A DNA stretch of 64,000 nucleotides, from the NCBI GenBank assembly GCA_010015805.1, contig ML978129.1, positions 620,001-684,000 on the forward strand, read 5' to 3'. Under the pieces are notes generated by a model. That model was not told where the DNA came from and searched no databases. It saw nothing but the letters and a program-made list of their open reading frames with translations. The DNA is from Rhizodiscina lignyota (taxonomy: Eukaryota). The translations under genes and the position numbers were made by a program. How positions within the stretch are numbered: the stretch's first letter is position 1; every line of letters begins with the position of its first letter. Shown here in pieces: positions 1 to 64,000 of the stretch.

Positions 1-949
1 GATCAACAAGCCTATTGTCACAATAATGAATAATGAAAACCCGAACCAACCCAGTATCATGGCTGAAGTGCCGACGCCGCTCTTAACACTGCCGTTCCCG
101 AAGTCTTGTGCAACGGTCGACGCAGCAACAGACGCTGTGTGCTGCCACAGAACCGACACGAGCACAAATATGGACGAGACGAAGATGAGTGCCAGGGCGA
201 TCTGGCTGACGGGCCGTGAGGGGAAGGGCTTCACTTCGATGTCGGAACCGGCGTCGTCGCGCTCTTCGTGCCACCCTGGGAAGGTTGCGAGGATGACGAA
301 GCAGATGAATGAGAGAACGATTGCTACGATTCTGTGGACATTTTCTCGTCAGCTGAACTGTTCTGTAGGGAAGAGAAATAGGACCATGCCGGTTGACTTA
401 CAGCAGGTATGGAAATACGATGCTATCCTTAAACGTCTCCGCCACCCATATTAGATTCAGCGGATCCTGATCCACGCTGACCTGCTCCGCCAGTGCCGTC
501 GCATTGTTGCTGCACAGGAACCCGCCGCCGTCGGGCGTGATGCAAATGCCGAAGTAGCCCACTCGCACCTCGAGCTGTGCATTGCCGACGATGTTGGCTA
601 TTGCGGCGGTCACGCCTGGGTCTACTTGTGCGGGATCGTATACAGGTGTGTAGGATTTGTAGTAGAGGGATATGAGGAAGATGCCGGGTATGAGAGGAGA
701 GGGTGATGAGCAACCGGCTAGTAATAGTGCTGGATGAGATGTTAGAAACGCTGTCACACAGGAGGAGAGTAGGCTGGTTGAGGCTTACAAAGAAGAATAA
801 TGGCAATGGCGACAAGAAGCATGAGTAGGTGGTGGTAACCAAACCATGGTATCAGCCCTGCGAGAAGCGTTAGTATTTTCCGACGACAATGTCTTCTTGA
901 GCGATTGAAACATACTTTGAAAGCTAACTGCAAACCTTGGGTTTGCCAT
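1..949 (-). CDS. FIG1: Fig1-family Ca2+ influx / cell-fusion membrane protein (3' end runs off the window)
   Basis: Spliced translation MANPRFAVSFQRLIPWFGYHHLLMLL...LLLAGCSS...LEVRVGYFGIC...FLCSNNATALA...DPLNLIWVA...FPGWHEE...VKPFPSRPVSQ; claudin-like G-x-FG-x-C motif; three GT-AG introns. Confidence 0.88.
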
Positions 950-1948
950 CTTGTCTCTTCTCCGCCTCCTTCAACAACTGAATCTCCTGCGGCTCCCGAA
1001 GGGCCGGGAGAAGGGTTCGTTGGAATGCAGCACCCGCCTCGAATTGTACGCCGACCCTCTGTGCGAAGGTGTAGCAGAGGAACAATTGTATTTTCGGAGG
1101 AATGGATGTGTTGGTGGAACTTTGTCTCGAGGAATGCGGTTGGTAAGAATGGGATGGTTTGAGCGAATGGTGGTCTTGACGTGGACGCCGTAACCAGGGC
1201 GACGAGAGGATGAGAGTGGTGATGTCGGTGTTCTCTGCAACAGTGTCTGGTCAGAACGGTAGATGCAAGCTAGCAATGTTGGAGGTAGAGCTTAGTTGGA
1301 GTAGTGTAGCAAGAGAGCGGCAGTCCTCCTCGACTCTTTTCTTCAGAATTGCGTGGTGGTTGGTCTTTTCCAGCCACAAGAAGCGAAGGCTGGGTGCGAA
1401 AAGGTGGCAGGCACGACCCTGACGAACGTCATTTGTTTACGGTCCGTCGCGACGGCAACGCTTTACCGGGAGCGGCTTAGCGCATGCAACTTTAATTCGT
1501 CTGGATCGTGCCCCTGCAGCTTGCGGGTGCTTCTATTTTTGCGCATGCGAATTTAATTGTCGCTCTTCTCGCTGGATCGCTAGAAATTCTGTTGCTGTTG
1601 GCATTCGTGATACTCCACATGTCGCGGTCGTGGTCTCTCTCGTGCTATCGATTAGTTTGTAGAGCCTTTGTTAATGCTTGACCTGCTTCCGACCTGCGCG
1701 TCTATTCCCTCTGGAACCCTCTTCCACGGTCCAATCGCGCCGCTACACCTGCTCGACTCGCCTTCATCTTCCACTTCAAGTCTTACAGCGCTGCTCGCTG
1801 GTGCTGTCAATTCGGTTGTCACAACCATTATTTCCCTCTGCACGTTGTATTCGATCGTCTCGCACGTAAAATCCTCATCGACTAGCATATCCTCAAATAT
1901 TTCCAGCTGCATTTACCAGCAAACGACACAGCACTGATGCCTTTACCC

Positions 1949-3062
1949 ATGGACGAGAGTAGCATTCGAGGAAGTAGCGACCGTGTTTTGTTCGTATCAT
2001 TGGGCATGGTCGTGCTCGATGAGCTGCGCTTCCCATCCTCACCGCCTGCGAAGGACGTCGTAGGTGGCTCTGGAGCTTACAGTACGTATAGTGAGCAATC
2101 GAGCTCAAGAGTTCAACTTGCTGCTAAACGAATTGTGGTAAGGTACTCTTGGAGCGCGTATTGCTGCAGGATCTTCAGGATGTCGTAATATCGGCTGTCT
2201 GGTCCTTGCTGGCAATGACTTTCCACAACATGTTGAAGAAGAGCTTCGAAATTGGGATATGACCATCGTAATACGAAAGGATCCGGATAAGCTCTCCACA
2301 AGAGGCTTGTTACAATACGAAGACGACGCATTCGGCCCCAAAACGTTCAAGTATCTCACACAGCCGCTGAAGCCAACGCCTGAATATCTGAAATCAACTC
2401 CACTGTTACGATCGCACGCGTTCCACATGCTTGCGAAACCAGAAGAAATGCTAGTGCAAGTACCGGAACTGTTTACTCTTCGTCTCGACGGCGGCGTGCA
2501 GGATCATCCGCTCATTATCTGGGAGCCATTCCCCGCGAGCTGCAGGCCTGAAAATCTCTCCGCGGCATTGCGTGCTTGTGAGCTAGTTGACGTATTCTCA
2601 CCAAATCATCTTCAACTAGCTGCCTTTTTCTCGTCGGGCTGCGACTCGCACGCATTTAGCCAGGATCGCATCCAAGAACAGACACTAACGTTCCTCAACA
2701 CCAGGAGACAGGCAGAGTGGCATGGTTGCGTGGCGGTAAGAGCCGGCGAGCATGGATGTTTCATTGCATCAAATGGTAGTTTTCGATGGCTGCCTCCATT
2801 CTACGGTCCAAAAGAGGACTTGGCGAAGGTTAAAGACCCGACTGGTGCAGGAAATGCGTTCCTCGGTGGCTTTTCGATCGGTTTTATCAACACCGGTGAA
2901 TCCTTGCAAGCCGCAAAATACGGCACCGTTGCCGCGAGCTTCGCGTTGGAGCAGACTAGCCTTCCACAGCGGACTGTTGACGCGGCAGGGGAGAAGTGGA
3001 ATGACTCTATCTTCGAGGAGAGGTTGCAGGAATTGAATTCACGATTGCAAGTTACTTCATAA
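1949..3062 (+). CDS. PfkB/ribokinase-family kinase (Mak32-like)
   Basis: FVSLGMVVLDE...GGSGAYS/TLGAR (intron 2082-2142), IIWEP, VFSPNH and the DPTGAGNAFLGG PfkB signature. Confidence 0.85.
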
Positions 3063-3272
3063 ATTCGCACGAGTGCAGACAATGTTCACGACATTTGGCA
3101 CGCAAGCTTGTTCAATGATGCAGACTTTGAGTCCGCTTGAGAATTGAATTGTCTGGTATCTTAGGGTACAAAGGTCATGTCCTCATCCCAATGTGCTTTC
3201 ATTCTCTCTATCCGCCATTACTGAGAATGAACCGGTCCTCCGATGAATGCCTGTCGGGTCGCCGCAATGCAC

Positions 3273-3592
3273 TTAGTGCTTGTCCATGCCGAGGGCGTTC
3301 TTGGTCTTGTCCAGAATGCTGTCGCCGGTGCCGCCGTGGACGTTCTGGTCCTTGCTGCGGCCAGCCTTGTCGGCAAGGTTTTGGCCGGTCGACTTGTCGT
3401 CGTCAGGCTGAGCGCCACTTGATGATTGTTAGATTCAAGCTCTGAATGTGGGAGCCAGGTTGCTTACCGAGCGAACTTGTCGCCAGTGTCGGTGAAAGTC
3501 TCCTTCACCTTCTGCTGGGTGCTCTTCGAGGAGTCGGGAGTGACCTCCTCCTTGGCCTTGGTGCTCCAGTCTTTGCGTCCTGCGTCAGACAT
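3273..3592 (-). CDS. HSP12: Hsp12/Hsp9-family small stress protein
   Basis: Spliced MSDAGRKDWSTKAKEEVTPDSSKSTQQKVKETFTDTGDKFAR/GAQPDDDKS...KNALGMDKH; intron 3418-3467. Confidence 0.9.
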
Positions 3593-4533
3593 GATGGTAG
3601 TTATTGGTGATTGAGGTTGGTTTTTGATTGAAGAGTGTGTTTGTTTGGTAGAGTTTGCTTTGAGGTCGTTGATGAGAAGAAGGATAGAGCTGGAGCGGAG
3701 AGCAGAATATATACTTCTTTGTCGAAGCTCGCGACGTCATAGGCGTGACCTCGTCTGAAAGCGGAAGCTTCACGATCGTTGTGTTTGCTGTCCCAGTTTC
3801 CACGGCAATCCGGGTTTGCATTCCATTGCACCTTTCACATGTGGAAGTGATCGTGTGGCTACGCAATCTTGTCGTCATAATTCCTGGGGGAGGCAAGGTA
3901 TGGCCGCAGGTACAGCCATTTTGAAACATGGGGCAAGCCGCATCAGCTGCCCCCGAAAAGCACCAATCGCAGGAAGTGACAGATTCGATCGTGGCAGGAT
4001 GGGCAAGTTCAAGATCTCGATGTGTAAAAGCGCCTCTTCGCCGCTTGCGTTGATTCGCGGGAGTTGCCGATGATGTCATTTAGCACGTGACACATTCTTC
4101 CGCACCCGACCTGCAACATCGAGGAATCTTGAATTCGAGGGTGACGAGAGACACCTTGCCCCGTCGAATTCCGGCGAAGCTGGAAGGAGTTACGGCGGCC
4201 TTATCCGGGATTCTCGCCGCCCTCGTCATCTGCAGTGATGCTATCCGACGCGATTCAGAGCTTCGTACGATGAGACAGGGGAAGGCGCAAAGTGGCTGCA
4301 CTAAACGACTCAAGCTACTCAGAGGCATTGATTATATCCAGCCGAGCTGATGTGATCTGTATACGTATATGCGAGATCTACCTTTTCCGTACTCGTGGCC
4401 TTGTTCTTCTGGGCTCGACGTGTCCCCAGCGCCCTTTCAAGGGGCATGGAGAATTTACAAACTCAAGTATTCAATTTACTCTTATGTCGGTTGAGAACCG
4501 ATCTAGACTTAACTTATAGCCTCGAGTCTATCT

Positions 4534-5928
4534 CTATAGCGTTGGATGCATCCCATTGGGCTTGTAAACCACCTTATTGACCTGGTTCTTCTCAAACTTT
4601 TCGAGCGCTGGAGCGAACGATTCATCAAGCGGTATAATAACGTCGATGAAGTCCTGCACCTTCTCTATGTTTCGACGAAGTGATGCCAAGGAATCATCGA
4701 AGACGGTCCTCACCGAGCAGCGTCCAAACTGGATGAACACATTACGGTTGTAGCCGTCAGCTGCCGTGAACGGGATTTCTGCATTGTGGACTCCTGTAGC
4801 CGTGGTGAGCGGTTGTTCACTGAAAACTGGAAGTCTAAAACTTACCAACACTGCTTATCTTTCCACCCGGTCGAATAATCTCGAAGGCTGTCCTCAAAGC
4901 TGGGCTGAGCCCAACGTACTCAATCACTGCATCTACGCCATTTCCATCTGTTGCCTTCATGATTTCTTCTTTCACGTTCTGTGTCCTGAAGTTGAGGGGT
5001 ATTGCTCCGAGTTTTTGCGCTCGATTCAATCGATCCTCGACTCCATCGATGGCGAATATCCGCTTGGGTTTATACTCTAACGCGGAGAGGAGGCCGCAAA
5101 TACCTACGGGTCCCAGACCGATAATTGCCAGGTCCATCGTCGGCCACTCAACTGCTGGACTCTCTTTGAATGCGTTCCTCGCTCCATGGAATCTGGACTT
5201 TTATTAGTAGTGATTTCGAATCTGGATAGAATGATCTTACCCGGTCGGGTAGATATCGCTCATAAGAATAAGCTTTGAATCGTTAGCCAGGCTCTCAAAG
5301 GGCCTCAGATTCATATTTACCAACTCGCCGAGATCATCCGGCGCAGGAACTAAAAAGGCATCTGCCAATGGTGCTCTAAAATACTCCGCCTGCGAGCCAT
5401 CGAGTTCGGGACCCCCAAAGGACTTTACTTTGACGCAGCGTGCGGTGACTCCGCGCTTACAGTGATGGCATACTCCGCTGTCACTTGGTTAACGCATGCC
5501 CCAGATTACAAAGTATACGGGCGACTTGCCAGCTGATCGTGAATGGGGCAATGACCCAATCTCCAACCTTGAATTTTTTGACTGCTGGACCAACTTCAGA
5601 GATGATGCCGACGCCTTCGTGACCGCATATGTACCCAGGCTCCATTCCAAGCTTGGAATGACCGCGGTATCTGTGTAGTTCACTGCTCTTTCTTTCAGCC
5701 ACTATGTTACAGACATCCGGATTGGGCATCCTAACCTGCCGCATAGTCCTGCGGAAGTGGTCTTGATGATAACATCATCTGGTTCAATGATCTTGGGGAC
5801 TGGTTGTATGCTCAGTCTTCTGTTCCCTGATACATATATGAGTGCAGTGACTCACCTGGTCGATCTTCTAGCCGCACATCGAATGGGCCATAAAAGACCA
5901 GTGCCTTCATTGTCTTTTGAGAGGCCAT
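4534..5928 (-). CDS. Zinc-dependent medium-chain alcohol dehydrogenase (GroES-like), multi-exon
   Basis: MKALVFYGPFDVRLE...GLCGSELH...GHEGVGII...CGVCHHCKRGVTARC...SDIYPTG...GLGPVG Rossmann motif; includes a GC-AG intron at 5478-5529. Confidence 0.9.
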
Positions 5929-6921
5929 TTTGCTGAACTAGATGCAATGCGATGAAATATGGACTCTTTTTGCAGTTCTTGATACGAAGAATAAGAATAA
6001 TTAAGGCTAAAAAATACTTATTGAGAACATCACTTGACCCAAAGCCGACTTTTAGGTCAAAAATCCACAATATACTAGTACTGTAATTATTCCGGATAGT
6101 TCTACCCGAGGGGATGCTGCGGCCCCGCGGAGAGATGAACCCCGTGGGGTGGGACTCAATATGGGGCATCATATTACGAAGAGGAGGGGTTGAGTGGAAT
6201 TTAGGATTGAGAATGAAGAAGTCGTGTGAGGTTTCGGGGTATACATTCCTCGACATCGAGGCGCTCGGCAAGTTATCTTGCACATCCCGCAGGACACCAA
6301 GGTTCCTCAGTCCCTGCGTCGGGGGTCGGGGAACGAGATGGTACATATGTACTTCAGACGTTTCTTTTGTCAGGGATTAATCAGGTTTAGCTCCAGCTAT
6401 GCATGTTTCTGTTTATCAGATAGCCAGTGCTCTGGTTTTAGTTATGAGGGCTGGAAACTGCGAGTGCGTTTAAGCAGAAGAAGTAGAGCAGCCTTAGAGC
6501 AGCCTTGCACGTCCTTCGAATAAGACATTCGCTGGCATGAAATTTCGACACTTTGGAGTTTGTGATTAGCACAGAGGCCACCTATGTTATATTACTTTTG
6601 CGCAGAAGTATTAAAGAGATACAATGCGGTCTGTACGCTTCTTGCAGCCACGCTGGGACTTGGCGAGAACTTTTGTCTGTCAAATCCCACAGCGACGGGG
6701 CAGTCTTGTCCGTTTGCAGCGAATTTAATACATTGAGATGGTGGTTTCACTCAGCCAATCATCCTCTGGCCGTGTTCGATCGTGGCCGAACGTTTATCGA
6801 AATATACATATCGTACATATCCGCAGGGCGGTGGCTCTACATTCCTCCTTAGGCAGGGCGTGTCCACCTCGACGCCAACCAATGCATCTTCAATACAGTT
6901 ATTGTTACATGATCACTATGA

Positions 6922-8197
6922 TCATACATCTACCGAGTCGTATCTCTCGACGTCAGGAACGAGCGGCTTTGCCCGCGCACCGGATGATTCTTGCTTTGTT
7001 ACTCGATCCCTCCAGTTAAGCCCTTCTGCAGGAGCATAAGTGATGACGTTTTGAGCTGCCTGTGCTAATCGTGCATTCTTCCCGGTCTCGCCTGCACGTC
7101 CGAGTACGCCAGCAATTACTTGGACACAACGCAGACTGTAATGAACGTGAGAAAAAGATGTATGAGTATTTATAGCCTGTACGTACCTGTCGTCGTTTGC
7201 TGGGATTGGGTACGTCACCCATGTGGGATCGGCATTAGTGTCTATGATGCCGATGGTTGGGATGTTGTTCAGAGCGCACTCGTGGAGGAGAACATAGTTC
7301 TGCATTGGATCAAGACAGACGACCAGATCAGGTTTCAAGGTCGCCCGCTTCTTCAATTGCTCGTCGAAGCCAGGTATCTCCTCATCCTTCTCGTTCACTA
7401 CCTTTGTGGTGCAGTTTCCGAGTATCTGCTGTCCATTGGTGATACTGCCCGGTATCCATCGCTGGAAGAGATGGCATCCACCAGCAAGTTGCGCGGCTCT
7501 TACAACGCAGCTGTCTTGGCCTTTTCGCGTTCCAGCAAAGAGGATCAGACCTCCACGCATCGCTACACCCTCGACAACTTTCGCCGCGCGTCGAAGGTGT
7601 GCAGCTGTAACTTCTAGTGATATGATGTGGATGCCATCTCGTATGCCATAGATGTATTGCGCGTTCCCGGGGTTCCAGAGCGACGTCTTGTGGCCAAGGT
7701 GCGCCTGAGATGCTAGAAGTAACTCGAGAGTCACATCGGCCGCTGAGGGAGGATTACGCAGAAGCTCTGCTGGTTCATATTGAGGTGCAACCACAGAACC
7801 GAGATGTCCAGTAGCCTCCTCTGTGTGCAAGTTTAGTATAGTCCCTCCACGACGCCACGGAGCTGCTCACGTTGGTGCTTGAACGCGTTCCAATCCTCGA
7901 CGGCGCGTTGGCTCAAATTCTGATGAGTACTTGAAAATGCGGAAGTTGATTGTGCGTCAGTTTCAGTCAGCGCAGCATTTGCTAGATTTGCTGGCGTTAT
8001 CGCTCTACCGTCCTGCTGACCGTTTCCGAGAGACGGCTCGCTGGAGATCTCTACCGAAAAGAAACGCTGACTTGCGCGGACGTGTGCAAGCTGGACAGCA
8101 CGGCGACCTGCGACACAACGGCATGAGAAACGGTGGAATGGGGTAGTGATGATGGGATTGACGTACAGTTGCGCAGGAGTAGACTCCGTGCCAGCAT
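6922..8197 (-). CDS. MRP4: Mitochondrial ribosomal protein uS2m
   Basis: LLASQAHLGH...WNP...YIYGIRDGIHII...RWIPGSITN...[26 protein letters not shown] S2 motifs; Arg-rich presequence MLARSLLLRNCRR; 3 introns. Confidence 0.92.
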
Positions 8198-8273
8198 GGT
8201 AGCATGGGAATTGAGAAATTGCCCATGGAAAAGTTTCGTTTGTGTGGCCTGGTGGTCAGAATAGAGAAAAAGG

Positions 8274-8807
8274 AGCCTTGGCGCGCTAGTGGCTTTAAAT
8301 ACGGTTCTCTCATGTACTTTAAACTAATAATAATTTAATACACTCTGGCACCCCTCCCTCAAAGATCCGTGGTGATTCGAGCCAAGCACCCCAAGCAGCC
8401 GCCATACAGTCAATCGAGCGTCAAGCTTTCAGCAGTCACTTTGGATCTTAAGCCTTCAGATCTTAGAAGCCTTTTCAGGTAGTACAGCTTCATGATTACG
8501 TTAACAACGGCAGTATTCTTAATCTCTCTCAAAAGTCCTACGGTACGACCATACAACCCACAGAGCTGAGGCAGGTACGGTTATAATAGGGTTGAAGTAG
8601 GCAAGTAGTATAACAGAAAGCAGTTCCCTCTCTCTGTTTCCGTTTCGTGGACTGAAAGGTAAAGCAGTTTTGCCTACGATAAAACAACTTAAGTTCTGTG
8701 GGATCCTTATACATAGCCTTGGCGCGCTAGTAACTTTAATTGCGATTCTCTCATGTACTTTAAGCCAACAATCTTACAATACACTCCGCCACCCCCCTCA
8801 AAGATCC
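8274..8807. repeat. Diverged ~93-bp direct repeat (copies 8274-8368 and 8715-8807) in the MRP4/wc-1 divergent intergenic region
   Basis: Both copies read agccttggcgcgctagt...ttctctcatgtactttaa...aatacactc...ctcaaagatcc with scattered substitutions. Confidence 0.9.
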
Positions 8808-9053
8808 ATGCATCAGCGTGCCCGACTTGCCCGAGGACCACTTGCCCCAGACGCTAGGCCGAATACTGGCGGTGACGACGTTCGCTAGCAGGGCTTGTGG
8901 GATTACATCGAGTTGTTCCTTTTTGAGCCGCATGCCGCATGGCAAAGATCCATCCGCACCACCATTGCCCTTGCCGCCTCGGCACACCTTCACCACCACC
9001 ACCCTTCGCGGAGGAACTGCACATCGAATACATGCTGCACAGCGCCCACTCTG

Positions 9054-9159
9054 CTCCCACGCGGACGTATGATAGCCCACTTGCGCAGCATCCTGCCACT
9101 GCCTCCCACGCGGACGTATGATAGCCCACTTGCGCAGCATCCTGCCACTGCCTCCCACG
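9054..9159. repeat. Perfect 49-bp tandem duplication (2 copies + 8 bp) upstream of wc-1
   Basis: ctcccacgcggacgtatgatagcccacttgcgcagcatcctgccactgc at 9054-9102 and 9103-9151, then ctcccacg. Confidence 0.97.
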
Positions 9160-9261
9160 AGGAAGCTACCTTTCGCCTCTGAGACCGCTCTGGCTCGTCC
9201 ACCTTTTGGCACAGCCTCGAGCCTCCAGCCGTTTGTTGAGGGGGGCTCGCGACCAGAATGA
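9118..9261 (+). promoter_or_regulatory. Candidate uORF (47 aa) whose TGA overlaps the wc-1 start (ATGA)
   Basis: ATG at 9118 is open to TGA 9259-9261; wc-1 ATG is 9258-9260; transcription start unknown. Confidence 0.4.
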
Positions 9262-12200
9262 ACAATGGATACTATGGAGGGCCGTACAGCCCAGACAACA
9301 TGCAGCCCATGGCGCAGGCCGATGGTGCGGATGGAATGATGGGCATTATGGGGCCACCAGCAATGTCTTCGAGCGCTGTACTGCCCGGGCAGTCCCTTGA
9401 CGACATAATCAATCAAAACGCCAAGCAGATGCGGCGCCGGAGCGTGCCATATAACTTTCATGGAAGCAATGCCGGGCCCATGGAACAAAATCCGAGACGT
9501 TTGTCCATGATGGAATTTGGTGATGCGACATCTGGAAATCCACTGGAGACGTTCCAATTCGACTCTTCTGTTCAACCAAACATGGATGGCTTCATGGGCG
9601 CGCCCACAACAATGCAAAGTGGGAACGATGGTACGGATAGCACACAAGCCTCTGTCCCGCTCGCTCTCAACACGCAATTCGCCAATCAAAATTACAGCTC
9701 TATGGGAGCTCCAGGATCAGCATATGCATCACCAATGCATCCAAGCGCTAACATGGACATGGATGTCGCAAGCCCTTACCTAAACTCGGGACTGCAAATG
9801 TCGATGGACATGGTGGATCCAGCAATTGCTGGCATGATGGGAAATGAGACTCCAACCATCCCATACTACGGCTCTGCACCACCACAGCAATTCACGTCGA
9901 CCACTGTGAGCTCTCCTATGCACCCCAGCTTCGCGGGAACTGCTGGGGACTCTCAGCTGCCAAAACTACGTCGAGGTAGTACCGATCACAGCCAACATCA
10001 GCCAACACCCGAAACAACGAACACAACACCGGACATTCTAAGCCCTCGAGCCGCTAGTTCGGTTCAAAGTACACACTCCAGCTCCCGCCAGCCTAGCGTT
10101 CAACCGCATCCAATACCAAACCAGATGACAAACGTAAGCTTTGGTCCTGACCCGCCCCAACAGATGTCCGTTAGTAGAGATCCTTTGAATCAGATCAAGG
10201 TTCCATGGACGACGCCTCCAGGTTAGTCTCATGCTACTGAATAGAATATTGCCGCCACTTATTAAGCTTTTTTTCAGGTGGCTTTCCGTCCACTATGCAT
10301 GGCCGACCACATATGCAAACCCAGTACAAGGATGCATACTCGTCGACTGGGTTCGACATGTTGAATGTGCTGGTATGCCTATATTTCCCGCCATCGAACG
10401 ACGAGTGTATCCAAAAACTAATGATCCCGCAGATGCGAGTTGCGACACGTCCAAATCCAGAAATAAATATCGGAAGCGTAGATTTGTCCTGTGCTTTTGT
10501 CGTCACAGACGCTGAAAAGGATGACAATCCAATTGTATACTGCTCAGAAAACTTTGAGCGATTAACAGGATACACCAAGCATATGATTCTGGGACGAAAC
10601 TGCCGCTTTCTCCAGTCGCCAGATGGAAACGTCGAAGCTGGCGTGAAGAGAAAGTACGTGGATGATGACTCCGTTCTTTACCTGAAGAACACGATCAGCG
10701 CACGGCGGGAAGCTCAGATCAGCTTGATAAATTATCGACGAGGCGGGCAGCCTTTTATGAACCTTCTCACTATGATTCCGGTCACAATGGACGGTCCAAA
10801 TGTCAAGTTCTTCGTTGGCTTTCAAGTTGATCTAGTCGAACAGCCAAACTCAGTAACCAGCAAGAACCCTGGTAAGCGTTATGCCTTCTTGAGTCGTGGT
10901 ATTTTGCTAATGATGCACAGATGGCTCGTATACAATCAACTACCAACGAGGACTCAGTATGCCCAGGTACATTATGCATACACCTTCGGACCAGAGTAAT
11001 CAAATGGATTTTGGCCAAACGATCACTCGTGACGATGTTTCGACTGTGCTCACTACCCTTGGCACGGGCGAGTCCGAGTTATCAAAGCGCATCTGGGATA
11101 AAGTCCTGCTTGAAAACACCGATGATGTTGTCCATGTCCTTTCGCTAAAGGGCTTGTTCCTGTATCTGTCGCCATCTTGCCGTAAAGTGCTCGAATACGA
11201 TGCAAGCGAGTTGGTTGGGACGGCCTTATCATCCGTCTGCCATCCCAGTGACATTGTCCCTGTAACTAGGGAGCTGAAGGACACCTCAAGCAGCTCATCT
11301 GTCAATGTGGTTTTCCGTATACGAAGGAAGAACAGTGGCTACATGTGGTTTGAAAGTCATGGCTCGCTACACACGGAGCAAGGTAAGGGCCGCAAATGCA
11401 TCATCCTTGTGGGACGCGAGCGGCCGGTGTACACGGTCAGCAAGAATGACATTGCTGCTGCTGGCGGTATAGGGGAGAATGAGCTGTGGACGAAGATGTC
11501 GACTTCGGGCATGTTTTTATTCGTATCGGCCAATGTCAGGCAATTACTGGACAGACAGCCCGAAGAGCTGGTCGGTACGAGCATTCAGGCGCTGATGCGG
11601 CCAGAGTCGAAGCAAGAAGTTGGGCGGATGCTTGCTATGGCGCGGACAGGCAAGAAGGCTTCTGTGCAGCACGAAATGATGAACAAGCGAGGACAAGTGC
11701 TGAAGGCATTCACAACAATCTATCCTGGCGATGCTGTCGAGGGCCAGAAGCCGACATTTGTTGTCGCTCAGACAAGGCTGATTCGATTCCAAAGGGGCGG
11801 CAGCGCGAGCGTACAACGTATGGCCGTGTACCCCAAACAGAATGAGTCAAATGGTTCGCACCCTGGTATATCAGTTGGCACTGGTGATACCACTCCGATG
11901 TCATCGCTGGCAGGCACCGAAAAATACGTGCAAACGGACGGAGCGCCAATAACGTATGCTGGTCAGCAAGGCTTGACACTGGGGCGACAAGATGCGATTT
12001 TGGCTTCGGAAGAGAACTTGTTCGACGAGCTGAAAACTACCAGAAGCACAAGCTGGCAATACGAGCTCCGCCAGATGGAGAGGCGCAATAGGCTACTGGC
12101 GGAAGAAGTGCAGGGTCTTCTTGCTTCAAAGAAGAAGAGAAAGAGGAGAAAGGGTGCTGGTCAACTTCAGAAGGATTGCGCGAATTGCCACACTAGGACA

Positions 12201-12623
12201 ACTCCGGAGTGGAGGCGAGGACCAAGCGGAAACAGAGACCTCTGCAACAGCTGTGGTTTACGATGGGCTAAGCAGGTAAGCGAAAGCTGCAGCCATACTC
12301 CAGGGAAAGACTGATGTGTGCAGAATGGTCGCATCTCGCCGCGTGCTTCCTCTCAGCATTCGGTACATTCTGCTCACAGCGACAAGGCAAGCAAGGCCAG
12401 CGCGTCGCCTTTGCACAACCAGATCTCTGCGAGCGATGTTGTCACGTCAGCTCCTTCTGCCGCGGCCAAGGCATCAATGAAGCTCGTGGTTCCACATCAT
12501 CAGAAATCGAATCCGAATGGGCCGGTACCGTTGGGCAAAACCGCTGCACGTATCGACGCAGCTGCAAGCCAGGGACTTGTAAATCTTCCTCCCAAAATTG
12601 ACGAAGGCATCGAGCCCGACTGA
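9258..12623 (+). CDS. wc-1: White collar-1 blue-light photoreceptor / GATA transcription factor
   Basis: LOV motif GRNCRFLQ, two further PAS domains, NLS KKKRKRRK, GATA finger CANCHTRTTPEWRRGPSGNRDLCNSCGLRWAK; 4 introns. Confidence 0.97.
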
Positions 12624-14245
12624 GACACTTGCGATCTCGAGTACGTTAGTCGACGTCTCATACCAACTTCCTGCAGTCTATAACTATGTTCGAGTCTATA
12701 TCAGCTCCAGCAGTGTGGCGTCAATTTGCATCGAATGCATATTCTCCTTTGTTTTCTGTTTTTACTATCCATACACAGATACCCAGTCATGATATAGAGG
12801 TCGCAACAGAGGATGGGAAGGTCGTTTGTTTGTCTGATTTTCGTTTTCTTTCGAGTCGAGGCTGGGACCGGGGTCGCATGAATTTTGCTCGGGCGTGTTG
12901 CTGTAGCCGGATGGACTGTGGGGGTCGTATTTACACTTTTCCTCTATGCCATCTTGAAAAGCGATACGACGCCGCCGCATCTGGCACGAGGCGCTCTGGC
13001 AAGATGTATATACATTTTCCACGATCTCTCCCTTTTCCGGCCGTCCCAGTTGCAAAGGGGCGAGAGAAATACGATGACTCACGAAATGCGAAATCAGAAA
13101 GTCAGACTCTCCTGAGCATTCCCTGCGAGGCACTTCCGCATGTGTGACATTTGCACGTCCCGGGCAGGGATCTGCAACAAGGTGCGAAGCTTCGAAATTG
13201 TCCATCCATGCAGGGGTGCGGAGTTTGGGCAGGGCGCGGAAAAGGTTGAGATAGAATGTCGAGGCTGATCCAGGTAAGATACATCGTGTGGTACATGGTA
13301 ATGCGATTTGCGAAGTGCTGGCGAGGGACTGGAGCGGCCTCTATCACTGTTCAATGCGCTGCTATACGCAAGTTCGGCGGGGAGAGAGCTCTTTATGAAC
13401 TTGGCGAAATTGCTCAACGAGAACGCTTAAATGGATGTGGCTGAGAGCCGGCATTGAGCAGGCACAGAAGGAAGAGCGCCATGGCATCATAGATCCGGCT
13501 CGACACTATAAGCAGTGCGGCGGCCGACTGATTTTCTCCCAGCAGACCAATGGCAGGCGTCTGGGGAAGATTACTTGCGTTTCAGGTGCTTCGATGGCTG
13601 TTCTCTCGCATGACGAGGCTGCAGACGGGCTGCTTGAGGCTGCAACGGCACTGCCGCCTCCTGATCCATGCCGCACGCCGCCACCGTTGATTTGTGGGCC
13701 CGCACGCTCTCGTTGCTCTGCTGCAACACAGGCACGCCGCTGCCACATCTCGCTTGCTCGACCTTTTTGCTCCCAGCACCTCTGGCCCAGCACTCTGCCG
13801 ATCGTCAATTGTCGAACGCCCCTCTACTTAATTCACTTTCATAGCCTCTGACGTGCCTTCCATCGCCCAGCAACACCTCCTCCATTCCAGTAGTTCCCAT
13901 TCGCACGCGAGAAACCCGACAGAGCGTCAACGGATCGGCCCTCACCGAACCAAGCTTGTGCTACCACCAACCCAACGTCTTCGTCAATTGACGCACCGTT
14001 TCCCTTGCCGCCGTTCCATTGAACCTTGTGTCCAACGAGAGCCAGTGGGCGTGCAACGTAACACCGCCGGACGCGCGCACAATCATTGAACAGCATCGCA
14101 CAAGCGAACGCCCAGCCCAATTGCACTTTACCCCAGACACTTGAGCGTTTAGGCGCGGCTAGCGATTGGAGGACGCGACGCGGAGGATATTGGGACACAC
14201 TCGTTTTTGTTTGGTGCTGAGGCACACGCGCTATAAGGTTTCATC

Positions 14246-15271
14246 ATGGACGAGAACCACAAGATCACCATAACTGTGTGCGGCGACGGCGGTTGCGGTA
14301 AGCGCTACCTTTGATGGCCTGTGGGCCCAGCGATCCGAATTGGAGATGCAGAGATGCTGATCTGTGGGTTTCGCGGTGTAGGAAAGTCTTCGATAACGCT
14401 CCGGTTGGTCAGGAGTCAGTGGACGCATGAGTACGTGGATCGCACCTGTCCTGTTGCTGCGACTGCAGCTGTGTCGAGGACGATGTGGCTAACTTTATCT
14501 GTAGATATGATCCCACGATAGGTACGCGATTGAATTTGCATGCCGCCTTCAATCACACCTTCGGACGGAAATTTGGTATTGGACGTTCCACAGGCTAACA
14601 GACCGTCAACCACATAGAGGACTCGTACTCCGTAACACGCAATGTCGAAGGCCAAAACTACCTCCTTATGCTCACCGACACTGCCGGACAAGAAGAGTAC
14701 CGTGGTCTCTGGGCCGCATCGAACCTCAAAAGCGACGCCTTCCTCCTCGTCTATGACATCACGAACGCCAACTCGCTCGATGGCTTGGAGTACTTCACCG
14801 AGATGATTGACATGGAGACGGACAGGCGGACAGACTCCGGCGAGCTCCCTCCCATCAAGATCGTCGCGGGGAACAAGTGCGACTTGCAGAGCAACAGGCA
14901 GGTGAAGAGTCAGCAGGGATTGGAGTGGGCGAGGAAACACAGGTGTGGGTTCATGGAGACGAGTGCGAGGGAGATGGTCAATATTGAGGAGACGTTTGCA
15001 CGTAAGTTCCTGTCATTATTTCAGTCCGAGCGTCTTCAGTCAGAGTCGCTTACTTTCACCATCAGTGGTCGTAAGACGCGTTGTAGAAGCGCGGCGCATA
15101 CAAGCGACGGGCGGCACCATTCCCACTGCACCGACCACGAAGCTGCCGCCCGCCGGCTCGGCAGCAGCAGGGGCAATCTCAGAGAAGCCGCGAACGAGGA
15201 TAGACCCCAAGGTTGTGGAAGAGAGAAGGAAGAAGAGCGGCTTCTGGTCGAAGCTAAACTGCTGCGGCTGA
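14246..15271 (+). CDS. Ras-family small GTPase, 5 exons
   Basis: GDGGCGKS, YDPTIEDSY, DTAGQEEY, NKCD, ETSAR; exons 14246-14297, 14382-14430, 14505-14521, 14618-15001, 15066-15271. Confidence 0.92.
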
Positions 15272-16142
15272 GGCGCCGCCCTCTAGCCACTTCCCCTTTT
15301 TTCCTTGCTCTTGAATCATGCCCTGTTATGTTTAGACGTCTACATTTTCCTTTTGTTTTTAAACCTGCACACACTCTGGCGTTGGGTACAATTATACATA
15401 GCTTTCGGACGTAGAACGTCTGTCGCAGGGCGACCTGTTGGTTGGGCTTCTGGGGTCGCTGTGACGATATGCGGAGCGTGGAAAGGAAATGGCGGAAACA
15501 AAAGCGCTTGTACATATGTGTACATACATACATTTTGCTTTAATGCTCTACATAATAATCTGTACACACGGAAGATTCGCTAAAAGGTACTTGTTTTTGC
15601 TCGCAAGATGTTTGCAGAGTTCAATTATCAGTAATTGGCCAGTTTACCTTTGATGCTGGTGCTGGGAGAAATATATCTGTTGCTCTGGATGTATTCCCTG
15701 TTGGGTTTTTAGTGTTGCTGAGTCATGGAATTTTCGGTCATTTGATTTCGACAAATTCCACTTCTTCGTGTTCCCTTCCGAATGCTTCGCCTAAATACCA
15801 AAAATGGTATCAATATTCATGGTGACACCCCTCAATTCTGTTACGTCAATGTTTGCTGTTCAGATGTCGCTGGGTCTCTCGCCCAACGCACGTGATCGTG
15901 AGTCTCATTGGGAGCCCATATGACAACATTGCATCCACAAGTGGTGCGATTCGCCGAGCACGAGTCTCGCAAATGATACCATCTTATCACCCAAGATATC
16001 ACGTTAGCGCCCGGGACTAGATTAAGTCCCTTAAATGGAGCTGAGGAACCTAAAGAGTCCATTATCTTTCCATTTCAATCGCTTTCGCTGGTAAGAACAT
16101 AATAATTTCTAGGGTTGATTCCTTAAAGTCTTTCATATACCT

Positions 16143-17750
16143 ATGGCAGATGAAAAACATCACGACGCTCTAGTCGTCGGGACGGGGTTCGGTGGCTTGT
16201 ACGAGCTTTATCTCCTTAAGCAACTTGGACTGGATGTCATAGCCATCGATTCGGCAGGTGATGTAGGAGGAACGTGGTACTGGAATCGCTATCCCGGCGC
16301 GAGGAGTGATGTCGAAAGCTACGTCTATCGCTACTCCTGGGACAAGGAGTTGCTACAGAACTCTCCATGGCCACATAACTATTTACTCCGGGAAGAACTT
16401 CAGGCCTATTTCCAAGAAGTGGCACGCAAGAACGATCTCTATCCACTTATCCAGTTCAACACTGAGCTCGAAGCGGCAACGTGGGATGACACCACGTCTT
16501 TGTGGAACGTCAAAGTCAGCACCGGCGAAGTACTCACTGTCCGCTACCTGGTCACTGCAATCGGCATTCTGCACAAGAAGAATGTGCCGGATATCCCCGG
16601 ACTGAATACCTTCAAAGGACAGACTACACATAGCTCAACGTGGACTCCGGAACTCCAATACGAGAACAAACGCGTCGCCGTCATCGGAAGTGGTGCCTCT
16701 GGCGTGCAGATTGTCAGTGCACTCAGCGAAAAAGCTCAGTCAATGACACACTTCATCAGACACGCGCAATATGTTCTTCCGGCGTCGTATCGGCCAGTGT
16801 CTACAGAAGAAAGGACTCTGATCAACGAGCGATATGACAAGATCTGGCACGACGTCTTCACATCAGCCGTGGGATTTGGGTTTGCTGAGCCCAACAGACC
16901 GATTGATTCGGTGGCGCCGGCGGACCGCGAGATCATATTCCAAGATCTATGGGACCAAGGCAGCGGATTTCGGTTCCTGTTTGGGGGATTCTCGGACATC
17001 GCTACTAACGAAGCCGCAAACAAAGAGGCCATCAAATTCATCCACAAGAAGATCAAGGAGATTGTCAAAGACCCGCATAAGGCTGAGGTCCTCACATCGA
17101 CCGACTGGTTTGCCCGTCGCCCATTGACAGACGACAAGTATTATGACCGCTTCAATCAGGACAATGTCTTCGCTGTCGACCTGAAGAAGACCCCGATCAA
17201 ATCGATCGCGCCTGACGGGATTGAGACGGCTGATGGCAAGGTCCATCAGGTTGACTTGATCGTCTTCGCAACGGGTTTCGACGCCGCCGATGGCAGCTAC
17301 TACCGCGTCGACTTCAGGGTTCGCAAAGGGAAGAGCCTGAAGGACCATTGGGCCGACGGTCCGCGCACGCATATTGGCGCAATGACTTCGGAATTCCCCA
17401 ACCTGTTCATCGTGAATGGCCCCGGGGCGCCTTTTGCCAACAACCCGCCCGTCACGGAAGAAGGTGCTCGATTCGCCGCAGATCTCATTGCACATGCAGA
17501 GGAAATCCGCAAAAAGGGCATCGGTGCCGGAGTGGTTGAGAGCACGAAAGAGGCGGACGAGAAATGGCTGGAAGCATCGAAGCAGGTGGCGCAATTGACC
17601 TTGTTCTCGAAGACCCCCTCGTGGTTCTTTGGAGAAAACATAGAGAACAAGACTGTGTCTCCTCGGTTTTATTTCGGAGGCCTGAATAGGTTTCGTGCTG
17701 CGATTGCTCAGTCCAAGGCGGACGGATTCTCTGGCTTCACTTTCGGATAG
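16143..17750 (+). CDS. Type I Baeyer-Villiger monooxygenase (cyclohexanone monooxygenase-like), intronless
   Basis: GTGFGG, GGTWYWNRYPGARSD, fingerprint FKGQTTHSSTW, GSGASG, ATGFD. Confidence 0.93.
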   Translation: MADEKHHDALVVGTGFGGLYELYLLKQLGLDVIAIDSAGDVGGTWYWNRYPGARSDVESYVYRYSWDKELLQNSPWPHNYLLREELQAYFQEVARKNDLYPLIQFNTELEAATWDDTTSLWNVKVSTGEVLTVRYLVTAIGILHKKNVPDIPGLNTFKGQTTHSSTWTPELQYENKRVAVIGSGASGVQIVSALSEKAQSMTHFIRHAQYVLPASYRPVSTEERTLINERYDKIWHDVFTSAVGFGFAEPNRPIDSVAPADREIIFQDLWDQGSGFRFLFGGFSDIATNEAANKEAIKFIHKKIKEIVKDPHKAEVLTSTDWFARRPLTDDKYYDRFNQDNVFAVDLKKTPIKSIAPDGIETADGKVHQVDLIVFATGFDAADGSYYRVDFRVRKGKSLKDHWADGPRTHIGAMTSEFPNLFIVNGPGAPFANNPPVTEEGARFAADLIAHAEEIRKKGIGAGVVESTKEADEKWLEASKQVAQLTLFSKTPSWFFGENIENKTVSPRFYFGGLNRFRAAIAQSKADGFSGFTFG

Positions 17751-18604
17751 TTTTCAGTTGCAAAGTCGGTGGTCTGAGCCCACCTGCTCATGGATAAGTG
17801 CTGGTTCCATTATTCAAATGAATTGAGAGAGCTTCAACTACCGTGTCCAAATATTTGGCAGCAGGGCCAACCCGTACTGGACCGCGCGACGGTGGGTGAA
17901 TGCTCGGCAGAAATTGTGTTAACTGGACAATGATTTCAGTAGCCATGAGGTTGAACGCCCCAATCACCGATTGCCTAAATAGGTTTAGTAACGACTGAAA
18001 ATCTGATCTCGGCCTCCGCGACTTGCCTGGGTTATCCACACGTATTAACGTATGTTACAACGCCCAGAAGAAGCTGTAGTTAATCTGTACCGCAGACCTG
18101 GAGCCGCCCAGCAGTCCGGCTCTTTCCTCGGGATCCCTTCCCCTGAACTCCCCCGCATTTCGCCATGCCCCAACCTCGATCAACCACTCCAAATGGACGT
18201 ATTCCGCTCTCCATGCCGCTGCATGCCCTCCTCGATGGCCACTGAAATGACGACGTTGGATCTGGCACGGTCTCGTTCCGCTCTTCATCCCGCTATCCTA
18301 ACAACAACCTGGGAAGCTTGTAATTAAGCTTGAAAGCACTGGATGACACGAGTTGCTGCTGCCCACGAGTCGTCCATGAGTAGCGCTCGGGAATTCCGCA
18401 TCGTGGAGTCGCGGGCTTCCAAGGTTGTTCGCACGAGTCTGCTAGGTTTGTGAAGATCGCATGGTAGGAGAATTTGAATCTATTTGAGTGATCGTCGCCC
18501 TCTGCGATTGTCTCTTTGTGTCACGATCGCCTCGCCATTCTTCTCATCTCAATCCAATTCTTCCCAGTTCGTCTCTGCCTTCAATCAAGGCGTTTTCATT
18601 CAAG

Positions 18605-20339
18605 ATGCCTGTCACAGGGGCATTTGAGACCACGAAGGTGTCGATGGAGAAGGACGGCATCGTCCACGTGGACGATAAAGCGCTGGTCCGTGAAGTCCCC
18701 CTCGATCCAGTCGCGGAGAAGAAGCTTGTCAGAAAATGTGACCTTCGTGTGGTCCCAATTCTCTTTCTCCTCTTTCTTGCGGCTTTCCTGGATCGTGTAA
18801 ACATTGGTATGTCGGTGTTTGTAATTATAATCCACCATGACAACTGACATAGTTGAACAGGCAACGCAAAGATCCAGGGCATGATCGAGGACCTTCACAT
18901 GGCTGGACCGTCGGACTACAACATTGCGCTCTTCATCTTCTTCATTCCGTATATTCTCTTTGAAGGTACGCCTGCCAATACAGAGGTGAATATCTGGAGC
19001 TTACTTTTAATTAGTCCCATCGAATATCATCATTAAGCGCGTTGCGCCTTCAACATGGTTAAGTGCTATCATGGTCCTTTGGGGGATCGCCACAATCGGA
19101 CAAGGTCTTGTGACGACCTTCGGCGGCCTCGTTGCTTGCCGGTTTCTTGTCGGGTTGTTTGAAGCTGGCTTCTTCCCAGGTATGTATGCAGTATCCATGA
19201 ACGAGAGGGTGGTGCTGAATCGACAGGCTGCGTTTACCTCATTAGCATGTACTACAAGCGCTACGAGCTCCAGTGGAGGCTTTCACTCTTCTTCTCTGCA
19301 TCTATCCTCGCCGGTGCATTTGGTGGAGTAAGTTAGCAGACCTTGAAGCAGTAATCAAACTAACATTAATAAGCTTCTCGCCTACGCTATAGCACATATG
19401 TCTGGAGTAGCAAACTATGGTGGCTGGCGCTGGATTTTCATTATTGAGGGCCTTGCTACCGTTGTCATTGCCGTCGCCGCCAAGTTCGTCATAGTCGATT
19501 GGCCCGAGACCGCAAAGTTTCTCACCGAGGACGAACGGGAACTCTTGCTTGCGCGCCTTGCGGCAGACCAAGGAGAGGCGAAGATGAATCGCCTCGACAA
19601 AATGGCCGCCAAGCGGGCGTTCAAGGACTGGAAGATTTACTGTGCCGTGTTCATGTACATGGGTGTTGTCACGACGGGCTATGCAACATCCTTCTTCATT
19701 CCGACCATCATCACGGAGCTGGGGTACAAGGCCGAGGCCGCACAAGTCAGGAGCATTCCCATCTTTGTGGTTGCGACGGTGTGCTCGCTCTGCGCTGCTA
19801 TCGCTACGGATAAGCTGAGGCATCGATATGCGTTCACGATTGGTGGCGTCTGTCTCGCATCGATTGGCTATATCATGCTGCTGGCACAAAACGGCCTCTC
19901 CGCGGGCGTGAAATATTTCGCGCTGTTCTTGATTGTTGCAGGAGGGTATATCTGTCAGCCGGTTTGTCTGGTGTGGATTTCGAACAATATGGGTGGGCAT
20001 TATAAGCGGTCTATATCGTCCGCTATGCAAGGTAAGTAAACCATGAACTCAATAGTCAATAGAGCAGCAACTAACTAATAGTAAAAAGTTGGGTTTGGAA
20101 ATATCGGCGGTATAGTCGCATCGAACGTCTATCTCGCCCGAGAAGCGCCCAAGTACCCGACTGGCTACGGTGTCAGCCTCGGTTTCCTCTGGATGTGTGC
20201 AATCTGCTGCACGATCCTGTTCTTTGGACTGAAGTGGGAGAACAAGAAGCGTGATCGGGGCGAGAGAGACCACAGGCTTCAAGAGCCTGATGCAGACAAC
20301 TTGGGTGATGACCATCCTCATTTCAGGTTCACTTCGTAA
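18605..20339 (+). CDS. MFS transporter, allantoate/nicotinate (Dal5/Tna1-like) permease family
   Basis: EKKLVRKCDLRVVP, FLDRVNIGNAKI, RFLVGLFEAGFFPG, GWRWIFIIEG, NNMGGHYKRS, GDDHPHFRF; 5 introns. Confidence 0.92.
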
Positions 20340-21129
20340 ATTGGGCGTTCGCTAATATCAACACCCATTACTAATCGCTATACACATTTAACATCATCGT
20401 CCTCACATGACTTTTTATTGCAAAGTTGGACCTAATTGACAGTGTGACATAGATGTCGCAAGGGCTATTCTCACTGCCGACAATTTGTTACGAGACATCC
20501 GGCCTCTGCGACGACTGTACTGCTCAAGGGTTTGATCTCGGAGGTGTTGAGTCTGGCCAAGTCCCAAGCTTCGCAAGGTGACTCCTGCAATTCTCAAGCG
20601 CATGATTGCGGTAGCGTACAACTTTCATATGTCCCTCGTCGATAGCCCCGCACAGCCACGTCCATTCTTTTCAGGAGTATGCTTTCTCCCTCGTTTCCTC
20701 CAATGTGCGCAGAAGTTTGGAATCTGGTATGAATTACTCAGGCTCTTGGTACTCATTTCCTTCATGTCCTGACAATATCTCTCATACGGGCACAGCTTCA
20801 ACTGAGCTCAAATCTCGAGCGCCTTGCTAGCGACTATTGTACTAGATTGAAGAGCACGCAGCAGTTGATGATCTGAGCGTATGACTCGTTGCTTCTCTTA
20901 TCTCCACATATACACCAAGGTAGTACCACTTGACTGCGCGTTGGCCTCGCGACGCGCCAGCCTCATTGAAGCGTTCGCACTATCGCGACATGCGGCAGAT
21001 ATTGAATCATGAGGAGGGGCAAGTTGGCCCAAGTACTCTATAAATTGGGTTTCTCTCAACCTTTTTCACCTTCTCTTCAACACCTAACACCGTAAACACT
21101 CAAATCCACTTTCCACTGTACAGGTCACA

Positions 21130-21902
21130 ATGCCGCCTACTTGGGGCTACCCGGTGCCCCACCATGCTGTCGACATTGAGGCGAGAATCGCAGAGCTGTC
21201 GCTCCTGGTGACTCAGCACTTCCAGCTGACTACCGCTCGGCTGGAGCGCATCGAGGAACGTCTCGACGACATTGACAAGAGCATCCAGAACGTCGAGGGC
21301 GACACCGAACAGATAAGGGAAAGCGTGGGCTTAGATCTCGGAGAGTCTGTGGATACGATCATCGCGAACACCGAAGAGATTGTGAAGAGTGTCGGAGACG
21401 ACCTTGAAGAAGCCGTGCGAGAAGTCCTGACGGGCGTCGAAGACGTCAAGGGCGAGTTGGAGAACATGGATGCGCCTGAGGGAGTGGGCGAGCAGATCAA
21501 GGCTCTGTAAGTGAAGCGAGGGCCGGAAGTGAGGTGATGCAGTTTGAGTTCCACCTTACTGATACAGCAGGGAAAAGGGAGCACAACCAGTGGGCGCGAG
21601 GCATCAACGGCCTCGTCAATCTAAAGGACCGGGAGCAAGTGCTGACGCCGCTTCACGATGAGAACAACCAAGAGGTCCGGCCCTTTCCGAGGACGGTGGG
21701 CAAGATGCTTCACATGCCTGGTCGGTGTCCAATCAAAGCGTGCCCCTATAACTGTTACTGATGACTTTGGATAGGCCAAGAGCTAGCCCGGTGCATACGC
21801 CAAATCGGAGGCACACCGCATTCCACTATGGACAAGAACAGGGTGAAATTCATGGCGATGATAGGATGCCGATTCAAGGTTCCTCACGCAACCGAGGTAT
21901 GA
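21130..21902 (+). CDS. Hypothetical ~215-aa protein: acidic coiled-coil stalk plus putative Mug135-like C-terminal domain
   Basis: Exons 21130-21506, 21578-21720 and 21775-21902 join in frame; TATAAA at ~21039; heptad-like segment followed by HNQWARGIN...LTPLH...PFPRTV...IGG...MIG. Confidence 0.6.
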
Positions 21903-22072
21903 GTCTACTGCTGGCTGGACAGGGATTGGATTGGGATTTCAGTTCGATTTGGATACAAAAAATACAAGAGCGGCTACGACTCTGCCAAGCATGGGTGTAA
22001 TGCAATGTCAAGCCTTTCCTTAAACCAATTTAACGCCGTCGCTATGCCTTGACTGCGAAAGAAACACCATGT

Positions 22073-24630
22073 TCACTCCTCGTCGTGCGCGTCCTCAACC
22101 GTTGCTGCTCGACCTTTGCCTTTGTCCACATGCCCTTCTGCAGAGCCGTTCGCTGTCTGAGCACTCTCCGCTTCGACCGAGTTTCCTTCCGCTGCCGCTG
22201 ATGAAGCTGGCTGTGGCGGTTCAGAACCATTCGGAACGCCACCAAAATTCCATGCTGGCACTGTAGAAGTTGGAAGACTAATACTTGCGGTGCCTTGACC
22301 TGCCACTGCCAAAGAGCCGGCGCCTTCTGAAAGAACAGATGTATTTGTTCCGGTACTAGGAGACAATGTTGACGTATTCGACGCGTGAGGGTGTGAATGT
22401 GGCTCTGTTGCTGGTGTTGGGGAAATAGCTGAGCCATTAACAGGAGCAGGTGGAGCGCTAGCGGAGGTCCGAAGGGGTTGGGAAGCTTGGTTTCTCTCGC
22501 CATTCGGTAGCTGGGGCATGGGTATCGTTGGAGCCATCTGGAAGGGATTCGCTTGATTGTTGCGGTTCAATGTATGCGGGGGATATGAATGGTGGAAGAG
22601 TGGCTGTATGGGCGCTGCCTGCTGTTGAGAGACTTCTGTACGTGTGAGAGGCACGACCGTCCAGCCTTCTGGTAAAGTCATCCCAGGTGGTAGGATGTCC
22701 TGCGCATCTGTCCCTGCTTGCGTGGTATTTGATGGGCCTGCGGCGGCAGTATTGTGGTCGCTATTTGGCACTGCAGGTGCCTGTAAGAGCTGAGGTATTT
22801 GCCCCTGATACACAACCTCCATCTGAGTCCGCATCGCACGTAGCCTATTGAGCTCCGCTTGAAGCGCTCTTATTGCCCCCAATTCATGCTGAGTGACATT
22901 GAGTAGCGCAATTTCCTGATTAATCTGACGCTCCATCTGGTAGAACTCAAACTCCATCGAAGCAGGATTATGAACATCCCATTGCTGATCTGATGGAGCT
23001 GATGTATTGACGGCATCCTGTTGAGGCTGCGCCTGCGCCTGTACCTGGTTGAGGAGGTTGTTTGGGCCGCCCTGTAGCTGCGCGGCGTTGCCCTGCAGTG
23101 TGCCCAGTACAAGGCGTAAACGACCAAAGTTGAAAGTGCGGAATTGGCCTTGATTTTGATTTTGGTTTTGATTTTGTGCATTGTTGGGTGCATTATTGTT
23201 TTGTGGATTTGCATTACCTTGTCCCGGAGCTTGGGCTTGAGCTTGGTTTTGGCCCTGAGCATGACCACCATGAGCGGCTTGTGGCCGTGCTCCAGGTTGA
23301 TTGGTGGTGGGCGCATCGTTGGAAAGAACAGACCGCCTACACGTTGGGCAAACTTGTTGACGTTCGAGCCAGCTTCGAAGGCAGCCAAAGTGTAGGATGT
23401 GTCCGCAAGGAAGCTTCTTCGGACGCAAGCGCTGTTCCATCTGTGCGCCACCTTGATCTGGGGCCTGCCAAAGATGCATCTCTTCTCTGCAGACAATGCA
23501 TGTATTTTCGCGTTCCAGCTCCTCTGGAGTGGCGTCGGGGTAGCGACCGTTCATGTCTTTTGTGGCGTTGCGGTACTGTATGAAGCTGTAGATGCGCTTG
23601 AGGAAGGAATGGAGGGTTACGTAGACGTCTCGAATGATGTGGATCGGGATGCCATGGAACAGCATGAGGATACTGAAGAATGCCAGGTAGACAACGAGTC
23701 GAAGGAAGTCTACAAGCTATCAGCGGCGCTGTGTGAAAGGACAATAATACTAACGTACCCGTTGTTAGATCAAGAGCAAAAACCCAGCGGCCCTTCTCTT
23801 CCCAACCTGGAACATCAACGTCATTCTCATCCACATCCTCCTCTCGAGGAAGATTTGCCAGAGCACTGGTCTGATCTGTTCCATTTGCAGTTGCTTCAGA
23901 TTGTGCGCGCTCCCTTTCCGCACGGATCTGCGCTTTCCGGGCTTCTATCCTCGTGGTAGTTTGCTTCTTGACAACCTGGATCTCCCGCAGCGAAATAAAG
24001 TATCGGAGAAGGTTCGACATGGCCGTTATCGTGAGGACTGCGAATTCGAAGGCGAACATGACCATCATTCCGGGCCGAGCTTCCTCCAAGACGGTGTCGA
24101 TGCAGTACTTCAGGAGTAGAAAGTTGAAGAGTAATGATACCCCAAGCGAAGCTGACAGTCGGGCGTGGAAAAGTCGCGGGTTCGCTGGTGGCTGTTGCTC
24201 CAGCATCTCGATCCGTCCTTCTGTTATCCATGCCCAGAGTCGTGCGACTACAAGGTTCGTGAGGATGAATAGGAACCACCCTCCAACATCATCTCTGAAT
24301 GTCATCATAATGAGGAGGGTCTCGGTGACCGATATCCATCCTCTCTCCCAGAGCCGCTCTCTCTCTACAATACGGAGTTGGCCGAACAGGAGGACTTGTA
24401 GTCCGTATATGATGGAGCCAAAACATAGCATCGCGAGGTTCAGGAGGATCATGTAGCATAACGGAGTTTGCGACAAGTAGACGGCAGCAGAGTAGAAGTT
24501 CGGTCGATCATGGAAGGCTTTCAGAATGACAGCTCCGGCCGCCGTCACAGAGGCCTATACAGCAATGTTAGTGGCGGAAGTACAGCTTTTAGAACAGGAT
24601 ACGTACGGCGGCGTAATATGTCAACCTCAT
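22073..24630 (-). CDS. HRD1: ERAD E3 ubiquitin ligase Hrd1
   Basis: RPNFYSAAVYLSQ N-terminus, TM region, RING-H2 CIVCREEM...PKKLPCGHILHFGCLRSWLERQQVCPTCR; 2 introns. Confidence 0.95.
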
Positions 24631-26065
24631 CTTGCCCATGGAAGCCGCGTGGGCGGAATTCAAACTGCTAGAGGCAAGGAAACATGCGGAGCAATATGTC
24701 GCGAGCTCCCTGTTGTGGTGAAGAAGAGAGAACGCGTATGTTCTTTGTAGTGGAAGCTCGCAAGCACGAGAGCTTCTTGACAGGTGGAGTCTTGGCACTA
24801 CCTATGACGGATGTGTGCCGCCTCCGTCCACTATCTACAATCTCTGCCGCGTTCATTTACATGTCCATGAGACAAAAGTCTACAAGATAACACAGTTCTC
24901 TTGTGGCCAGATTGATTTCGCACTTGTAGTGCTAGTGTTGATGCCGATTCTTTTTTCACGATCTACTCTAGTCACAGTACAGAGATCCGCGGCTCTCCCG
25001 CACTCACCTCCGAACTTCAAGTTCAATGTCAACGGAAGCTTCTTCTGACCCCTCCACTATGTCGCCTAAGGTCATGAAGAGCCTCTGTGTAGGCTAACTC
25101 AGGGTAGCTCTCCAGTGAGTGAGGATACTGTTGTCTAATTACCGAACATTTCTCATCCTCTGCGCGGCCGTTTGCCACTCATCCTTTGACTCTTAACTTC
25201 TCTCCTTTTGCAGTGTCCGGCGCACGTTTTTGCCTCTAACTGGCCATTGTCTGGACACAGACACACTGGATTACTATGTCAAGTGCGGCGAACACCTGAG
25301 GACCTACTGGTTGCGCCCAATGGAAGAGATTGTACTGGTTGCAGTCGATCCGACTTCGGGTCGTCTCCTTCAGGGTGCCCCCGCATCTCTATGCAATCCA
25401 ACAATATGATATGGCTTTTGGTAACGAAAACTTGGATGCAGATGTCTTAACCTGGAGCTTTTCGGGACTTGGTCCGATACAAGGTTCAGCCTTGCGAAAC
25501 CGCAGTCCATAGGATTGGTTCCTGAGCTTCTCGATCCGCTCCCGCAGAAAAAGCCATGGCGACAGTCGAGAACTTTCTCTTGCATAGCCTTCCCGCTCCA
25601 TGCTAATTGGACTATGCAGAATGGAGCGGGAGCTGAGGTTGTAAGTCTTCTTCAATGCTGTTCGTCTGGAATGCCGCTACGCTTCTCTTGGTATGTCGGG
25701 CCGGCTCAGATTGTGGGGAAGCGGGCGTTGCGGGGAACACTTTGCATCATGTACCCATTTTGGGATGCCATAACAACATTGAGGCGGAATAGGCCCTGCA
25801 ACTCACAATGGAACGGCTCGCTTGCTCTCCCGAGTATGACGCACGTGGCCCTAAAGGCCATTTTTCTCATCCCCAGCTGTGCTCTGACGAAAAGTTTTAT
25901 TTCGAACATGGGCCCCTTGGGAACTATCAGGGTCATTTTCTAGAACACAAATACACCACTTTAAATCCTCCAGTTGATCATTTCCCGTACCCTCAATTGT
26001 ACCATTATCATTATCAATATTTCACCACTGAACGTTTCCGTTGGCGTTCAGCCTACTTTGCCATC

Positions 26066-28170
26066 ATGTTGGCATCATTTGGTGCTATCGCCTTTGCGGC
26101 CATTACCTATCTACCATTCTCACTTTGTCAAAGTACATTGACGGCCGATGGCATTGCCTCAATGGGCAACAATAGCCTCTTCACGCGTTGGAGGCCTGTG
26201 GCACACTTCATTGCTCCGGCAGGGTGGATGAATGATCCCTGTGGACCAATGTATGATTCTCACACGGAAACGTATCATCTCTTTTATCAATGGCATCCAC
26301 AACACATAAACTGGGGCAACATATCTTGGGGCCATGCCACATCAAAGGATTTGGTGGATTGGGTAGATGTTGGGGGCTGGCAAGACAGTGAAGCTTTGGC
26401 TCTCGGCCCTGGACCTGTCGGATCATATGATGGCCTTGGAATCTTCAGCGGTACTGCACAGCCCGTTAACCTCCACGCCCAGTCTGACGGGAACTTGACC
26501 ATATTTTACACATCTGTCTCGAAATTGCCAATCGGCTGGAACATCCCATATCAAACACTTTCAGAGACGCAATCCATCGCAACAAGCAGTGATGGTGGGA
26601 GGACGTGGCAGAAATATGAAGGCAATCCCGTGATTGATTCAGACCCGCCATGGAACGTCACTGGTTTCCGTGATCCATTCCTCGAGCCCTTACCGGAGCT
26701 TGATGCTATCTTGGATAAGGGCGAGCCTCATTACTACGCCGTCTTCGGAAGTGGTATCAGAGGAGTTGGGCCAAGAATTCCGTTGTACTCTGCTCCTGCA
26801 TCTGATCTCACAAAGTGGTCGTTTGAGTCGGCTTTGTGGGAACCTGCGGCAAACAGTAGTCTTGGATCTGTTCTGGAGACTGGATCCTATGGATTCAACT
26901 TTGAAGTCTCGGGCTTCTTCGATCTTCAAGACTCAAAAGGTGACACTCACTGGTTTGTCAATATGGGAACTGAAGGTGGTAACGTGACGTTTCATGAGTC
27001 TGCGCATTGGGCCCGTAAGTTTTGTTCAACCCTCTTCTTGTCTACAAGCTAACTTCGTGATAGTTTGGAACATGGGCGCTATTTCTCGTAGAGCAAACGG
27101 ATCGGCTGAGTTCACTCCGCAAGCAGGTGGAGCAGGTGAGTCTTGTGCAAGGTGAATAAGCGGCTTTTGCTAATTTGTCTCACGTCCGAAGGCGACTGGG
27201 GTAACCGTGAGTGTTCCTGTGGAGCAAAGAAACGTCCAAATTCAACTGATTTGTGTATTTAGTTTACGCAATTACGAGCTTCCTCGACTCCAAGAACGGT
27301 AACAGAAGGATCCAATGGGGATGGGCACCGGAAGACCTTCCTGGGACGTTCGCGCTCACACAGCAAGGCTTTCAAGGATGTTTTGCTCTGCCTCGCCATC
27401 TTTTCGTTCACGAGAAGAAGGGCATTGTGAACCCACCAAGCGGCCTTGGGAATTCGAAATATGTAAAAGACTCGGACGAAACTTATACGGCGTACACTCT
27501 CGGAGCCCGACCTCTCGACGAAGTTGTAGATGCCATCCGCCAAGGGGGGAATTATGACTCTATCAAGGGCGGGCAGTGGTCCTATGGCTCCCATGGCTGG
27601 CATTCACGGCGTGGCTGGGGTGGCAAGGGAAGTTATGGTCGGCACAGGCAAGGCAGTCAGCACATGAGCTTGACTGTAACTTTGAGCAAGGTAGAGGGCA
27701 CTGCGGGCATCTACATCGCTCAAAGCCCTGATGGCCAAGAGTCCACAGCAATCTACTACTCCCCGGGCAATCATACCATCCAAGTAGATCGTTCGAAGTC
27801 CTCACTGCTCAACCCGAACGTCACCTTCGACCCGGTTGTTGGCTACTTCATGCCTTACACAACTAGCGAAGGAGAGGAAGATATTGTTATGAATATATTC
27901 CTGGACGGCTCGCTGCTGGAGGTCTACGTCAACGACCGCTTCTCGCTAACCACGCGCATTTATCCCGCGCGAACCGATAGCACAGGATATGGCACGTACC
28001 TCGGAAAAGGAGCGAGTGCTCAGTTTTCCGACACGCAAGCATGGATTGGCTTGAAGGACGTTTGGCCAGAGCGACCATCGAATAGCAGCTCACCCCTCTT
28101 ATGGGATACTGCGCAGGAGACTGACAACTATGTCTGGTGGACTGGCAACAAGGCCAAGCGGATGGCTTGA
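26066..28170 (+). CDS. Secreted GH32 beta-fructofuranosidase (invertase/fructosyltransferase)
   Basis: Signal peptide MLASFGAIAFAAITYLPFSLC; WMNDPCG, WGHATS, FSG, RDP, FEVS motifs; C-terminal LDGSLLEVYVN; 3 introns including a 15-nt exon 27192-27206. Confidence 0.93.
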
Positions 28171-28371
28171 CGAGTTGCGGAAAGCGTTTTCGCAAACTTA
28201 TGCTAAAATATCACATTCCCTACGATTGGAAGCCGGTCTTTTAGGACTTGCGCACTATACATAGTCATGACTATAATCTAACCGTGCATACATTCAGCAC
28301 CACGCTCCGTTCCGTACCCCAAATATGCAATTGCTAACGCTAAATAGAGCGAGAACTCCAGAACCGCGCGG

Positions 28372-31300
28372 CTATGACCGACCAACAATGTAGTCTCGGT
28401 TTTCCACCGTAACGCTCTTGGTCATATGGTTGACTTTGTACACTCCGACCAATCGTGACGCCAACTCGAACTATACCGTATCAGTAAAGAGTGACGACAA
28501 AGATAGAGTTGAATGACTCACCATGTTATTGCGTAACGAGATAACAATGAACTGCGCGTTCTTCGTCCGCTCCTTGATATAGCTCGCAACGATCGATACG
28601 TTCCTGAAATCCAACGCAGCATCAATTTCGTCCATCACGTAAAGCGGTGTTGGCTTGTAATGATGCAGCGCAAACACCAGCGCCAGAGAACTCAGCGTCT
28701 TTTCTCCTCCAGAGAGATTGCTGATGTTCTTCCAGCTCTTCTTCGGCGGCATGACGCTGAACAGAATACCCTCACTGAATGGGTCCAGGCTGTCAACGAG
28801 CTCGAGCTCCGCATTCCCGCCCATGGTGATCATCTGGTACATCTCTTTCAGCCGGAGCGAGATCGCCGAGAATCCTTCCATGAAGCCCTCCAGGCGAAGA
28901 CGACGCAGTTCGTCGCACCGCTTCTTCGCTGTGTCGCGCTGGCTGACAGCGGTCGCTAGATCAGAGGAGCGGGCGGCATGCTCTTCGACGCGGCGCCGGT
29001 ACTCGGCCAAGACACCAAGCTCGACACTCACATTCTGCGTCTTCGCCTCGAGGGCCGCGATCTCAGATTTGAGCTCGTCTTTGCTCATATCTTGCAGCTC
29101 GTCTCTTGTGTACACGGGAGGAGCAGTGGCTTCCTGCTCTTCGCCGAGATCGCTGATGTTCTGCATCGTCAGCTTGTTCATCTTCTCTTCGAAGTGCTTG
29201 GCCCTCCTCTGTAGCTCGGTCAGGCTCTTTTGTTGCTCCTCGAGCTTGTTACGCATCTCGATCTCAACGCCGCGGGTCTCGTTTAGTTCTGTTGTCTTCG
29301 CATCTAGCTCGGTCTTGAGAGCTTGGAGTTCTTCTTTCTTCGTCTCGAGAGCCTGGTAGGGTCAGTATATCTCAAATTGCACACATAGACAACCATCTCA
29401 CCTCTTGAGCATCTTCCGCCTCCTTTCGTGAGCCTGAAGCATTCTTGTTCTGCTGAACAACGTCTTGCTCTACCTTGTCCATATCTCTTTCAATTGTCTC
29501 CAGCTCCTTCGTTGCTTCGGCATTCGCCTTCTCGTGCTTTACTTTCTGTTTCTCTGCTTTGGCTTTCGACACCTCAGCCGCCGACATCTCTTGTGTGAGC
29601 GTGTCAATCTGTTCTTTCAAGCCATCGACCTTTGCTTTCTGGCTTCGCAGCTTAACACCACCGATCTCCATTATCTTGTCCTGCAGAACCTTGATTTCTT
29701 CCTCGATGCCTGCGGTCTCTGCGTGAAGCTTAGCAATCTCCTTTTCAGAAGAGACAATATTCTTCTCCAGAGTCACGATGCGTGTCTTGTCTGACTTGGA
29801 GGGTTGCTGCTCTGCACTGAGCTCCTGAATGCGACGCTGGGCATCTGCGATATTACGATCGAAGCTCTCGAGCTCCAGAGTAAGCTTTTGAACCCGAGTC
29901 TCCAACTGTGGTATCTGCTCTTGGAGTTCTCTGGCCGCATTTTCAAGCTCTCGGTGTCGCTTCTGAAAATCTTGAAAATCCTTCTCAAGAACGTCTCGGT
30001 CCGCTTCCAACTTTGTGACCTGCTCCTTAGTACCGTCCGATGCTAGTTTAGATGACATGCCGCCTTTAGCAACGCGAGTTCCACCACCACTCATGGTACC
30101 AGACTTGTCGATCAGTTGGCCATCTAGCGTCACGACACGCCATCGTTTTGCGCCATATGCAATACGATTCGCTTGTGCCAAGCCCTTAGCTACAAGTGTA
30201 TTCTGAAGGACGCTGAAGAATGCAGGTCTGAATCGTTCTTCCTTTGATTTGACTAGATCAAAGAGTCGAGGGACATTCTCCGGCGTTTCGATCTCGCTCA
30301 AATCCCGCTGCGGAAGTCTGTCCAAGAGGATGAAGTTGGCTCGGCCCAGATTGTTCTTCCTGAGGTAATCGATACATTGCTGGCCGACCTCCACAGTGTC
30401 CACAACAAGGTTGTCTAACGCTGGACACGCGGTTGAGATTGCGACATCATATTTCTGCTCGATAGCACCGAGATTGCCTAACCGGCCGTGGAATCCACTG
30501 ATGCGTCCTGATTCCTTCAAACGCATGAGACCATTCAATACATTCCCCTGCGTCTGCGTTGACGAAAGACTTGCCCGAGCCTCGTCTGCTTTTTGTCGCG
30601 CGCCAGATAACTTCGTTCGGAGGCCAGGCTCTTGCTTGCTCAGGTTTTCAATCTCAGTGGTTGTCTTTCGGAGTTCCTTTTCTAGTGATGCTTTCTGTGT
30701 TGTGCACTCGCTGACTTCGTTCTGTTTCGAGACCTTCGATTCCTCCAATCCCTTGATCTTGGTCTCTACGTCAGCAATGGCAACAGCACCAGCATTCTCT
30801 TTCTCTCTCAGAATGTCTAGTTCACTTTGCGCTACTGCCATCTCTGATTGCTTCGCGTTGATCTTCTCGCTCCATGGCTCCAGTGACTTCTGCTTCTCCG
30901 CTATTTGATCCGACAGGCCCTGAGTCTTGCCTTTCAAGCTGTCACGGATTGAAGCCAGCTCTTCCTCTTCGGCCTCCATATTCGTCTCGAGCTCTGCGAT
31001 TTGCGAACTGTTTCGCTCAATGTCGTCCGAGTACTGCTTAATCAAAGTCTCCGACTCTGTAATGCCGAATTTACTAGTCTCTAACCCTTTCTGAAGCTTC
31101 TTCTGCTTGCCAACAAGGAACTTCTTCTTCTCTTCAAACTTGACGTTCTCCTTGTCCAGCTTAGCTGCCTCTTTAAGAACAGCCTGGGTTTGCTTTTCCA
31201 AGGCCTCAAATTCCTTTGTGCCGGCCTTGTACTCTTTCTCTAGTTTCTTGATGCCTTCTTCGCTACCCGCATGTTTCTGTAGCTCTTCATCAAGCGAGGC

Positions 31301-32815
31301 CTGCAGTTGGTTTGCAGCTTCTTGGTTCACTTGGATATGATCTCTGCACTCTTCGATGGAAATCTGATAAAGAGCAGACTGCTTCGTTGCAAGCTCATTC
31401 TCATTCCGGATATAGGCCAGAGCCTTTTCCTTCTTGTCCTCGAGGCTGTTCTTCTCTTTCTCTACGTGCTGAACTCTGCTATTTTTCTCCAGACAGACTT
31501 CGTTCAATGTTTCTGTTTCTGCTGCGGACTCCTCGATCGGTGTCTTGTATTTCGAAGTCCCAATGATATCCTCTAGATACTCTAGAAGTCCATCATCATG
31601 CTCGTTTGCAGCCTTGGGCTTCATCTGCGCAATCGATTCTACTTCGCCTTGGAGAATGAGAAATCGCTTATGGTCCAAGTCCACTCCTCTGTCGCGGAGC
31701 AGTGTCGTGACTATCGTGAAATTGGAAGTCTTCCCATTGATGTAGTATTGACTGGAGTTGTTTTTGAAAGCTCGCCGTGAAATGACTAGCGCAGAATCTG
31801 GAATGACATTGTGGCCTCCGCCAGGCAGATCCATCACCTCCTGGAAGTGGACTTCAACTTCGCAGTATTCGAGGTCTGGGAATGCGGCGGAGTTATGAAT
31901 GAGCGCTGAGATTTTGCCCTGTCTCATTTTGCTTGCTCGGAAGCCAAAGACGAACAGTAGCGAGTCGATGACATTCGATTTCCCCGATCCATTTGGACCG
32001 ACGACGGATGAAAACGAGGCATGGAATGGCCCAACTTCCTGTCTTCCAGCATAGCTCTTGAAATTTGTGAGAATCAAATAAGTGATGACTATGCGCGACT
32101 TTGGTGCCGCCGGCTCCTGTGTCGCAGCTATCGCATTTGTCCTCGTCCTAATGACAATATCCATCGGTTTCTCCATGACAGTGTTTCGCGCATCCAGCTT
32201 GAGGACTTCTTGCGGGGGTTCGATGGGGGCGGTTCGCTCGTTCACGGCGGTTTCGGTGATATCGGACAGTGGAGTAGTCTGTCGCAATTCCTTTTTAGGT
32301 GACACTGGTGCTGGAGAAGCCTTCGGCGTAGCTGTGGGTGTAATTGTGGGTTCAACATTTTCAGAGTTCTCCGGAGGATCTGGTTCTGGCGACTCGGAGG
32401 GCTTCGGCGTTGGTAGCGGAGGTGGAAGGTCTGGCGTATCCGGTGCGATCGAAACCCTACTTCTTCTGCTTGCTCGAACGCTCTTCCTCTTTGGAGCCGC
32501 AGACTTTTTGGGTGGAGATGCTGGTTCCGGCGCGACGCTGCTTTCTGCTGGGCTGAAGATTTCGGACGGCTCGATCGACTCTGTAGCACGCGTTCGACGC
32601 GTTCTGGTTGCAGTTCCTGGCGTGTTTGGAACTTCGGTCGTCTTTCTGCGCGTTTGCTGCCGTCTGTTCGATTTCGGAGGTGCTGGTGTGAACTCTTCCT
32701 CGCTGTCGGCTTGGGACTGTTTCGTGTTGTCGACTTCCTCGTCGGAGGAGTCTATGACTGCCTGCCGGCGGTTCGCGGCACGACGCGACGGCCTTGTAGG
32801 AGATGCTGCCGACAT
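28372..32815 (-). CDS. SMC4: Condensin subunit Smc4/Cut3
   Basis: NFKSY, Walker A GPNGSGKSN, hinge GRLGNLG, signature LSGGEKT, Walker B VMDEIDAALDFRN; 2 introns. Confidence 0.97.
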
Positions 32816-33244
32816 ATTTACTCAATGTGTGATCGAAGTTCGTCACGATGCCCAAGTCGCTTGTTGTTGATTGAATGCGATGTTTATGCTTTGCCGTATT
32901 CGGCTTAGTGCCGGGACGTCAACCTATGACATCACGTGCTATCCATTTCGATGTCGGCAAATTTTCGGACTCGTCTCATTCTGCATTTCACATCGTCCCT
33001 TCTGAGATTGGAGACTAACACCACCTACAACGCAAGCACCACCATTTACAGTTCGGTTAAGGTACATTCTTTGAGTTGATACAAGCCTGAATTTCCAAGT
33101 CCAGCTGTCGCTTTTTGATTCCCTCGTCATGTAGTGGTTCTACAAGATCCGACTTGTACTCCCTTCAGGATGAGCAAAAAGATCGCTAGCTCGAAACTCG
33201 GAGTACCTGGGCGCATACCTCAACTGCAGCCACCTTCTCACTGA

Positions 33245-35724
33245 TCAATGTTTGCTGAAGAAGGGATATGACAGCCTATCACGCGGACCGATGTGTCCGT
33301 ACAGCTCTCGGAAGGGTTCCTTTTCTTCGAACATCACACCCAGCTTTCGCAGGACTATCATCTGCCACAGTAACTCGCTATCAATTACATCCTCTGGAGC
33401 CATCAATTCGTCCGGCGGATAATTAGTTGCTTGGCCAGTGAAAGAGTGGAACAGCTGACTACGTACTTTCACCCAACGCGGATAGATGGGTACGAGCTTG
33501 CGTACTGCCAATATGTGCCCTACTCCATCCGCTTATCTCAGCATCCTGGCCCTACCTCTACCGTCAATAATTCGTTCTTTATCCGCTAAAATTTCCTCCT
33601 GTGCTGTCTGAATAAAGTTGTCACTATTGTGGTTAGTGTATCGACATTCTCGTGTCTTCTTGCGTTGCAGAATCGCGACTTTGCCTTCGTGAACGCTCAA
33701 CCAAGCCGTATTTCTTTACACAAATTGGCGATCTCGTGAACAATACCGATTTCGCCCAGCTGACAATGGCTTGAGGAATTGGACGAAAATTGGAGCCCTA
33801 TCAATTCGATATCAAATTCTTCGGTCTATACAACATCACTCAGGCCGTCATTGTACTGCACTGGCGAAGATTCGGCGAGATCCTATGGATCACTACGGAA
33901 GAGTGAGGCAGAGATCAGCCCAGACTGGCCGTATCAGATATTCAGCATCAAAATTCGGAAATGAAGAGATTTTCGGAAGCTCTGGCAGCAGAACTGAGGC
34001 CTTTTGGCAGCCGTCAACACATGACGGAGCCGGGTCTCTTCCACACCAGTTCCCTAGCTGTAGTGACTAAGGGGTAATACAACGTTGTAAAGAATACTAA
34101 GGAGTGCATCAGCATTGGAGGATGACATAGCTCGCCGGATATTAAATGGGCGATCCCAAGAAAGTTGTAAAGAGAATGCACGAGACAATGGCGGCAACAG
34201 GAATGAGAAAGGCCGAAGATGGCTGATCCCGCTTCTTTGATGTCAGGTTACCCCGGTTGTCTCCAAGCTAAAGTCGCTGTGTTGACTGAGGCGATACCAT
34301 GAAGACGCCGCCTTCATCACGGATTTTTGGCAACTATCAATTTTGGCTTGGATTACTAATATCCATACAATCAAAGGACGTGACAAGAAGAGACCAAAAT
34401 ATGATGATAAAGGCTCTCTACGGAGGACTCAATGAGTAATGTTTGCGGGCCGCCCTCAGGATTTGAGCGAGGACGAAAGGCACCATCAGGGTCTGTTCGT
34501 TCTTCTGAGCAAGCACTGCCTCAATCGCCGAGCAGCGCTTTAGAGTATGAACCGCGGATACATAGGGTCTATGCCAAGTTTCAGAAAATATTTATTTGAA
34601 CGTAGTTACGTGGAAGTCGGCGCAGCTTGGAGCTATCCTAGATTTGGACAATGCGTTTTTGATCTGATCGGCAACCTCCTTTTCTCTCCCCACACCGAGT
34701 TTCTTCGAAAGCCCCATCCAACATTCTCGTTGAACTCATTCTCTGCTTACATCAGAGCATCTCGCATTACATTATCAACTGGCGCAAATCCTTTTCCGTG
34801 CTTTAAGCTTGGCTGACTAATGACGCGATTGACATCTACCACGATGATTTTCCTGCACCTCCATGCAGACGGATGCATACACACCTACAGTCAAACCGTT
34901 CGGCCGATACAGAGATTCTCACCTCCAAGCCGCCATCTCACCGAGACTCTTTCCCCACCGGCAGACTCCTAGCGGAGTCAAATGTGGGCGTTTAATGCCG
35001 ACTGCGGCGAAAGAGAGGGCATAGCACCGACCACGTTTTGCAAAGTCTCCGATAGCGAATACGCAGTCTCCACTGCACACGATTGCTGATATGCATACGT
35101 CACTTCAAATAAATTTCTCATACGTCCATCGACGCTCTCTGTGTAGTAGTCTGAAAGCGGAGACCAGCCCATTACCGGATCAATGCGGCTCTTCCTGTTG
35201 TCACGATATATGTACTGGTTAGCCTCTGCAGACGAACCTTCGGACCTAGATTCAAACTATTGCCGATACTTCCCCTCTGAAGACCCCTGCAGAATCATGT
35301 CCTTGTCCAGAGAGATCATGTTATATGGACGATGATGACAGCACCGCATTTCTCCTTCCGCGCAATGCCAACATCAACACAGACGGAGGTACCACAAAAC
35401 CTTGTCCCCAGCTTGCCTCAGCCTTTCTGGGAATGCTTGCGCTCTCGTCTAGGCATGGTCTGCATGGGCCGCTTTAGTTTTCACACGCCCCGAGTAGGAT
35501 TCATCGGACCCTACACTAAGGCCGATCTAGCAGCAACTCAGCCTTATACCGCATACACCCAGCGCCTGCATACACCAAACTTTATTCAAGCGCCTGATTT
35601 TGAAGCCTTCGAGGGTAGTTTGGACTACATGTGTATATTTATCGCGAATTGAACCATCTATGGGATATTTCGGTCGTGGCCAGTGAACAGCAAAATCCGT
35701 GTCACTTATTACGGCCTCAGGCAC
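33245..35724 (-). pseudogene. Possible decayed coding sequence of unknown family
   Basis: ~2.5-kb gap with no long ORF, but minus-strand frames read as protein-like stretches broken by isolated stops and frameshifts. Confidence 0.3.
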
Positions 35725-35854
35725 ATTCGATATGCCTTGACCTCTTCTCTACCTTTCATATGACAAGAATCCGGGCCTGATGAGACACCATCGCTAGAGT
35801 CTTCTCTAGCTTGGCGCCACAAGCTCGAGCAATCACAACCCAAGGGCTGTCGCT

Positions 35855-36719
35855 ATGGCAGGATATCTTTCAAACTGGGACGATTTTTCATTCAATCCAT
35901 TGGAGAATGACCTTGATCTATCTCTGAATACATCTCATATCCCACACACTACGGTACCGGGCACTTTACCGCTGGCCACTCTACCACAACCATACATATA
36001 CGACCAATCGGGGGTCAGTCCTGGATACCTTCCACAATACCATCATCCACCCTATTACCCCACAGTTTCGGGGGAACAATTCATACAGCAAGACTTTTGG
36101 ACTGCTCCTGTATCAGAATCAATACCAACACAGCATGGTCTCTTTGGCCTTCCGACACCATCCATATTAAACGACTACGAAAGCAATCAATATCTAGGCG
36201 TTACGGAAATTCCTGACAGCGTTGCAACCTCGCAAACCTCGAGGTCTTTATCATTTACTTCCACGGACACATATTACGCACAGTCAAGCCCAGGAGCAAG
36301 CCCCGAAGCCTCAGGGACTTCGAGCTCATCATCACCCGCACCATTGGACCTCCGGGCATACGGTTCTCCAAGACCAGACGGTTCGTGGACCTGCGCATTC
36401 CCCGGATGCACCTCTCGTGCCGTATTTACAAGGGGTTGTGACCTGCGGAAACACCACAAGCGCCACTTGAAGTCTTTCTTCTGCCATCACGAGGGTTGTC
36501 CACAGGCCCAGGGAGGAGGGTTCTCTAGCAAGAAGGATTTGCTACGACATGAAGCGAAGCACAATCCTGGAGTACCGTGTGATTGGCAGAGCTGCGGTCG
36601 AGTCTTTAGCAGAGTGGATAATATGGTAAGCTTTTGGAGCCCACCACAAACCCAAGGTCTAACTCGCGTGGCAGAGAGATCATGTCAAGAGAATACATTT
36701 GAAGCGCGGCAAGGCGTAG
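35855..36719 (+). CDS. C2H2 zinc-finger transcription factor (3 C-terminal fingers)
   Basis: CAFPGC...DLRKHHKRH, CHHEGC...LLRHEAKH, CDWQSCGRVFSRVDNM/RDHVKRIH; intron 36626-36674. Confidence 0.9.
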
Positions 36720-36874
36720 TGTGCCAGCGTCTGCAGACACCGCGTTGTCTAAAATGTACGATCGCGTTCACACTGTGTTCAATTGTGGGTGCTTATTTCC
36801 AAGACACACATTCATCCCTTCGATCGGTTCCTTATTCGGTCCCTTGCCGCTGCATTGCCGGTCACGAAATGCGC

Positions 36875-38828
36875 TCATGGCACTCCGCCCATCCATCTCC
36901 AGTTCGGGTCTTTGTGTATTGGCGCCCGTAGATCCTTTGTCGGCACGTCTCCTGCCCTCAAAACTACACCTTGCTCCCGATTCCTCTTCATGTTGTCATA
37001 TTTCATATACAAACCAACACTCAGAGCCAGAATGGCGCCAACGCCTGCAAAAGCCGCAGAGACGATACTCGCTAGAACATAATTCGGCGCATCTTGTGGC
37101 CGGAAGATGTTTGAGCTCACGAGCCCCATCGCATTCGCTGACGCCACGAGAACTGGAGTCAAGATGGCTCGCTGGTTCTCGTCAGGGGTGTTATTGTTGT
37201 ACCATGTGCTAAGCAGGGGTGAAGAGATGTATGCACCACATCCGAGCAGGAAACAGCAGAAGTATCCGACAGCGATATGTTGCGCTACATCAATTGCCGC
37301 GAGCACAGTGAATCCTATAAATGTGAGGGTCATGCAGAAGGCGAGATGCAGAGAGCGATCGCCGAAGAAATCGGAACTAAAGGCGACGCCTATGAGGAAG
37401 ACAGAGCCGACAATGTTCGGTGCAACGGTGTAGAGGTTTGTCTTCACCGTACTGAAGCCCAGGCGAGCAACGATTTGAGGCAGGAAGTTGGACACACTAT
37501 ACAGCGGCACTCCGACGCAGAAACCTGATTATATTAGCGCAATGTCGATATTCGGCAGGTTGGACATGTTACCGATCGCCATGTAAAGTGGCCACAGTCT
37601 ATCTTCAATGAATATTCGGAGTGCAAACCGTATATTGAACTTCGCATCCACGGTCACAGATGAGTCCTCCGCGATGCGATGGTATGCGAGTTTCTTCTCC
37701 TCCTCTGTTAGGAAATATGCCTTCGCAGCTGATTGTGGAAGGAAGATGATTCCTAAAATAGCACCGCAAATAGTGAGGCTTCCTTCAATGAGGAAGAGAT
37801 ACTGCCAACCGTAAATATGGCCGTCGATCTGAAATACTCCGAACGCAATCAGTCCGGTAAATGCCCCTGCAATGGACGATGCAGCGTAGTACAAACTCAG
37901 CCGGCCGGCGAGTTCGCGCCGCTTGTAGAAGGTGGTGAGATAGAAAATGACTCCCTAAATCCGTCGAGCGAATTAACGAAGTTCTGATCCATGTTCGCAC
38001 CACAGGACAACTTACTGGATAAAACCCTGACTCTGCCATGCCTAGGAACCAGCGAGTTGTCACGATGCCGCCAAAGTTTTTGCACGCGGCGCTTATCATC
38101 GCCATCGCGCCGAAGATGAACATGGCGCTGGGGAGGATGATTGATGCACCAAACCTCTTCGTGAGCATATTCATAGGCGGACCGCTGAGCACGAACGGGA
38201 CGTAGAAGATCGAAAGCAGGATATTGTACTGATTGCCGTGGAAGTGGAGGTCTTTCTCGAGGTTGTCGGTCTTTGCGTTACCAAGATTGGACTTGTCGAT
38301 GGAGCTGGACGTAATGTTAGTATATTGATGGGAAATGAATATGTAGCAAACTCCAATGCTAGATATCGACCTAGGGAACCATATCCATACATCCTACCTT
38401 GCCCTCTGCCTTGCCGTCTACCCTTCGCAGTTGCATCTGTTAGTCGCCGCTTGATCCCAAACCCGCTGGAACCGACCAGTTCACTCGTGGCGGGAGCGAC
38501 CACGGCGGCAAGTCTCACTGCAACATTGATGGTATATGGCTAGAGCTCAACAGTCTGCGCTCATCTCGTGCAAGAGGGGGTGAAATCGATTGCAAAGTTC
38601 GTGAGATGGACTAGGAGAGAGGCGTTGGACATACTTGAACAGATACATCAATGCCACCAGAGGCAAGATGTAGAAGTCAAACTTGCGTAGCAACCTGCGC
38701 TCCATCTGCTTATCGACGATGTATATGGAACCTTCTTTGTCCGTTGTCGTCTCGCCCAACTCCGCGCCCATCTCCTTGACCTCCTTCTCGTCATGCTCCA
38801 TAGTTGGGGCCGCAATCTGATCCGCCAT
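36875..38828 (-). CDS. MFS transporter, allantoate/nicotinate permease family
   Basis: ERRLLRKFDFYILP, NSIDKSNLGNAK, RWFLGMAESGFYP, FYKRRELAGR, GWQYLFLIEG; first intron 38305-38634. Confidence 0.92.
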
Positions 38829-39412
38829 TTTCGCACAGCTCTTTCTCAGAGGTTACAAGACAAAGTCCAGACTCTGCAAGGCTGTTTACCAAAAGCTGCC
38901 AGAACCTCAGGTCTTAAGGACGTAAGAAACCTCGCAAGTGATCCTTCGCGCCCATCGCCCATCTCCGCGTTTCCATTACAGCTCTTGTACTTTGCCATGC
39001 CCATGTTGCCCTTTTTCCGCCGCTGGTCGCGCTGTCACTGCAACGATGACCAGGATAGATGTCACGATAAGCTCCTTGAACGGTGGAAATGCGACGTGCT
39101 CTCCTTCCTGGGCGGGCATCTTGTCCTTGATAAGAATCGATCGCCGTTGAAGGGGCATGGATGCAGGCAACCGACTACCCTGATTAGGGCGCTTTCTCCG
39201 CGTTTGCTTCGGCGACATATCGCAAGTGGACCGAATGTACACGAGAACGTTGGTTGCTATTGCTAATTGAAACGTGACTTCGTTCGTACATTATGTGCGG
39301 AGGCTTCGTATAAGGTTGGGGTTGAGTCGAGCGTTGTAGTTACAGTTGTAGGACTTCCTTGACAAAAGCCAAGGACTTCCACGTATCACGATTGGTCTAT
39401 CAACAATTCAAG

Positions 39413-40828
39413 ATGGCATCTGCAGATGGACCCTTGATCAACCCCATTGTGCCGGAGTTAATTGATAAGATGGATCCGCAGTTTGTGGAAATATACACCA
39501 AGTATCAAGGTAAGGCTTGGCATGTATATACAACGTGACCATTCAGTTGAAAACTTGTCCGTTCTCACAATCGAAGCTAATACGCAGACAGCACCAAGAG
39601 TTAGAGCAGACCAAGTATCAATCGAGGAATACCGCAAGAACACTCCAAAATATACTTTCCCCATCACCGAAGGCCCCAAGCCAGAGGTAGGTAGCACAAG
39701 GATTTACAAAGTTCCTGTCGACAATCCCTCAGGAGAAATCCAAGTTGAAGTCTTCTTCCCATCTGAAGATGCCGCCCAAGCGGGAGGACTGAAGAATTCC
39801 GCGGGCCTGCCTTGCCATCTTGACTATCATGGAGGTATGTTCGTCTCCTTTACCTTTTCCCCTAGTTCCCATGCTACGCGGCCGCCAGATGTGACCATGC
39901 GACTTGATATTCTTCTTGTCGGGATAATATCTTCATCCAATACACAATTGCTAGTCCGTAATTAACCCCAATCATAGGCGGCTGGGTAATTGGCACTCTC
40001 AAATCCGACGAATCTTGGTGCCGACAAGCCTGCCAAATCCTCGGTATGGTCATCGTGAACGTCGACTACCGACTTGCGCCGGAATACCCCTATCCAGTGC
40101 AAATCTGGGACTCTTGGGCTGCTCTCAAATGGGTCATCGCCAACGCTTCAGAGCTCGGAATCGACCCTTCGCGCGTGTCGATCGGTGGCCTTTCTGCGGG
40201 CGGTCACTTGGCCGCCGTGTTGTCACTTCTGGCGCGCGATGAGCCCGGCATGCCGCCGCTGAAGCTGCAATTGCTGGTAGTGCCGGCGGTGGACTGTCGG
40301 TTCACGCCGATCGAAGGGCCGTATGATGCGAGCGTTGATCCGTATGAGAGCCATGTTAGTTGCTCGGACGCGCCTTGTTTGCCGCTTAACCGCATGAGGT
40401 GGTTTTCGAATCTGTGGCTCGGAACGGACCCAGGTAGCGAGATATCCTCCCCCGACTTGACATGAAGAAAATGCTGAGAATTTGTTCAACAGTGAAGCGT
40501 AAGGAATACACAAATGAGTGGATAGCATCGCCCATCCTGGCAGAGAATCATGCGAATCTCGCGCCGGCGTCCATTCATTGCGCTGAGTTCGATGTTCTGC
40601 GCTCGGAAGGTGAAGCTTATCACAAGAAACTGCAAGAGGCCGGTACAACGAGCCAGATAAAAATATACAAGGGTGTTGCGCATCCCTTCGGACATTGGGG
40701 TAAGATATTCCACACGTGCGAACGTTAACAGCATACTGACATGCACAATTTTAGACGGAGAGCTGGAGAAAGGCAAAGAATACGTGAGAGACACATTCGA
40801 CGTATTGAAGAAAGTACATGCACCCTAG
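39413..40828 (+). CDS. Alpha/beta hydrolase of the HSL/GDXG (Abhydrolase_3) esterase family
   Basis: HGGGWV oxyanion motif (split by an intron), VDYRLAPE, GLSAGG nucleophile, EFDVLRSEG, GVAHPF; 4 introns. Confidence 0.9.
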
Positions 40829-40974
40829 ATATAGAACTCCATTTTGGGTATTAGCTATTTTGTTGGCCAGCACCACTCGGGCCTGTGAGAGCCGTATGGT
40901 CGTCTGAGACCAGTATGGTATCTACCCGACATTTCCTCAGATGTGTACGACTTCGAAGCATATGAAGTCTTCGT

Positions 40975-42069
40975 TCAATCAGCAGGCCGTGATAGAACAA
41001 CATCTTCCATATCACCAATATCACTATCACCCTCGTCCTTCAAATCACCTTCTCCGTCTCCTGCTTCATCTCGTGCAATCTCCGGTGCAGCCTCGCTCCT
41101 GTTTAACGCCTCCTGCATATCTAACGACTCCCGGTACTGAGCAGCCAGCATGTATGTATTCGCGAATTGACCGGATTTGACGAGAACCGCGATTTTGTTC
41201 AATGTTTCTTTCACGTACGCTTCGGGCTGGTGTACCGCACGCACCAGCGACTTGAAATTCCAATATGCGTACTGACGGAAACAACCGAACAGCTTCTCGA
41301 AAAGCACGTTCTCCGGTAGGCGCTCCGCTTTGTTGAGTTGCCGTTTGGCTTGCTGTTGACCTGAACGTTGTTTTGCGCCTGTAAAGGCCCTCCATTGTCC
41401 GGCCGCAGCATCTTGAGCGTTCTCGCGGGTGTCCTCATTTTCGATGATGTTTGCCTCAGCCTGCGCTGCGGCAAACTCAGCTTCTCGTTTCACTCGCTGT
41501 ATGCGACGATACTCTTCGTTCTCGATAGGATGCAGCATGAATTCGTGGCGAGAGTACCCAGCTAGGGCGGTCTTCTTAGGTATTGAGCGGCGCGATCGGA
41601 AGTTGCTCCGCTTCTGTACGCCTGTTCTTTGTCCGCCGCGGTGATTGTAGATGCCGGGTCTGTAGCCCGGAAGGTCTTTTTCGGTAAATAGGAAGGTGTT
41701 CTGAGGTTCCATGTTCGTGACGTTCATTTCGTAGTCCTTCGGGACCAAATCAAGACCAGGCAGATCGTACTTGAGGTAGAGCCGCATCTCTTGCTGTCCA
41801 TTGCCCTTATCCCAAACCTTGATGGAACCTACTTGGATAGGCTCATCCTGCGACACTGTAGTGTCGCTTAGAACTTGCCATAGCTCTTTTGGTACTCTTG
41901 TCAAGAAGACACCCGGGTTTGACGCTTCATCTTTTGGCATTGAGAGCTCGCCCGTATCCTCCTCCTCCACCTCTTCAGACATCGTTGACATCGGCGTGCC
42001 CACGTCGGCTGGCTCATCTTTGATGGGTATCACATCCTCTGACTTCACGCCATTCATCGTTGCTGCCAT
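40975..42069 (-). CDS. TFG2: TFIIF beta subunit (RAP30)
   Basis: VFLTRVPKELW, VPKDYEM, IPKKTALAG, winged helix LFGCFRQYAYWNFKSL...QPEAYVKETL. Confidence 0.88.
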   Translation of the reverse strand: MAATMNGVKSEDVIPIKDEPADVGTPMSTMSEEVEEEDTGELSMPKDEASNPGVFLTRVPKELWQVLSDTTVSQDEPIQVGSIKVWDKGNGQQEMRLYLKYDLPGLDLVPKDYEMNVTNMEPQNTFLFTEKDLPGYRPGIYNHRGGQRTGVQKRSNFRSRRSIPKKTALAGYSRHEFMLHPIENEEYRRIQRVKREAEFAAAQAEANIIENEDTRENAQDAAAGQWRAFTGAKQRSGQQQAKRQLNKAERLPENVLFEKLFGCFRQYAYWNFKSLVRAVHQPEAYVKETLNKIAVLVKSGQFANTYMLAAQYRESLDMQEALNRSEAAPEIARDEAGDGEGDLKDEGDSDIGDMEDVVLSRPAD

Positions 42070-42466
42070 GGTTGGTCGAGCTGACGAGGAGAATGTCGAA
42101 GTCGTGAGGTGTTAAAGATCGGAGGTTTCGTGACTGCCGCTTTCGCAAGTGGCATTCGCGTGGTGGGTGATTGTGTCGCAAAAATCGCTATGGAATTATC
42201 GATGGAAGGAAGAGAACAGAGTGGAGTGGGAGGATGCGAAATGTGTGAGGAGTTCATCGAACAAAGGCGTTGCAGTTGGAGCTGTGCTGCGGAGTAGGCA
42301 TTCACTGAGGTTACTAACCCCTGCAACACGCGAGCTTCCACCTCCACCTTAAGCACCGCACATCGACTCTCCAATCTGCAGCTTCATTCCTCCACCGTCG
42401 GTCGCATCTCCCTGGGATAATTTGCCGAAGCTCAGCAAACGTCTAAACATATCTGAGCAACCCAAC

Positions 42467-43717
42467 ATGGCGTCTTCAGAGGTCGTCTCCGCTCTCAAAC
42501 AGCTCGAATCGTCCCCGGATCCTGCAGGCTACAATGACCTACTCTCCAAAATCCTCTCCTCGTCAGGCTCCGATGATACCCTCTCCGCCAATCTCATCGC
42601 CTACGTCAAATCAATCCTAGCTGACGCGCTCGGCATAATCATTTCACGACCTCTTCTCTCCTCCTTCGTCACACAGTTCGGCAATGTCTCGTCTCCCCAC
42701 GTCAAAATTGAAGTCGGCCAGAGCGCTCTTGCGCTGATCCAGCCGAAAGTGATCAGCTTCGATGAGCAAGATTCACAACTCAAATTCATACTTGCGGACG
42801 CATTCGAAGCCAACGAAGATTACGTAGGCTCTGCCAAGATACTGCAGCAGATCAATCTAGATGGCAGCCAGCGCAACATTTCGGCAGACGATCGGGCAAG
42901 AGTTTGGGTACGCATCGTACGGTGTTACCTCGAGGAAGATGATCCTACCAGCGCGACCGGCTATCTCAACCGCATCAAGCCCGTGCTACATGATGTCACC
43001 CAGGCGGTTACGAGACTGGAGTTCCAATTAAGTCAAGCGCGGATTTTGGATTCACAGAGACAGTTCCTTGAAGCGAGCACCGCGTATCACACAATATCTT
43101 CTGTGCCGACTATTGATGAGAGCGAGAGACTATACACGCTGAGCCAGGCTATGATCTGCGCTGTGCTGGCCCCTGCTGGACCACAACGTGGAAGGACCCT
43201 GGCCAGACTCTACAAGGACGACCGGGCAAATCAGGTTGAAGAGTTTAGCATTCTGGAGAAGATCTTCTTAGATCGGCTATTATCACCAGAAGAAGTGAAG
43301 GCATTTGCGTCACGCCTAAAACCACATCATCTAGCGAAAACGAGCGATGGTTCCACGGTCCTGGACAAGGCAGTCTTGGAGCACAATCTGCTTGGCGCGT
43401 CGCGTCTGTATGCAAATATTAGCATCGATGCTCTCGGAGAGCTACTTGGCGTTGATAGCGACAAGGCCGAGCAGTACGCGGCCCAAATGATTGGCGAGGG
43501 CCGCGTGGCGGGATATATCGACCAAATCGACCGATACATCTTTTTCGAGGGCGAAGGCAGTGGACAGCGGAAGGTTGGAATGAAAGAGCGAGTTGTGGGG
43601 ATGGAGCTGAGGCGATGGGATGAAGGGGTCAAGGGGCTCGCTGAGGATGTGGAGCGCGTGGCAACGATGATTCAAGTGCAGCATCCAGAGTTCTACGCTC
43701 AGCATATGGTGCATTGA
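42467..43717 (+). CDS. CSN4: COP9 signalosome subunit 4
   Basis: QARILDSQRQFLEA, CAVLAPAGPQR, PCI domain AVLEHNLLGASRLYANI...GYIDQIDR. Confidence 0.95.
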   Translation: MASSEVVSALKQLESSPDPAGYNDLLSKILSSSGSDDTLSANLIAYVKSILADALGIIISRPLLSSFVTQFGNVSSPHVKIEVGQSALALIQPKVISFDEQDSQLKFILADAFEANEDYVGSAKILQQINLDGSQRNISADDRARVWVRIVRCYLEEDDPTSATGYLNRIKPVLHDVTQAVTRLEFQLSQARILDSQRQFLEASTAYHTISSVPTIDESERLYTLSQAMICAVLAPAGPQRGRTLARLYKDDRANQVEEFSILEKIFLDRLLSPEEVKAFASRLKPHHLAKTSDGSTVLDKAVLEHNLLGASRLYANISIDALGELLGVDSDKAEQYAAQMIGEGRVAGYIDQIDRYIFFEGEGSGQRKVGMKERVVGMELRRWDEGVKGLAEDVERVATMIQVQHPEFYAQHMVH

Positions 43718-44699
43718 GGCTCCATTACTCGCTCACGTTTAACGACCATAGCGACAGGCGTTCACTGGAATTAGAAGAGCTATTATTCCGGGCAATGGTA
43801 CAAAGCTCCACTGGCTGGCAAACAGATTCGAGGCGCTCATGCTACATTACGGATACTCCTTACAAAGAGGACTAATTGTATAGATGATGCCACTTAATGC
43901 AAGTAGCAGCACGAAGCTCCAGGAAGGAAAGAGCAAAGTCATAGCCCTTCCAATGAGACGAGGCTTAAACTGATTATTCATGAATTTGCAAATGCGAAAC
44001 ATAAATTATTCCCAATTCCATGATGAGGCTCTTCGGCGCGTGCCATAGTATATACCTTAGTGCTGACACCGCCAAGTCCGCAGGGCTGAATTACATACCG
44101 CAAAGTTGAATGCACCGCCTTTCCACATCTTCTAAACTTGTCATTAAAAGCTTACGCTCTTGTCCGTTCCTATAATAGACCGTAATACCTTCTCACGAAC
44201 TGACTGCCCAAGGTCTCTATAAAGCTGTTGTCGCGTACCTTTAGAGGTGGTGCATCGATTCCCATGCAGCGCTTGAACAACTTGAATGGGCACCATAAGC
44301 CAGCCTCAACTAGATGGATTACAAAGACAGTGATCCCATGCGCTTCCCCGCATTTCTCACGGGACAACCTTAAAGAGAAGAAATTACCCAACAGAGTACT
44401 TTCTTTACCGTTCGTGGAGGGGTGGCCGCTGCAGTTAGAGCTCAGCCCCATGTCTTCTGACCACCCCTTCCAACTTTTAGCTGCACGATAGAGGCTGGTA
44501 AGGCGCAACTGGAGATCGGTGGCACGGAGCGGTCACCAGGCAATCGTGCCTGCTGAATCACTGTACAGGCTGTATATTTGGTTTCCATCGCTTCGTCCCA
44601 GGCTTTACTTTGTCTTCTTAATGGTGTAAGCGCTCCTTTACAGTCTCGACCCCTCGTATCACTTCAGTTGCCACCTCACCTATCGTTCATACGCTCAGA

Positions 44700-46124
44700 A
44701 TGCCTGTCGAATTCCTGGCGTCCCAGACGGGACTCTCACCTGCGATTCAAGATCCACTCCCATACACTGGCGGCCCCCTCTACTTGCTTTGGGCGGATTT
44801 GCTTCTTATACTGCGATGCATGCCAACAGCTCTCGGGATTTTCTTACCGCTCAACTTGCTCCACCCTGATATCCGCGATGAGCTGTACCCTGGGTCCTGG
44901 AGAAACCTCTTTTCTCTCTTCCTTCACGTCGTCCTTGTCTTCATGCAAGCTAGCTTCTTGATCTCTCTCATCAGCTGCTTGTTCGTACCTCTTGGATGGT
45001 TTATCGTCTACGTTGCCTTCTTTATGCTTCTGAATTATGGCATTTGCTGGTTCCTCAACGGAAGTACGATCCAGTTGGTCTCACAAGTTGAGGTGGAAAA
45101 CGAGGAGAATCATGCTTCAGAGTACTGGGTTTACTTGAACGGCGTGTCTGTTGGGTAAGTTGTAATACATTGGGGTATGGCATGATCTAAGCACTGACGT
45201 TAAAAGTCGGGATTGGCTCCAAAGTAATGTCGATCGATTGTCCGAAACCTTTGGTCGCCGTGTTCACGGTGTTCATAACCCAACCGATGGAATCATTTTT
45301 GATCTCATCCAATGTTTGGTCAGTAATGGTGCGTCTCAAGTACAATGCAATCAACTGATCTTCTCAAGGTCCAACGTAACTTCTCTTATTCGACGCAGGA
45401 TGTCCGCGATGGCTATGCGCTCATAAAAGAAGCACTGCTTAACGAAGACTATACAAAGATTGTCTTCATCCTTCACAGCCAAGGCGGCATTGAAGGAGGC
45501 CTGATTGTAGATTGGCTTCTGAACGAGATCCCGCAGGACCTTCTCCATCGACTCGAAATATACACGTTTGGAAATGCCGCAAACCATTTCAACAATCCCC
45601 ATAAGTCGTCGACAAGGCATCTCGCTGAAGAGCTTGAGGTCACCGCGGACGACTCGCATTCAGCGATCCGGCACATCGAGCATTACGCTAATTCTGGCGA
45701 CTTTGTCTCCCGGTTTGGCGTTCTCAGCTTCATCAGCGTGCGAAACCGCTTCATGGGCCGCCTGTTTCAGGGCCCGGGCAGTGGCCATTTACTCAATCAG
45801 CACTACCTCTCCGAAATGTTCCCGCTGGATGAGAATCGCAAAGCATCGGAGGAGAACGCTTTCATGGATATGGAAGTCACATTCAGCCCATACGACCAGA
45901 AAAGTATCTTGCGAGAGAGCGTTCCATTTAGCTTCTACAGCTGTGCTGACCGAGTTGGAGAAGCAGATGTCGCGTTCGTTGGGGATGTCAACACGCCAAT
46001 TACGCCAGTGCAGATTTCGTCGCCGAATTCACTTGTATTGGAAGAGAGAACACCCAGAACGTTAAGGGTGAGGGATTTTAGTCGGTTGTGGAAGTACCGG
46101 AACGGGATGTCGCCAGAGTCGTGA
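44700..46124 (+). CDS. Fungal membrane-anchored alpha/beta-hydrolase-fold protein
   Basis: N-terminal TM segments, YLNGVSVG, VHNPTDGIIFDL, HSQGG nucleophile elbow, YTFGNAANHF; introns 45155-45206 and 45319-45368. Confidence 0.8.
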
Positions 46125-46504
46125 GGGTGTCGCGTTTGCTTCCGCTTTATTCCTATTACTGTTGAGAAAGAGATACCCTGAGATTATTGTTCTCGCTATT
46201 TCGTTATTGAAATTTTCAGAATACAATTAGCCCTTGCGTTGTTGGTTTTACAACTCATCGTGAGACATTGATGCCGCGTTGTTCCCATCGGCTTGCTATT
46301 GTTGGCAAACTTATTCACCAGAACAGCGCGAGATCAATACAGCAGGATATCTCATAGATCAATAACAGTAGCATTGTCAACCTGATGCAAGGGTCTGTTG
46401 TCTAGAAACGGCAAACAAGAACAAAGAAATTCTCCCAGTCATGAAACATAAAAATGCTCGCCAATCTACCTACCTTCCTGCCATTAATTACGCAATCATT
46501 CAAA

Positions 46505-46933
46505 ATGTGCTACCATCAGCTGTACATATTCACCACCTGCGGCCACTCCACTCTCTCCTCGACTCCCATCCACCTCTGCGCACACTTCCTCTCCACGGAG
46601 AACCCATCTAGCAGCACAACCTGCCCGTCCCCGCCGCAAACGCATCCCTACCGCTCGCATAAAACCCACACGCTCTGCCTCTTCTGCTCACTACGCCGCG
46701 ACTACCTGCTCATGAGCCTGGAGTCTGAACAGCAAGAAGTGCGCTTCGACGAGTGGCGCTGGAAGGTCGCGTATCGCAACCCTGCGGCTGACAGCGAAGG
46801 ATGGCGGCGGTGGGGGAACGACGAAGCGCGGCACGGCACGTTGGGCGTCGAGGAGATGGAGAGGAGGATAGAGGCTCTGAGGAAGGCGAAGGTCGGTGGT
46901 GGGATGGTGAAGGTTGGCTTTGCACTAAAATGA
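46505..46933 (+). CDS. Small Cys/His-rich hypothetical protein
   Basis: MCYHQLYIFTTCGHS...C...C...HPY...LCLFC pattern of a small fungal Zn-binding-like protein; strong aaaATG context. Confidence 0.7.
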   Translation: MCYHQLYIFTTCGHSTLSSTPIHLCAHFLSTENPSSSTTCPSPPQTHPYRSHKTHTLCLFCSLRRDYLLMSLESEQQEVRFDEWRWKVAYRNPAADSEGWRRWGNDEARHGTLGVEEMERRIEALRKAKVGGGMVKVGFALK

Positions 46934-47158
46934 AGAGGTGATGTTTGCGGGATATGCATGTGGGACGTAAGGGTATCAATTACATAAGCGAGGGTTTGAC
47001 TTCAACCCTCAATCGATGTCCACGATCCTCATTTCGCGAGCTTTGGGAATCAACGCAAGAGCTCCGGCATCTCCATTGAAGGCTGGTTCACGCTTTCTAC
47101 GTTTCCCTCGACCACCTTATCTCCTTCACGCCATCCGAAACGCTCCTCACTCACCGCA

Positions 47159-47590
47159 ATGCCAACGCCAGAGTCTGAGTACTTCCTGTCGAGGAAGCCC
47201 AAGGTCCCTCCCACCTTCGACGGCGTCGACTACGATGACAACAGAGCGGTGAACGCGGCGCAAGATGCGATTCTCAGGGAGCAATGGATCAAGAACATGA
47301 TGGCGCGGTTAGTGCGGGACGAGCTGTCGAAGTGCTACTGGCGGGAGGGCGTCAATCATTTGGAGAAGTGCGGGAAGCTGAGGGGTGAGTCTACATTTTT
47401 GTGCAATGCTGCAGTTCTGGAAGAGACGCACTGCGTTGGTGCACGTTAGGGCGCTGGAACAGTCTATATCACTTTATGGGAGCAATTGCTGACGCTGTCT
47501 CCCACCCCAGAACGCTATCTCGAACTATTAAAAGACGGGAAAGTCAAGGGATACCTCTTCGAACAACAGAATTACATCAAGAAGCCGTAA
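47159..47590 (+). CDS. NDUFB10: Complex I 12-kDa accessory subunit (NDUFB10/PDSW family)
   Basis: MPTPESEYFLSRKPKVPPTFDGVDYDD...REQW...LSKCYWREGVNHLEKCGKLR/ERYLEL; one intron. Confidence 0.92.
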
Positions 47591-48247
47591 TGAGCACCAC
47601 CCCACTGCGGCCAAAGACGGGATTGGAGTGAGCATGCTAGAGGACGCAGACACTTGTGGTGTGCGCAGTCAGGAACGACAAGGAAACTTTGGCATTAGAG
47701 TCAACGACACTTTGATTCAATTTGGAGTGTCAGGAAACCCATAAGAGAGCACTGTACGCTAGTGATGAAACACTGTACATATGATCATGAATATCATCAC
47801 AGCACCATATTTAAGAATTGTTGTAAGGAGAAGTAGTTGTCATTATCTGCAATGTAGCCGAGGTGAAACACCTCTGCATCGATGTTGAGTAGAGCAAAAC
47901 AAAAGCAAAAACTAAAAGTCCACAACTCCGAAGGAAATCCCAGGCCGTATTGAAACGCACGTAAATGACATGTTTGGCTCTGGCCCGAGCCACAATTACT
48001 TAAGCGATACAGCTCGGGGACCTGCTCAAGCGACATAGAAACATGCAGCCTCGCCGGGCTGCTCTTGGAAAACAATTGCTCAATGGCGCTTGAGCAGGCC
48101 TATCCCTCGCAATCGCAGCATGGCAGGACGCTATTCAGACATTAGCTTTAGCATGAGCAAAACAGACATTCTCTCATTCCGTCACTTACTTGACGTTCTC
48201 GTTTCGAACGAGATTCATCAGCTTGGGCCATGAAGATCGTGTGAGAT

Positions 48248-49322
48248 CTAATATATGTTAGAGGATACTTGCTTGGTTTGCAGAGCAACAAAGAGAATAC
48301 CTTCAGTCTCATTTCGGACAAGCTCCTGCGCCTCCAGCGCAATGGACGTCCAACCAGGAAACCTCTGGCACAGTGAGGTTTGCACCAGCGTCGGGTGCAC
48401 ATAAGGTTGAAGGCGAAGGGCCTTCATTGCCTCTTCGAATCGCTTCCGAGCCTCCTCGGGAAGCGATGCCATAGATGCATCCACGTTGGACAGCGTCTGG
48501 AGCCAATCACGCGGAAGAGCCAGAAAGGCGATTGGTGTTTTGCTGTTGGTGAGAACGCGAAACGGCCTGGGGATGGTGTATTTTGCAATGTGCACACCGA
48601 GCTTGTAATGGTTCCTTAAGAGCTGTAAAATATTAATCTCGGCATCAAATGCGCAAAGTCAGACTTACCTTTCCAATGTCCGACGTGCGAGTCGAACAAG
48701 CCTTAGCAAAACGAACCATCTTCGCTTCGAAGTTGTCCCCCCAATCGCCGCACTTCTCATCAACATAGTCTTCGAGGTACTTGGTGATTTCATGGACCAG
48801 CTCGGGTTTGATGCGACAACCGCACACGTCCATATGGTGGTGTTTGAGGTACTCTTCGATTTCACAATGCAGCTCTGACTTGGTGGGCCGGTCCCCGTCA
48901 TCAGAGTCTGAGTCCAATTCAGGTGAGCTTCGGCGACAACTCAGGAGGTCAGGGGTTTCCTCCGTTACTACCTCAAATGCCTCCTGACACATGGCATGGA
49001 ATTCACCCTCATTGAAATGGTCGTGGAATCCGCATTCATCCTCGAAGCAGCGTCGAAGCTTCTCAATCTCCGAATAGATCACTTCTCTCTCATTTTTGAC
49101 AAGTACATCAATGATTTCGAGAATGAGCTCGGGGGGAAGGGTCTTGATGTATGCTGGTCCGCCGATGGAGTTGTCGCAGTATAGCTGCAACGCAGAGCAA
49201 GCCTTGGCTGTGCGCGCGTGCGCCGACAGATGCGCATAGAGTTCGGAAATGTTGACCGGTATGCCCCATGTAAGACCGGTGACATTGGGGAGGCGTCCAT
49301 GAGCTGGGTTGTGACACGGCAT
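48248..49322 (-). CDS. Hypothetical protein with an F-box-like LPPELILEI motif
   Basis: Two exons joined by a GTAAGT...CAG intron (~48623-48668); LTWGIPV, IKTLPPELILEII, Cys/His cluster; no family recognised. Confidence 0.65.
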
Positions 49323-50183
49323 TTTGGAAGGTAAGGTGCCAGATGGCCTGGAGAACGATACAGAGGCAAATTGACTGCTCTTGATGCGCAAGCTGACGAT
49401 GGGCAAAGATGGTGCGAGGATGTTGGAAAACTTGGTGTCAATTTTCGATTATGTGCGAGCGAAGAAAATTTTTCCTGTCGTCATAGCGACGATGATGAGG
49501 AAGTCACGCATGGGTCGGGACCGGAAAATTGTGCCTGCCTCCTTCGTCCGGGTGTGAACTTCGAGACATCGGACCAGCCATCGGCAATAGTTGCAACGTC
49601 CAAGCTGAGCTTCGAGACTTCGAGACTGCGAGACCTCAGGCCACCCATCGGCAACAGTGGCCATGTCAAAACTGAACATTGGGCACACGCGAGGCCTTCG
49701 CTTAATGAGGCTCCTGCCCAGAAGTAATCAGTAGCTCTACAACAGCTCATCGAGCCGCAGGCCCTGATGGCCAAAGTGAGTCCTCGGCTAACCTGGCCTG
49801 CTGCTGTGCCTCAACCGCTACCGGCGAGTCTGCTATGTCCCTCATTAGTCGCCAGGACTGCAAATCACTCCCCGTGATGTCGACTAAAAGATCCGGCCAT
49901 GCTCTTTTCATACAGCGGATGCATCCCAACCCATGAAAATCAGACACTACAGGTGAAGCAACAGGAAGTAAGTTCTTGAAACATAACAAACGTGATCTTT
50001 TAAAGGAACTGTATAATGATAGAAATACTTACTGCAACGCCGAACTTCAAACGCCAAACATCATCCCTACCTTTAGCAAATTCAATCGGCGACTATCAAT
50101 TATAGCTGCTCGGTATCTCTCTTTCATTTGGCGGCACCTTCGGCCAACCTCCTCAAGCGGTCGGTACCGCCATTTTGAGGTCT

Positions 50184-51167
50184 CTACACCCTGCTACTGA
50201 TTTCTCGGAAGAACTTCTCGTCTCCGCTCGGACGCATATCATCCATGCTGAGGAAGTTGTTCTCTGTACCAACGCAATTCTCGTTAATGCGCATGGCCTG
50301 TTGCATTGCTGCCTGTCCTTCAAGGAATACATGATAGTCGTCAGAGGTATCCTTATAGGTCCTTTTGAAGAAAATCCATTGAAGCTGGGCCTTCCGTAGC
50401 AGGGCACAGGCGTATCTGGTGTCTCTGATGCCTAATCTTTGGAGCGCGGTAACATACTGACCTGATTTTTGCATCAAGCCTTCCTCCTCGCCTTGTCGAG
50501 GTATGCAATGGACTCCTCCAAGCTTTTGGCATTCGTCAATCTTAAGCGTGTCGTGGAGGTCGCGCACTGTCAGTCGATCCATAACAGCGCCTGAATGGCA
50601 GCAGATCTCACAGACGCAAAGGAAGCCGTATACATCGATTAGGTACTGTCGCTGCTGGTGAGGATTAAGCATGCAAGCATAATCGATCACGATCTCCTCA
50701 CCTTCATGGATATCCTTCAGCGCACGAAGCCGTCCCAACAGCGTCTCTCCGTCCAATGCAACAATGGCATTCGGTGAACAGGAATGGTTTGCCGCACTTA
50801 TTTCATCGTAGGCGATGAGCCAAGCGCCTCCGTTTCCTTGACCTTCCCACCCAAAGCAGTTCGTTTTCATGCGCCAAAACATCTTGTGATCCGGCTTTTC
50901 TTGAAAACTGAGCCTAAGAAATGCGGCGCGTTCCGCAGCAGGTAGCCTATTAAGAACTTCATCGGCCAGAACATTTTCATACCAAACTTGGTTGCCCTCG
51001 AGAAACGTCTTCAAGTCAACCCCTCGGGGTGCTTTAAGGCTTAAGATATGAGGTTCGTGGATGATGACACTGCCACATGCAATCGCGCTCGTGGCAACAA
51101 GCGCTCTGCCTTTCCCCCGCCAGTCCTCGTCGATTCGATAGACCTTATTTGGATTTTGGTTCGACAT
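50184..51167 (-). CDS. SET-domain lysine methyltransferase (SMYD/Set5-like), copy A, intronless
   Basis: GKGRALVA, ANHSCSPNA, EEIVIDY, post-SET YGFLCVCEIC. Confidence 0.88.
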   Translation of the reverse strand: MSNQNPNKVYRIDEDWRGKGRALVATSAIACGSVIIHEPHILSLKAPRGVDLKTFLEGNQVWYENVLADEVLNRLPAAERAAFLRLSFQEKPDHKMFWRMKTNCFGWEGQGNGGAWLIAYDEISAANHSCSPNAIVALDGETLLGRLRALKDIHEGEEIVIDYACMLNPHQQRQYLIDVYGFLCVCEICCHSGAVMDRLTVRDLHDTLKIDECQKLGGVHCIPRQGEEEGLMQKSGQYVTALQRLGIRDTRYACALLRKAQLQWIFFKRTYKDTSDDYHVFLEGQAAMQQAMRINENCVGTENNFLSMDDMRPSGDEKFFREISSRV

Positions 51168-51174
51168 CTTGGAT

Positions 51175-51270
51175 GATGGAAGTATTATTCTGAATGTGTT
51201 AATCAGGATGGGGGTATTATCCTGAATGTGTTAATCAGGATAGAAGTATGATTCTGAATGGGTTAATCAG
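51175..51270. repeat. 3 x 32-bp imperfect tandem repeat immediately upstream of SET copy A
   Basis: gatggaagtattattctgaatgtgttaatcag / gatgggggtattatcctgaatgtgttaatcag / gatagaagtatgattctgaatgggttaatcag. Confidence 0.95.
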
Positions 51271-51548
51271 TGGACGGAGTGGTTCAAGCATCTTATATAT
51301 GATTGACTACTCACAATTGCATTGTCTGGATTGCTTTGACAATGCTTTGGTGAGATCACCACATCGAGTCTTGTTTTAGAAACAGAGGACCATGAAAGAA
51401 TGCTGCTCCATCCTTGTTGGCCTGTTGTCGTTTGATTGAAAGAAACCCCCCCCCAGGCTGTTGAGATGAGATATGCTGCGATCGTTGTGTTCCTCTTGCG
51501 ATCCGAGCAGACTTCCGCTGCTCGTCATTCGGATCCTTAGGTGTTTTC

Positions 51549-52553
51549 TCATTTCTCTATTTCCCAAAGCTTCGCCTCTGCGCGTGACATTCTGCGTCCA
51601 GGATACATGTCTTTGATTTCGATACATGCAGTATCCTCTCCTTGGCAAAGGCTGTCGATGTTCAACGCTATCCGTATGTCACTTCTCGCACCGATTGCAA
51701 TTGTTTTAGCGTTGTCACCAGACTCTAAGCTTCGGAGATATTTGAGCTGGGCCGATCGAACATAGGCATCCCTGAGTAGTTGACCGTAGACTTCCAGGTG
51801 GTTCAAAATCTCAATGTAATCTTTCGCATTTGTGAGTAAGTTCTTGATTGGTCTTCCCATTTTGCACGCACTACCACCATCATGTAGGCAATGTTCGATA
51901 TCTAGTGTGCGGAATAAGTCGTCTGCCCTGCGGCGGGACCGTCTAACACTCGCGTGTTCGCACTGTTCACACGTGCATTGGAATCCATAGTTCTCGTGAA
52001 GGTATTTCTTCCGAATCTGGGGGCTTAAAACGTTAGAAAAATAATCGATCTCGATCTCTTGTCGCGATCTGATCTCGCGGATTGAACGAAGCTGTCCTTG
52101 ACCAGTTAAATCATTGAAAGAAAATACCGCATTTGGCTTACAAGTATGATTGGCCCTGCTAATATTCTCGTAGACTCGTACTATTGGAGTGCCGGGATCA
52201 TTGCCATCGTAAGTAGTAAACGAGTTCGATCTAATGCGCCAGTAGGTGCGATCCTCCGTCTTGCCATGATACGTCAAGTTTTGGATAATATCTTTCTCGT
52301 TCTGTGGCAGTTGCGCAATCGCATTCCCTACTGCGATCCAGGCAACGTTCGATGGAGATTCGAAGAACTTGTCCATGCGATCGGAGCCGTCCAGGTATTC
52401 AAAGCCAGGAATAACGGGAATCCCGTACCGAAATATTTCCTTCTCACTCAAGATAGTCGTTCCTTTGGGTATATCCACGGCGGCTATCAATCCATGGCCC
52501 TTTCCAGCCACTGGAATTATCCCCCAACTGTTTTCGAGATTAGTAGTTGACAT
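51549..52553 (-). CDS. SET-domain lysine methyltransferase (SMYD/Set5-like), copy B, intronless
   Basis: GKGHGLIA, ANHTCKPNA, QEIEIDY, post-SET YGFQCTCEQC. Confidence 0.88.
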   Translation of the reverse strand: MSTTNLENSWGIIPVAGKGHGLIAAVDIPKGTTILSEKEIFRYGIPVIPGFEYLDGSDRMDKFFESPSNVAWIAVGNAIAQLPQNEKDIIQNLTYHGKTEDRTYWRIRSNSFTTYDGNDPGTPIVRVYENISRANHTCKPNAVFSFNDLTGQGQLRSIREIRSRQEIEIDYFSNVLSPQIRKKYLHENYGFQCTCEQCEHASVRRSRRRADDLFRTLDIEHCLHDGGSACKMGRPIKNLLTNAKDYIEILNHLEVYGQLLRDAYVRSAQLKYLRSLESGDNAKTIAIGARSDIRIALNIDSLCQGEDTACIEIKDMYPGRRMSRAEAKLWEIEK

Positions 52554-53149
52554 TGTCGGAAGAAAAGTTGATAAGAAATTGTTTAGCGAATGAAATTGCC
52601 ACTAAAAAGGAACTATCGCACATTTTGCGGATATACATGATCGACTTTGCTTAATGTCCAGCTCACTGGATCACAAGGCACAAAGAATCTTATGAGGCTT
52701 TTGTTTGGGCCATCACCATTGTTGGAAAAGAAAAGACAAAAGAGAACCACAATGCCAAAGAAAGATGAACCTGCTATGATATTCATAGGGTACCGATAGG
52801 AAAGGTCAGAAAGTAGCCCATTGAAGAAGATGATGTTCATCGTCCATTGGTGATCGATAGGAGGTCTAGCAGACCTGTCGATATACAACAAAAGTGTGAA
52901 CAAGATTTATGGATCTAGATAAAGAGAACTTCTGTTATTGATAATGAACTCACAGGAAGAGACCTCAACTAAAGCTGAGGGATCTAGATCGCTTTGAGTC
53001 TCCTTAGTCGTTGGAGAACGGGAATTGGGGAGGAGATTTCATGAGGAGGCCCGACTTCGGCCCGGAGACAGACGAGACTGCAAGAAAGTTGAGAGAAGGT
53101 GCGTTTGAGGGCGAGCCCGCTACTTTCGTGCAAATATGATTGCGAGAAG

Positions 53150-53888
53150 ATGTCTGGGTCTCTTCGGCAGCTGTGGTACAGATGGAAGAGCCTGAAACTT
53201 CCATGGCGACGTCAATGGCTTTGTGGTAAGGCCTTCCAACGTCTGGAGCATGTCCGATTACCGAGCTCCATTAGCCACTGAATACTTCTCCAAATAATGT
53301 ATCAGGCTGCTAACTTGGAGATGCTTTAGGCACTGACCTAGCTGGGAATACATTCTGGGAGTTTAGAGACCAGCGAAATGCAGGTCGTATTCGTCGCATA
53401 GCCCGCTTCAGGTGGAAAACTCACCATGGGGATGTCGAACTACCACGTAAGGCATCTATTCAAAGCCTCAACCGAGCATTAGATTTGTATTCTAATACAT
53501 CTTAGCGCAATGGATCCAATGGCTCCGTCACACACGTGCAGATCCCCCCTCCATCAACGAGCAGAAGCTTGACCAAGTACGACAAATACAGCTGAAACAG
53601 CTGGCGGCCGAGGCGGATAGACGATGGGCTGAAAAGCCATCATTCCTCGACCCCCCGAGCAAGCAACAGCCCTCCATTGGAATATCTTCAGATATTGCCG
53701 AACCGCAGGATGCGCAAGGAACCACGCCGCGGCAAGACGGTCCGAAGGGCAAGACAGCAGAGCAAGAGAAAGCAGCGGAGCGGGCGAGAAGGGAAGAGGA
53801 AAGGGAACGCTGGCGTCGTGAGACTGGACAGCCGGCTCCAGAAACTCAACCCGAAGGTTGGTCTCCGAAGCCTACTCGGAGAAGATGA
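53150..53888 (+). CDS. NDUFAF2: Complex I assembly factor of the NDUFA12/NDUFAF2 (B17.2-like) family
   Basis: Spliced WYRWKSLKLPWRRQWLC/GTDLAGNTFWEF...RRI...P/QWIQWLRHTRADPPSINEQ...EADRRWAEKPS...EGWSP; 2 introns; not visible as one ORF in the track. Confidence 0.85.
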
Positions 53889-54116
53889 AGGACTCTTCAT
53901 AATGCCCGCAACAACTTACTTCACCACTCTATCATGTACTTTAACGCCATGCAGATAGCTGCCAAGGCTTCTCGCTGGTCTATTTGGCAGGTCGTGCTGT
54001 GGGAAAGCCCTCATCAACTGCCGTATCATTTTTGTATCGCATGGGGATTGGAGTACTACATCCACCATTCCATTGACATAGGTTCGTAGGGGCACCGAGA
54101 TGCCAGAACCTTTAAG

Positions 54117-55550
54117 TTACATGTCATCTTCATCGCTGCTTCCATCGTGAATCATCCCACCAAATCCATCTCTCTCCGCTCCGATTAACGGTGCCCTCTC
54201 GCCCTCTGTTCTGGCAAAATGGCTCCAAACACTAATTGCAAGTGTCGAGAGTCCATGCACGATAATCGATCCTAGCACCACGAAGCAAATCACAGGCCAA
54301 ACCATCTCTAACGCTCGCTGATTTCGCTCCGGTAATTTCCCGGGCAATGGCAGGTATGGCAAAGGTATCGATGTGCCTGTCTCCAGTTGAGCTCGTGCTT
54401 CAATTGCAAGAAACAGGGCGCCAACGCCCATGGGACCAAAATGCCCTGCAAAAAGAGCCTCGCGCCAGGTGCGGAGGTCGGACATAAGTGGCTTCAGAGC
54501 AAGGACGACCGGTATGCGGCGGAAGGCCAGGACGAGAAGCAGCAATACAAAGAGCCTTGCAGTTGTAAGGCCGGCAAGTCTTGACTCTGAGTCCGCACTT
54601 TCAAATGACGACCAAGGGATGCTGGCGCCAAAGTAGACAAACATGGTAGAGTTGAGCAGCAAGTCGACGACGTTGCCCAGACTGCTCTCTGCAGTCTTGG
54701 CCGAGAACCAGCCATCGTGAGCGAAGCTTGCACCTGCGGCGAAAGCGACAAGGAAGTCATCGATGCCAAGCGTGCTTGCGACTCCGATGCAGAAGATGGC
54801 CAGGAGCAGGTAGAAGACTAGGTATGTTGGAGGTGCAATAAGTTGCCGCCGATTGGAGAACTTGAGGAGCCAGTTGGCTGCACGGCCGATTACCACCCCA
54901 AGGAAAGTTCCAAAGACGCATTGCCATAGGATGGTGATCAGAAACCACTTCTTCAGTGTTCCGGTAAAAGTGCTCCTCTGAAGTATTGAAAGGCCGATGT
55001 AGAGGAAGGGAAAAGAGGTTCCATCATTGCACCCAGACTCTGCGGAAAGCATGTTCTTGATATGTCGTGGTATTCGCTCAGAGAAAACTGAGTTCCCAAG
55101 GACGCTAGACGCCAGTACCGGATCGGTAGGTGTGAGGCAGGCTGATATCACCAACGCGGTTTCAAAGCTGCAGTTGAACAGTAGGTATATGAAGAGCCCG
55201 CAAATAAGCCAACTGTACGCCATGACTGGGCCAATGAGCACTGCAACACTTTTCCAATGCTGTCTGAAATACTTCTTCGGGAGCTCAGCTCCGATTGCAA
55301 AGCACTGCACACCAACCACGACGCGAGTGATTTCTTGAATGACATTGTCGCCGAGGCCCCATTCTGCTGGCGTAACAACTCCTGCAGCTCGGGGGCCAAG
55401 GATGATGCCAGCCAGTGTAGCGAGTGGAGGTTCGGCAATATGGAGTCTGTTGCGGATGAAAAGAGAGAATAAAGCATATATTATGAGGAACGTCGAAAGG
55501 ACCAGGTAGCTCAGGTGAGGCGCAGTGGGTTCTATCTGATCCCACGCCAT
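54117..55550 (-). CDS. CPA1 Na+/H+ antiporter (Nha1/Sod2-like)
   Basis: Many TM segments; TPTDPVLAS, AESGCNDG, LGIDDFL, FRRIP, GHFGPMGVGA, IVHGLS. Confidence 0.93.
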   Translation of the reverse strand: MAWDQIEPTAPHLSYLVLSTFLIIYALFSLFIRNRLHIAEPPLATLAGIILGPRAAGVVTPAEWGLGDNVIQEITRVVVGVQCFAIGAELPKKYFRQHWKSVAVLIGPVMAYSWLICGLFIYLLFNCSFETALVISACLTPTDPVLASSVLGNSVFSERIPRHIKNMLSAESGCNDGTSFPFLYIGLSILQRSTFTGTLKKWFLITILWQCVFGTFLGVVIGRAANWLLKFSNRRQLIAPPTYLVFYLLLAIFCIGVASTLGIDDFLVAFAAGASFAHDGWFSAKTAESSLGNVVDLLLNSTMFVYFGASIPWSSFESADSESRLAGLTTARLFVLLLLVLAFRRIPVVLALKPLMSDLRTWREALFAGHFGPMGVGALFLAIEARAQLETGTSIPLPYLPLPGKLPERNQRALEMVWPVICFVVLGSIIVHGLSTLAISVWSHFARTEGERAPLIGAERDGFGGMIHDGSSDEDDM

Positions 55551-56416
55551 GCTGATTTATGACAGTCGGAGAAACTTTCGAAGGTACTCAGCATGTTAGG
55601 GGAAACAATGCAGAAGACAAGAAGTCAGAGAGGGAAAGGAGGTGGAGGTCTGGCAGGCTGGTGAGTTGAGAAAGAAGTTCCGGACGCGACGCGACATCCA
55701 AAACATCGTCATAGGCTTTTCCAAGCTTACTTCCCTGTCTGCCTAATACACGATATGTGCCTTCCAAGGCCCCTTATGCCACTGCACTGGTACAAAATCC
55801 GAACGATAATCTAGGTTTTAAGTGACCTAAGCAGTCTTTGCATCTTACGCCTTGAAATTCAGACACAAGTGAATGCCAACGGCTCCACCAAGTTGGTAGT
55901 GACCGGAGATAAGCAGTGGTCCATCCTCCGGCAACCGCGGTGTACTTTCAGGACACAAAGTCCTCGTTCTCGAGACACTGCATACTTAGAATATAGCACA
56001 GCATTTACCCTAGTTTAATATGTTGCAGCAGGCCTAACTCCGTTATGATTACTCTAACCATTATTCGTTTCATTGGCTGCAAGAGGTCTGAAATTATCCA
56101 GCTTTCTCACACTTAAATGTTTGCACGATCTTACTTAAACGTCTTTCCGATACAACAGAGCAATTATCGTACTGTAGTGTGGAAAGGTTTCATATTTGCC
56201 CAAAGAAGTTTCAGATATTAAGTAATTCAAATTAAAGGTCCAGAACGTGTAAAATGATCTTCAGACATTCCTTCAAAGCCCATCATCGTCAGTCATTCCA
56301 CCCTCACCAATAGGAAGAAATTGCTGCTGCGGAATCGGGGCATATACAACTTCTGGCACTTCTCAAGTGACCATTGAAGCCTGATCAGCCCTCTGAAGCC
56401 CTTTCTAGAACGTTAT

Positions 56417-58004
56417 TCACCGCTTTGTAGGGTTCCCATAGACCGCGGACGGTGTCAGACCACACGATGTGATCGTTTCCGTGGCCAATTTCGTCTTAGT
56501 TTCCGTGCACGTAGATATAATAGTGGAGTATATTGTCGACGGAGGACTGGGAGGCGCCGTCATCGTGACAACGTGACCGGGCAGTGTCTGATTGACGTAT
56601 TTGATCGATACCAACGTAGATGTCCCCTTTTGTGTGATTGTCGCAGTATTGATCTTGGTCAGCACAATGGTGGTAGGGCTAAAAACAGTCAGCGTCTTTG
56701 GCGCAGCTGACACAATTATTGTCGTGTTCCTTGGCGGAGGAATGTGCGTTGAAATGAAGATCGATGTAGTTGGTACAAGCTGCGTTGTCGTTGAGCCAGG
56801 CGCCGTAGAAATGAGGGTGGTGTTGAAGACCCTCGTTGTGGTCGACATTTGGGCCGGAGCTGTCGACGTAATGGTTTGGTTCGAGAATCGCACTACAGTG
56901 GACAAGATTGTCGTTGTAGGACCAGGAAGTGTATCAATGGATGTCGTGGTTAGGCGGAGCGTGTAGGTTGAGATTCGACCTGGAGCCATTGACACAACAG
57001 TTTGGTTCGCGATCTGGACGAGGGTCGATAAGACTGTTGTTGTGCTCCCATTTGCCTTGAGAGTCAGAGTCGATCCAGGGAGTGTCGACATGACCGTGGT
57101 CGTCCTTCCATTTGCAGTTAAAGTTGTGATTGAACCGGGCAGCGTCGTGGTAGAGCCGGCGAGAGTCCTGATTGATCCAGGGATTGTAGTAGTTTCTGTC
57201 ACGCGGATAGTGGATGCAGAGCACGAGCCTTTCAGATATTAGCTTCTCATATACATCGCTTTTTGTAAATGCGTTTGGCTTACCGATCACGGGAGACGCT
57301 ATTGTAGTAGGCAGATATTGGGTGTGAGTCGTAGGCAAATAGACTGCTCCCTATCAGCAACCATTTCTCGCAACTGTTTCCATAAAATGGGAAAACTCAC
57401 CTGTCTTGCCTGGATCCACAGAAATGGAGGTAAGGACTGCCGTCTGTCCAGAAATATACTGCGTTTTAGTGATAAAGTATGGCACTGTGGTTACAGAAGC
57501 GGGCAGAGTCTCGCAAGAAGCTGTGATCGTCGATATCTGATACTGGGTTGTTGTGGTACCCGTGGCATTCAGGAATTTTGTCACTATTGGGCCTGGAACG
57601 GTCGAAATAATCTGATTTTCGACGGTAGTGGTCGCTGTGGAACCAGGTGCGGTCTTTGTGACGATGGATGGGATACAGCTCGCATTGCTACTGATTAGCA
57701 CACTGGTCGTAACAGTCTCTGTTAGAGAAGTCGTAGATATTTCTGTCTTGGTTGTGCAGCTCGTTGAGGTCACTGTATGCGTGACTGGTGGTAATTGGAC
57801 AGTCGTAGTTTTGCATGCACTGCCGCCGCCAGGGGAAGTAGAGTTGGGTGGAGACTGTCCATATACCACCGGAGTGTATCGTCTTTCAACCTTTTCACGT
57901 TCCTCTAGTTCGCCGCTATGTCGCTTGAATAGTTGAGGCCAGGGAAAGGAAAGAGCCTGAGAGACAAGAAGAAAGGAGGTGATCAAGATCGAAACTTTCC
58001 ACAT
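56417..58004 (-). CDS. Secreted Thr-rich mucin-like / cell-wall protein
   Basis: Signal peptide MWKVSILITSFLLVSQALS, dibasic KR/RR sites, repeated ST(L/A)PGSTTT units, N-glycosylation sequons; 2 introns. Confidence 0.8.
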
Positions 58005-59011
58005 ACTTAGATTTCGCTGAAGAATCTTGACTGAAGAGTGAGTTGCAAGAGCAGAATGGATGAAGATTGAATTGGAAATGACAACGTTGTGAATATTATG
58101 GATTTATATATTAATAAGTATGCAAGAAAAGCTCCGCTCGCCGATCCCAATGATCTGGAAATATCAGCGAGTTATTGAGACACTGATGAACTTTGGAACT
58201 GGTTCCGGAAATTGGCGCATCTAGTCACAGGAAGAACAGAGGAATCAGATTCGATGGTCTTCACGCTGATAAGCTCGGTTGCACGTAGGACTGATGAGCG
58301 GAACGTTCACTGAAAGGACTCGAATGACGCGAGTAGGCACTATACAGGTGCATAGCGGTAGTGTATTGACTGTAGATGGAGTTGGATCCCGTAGATCCCG
58401 GTAATACGATCCGCAGTCGGCGTTGACATTGTTCTCCGGTCTTGTCTGGAGAAGTCTCAGTTATTCGCGCAGAGTTGAACATTCCCGGGTAACTATGTGT
58501 CACAGATGCTGCTGGTCTGATTTATTTCGGATCGGCATCGGTGCGCTCTGACGCAGGGACCCGAACCTTTGAACGCATTACGAAAATCAAGATGCATTCT
58601 TCGAATCACAGCAGGCTTAAATTTTTGAGTCCGTAGAATTCGAACAGCTCGTGCCGGAATGAGCCGCGACCGATCGTAGAGTGGCGCAAGATTGGAGGAG
58701 GGGTGGCTTGAGGAATTTGAGTAGAAGCTTTTTCCCAAGAGTCACAGAATATTCCGAGCTATCAAGATCGCGCAAAGATTCCACGAGAGCCGAATTACTA
58801 CCCTGGACAAAGCACAGATCCCGTCGGAAGATTCGGTGTGCGCTGTACGTATAGATTTGTAGACACGACATCGACGCAAGACTTCGCGTTGTGCGTTGTG
58901 GCTTTCGATAGCTCCATTTGGACGTTGTGTATACCGTACCGAATCTATTGCAAAGTCAAGTGAAAAATGTGTATGGTCCTATCGTTGGCAGGCCACGCAG
59001 AAAGCAACTCC

Positions 59012-60412
59012 TCATATTGTGCTGGCAAAGTACAACTTCTTGCGCCCTTGTAACGCAGCATCCACCGTGTCCACAACGTTCTTGGCGAAAGCGGTGTCCA
59101 AGAAAGCTACGCCCAATTCCTGGCTTGTGTAAAAGCTTGCGCGGTCTAAGTTTCCACTCCCAAGAACCACCCATTGATTATCCACGATAGTAAGCTTGAG
59201 ATGGGACTGAATGGGTTCCGCAATACCCCGGCCAGATCGAGGTGTGTAGTATTCAATCCGCAGCTGGCCCAAAGATCGTAGCCCAGCTTCTTCATCTCTT
59301 GAATTTGCTTGAACAAGGAAACGCTTGTACCTGCGTATGAGTCCCTTGAGGCATTGGGTCGTCGTGGTACCCGCCGTAACAAGTTGTTCGAGTATCATCA
59401 ATCGTTCGCTGGTGACGATGTGGACATCAACACCGCGTTGAAGGGCGTCGAGGAGGCCAGAGAGTACAGGCGGAGCAGTTACATTCGGTGTCTGGATGTA
59501 TATTGTTGTTGTAGCAGAAGAGAGCAATGTGACAAGGAACACATTGAGAGGCGTTGCTGGAGGCGCCATCGCCCTTTGCCACGGAAACGGACGGAAACAC
59601 GGGTTTCGATGATGTGGAGATGGAAGGAAGACAGATAGAACGCCTCTGCCAATCATTGCAGGTCTGTCCTCATTGAGGTGAGATTGCATGTGCTCAGCTT
59701 GACTTTCCGAAGGAAATGTGCCCCCGTGAGGGAGCCAGAAGGATGACCAGAAGTCGACAAATTTTGCCACGATGGGACCAGCTAGCCTAACGCAACCCTC
59801 GAACCACGTCTCCCAACTAACATTGCAGCTGGGAAGAAAAACGGTTTTCCTATCCACGATGATGAACTTGGGGTGCATGACGGAGAAAGGCAGGAAAAAC
59901 ATGCTTTTCACCGTCAGGTCGAGTCCGTTGAGTTCCGTAGGCGAAGGTAAACCAAGCTTAGACTGCCATTCCGAAGGCCTGTAGGTATAACCATTTGTAG
60001 AAGAAGTATGAAACAGCTTTTGGAGTAGAGACACAGACGACAAACCAATAAATACCTTGATTCTTGGTTTACCCTCTTGCACTACTCGACTAGATAACTT
60101 CTGCAAGCTGCTGTTCAGCCGATCCCTGGATGATGATCTGGCCCAAAAACATGTCACAATGACAAGCTCTGACTCCGCTCGTTCGACCTCAGGTAATACC
60201 GACTGAAAAATCTCGTCGCCGGATCCGAGGATGAGCGGATCAGGAATTGAATTGGAAACGAGGACATCTGGGTTCTTGTAGAAGTAGTTTGGATGTTCTC
60301 GTAATTTCGGAAGCATTATGCCTTCCTTCCATTTCTCGAGAAAGGTAGCGGTTGAGCTTGGCATGGCTTGGTACTGTGCCGCTGCAATCTGCACAAGAGG
60401 CGAAGAAGACAT
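59012..60412 (-). CDS. Phospholipase D superfamily protein with two HKD motifs
   Basis: HPKFIIVD and HLKLTIVD...GSGNLD; IYIQTPN; 466-aa ORF starting 1 nt after the TFB5 stop. Confidence 0.9.
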   Translation of the reverse strand: MSSSPLVQIAAAQYQAMPSSTATFLEKWKEGIMLPKLREHPNYFYKNPDVLVSNSIPDPLILGSGDEIFQSVLPEVERAESELVIVTCFWARSSSRDRLNSSLQKLSSRVVQEGKPRIKVFIGLSSVSLLQKLFHTSSTNGYTYRPSEWQSKLGLPSPTELNGLDLTVKSMFFLPFSVMHPKFIIVDRKTVFLPSCNVSWETWFEGCVRLAGPIVAKFVDFWSSFWLPHGGTFPSESQAEHMQSHLNEDRPAMIGRGVLSVFLPSPHHRNPCFRPFPWQRAMAPPATPLNVFLVTLLSSATTTIYIQTPNVTAPPVLSGLLDALQRGVDVHIVTSERLMILEQLVTAGTTTTQCLKGLIRRYKRFLVQANSRDEEAGLRSLGQLRIEYYTPRSGRGIAEPIQSHLKLTIVDNQWVVLGSGNLDRASFYTSQELGVAFLDTAFAKNVVDTVDAALQGRKKLYFASTI

Positions 60413-60446
60413 CTCAGTCCGAGCCGGATTCTTCGGCTTCCCTCAC
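60389..60446 (-). other. Candidate facultative 58-nt intron joining TFB5 in frame to the PLD ORF
   Basis: Minus strand ACT|GTGAGG...ACTGAG...tcttcttcgcctcttgtgCAG|ATT; phase 0 at both ends. Confidence 0.6.
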
Positions 60447-60754
60447 AGTGTCTTTGAGGGCCTCTTTCAGCTTGATCTTTAGTTCCGCCAGTTTGCTCTC
60501 CTTGATGATAACGGCTTCGTCGTCGAGATCCTCAAGAATGAACTCGTGATACTGAGAGTCGATTTTGTTGATGATGGCCTTGATAGACGCATCACACTGG
60601 ATGAGCACACCTGGTAACACCATGTCAGCGACGGTTTCATAATCTTTGACGTTGAACGAAGCGTCTGCTAAGCCTCAGTCAAGCTACATGAGAAGCAGCG
60701 CGTGGATGTCGCGTTCTCACGTGGCGATCACGTACCCTTAACTGCCTTCACCAT
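60414..60754 (-). CDS. TFB5: TFIIH subunit Tfb5/p8 (71 aa)
   Basis: MVKAVK/GVLIQCDASIKAIINKID...FILEDLDDEAVIIKE; exons 60736-60754 and 60414-60610. Confidence 0.93.
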
Positions 60755-61178
60755 TTTGACATTTAGAGTGCAGGGTTGACGGGGCCGTGGATCTATTTGT
60801 GTCTCAGATAGCGATATCAAAACCTTTTCCAGACGAATGTGAGAAGATAGGCAGAGGAGGATTGCACATGTAAGAAGTTTATTATTGGGCGTGATGTCGA
60901 CTCCGTTAAACGACAGGCTCGCGTAGGGGTTCGCCAGGCCGTTTTGGGTCTAGGCTTACACATCGAGCCCGAACGCTCACCTCATGCGACGGCGTTCAAC
61001 TTAATGTCCATAAAGAACCACTCACACTCAAATGTTCAATTCTCCCCGCTTCAAGCTGGGCTTTATTAGCAGACTCTCTTCATCATAATGGAGCCAAATT
61101 TCATCCAGAATTTCTGGTGACCGCTCTTACCGATCCTTCCGCTCCTTTCACTTCTCCCACTCGCGTGCCATACCACCA

Positions 61179-62024
61179 ATGCACCGAGTAACCCGTTCAC
61201 GATCCCCACGGGGCCCTCTTCAAGCATATTCGAGCTTCGTCCACTTCGTTCTTTTGTTCTTAATGTCATCAAGCATGTCGCTGGCACAAGATTCAACGAG
61301 CGCCACTTCAACAACTACCTCCCGTTCCTCCATCACTTCGACCGACGCCTCAGCATCAATCACCCCAACTTCGAGCTTTCGGTTGCACAGCACGCTCCTG
61401 ACATCGACTTCAGCTTCGAATTCATCCAGCGCGCCTCTTCAAACTGATCCGCCGCGACCCGGCTTCCCAGGCGATGACTCTCCCGCCGGCACACTCCCTG
61501 AAGACTCGGAACATTCCTCTGGCTTGCTCAATTACTATTTCGCCTTCCTTGCCGTCTTTGTCATCCTCCTGTTCCTTGCAATATGGTACATCCACCGACG
61601 AAAGAAGAAGTTAAAAGCCATGCGTGCTTCTGGTCGGACGAATGCTCTGGCTCGAGATTTGGATGGGTGGACCGGCAGTAGAAGATGGATGGGAGGCGCT
61701 TGGAGGGGTGGTATTGGCAGGCGAGACATTCGGACTGAAGATAGAGAGGAAGGGTTGAACGAACTGGGAGAAGCACCGCCCCCCTACAAAGCACGAGATT
61801 CGGTCATAGGGGGTGACCGACGGTCAGGAGAAAGGACTGAGAATAGTCTGACTGTCCCATTACGAGCCTTGGATAGAGATGGTAGGGCAGTCATGAAGCC
61901 TCCAGACTATCACGAGACGGTACGCGAACTTCCAGAGAGCCAAGCAGAAGCAGCAGAATCGAGTCGAGCGAACCCCTCCTCTAGCCAAAGGACTGCAGAG
62001 TCTCCTCAAGAAAATGAAAGATGA
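61179..62024 (+). CDS. Single-pass membrane protein with Ser/Thr-rich ectodomain and cytosolic PY motifs
   Basis: Signal-like N-terminus, S/T-rich region, TM YYFAFLAVFVILLFLAIWYI followed by RRKKK, EGLNELGEAPPPY and PPDY. Confidence 0.8.
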   Translation: MHRVTRSRSPRGPLQAYSSFVHFVLLFLMSSSMSLAQDSTSATSTTTSRSSITSTDASASITPTSSFRLHSTLLTSTSASNSSSAPLQTDPPRPGFPGDDSPAGTLPEDSEHSSGLLNYYFAFLAVFVILLFLAIWYIHRRKKKLKAMRASGRTNALARDLDGWTGSRRWMGGAWRGGIGRRDIRTEDREEGLNELGEAPPPYKARDSVIGGDRRSGERTENSLTVPLRALDRDGRAVMKPPDYHETVRELPESQAEAAESSRANPSSSQRTAESPQENER

Positions 62025-62388
62025 TAGTGGCGATGTTTTGAATTGGTGTCCGTCGATGATTTTGTAGCTGTATCATTTCATACCCAAGAGTTGGAATACG
62101 AAAACTGGGCGACGTTTAGGAGTTGATTTTTGTAGTAGCTTCTAGAGTTTCGATAGTGCATCGGGCTCACATCTGTCTTTACAAGAGGTGGAGTTGGCGC
62201 AACCTGATATCTTCTTCGAGGTATTATCGGATCACTACTGTACATATAATTGCAAACTGCAGCCTTTATGGCGCGGTCGTACATGCTCGGACAGCGTCGC
62301 TGAAATGGACAAAGCGCATTTCTAGCGCTATCGTACAATCTATTTACAATACCGGTGTGAATCGGTTCACCAGGTCTGATGTCGAGTC

Positions 62389-64000: not shown

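Follow-up and report, generated by a model that had tools for sequence, protein, structure and literature searches.

TFB5 and a two-HKD phospholipase D-like ORF lie one nucleotide apart in Rhizodiscina lignyota and may form a dicistron-like unit

Results

The window analyzed here is a 64,000-nt stretch of contig ML978129.1 of the fungus Rhizodiscina lignyota. Its minus strand carries TFB5, encoding the TFIIH subunit Tfb5, and directly downstream an ORF for a protein of the PLD superfamily (PLD below). Both ORFs are intact and conserved, and there is no intergenic space between them (Table 1). With the stop and start codons only 1 nt apart, neither a terminator nor a promoter can fit between TFB5 and PLD. 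The coordinates in the preliminary description (the end of TFB5, the G, the ATG of PLD and the 466-aa ORF) all hold on the minus strand. Its claims that TFB5 is followed by PLD in the +1 frame, and that the junction leaves no room for a terminator or a separate promoter, likewise agree with the sequence.

Table 1. Features at and around the TFB5-PLD junction, in window positions
Feature	Positions	Strand	Description
Gap upstream of TFB5 ATG	60755-61178		about 420 nt, ends at divergent ORF
TFB5 exon 1	60754-60736	minus	ATG at 60754; codes MVKAVK and the first base of a Gly codon
TFB5 intron 1 (predicted)	60735-60611	minus	125 nt; GTACGT...GCTGACA...CAG
TFB5 exon 2	60610-60414	minus	Tfb5 domain; ends GAC TGA, stop TGA 60416-60414
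Candidate frame-preserving intron	60446-60389	minus	58 nt, phase 0 at either end; spans the TFB5 stop
Spacer between TFB5 stop and PLD ATG	60413	minus	single G
PLD-superfamily ORF	60412-59012	minus	466 aa, two HKD motifs, single exon, intact; ATG 60412-60410

The other ORFs of at least 150 aa in the window mostly have hundreds of bases or more between them. Upstream of TFB5, the gap up to the divergent ORF (plus strand, 61179-62024) is the sole space free of ORFs of at least 150 aa in which a TFB5 promoter could lie. We regard it as a putative promoter region for TFB5 and, under co-transcription, for PLD as well. Exon 2 of TFB5 contains one out-of-frame ATG (60592-60590), and by eye no other ATG is present from there down to the PLD start. 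RNA folding at the junction is ordinary (z = -0.39 for a 161-nt fold), with 69 of 200 shuffles folding equally well or better. The public gene models at the locus are two separate genes, namely P0122 (Tfb5) and P0001 (PLD). Among public runs searched over 58900-60900, a DNA contig is the only one that covers the locus; it matches the window without differences and is probably the assembly's own source.

Tfb5 scores 71.1 bits with the Pfam profile PF06331 (Tfb5/p8, TFIIH subunit 5), for which the cut-off is 23.5 (E = 7.5e-20), and covers positions 5-66 of the 67 in the profile. Along its entire length, the spliced 71-aa protein aligns with Tfb5 proteins of named Dothideomycetes (65-72% identity, 100% coverage). 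It is close to the expected 70 aa in size and has the N-terminus KG[AV]L[VI]QCD of the orthologues and an acidic C-terminal tail. This 71-aa form is the predicted product of removing one intron and is supported by the orthologue N-termini, since MVKAVKG-VLIQCD agrees with them in the alignment (e.g. P0127). An alternative 3′ site of intron 1 at 60665 leads to the 89-aa database model P0122; on the evidence of the same N-termini, we favour 60611 as the likely acceptor. The 71-aa Tfb5 of the preliminary description is thus backed at its N-terminus by the orthologues, and its size depends on the presumed removal of intron 1. At the other end of the protein, the tail DTVREAEESGSD is near-invariant among relatives, which also share the stop position after ...EESGSD. 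The start codon lies in the context caaaATGg, rated strong by the Kozak rule for fungi, so that leaky scanning past it is unlikely.

The PLD ORF matches PLDc_2 in Pfam and, at 77.5 bits, is well above the cut-off of 27 bits (E = 1.1e-21). In an alignment of 31 sequences, both of its HKD motifs are intact (H180/K182/D187 and H404/K406/D411, in invariant or near-invariant columns), and every family-invariant column is retained. Its AF2 model has a pLDDT of 81.7 and a pTM of 0.86, with a confident N-terminal helix at residues 19-32. A Foldseek search with this model finds Streptomyces PLD (2ze4; E = 1e-19, TM about 0.58), and profile searches find Nuc (1byr, 1.5e-8) and Streptomyces PLD (about 4e-4). 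Across the two kinds of search, the lipid-enzyme and nuclease matches are about equally remote, and identity to any solved chain is just 13-17%. Among curated families, only the cut-offs of the generic Pfam entries PLDc_2 and PLDc are reached, and the DrmC score of 47.6 bits is below its cut-off of 133. The protein has the duplicated HKD motifs of enzymes such as Streptomyces PLD, phosphatidylserine synthase, the PLD3/PLD4 5′ exonucleases and the Nuc endonuclease, and the AF2 model and Foldseek point to a monomeric two-lobe fold in common with them.

Two methionines, M1 (60412) and M17 (60364), are candidate starts for PLD, and the database model begins at M33 (60316). In the alignment, PLD relatives have their own Met about 14-24 residues ahead of a conserved Trp (W28 in the window protein). 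The relatives comprise at least 1517 matches, of which the best-scoring named ones are mostly Dothideomycete; none were found in viral contigs.

Three pairs of Tfb5 and PLD relatives (P0126/P0003, P0143/P0058 and P0124/P0013) are found on short contigs of equal size. The three sizes are 2313 nt (both Logan), 1941 nt (both JGI) and 4284 nt (ENA/JGI). By chance 0.14 such pairs would be expected (P about 4e-4). By simple arithmetic, the DNA outside both ORFs would amount to at most about 270 nt in the 1941-nt contig and 730 nt in the 2313-nt contig. Judged from these contig sizes, the Tfb5-PLD linkage seems to recur in three other lineages. TFB5 was found near none of 81 PLD loci from other lineages, all of them 53% identical or less; 56 of the 80 metagenome PLD loci have more than 500 nt of upstream DNA, and the one PLD locus in prokaryote genome contigs (L081) is without Tfb5. 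In Sphaceloma murrayae, the Tfb5 and PLD records are not on one contig (the sizes differ). For the linkage in relatives that the preliminary description named as a check, the three contig pairs speak in favour, and the 81 loci and Sphaceloma murrayae against.

The joint Tfb5-PLDc architecture that the preliminary description had envisaged was not encountered: of 412 Tfb5 representatives, the best 150 are all 208 aa long or shorter, and a Tfb5 search limited to proteins of 126-2000 aa gave no match at E <= 0.001. Gene callers would seldom predict a fusion isoform, which makes the absence of Tfb5+PLD models weak evidence. A literature search for a link between TFB5 and phospholipase D returned a single, unrelated plant paper, and in a long-read paper on Rosellinia polycistronic transcripts come up solely among the references.

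The junction does have the form of an intron, as had been proposed: GT-AG borders, 58 nt, phase 0, and a branch-like site built from the stop codon that the segment spans. The candidate donor GTGAGG at 60446 follows the codon ACT, GAC-TGA forms a branch-like CTGA with its A at 60414, and a pyrimidine-rich stretch leads to CAG at 60391-60389. The predicted splice would join ...ALKDT to IAAAQYQAMPSS. In all, exon 2 has nine GT dinucleotides and 13 AG dinucleotides lie close to the start of PLD, which makes 28 frame-compatible pairs, all but one (27) stop-free; among the candidate donors in exon 2, a GTRAG core occurs at 60446 only. The ten residues that would be lost on splicing (VREAEESGSD) are near-invariant among Tfb5 relatives, and the donor coincides with their Val-Arg codons. 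At the protein level, Val-Arg is kept at this position in P0126, but P0124 (a Tfb5 87% identical, whose contig equals in size that of the PLD relative P0013) has Ile-Arg; with Ile in place of Val, a GT donor is absent there. A conserved GT donor, as sought in the preliminary description and followed here through the proteins, would be compatible with P0126 but not with P0124.

We assessed how often such a segment would arise by chance in 20000 resampling trials, which redrew synonymous codons together with the stop codon and the base of the spacer and left both proteins and the 1-nt spacing unchanged. The pattern sought was a frame-preserving GTRAG..CTRA(8-35 nt)..YAG of 45-100 nt. An intron-like segment across the junction was present in 4.8% of the trials, a figure that is a lower bound on chance since the pattern was set after the candidate had been seen. 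All intron statistics are those of the 64-kb window itself. The candidate passes the ORF-joining filter that the probable real introns of the window also pass, and some of the latter have GTRAGG donors or CTGAG/CTGAA branch-like sites. From the candidate branch A to the 3′ end the distance is 25 nt, versus mostly 9-17 nt in the probable real introns. The long ORFs of the window are poor in such segments, with 1 in 20.5 kb versus 7.0 +/- 3.5 in codon shuffles. An ORF-joining screen of the window and 80 loci was rejected as an intron training set: its 14041 candidates were mostly noise, even when a branch motif was required. Inspection of the ORF-junction candidates of the window was used in its place, together with the resampling null. 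Skipping of exon 2 was also worked through by hand, and joining the donor at 60735 to the acceptor at 60389 leaves PLD out of frame.

Discussion

Judging from the 1-nt spacing, TFB5 and PLD are probably on a common transcript. As a tentative reading, which we put forward as possible and favour for the present, two separate proteins are made from one read-through, dicistron-like TFB5-PLD unit. TFB5 and PLD encode individually conserved proteins, and in this lineage the two genes would have come to lie head-to-tail, 1 nt from each other. Transcription from the putative TFB5 promoter region (60755-61178) would run on into PLD, so that TFB5 would be the first and short cistron in a dicistron-like mRNA, and a shorter, TFB5-only mRNA could be formed through early 3′-end formation within PLD. 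Ribosomes re-initiating downstream of the 71-codon TFB5 ORF would translate PLD separately, starting at M1 or M17. We infer co-transcription, alternative 3′ ends and re-initiation. The lack of space between the ORFs, the stop position that Tfb5 shares with its relatives, the invariant columns and fold of PLD, the relatives' own Met, the apparent recurrence of the linkage, and the algal, fly and ascomycete precedents described below speak for the dicistron-like unit. The rarity of the intron-like form in the resampling trials speaks for coupling of the two genes in general. The 81 other PLD loci without TFB5, the Sphaceloma murrayae records, the ordinary RNA folding, the improbability of leaky scanning, and the yeast and Neurospora crassa results cited below speak against the dicistron-like unit.

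It is also conceivable, if rather doubtful, that the two genes are overlapping but separate units, with a PLD start site inside TFB5 (in intron 1 or exon 2), TFB5 polyadenylated within PLD, and monocistronic mRNAs for both. By default, tandem genes in tight packing form such overlapping but separate transcription units. Such an arrangement agrees with the two separate public models and with the failure of both searches to find a fusion-length Tfb5, and the ATG-free stretch before PLD could act as a clean 5′ leader. It would, however, need a core promoter within a 197-nt conserved coding exon or the 125-nt intron, and a promoter inside the co-directional TFB5 would be expected to invite transcriptional interference. 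Furthermore, the apparent tight linkage in other lineages is left unexplained unless expression is coupled. In a third reading, which we consider unlikely, the 58-nt segment is removed from some read-through transcripts to give Tfb5(1-61)-PLD(9-466), and its retention gives normal Tfb5. Read-through ('conjoined') fusion transcripts can splice out an upstream stop codon, and the frame-keeping GT-AG segment over the stop resembles them in this respect; in contrast to them, a fused protein model was not found for TFB5-PLD, nor was a donor conserved among the Tfb5 relatives. The splice signals (GTGAG core, CTGA, CAG), the typical length and phase 0, the passing of the ORF-joining filter, the depletion of such segments in long ORFs and their rarity in the resampling trials all point towards the fusion, which would also allow cap-dependent translation of PLD with no need for re-initiation. 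Against it stand the lack of long Tfb5 proteins in either search, the near-invariance of the lost tail, of which the donor is merely the Val-Arg codons, the missing GT in P0124, the own Met at the start of all PLD relatives, the distant branch A and the choice of the test pattern after the fact. The broader proposal of a dual-output TFB5-PLD, in which the fusion would bring a PLD-fold phosphodiesterase to TFIIH via Tfb5-Tfb2 and be kept in a few Dothideomycete lineages, appears similarly improbable to us.

A programmed +1 frameshift at GAC-UGA-G, yielding full-length Tfb5 fused to PLD, is suggested by the +1 frame of PLD right at the stop codon, and antizyme is a known example of such a shift at a stop. 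We nevertheless deem it extremely improbable, as the 161-nt fold gives no evident stimulatory RNA structure, the junction has no shift-prone heptamer of the familiar motifs, and a fusion-length Tfb5 was not among the proteins searched. Very little probability is given, too, to an unexpressed PLD ORF, or to a juxtaposition created by an assembly or deletion artefact. The one DNA contig over the stretch is probably the source of the assembly and hence not independent, which leaves some room for an artefact; nevertheless, that contig agrees with the window at every position, and the 466-aa ORF is intact, with its family-invariant residues, both HKD motifs and a confident fold preserved.

Genes of the TFB5 family have been described in two-gene transcripts elsewhere. 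In Chlamydomonas, the REX1 transcript is reported to encode REX1-S, a TFB5 homologue, and REX1-B, an arrangement described as conserved in four green algae (PMC7896298). [quoted passage not shown] Green algal and fungal lineages are unrelated, and the likeness would therefore be convergent. In Drosophila, Tfb5 (Dmp8) and Dmp18 are described as sharing a bicistronic transcript, which likewise places Tfb5 on one mRNA with an unrelated second protein (PMC9514664). According to the same report, the fly transcript is experimentally established, in contrast to the presumed one at TFB5-PLD, and Dmp18 is a chromatin-remodeller subunit of the Znhit1 type (PMC9514664).

For the short spacer, the nearest comparison is glpks3-glnrps7 of Glarea lozoyensis, reported as a single transcript in which a 26-bp spacer separates the two ORFs (PMC4471562). 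IGG6, a 9-bp version made from that spacer, is described as supporting re-initiation in yeasts and Aspergillus nidulans (PMC10352335). Both loci belong to filamentous ascomycetes and have same-strand ORFs with a very short spacer; the Glarea spacer is described as free of a poly(A) signal or promoter, with the second ORF translated by re-initiation (PMC4471562, PMC10352335). They differ in spacer length (26 bp, or 9 bp when optimised, versus 1 nt) and in gene content, the Glarea genes being reported as those of secondary metabolism and TFB5 encoding a TFIIH subunit. In the yeast experiments as reported, a stop codon abutting the second ORF with no spacer gave no downstream protein (PMC10352335). 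In another ascomycete, Neurospora crassa, deep long-read data contained no polycistronic transcripts (PMC4503453).

If co-transcription is true, TFB5-PLD would be the third independent case, after green algae and Drosophila, in which the smallest TFIIH subunit is encoded by the small ORF of a two-gene mRNA. It would at the same time be a dicistron of natural origin with a short spacer, from a filamentous ascomycete, whose genes are not those of secondary metabolism. It would also suggest that very short conserved ORFs like TFB5 are prone to capturing downstream genes. A spliced fusion would physically tie an uncharacterised fungal PLD-fold phosphodiesterase to the nucleotide-excision-repair/transcription machinery, and so open a direct way to learn what a widespread, unstudied enzyme family does. 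Were PLD transcription to begin within TFB5, the arrangement would be an instance of extreme yet ordinary gene packing.

Architecture of the TFB5/PLD junction

The preliminary description had TFB5, the gene for the smallest TFIIH subunit, end one nucleotide before a PLD-superfamily gene (PLD) and a 58-nt intron-like segment span the stop codon. The layout and its coordinates hold on the minus strand, and the segment is present exactly as claimed in donor, CTGA, pyrimidine tract, acceptor and phase, which confirms that the observation is real. The locus is unusual. The segment is in phase 0 on both sides, and its removal would join ...ALKDT to IAAAQYQAMPSS. The RNA around the junction shows no unusual folding (z = -0.39). 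The single public run covering the stretch consists of one DNA contig, identical to the window and not recorded as RNA.

Features of the TFB5/PLD locus, read on the sequence of the window
Feature	Position	Strand	Details
TFB5 exon 1	ATG at 60754	-	19 nt; read from sequence
TFB5 intron 1	60735-60611	-	125 nt; canonical: GTACGT, GCTGACA 14 nt from end, CAG
TFB5 exon 2	stop 60416-60414	-	ends GAC TGA; read from sequence
Spacer, TFB5 stop to PLD ATG	60413	-	single G; read from sequence
PLD ORF	60412 (ATG) to 59012	-	466 aa; read from sequence
Candidate intron	60446-60389	-	58 nt; GTGAGG after codon ACT; CTGA from GAC-TGA; pyrimidine-rich stretch; CAG 60391-60389

The Tfb5 and PLD proteins

The small ORF is Tfb5 by Pfam (E 7.5e-20). 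Its spliced 71-aa product can be aligned over the whole length with named Tfb5 proteins of Dothideomycetes, among which the C-terminal tail, DTVREAEESGSD, is nearly invariant, and its stop is at the same position as in relatives. In the public model of this gene, P0122 (89 aa, labelled Rhizodiscina lignyota), intron 1 ends at an alternative acceptor, 60665 instead of 60611, and an 18-aa insert, DASFNVKDYETVADMVLP, thus lies between MVKAVK and GVLIQCD; the translation of 60662-60414 matches P0122 letter for letter. Comparison with orthologues, e.g. P0127 (MVKAVKGALVECD), favours the acceptor at 60611 and hence the 71-aa form. A second intron is apparent in several other TFB5 genes of Dothideomycetes (P0136, P0139, P0142-P0146), directly after ...LKE/LAD; their ORF-style gene calls enter it before ending or diverging, and P0139 continues for 17 in-frame residues before it reaches ...ELKDTVREAEESGSD. 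This intron is absent in the window, where its site would be at ~60462, some five codons before the candidate donor. The 90%-identity cluster of P0143, a 53-aa Tfb5 fragment, also lists P0149 (483 aa), which bears the name ‘type I restriction enzyme, S subunit’; this is probably a clustering oddity.

The large ORF is PLDc_2 by Pfam (E 1.1e-21), with a second match to the HKD motif model, and belongs to a large family of 440-490-aa proteins with at least 1517 matches at E <= 0.001; among the matches listed, the named members with the best scores are mostly Dothideomycete. Most tblastn matches are about as long as their matched residues require, which suggests a gene largely free of introns. Every invariant column of a 31-sequence alignment, including both HKD motifs, is kept in the window protein. 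Its AlphaFold model is confident (pLDDT 81.7, pTM 0.86) and resembles two-HKD enzymes, namely: Streptomyces PLD (E 1e-19, TM about 0.58), phosphatidylserine synthase and the PLD3/PLD4 exonucleases. The solved chains nearest in sequence are distant relatives only (Nuc, 1.5e-8 over 54 residues; Streptomyces PLD, about 4e-4), and none of the curated bacterial family cut-offs is reached.

The public PLD model, P0001 (434 aa), begins at M33 and so cuts off W28, a Trp, as well as the helix predicted for residues 19-32 (pLDDT about 92), both of which are conserved upstream of M33 in relatives (60314-60412, minus strand). Judging from this conservation and the predicted helix, translation more likely begins at M1 (60412) or M17 (60364), i.e. 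1 or 49 nt from the TFB5 stop.

Is the candidate intron more than chance?

The nine GT dinucleotides of exon 2 and 13 AG around the PLD start can be paired in frame in 28 ways, and 27 of these pairs are free of stops; a fusing pair is thus in itself unremarkable. The donor at 60446 is the only GT in exon 2 with a GTRAG core; it also consists simply of the codons for Val-Arg in the conserved Tfb5 tail. Probable real introns of the window are 44-70 nt long, with donors including GTAAGC, GTAAGT, GTGAGT, GTGAGA, GTACGT and GTAAGG and with CTRAY branch sites mostly 9-17 nt from the end, a few being CTGAG- or CTGAA-like. The candidate resembles them in all but its branch A, which lies 25 nt from the end.

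Segments of the form GTRAG..CTRA(8-35)..YAG, 45-100 nt long, occur once in 20.5 kb of window ORFs of at least 300 aa, vs. 7.0 ± 3.5 times after codon shuffling and 8 times in antisense, a depletion consistent with selection against cryptic exonic splice signals. We then redrew synonymous codons as well as the stop codon and spacer base, with both proteins and the 1-nt spacing held fixed. In 4.8% of 20000 trials a frame-preserving segment of this form crossed the junction, and the true chance is somewhat higher since the pattern was defined after the candidate had been seen. The intron-like form is thus suggestive, not decisive, of more than chance.

TFB5-PLD linkage and fusion in other genomes

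Comparison with other genomes gives a mixed picture of linkage between the two genes. The Tfb5 exon, used as a tblastn query, had no Tfb5 match at 81 PLD-relative loci, comprising 80 metagenomic loci (all <=53% identical; E = 50), with more than 500 nt of DNA upstream of the projected PLD start in 56 and more than 3500 nt in 33, and one from a prokaryote genome collection, L081 (E = 10). In Sphaceloma murrayae, the named Tfb5 and PLD records are on contigs of different size. Linkage is thus no general feature of the class. On the other hand, the closest Tfb5 relatives and some closer PLD relatives lie on short contigs of exactly equal size in three pairs: P0126/P0003 (2313 nt, both Logan), P0143/P0058 (1941 nt, both JGI) and P0124/P0013 (4284 nt, ENA and JGI), where 0.14 pairs are expected from the local size density (P about 4e-4). 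By arithmetic, at most about 270 nt of the 1941-nt and about 730 nt of the 2313-nt contig lie outside the two ORFs, so the genes would be immediate neighbours there too.

Homologues (51-55% identity) of a 477-aa ORF at 54117-55550 (minus strand) adjoin PLD in nine of the 80 metagenomic loci, and their orientation varies. The window shares nothing with these loci upstream of TFB5; synteny is thus kept on the PLD-downstream side only. The PLD relative L081:3001-3982, 46% identical to the fungal-type window protein, is on a 12.5-kb contig of a bin labelled Acidobacteria, which may be a misbinned eukaryotic contig.

A predicted Tfb5-PLD fusion was not found: a length-restricted search returned no Tfb5-containing protein of 126-2000 aa, and the best 150 of 412 Tfb5 matches in an exhaustive HMMER search across 1.84 billion representatives are 50-208 aa long, bearing in mind that gene callers would rarely predict such a fusion. 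P0124 has Ile at the window's donor Val, and its lineage cannot have GT there.

Possible routes to PLD expression

Because a terminator and promoter cannot fit between TFB5 and PLD, some unusual solution is forced. Splicing of the 58-nt segment into a Tfb5-PLD fusion, with retention giving Tfb5 alone, gains from the low frequency of such a segment among synonymous resamplings. Against it weigh the conserved Tfb5 tail, the Ile variant at the donor, the finding that all PLD relatives begin with their own Met and the lack of any fused model in the searches. We consider the fusion unlikely and rank it third; such a dual output is possible, though unproven. A +1 frameshift at the junction is very improbable, and a silent or artefactual PLD is improbable.

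Two-ORF transcripts have published precedents. The Chlamydomonas REX1 transcript codes for REX1-S, a TFB5 homologue, and REX1-B, and four green algae share this conserved locus (PMC7896298). Glarea lozoyensis, an ascomycete, transcribes glpks3 and glnrps7 together; the 26-bp spacer between them has neither a poly(A) signal nor an internal start (PMC4471562). A 9-bp derivative of that spacer allows yeasts and Aspergillus nidulans to re-initiate, but when the stop codon abutted the second ORF with no spacer, no downstream protein was made (PMC10352335). Long reads revealed polycistronic transcripts in Agaricomycetes and none in Neurospora crassa (PMC4503453). A literature search pairing TFB5 with ‘phospholipase D’ returned nothing relevant.

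We tentatively rank first, at less than even odds, a transcript from the TFB5 promoter that would read through into PLD as a dicistron-like mRNA, from which PLD would be translated as a separate protein by re-initiation. The strong TFB5 start context and the yeast result for a bare stop-start junction weaken this reading. The second-ranked alternative, a PLD transcription start inside TFB5 that yields overlapping monocistronic mRNAs, is somewhat doubtful; the dicistron-like mRNA is favoured over it because very tight TFB5-PLD linkage seems to persist in other lineages and because TFB5 recurs elsewhere as part of two-ORF mRNAs.
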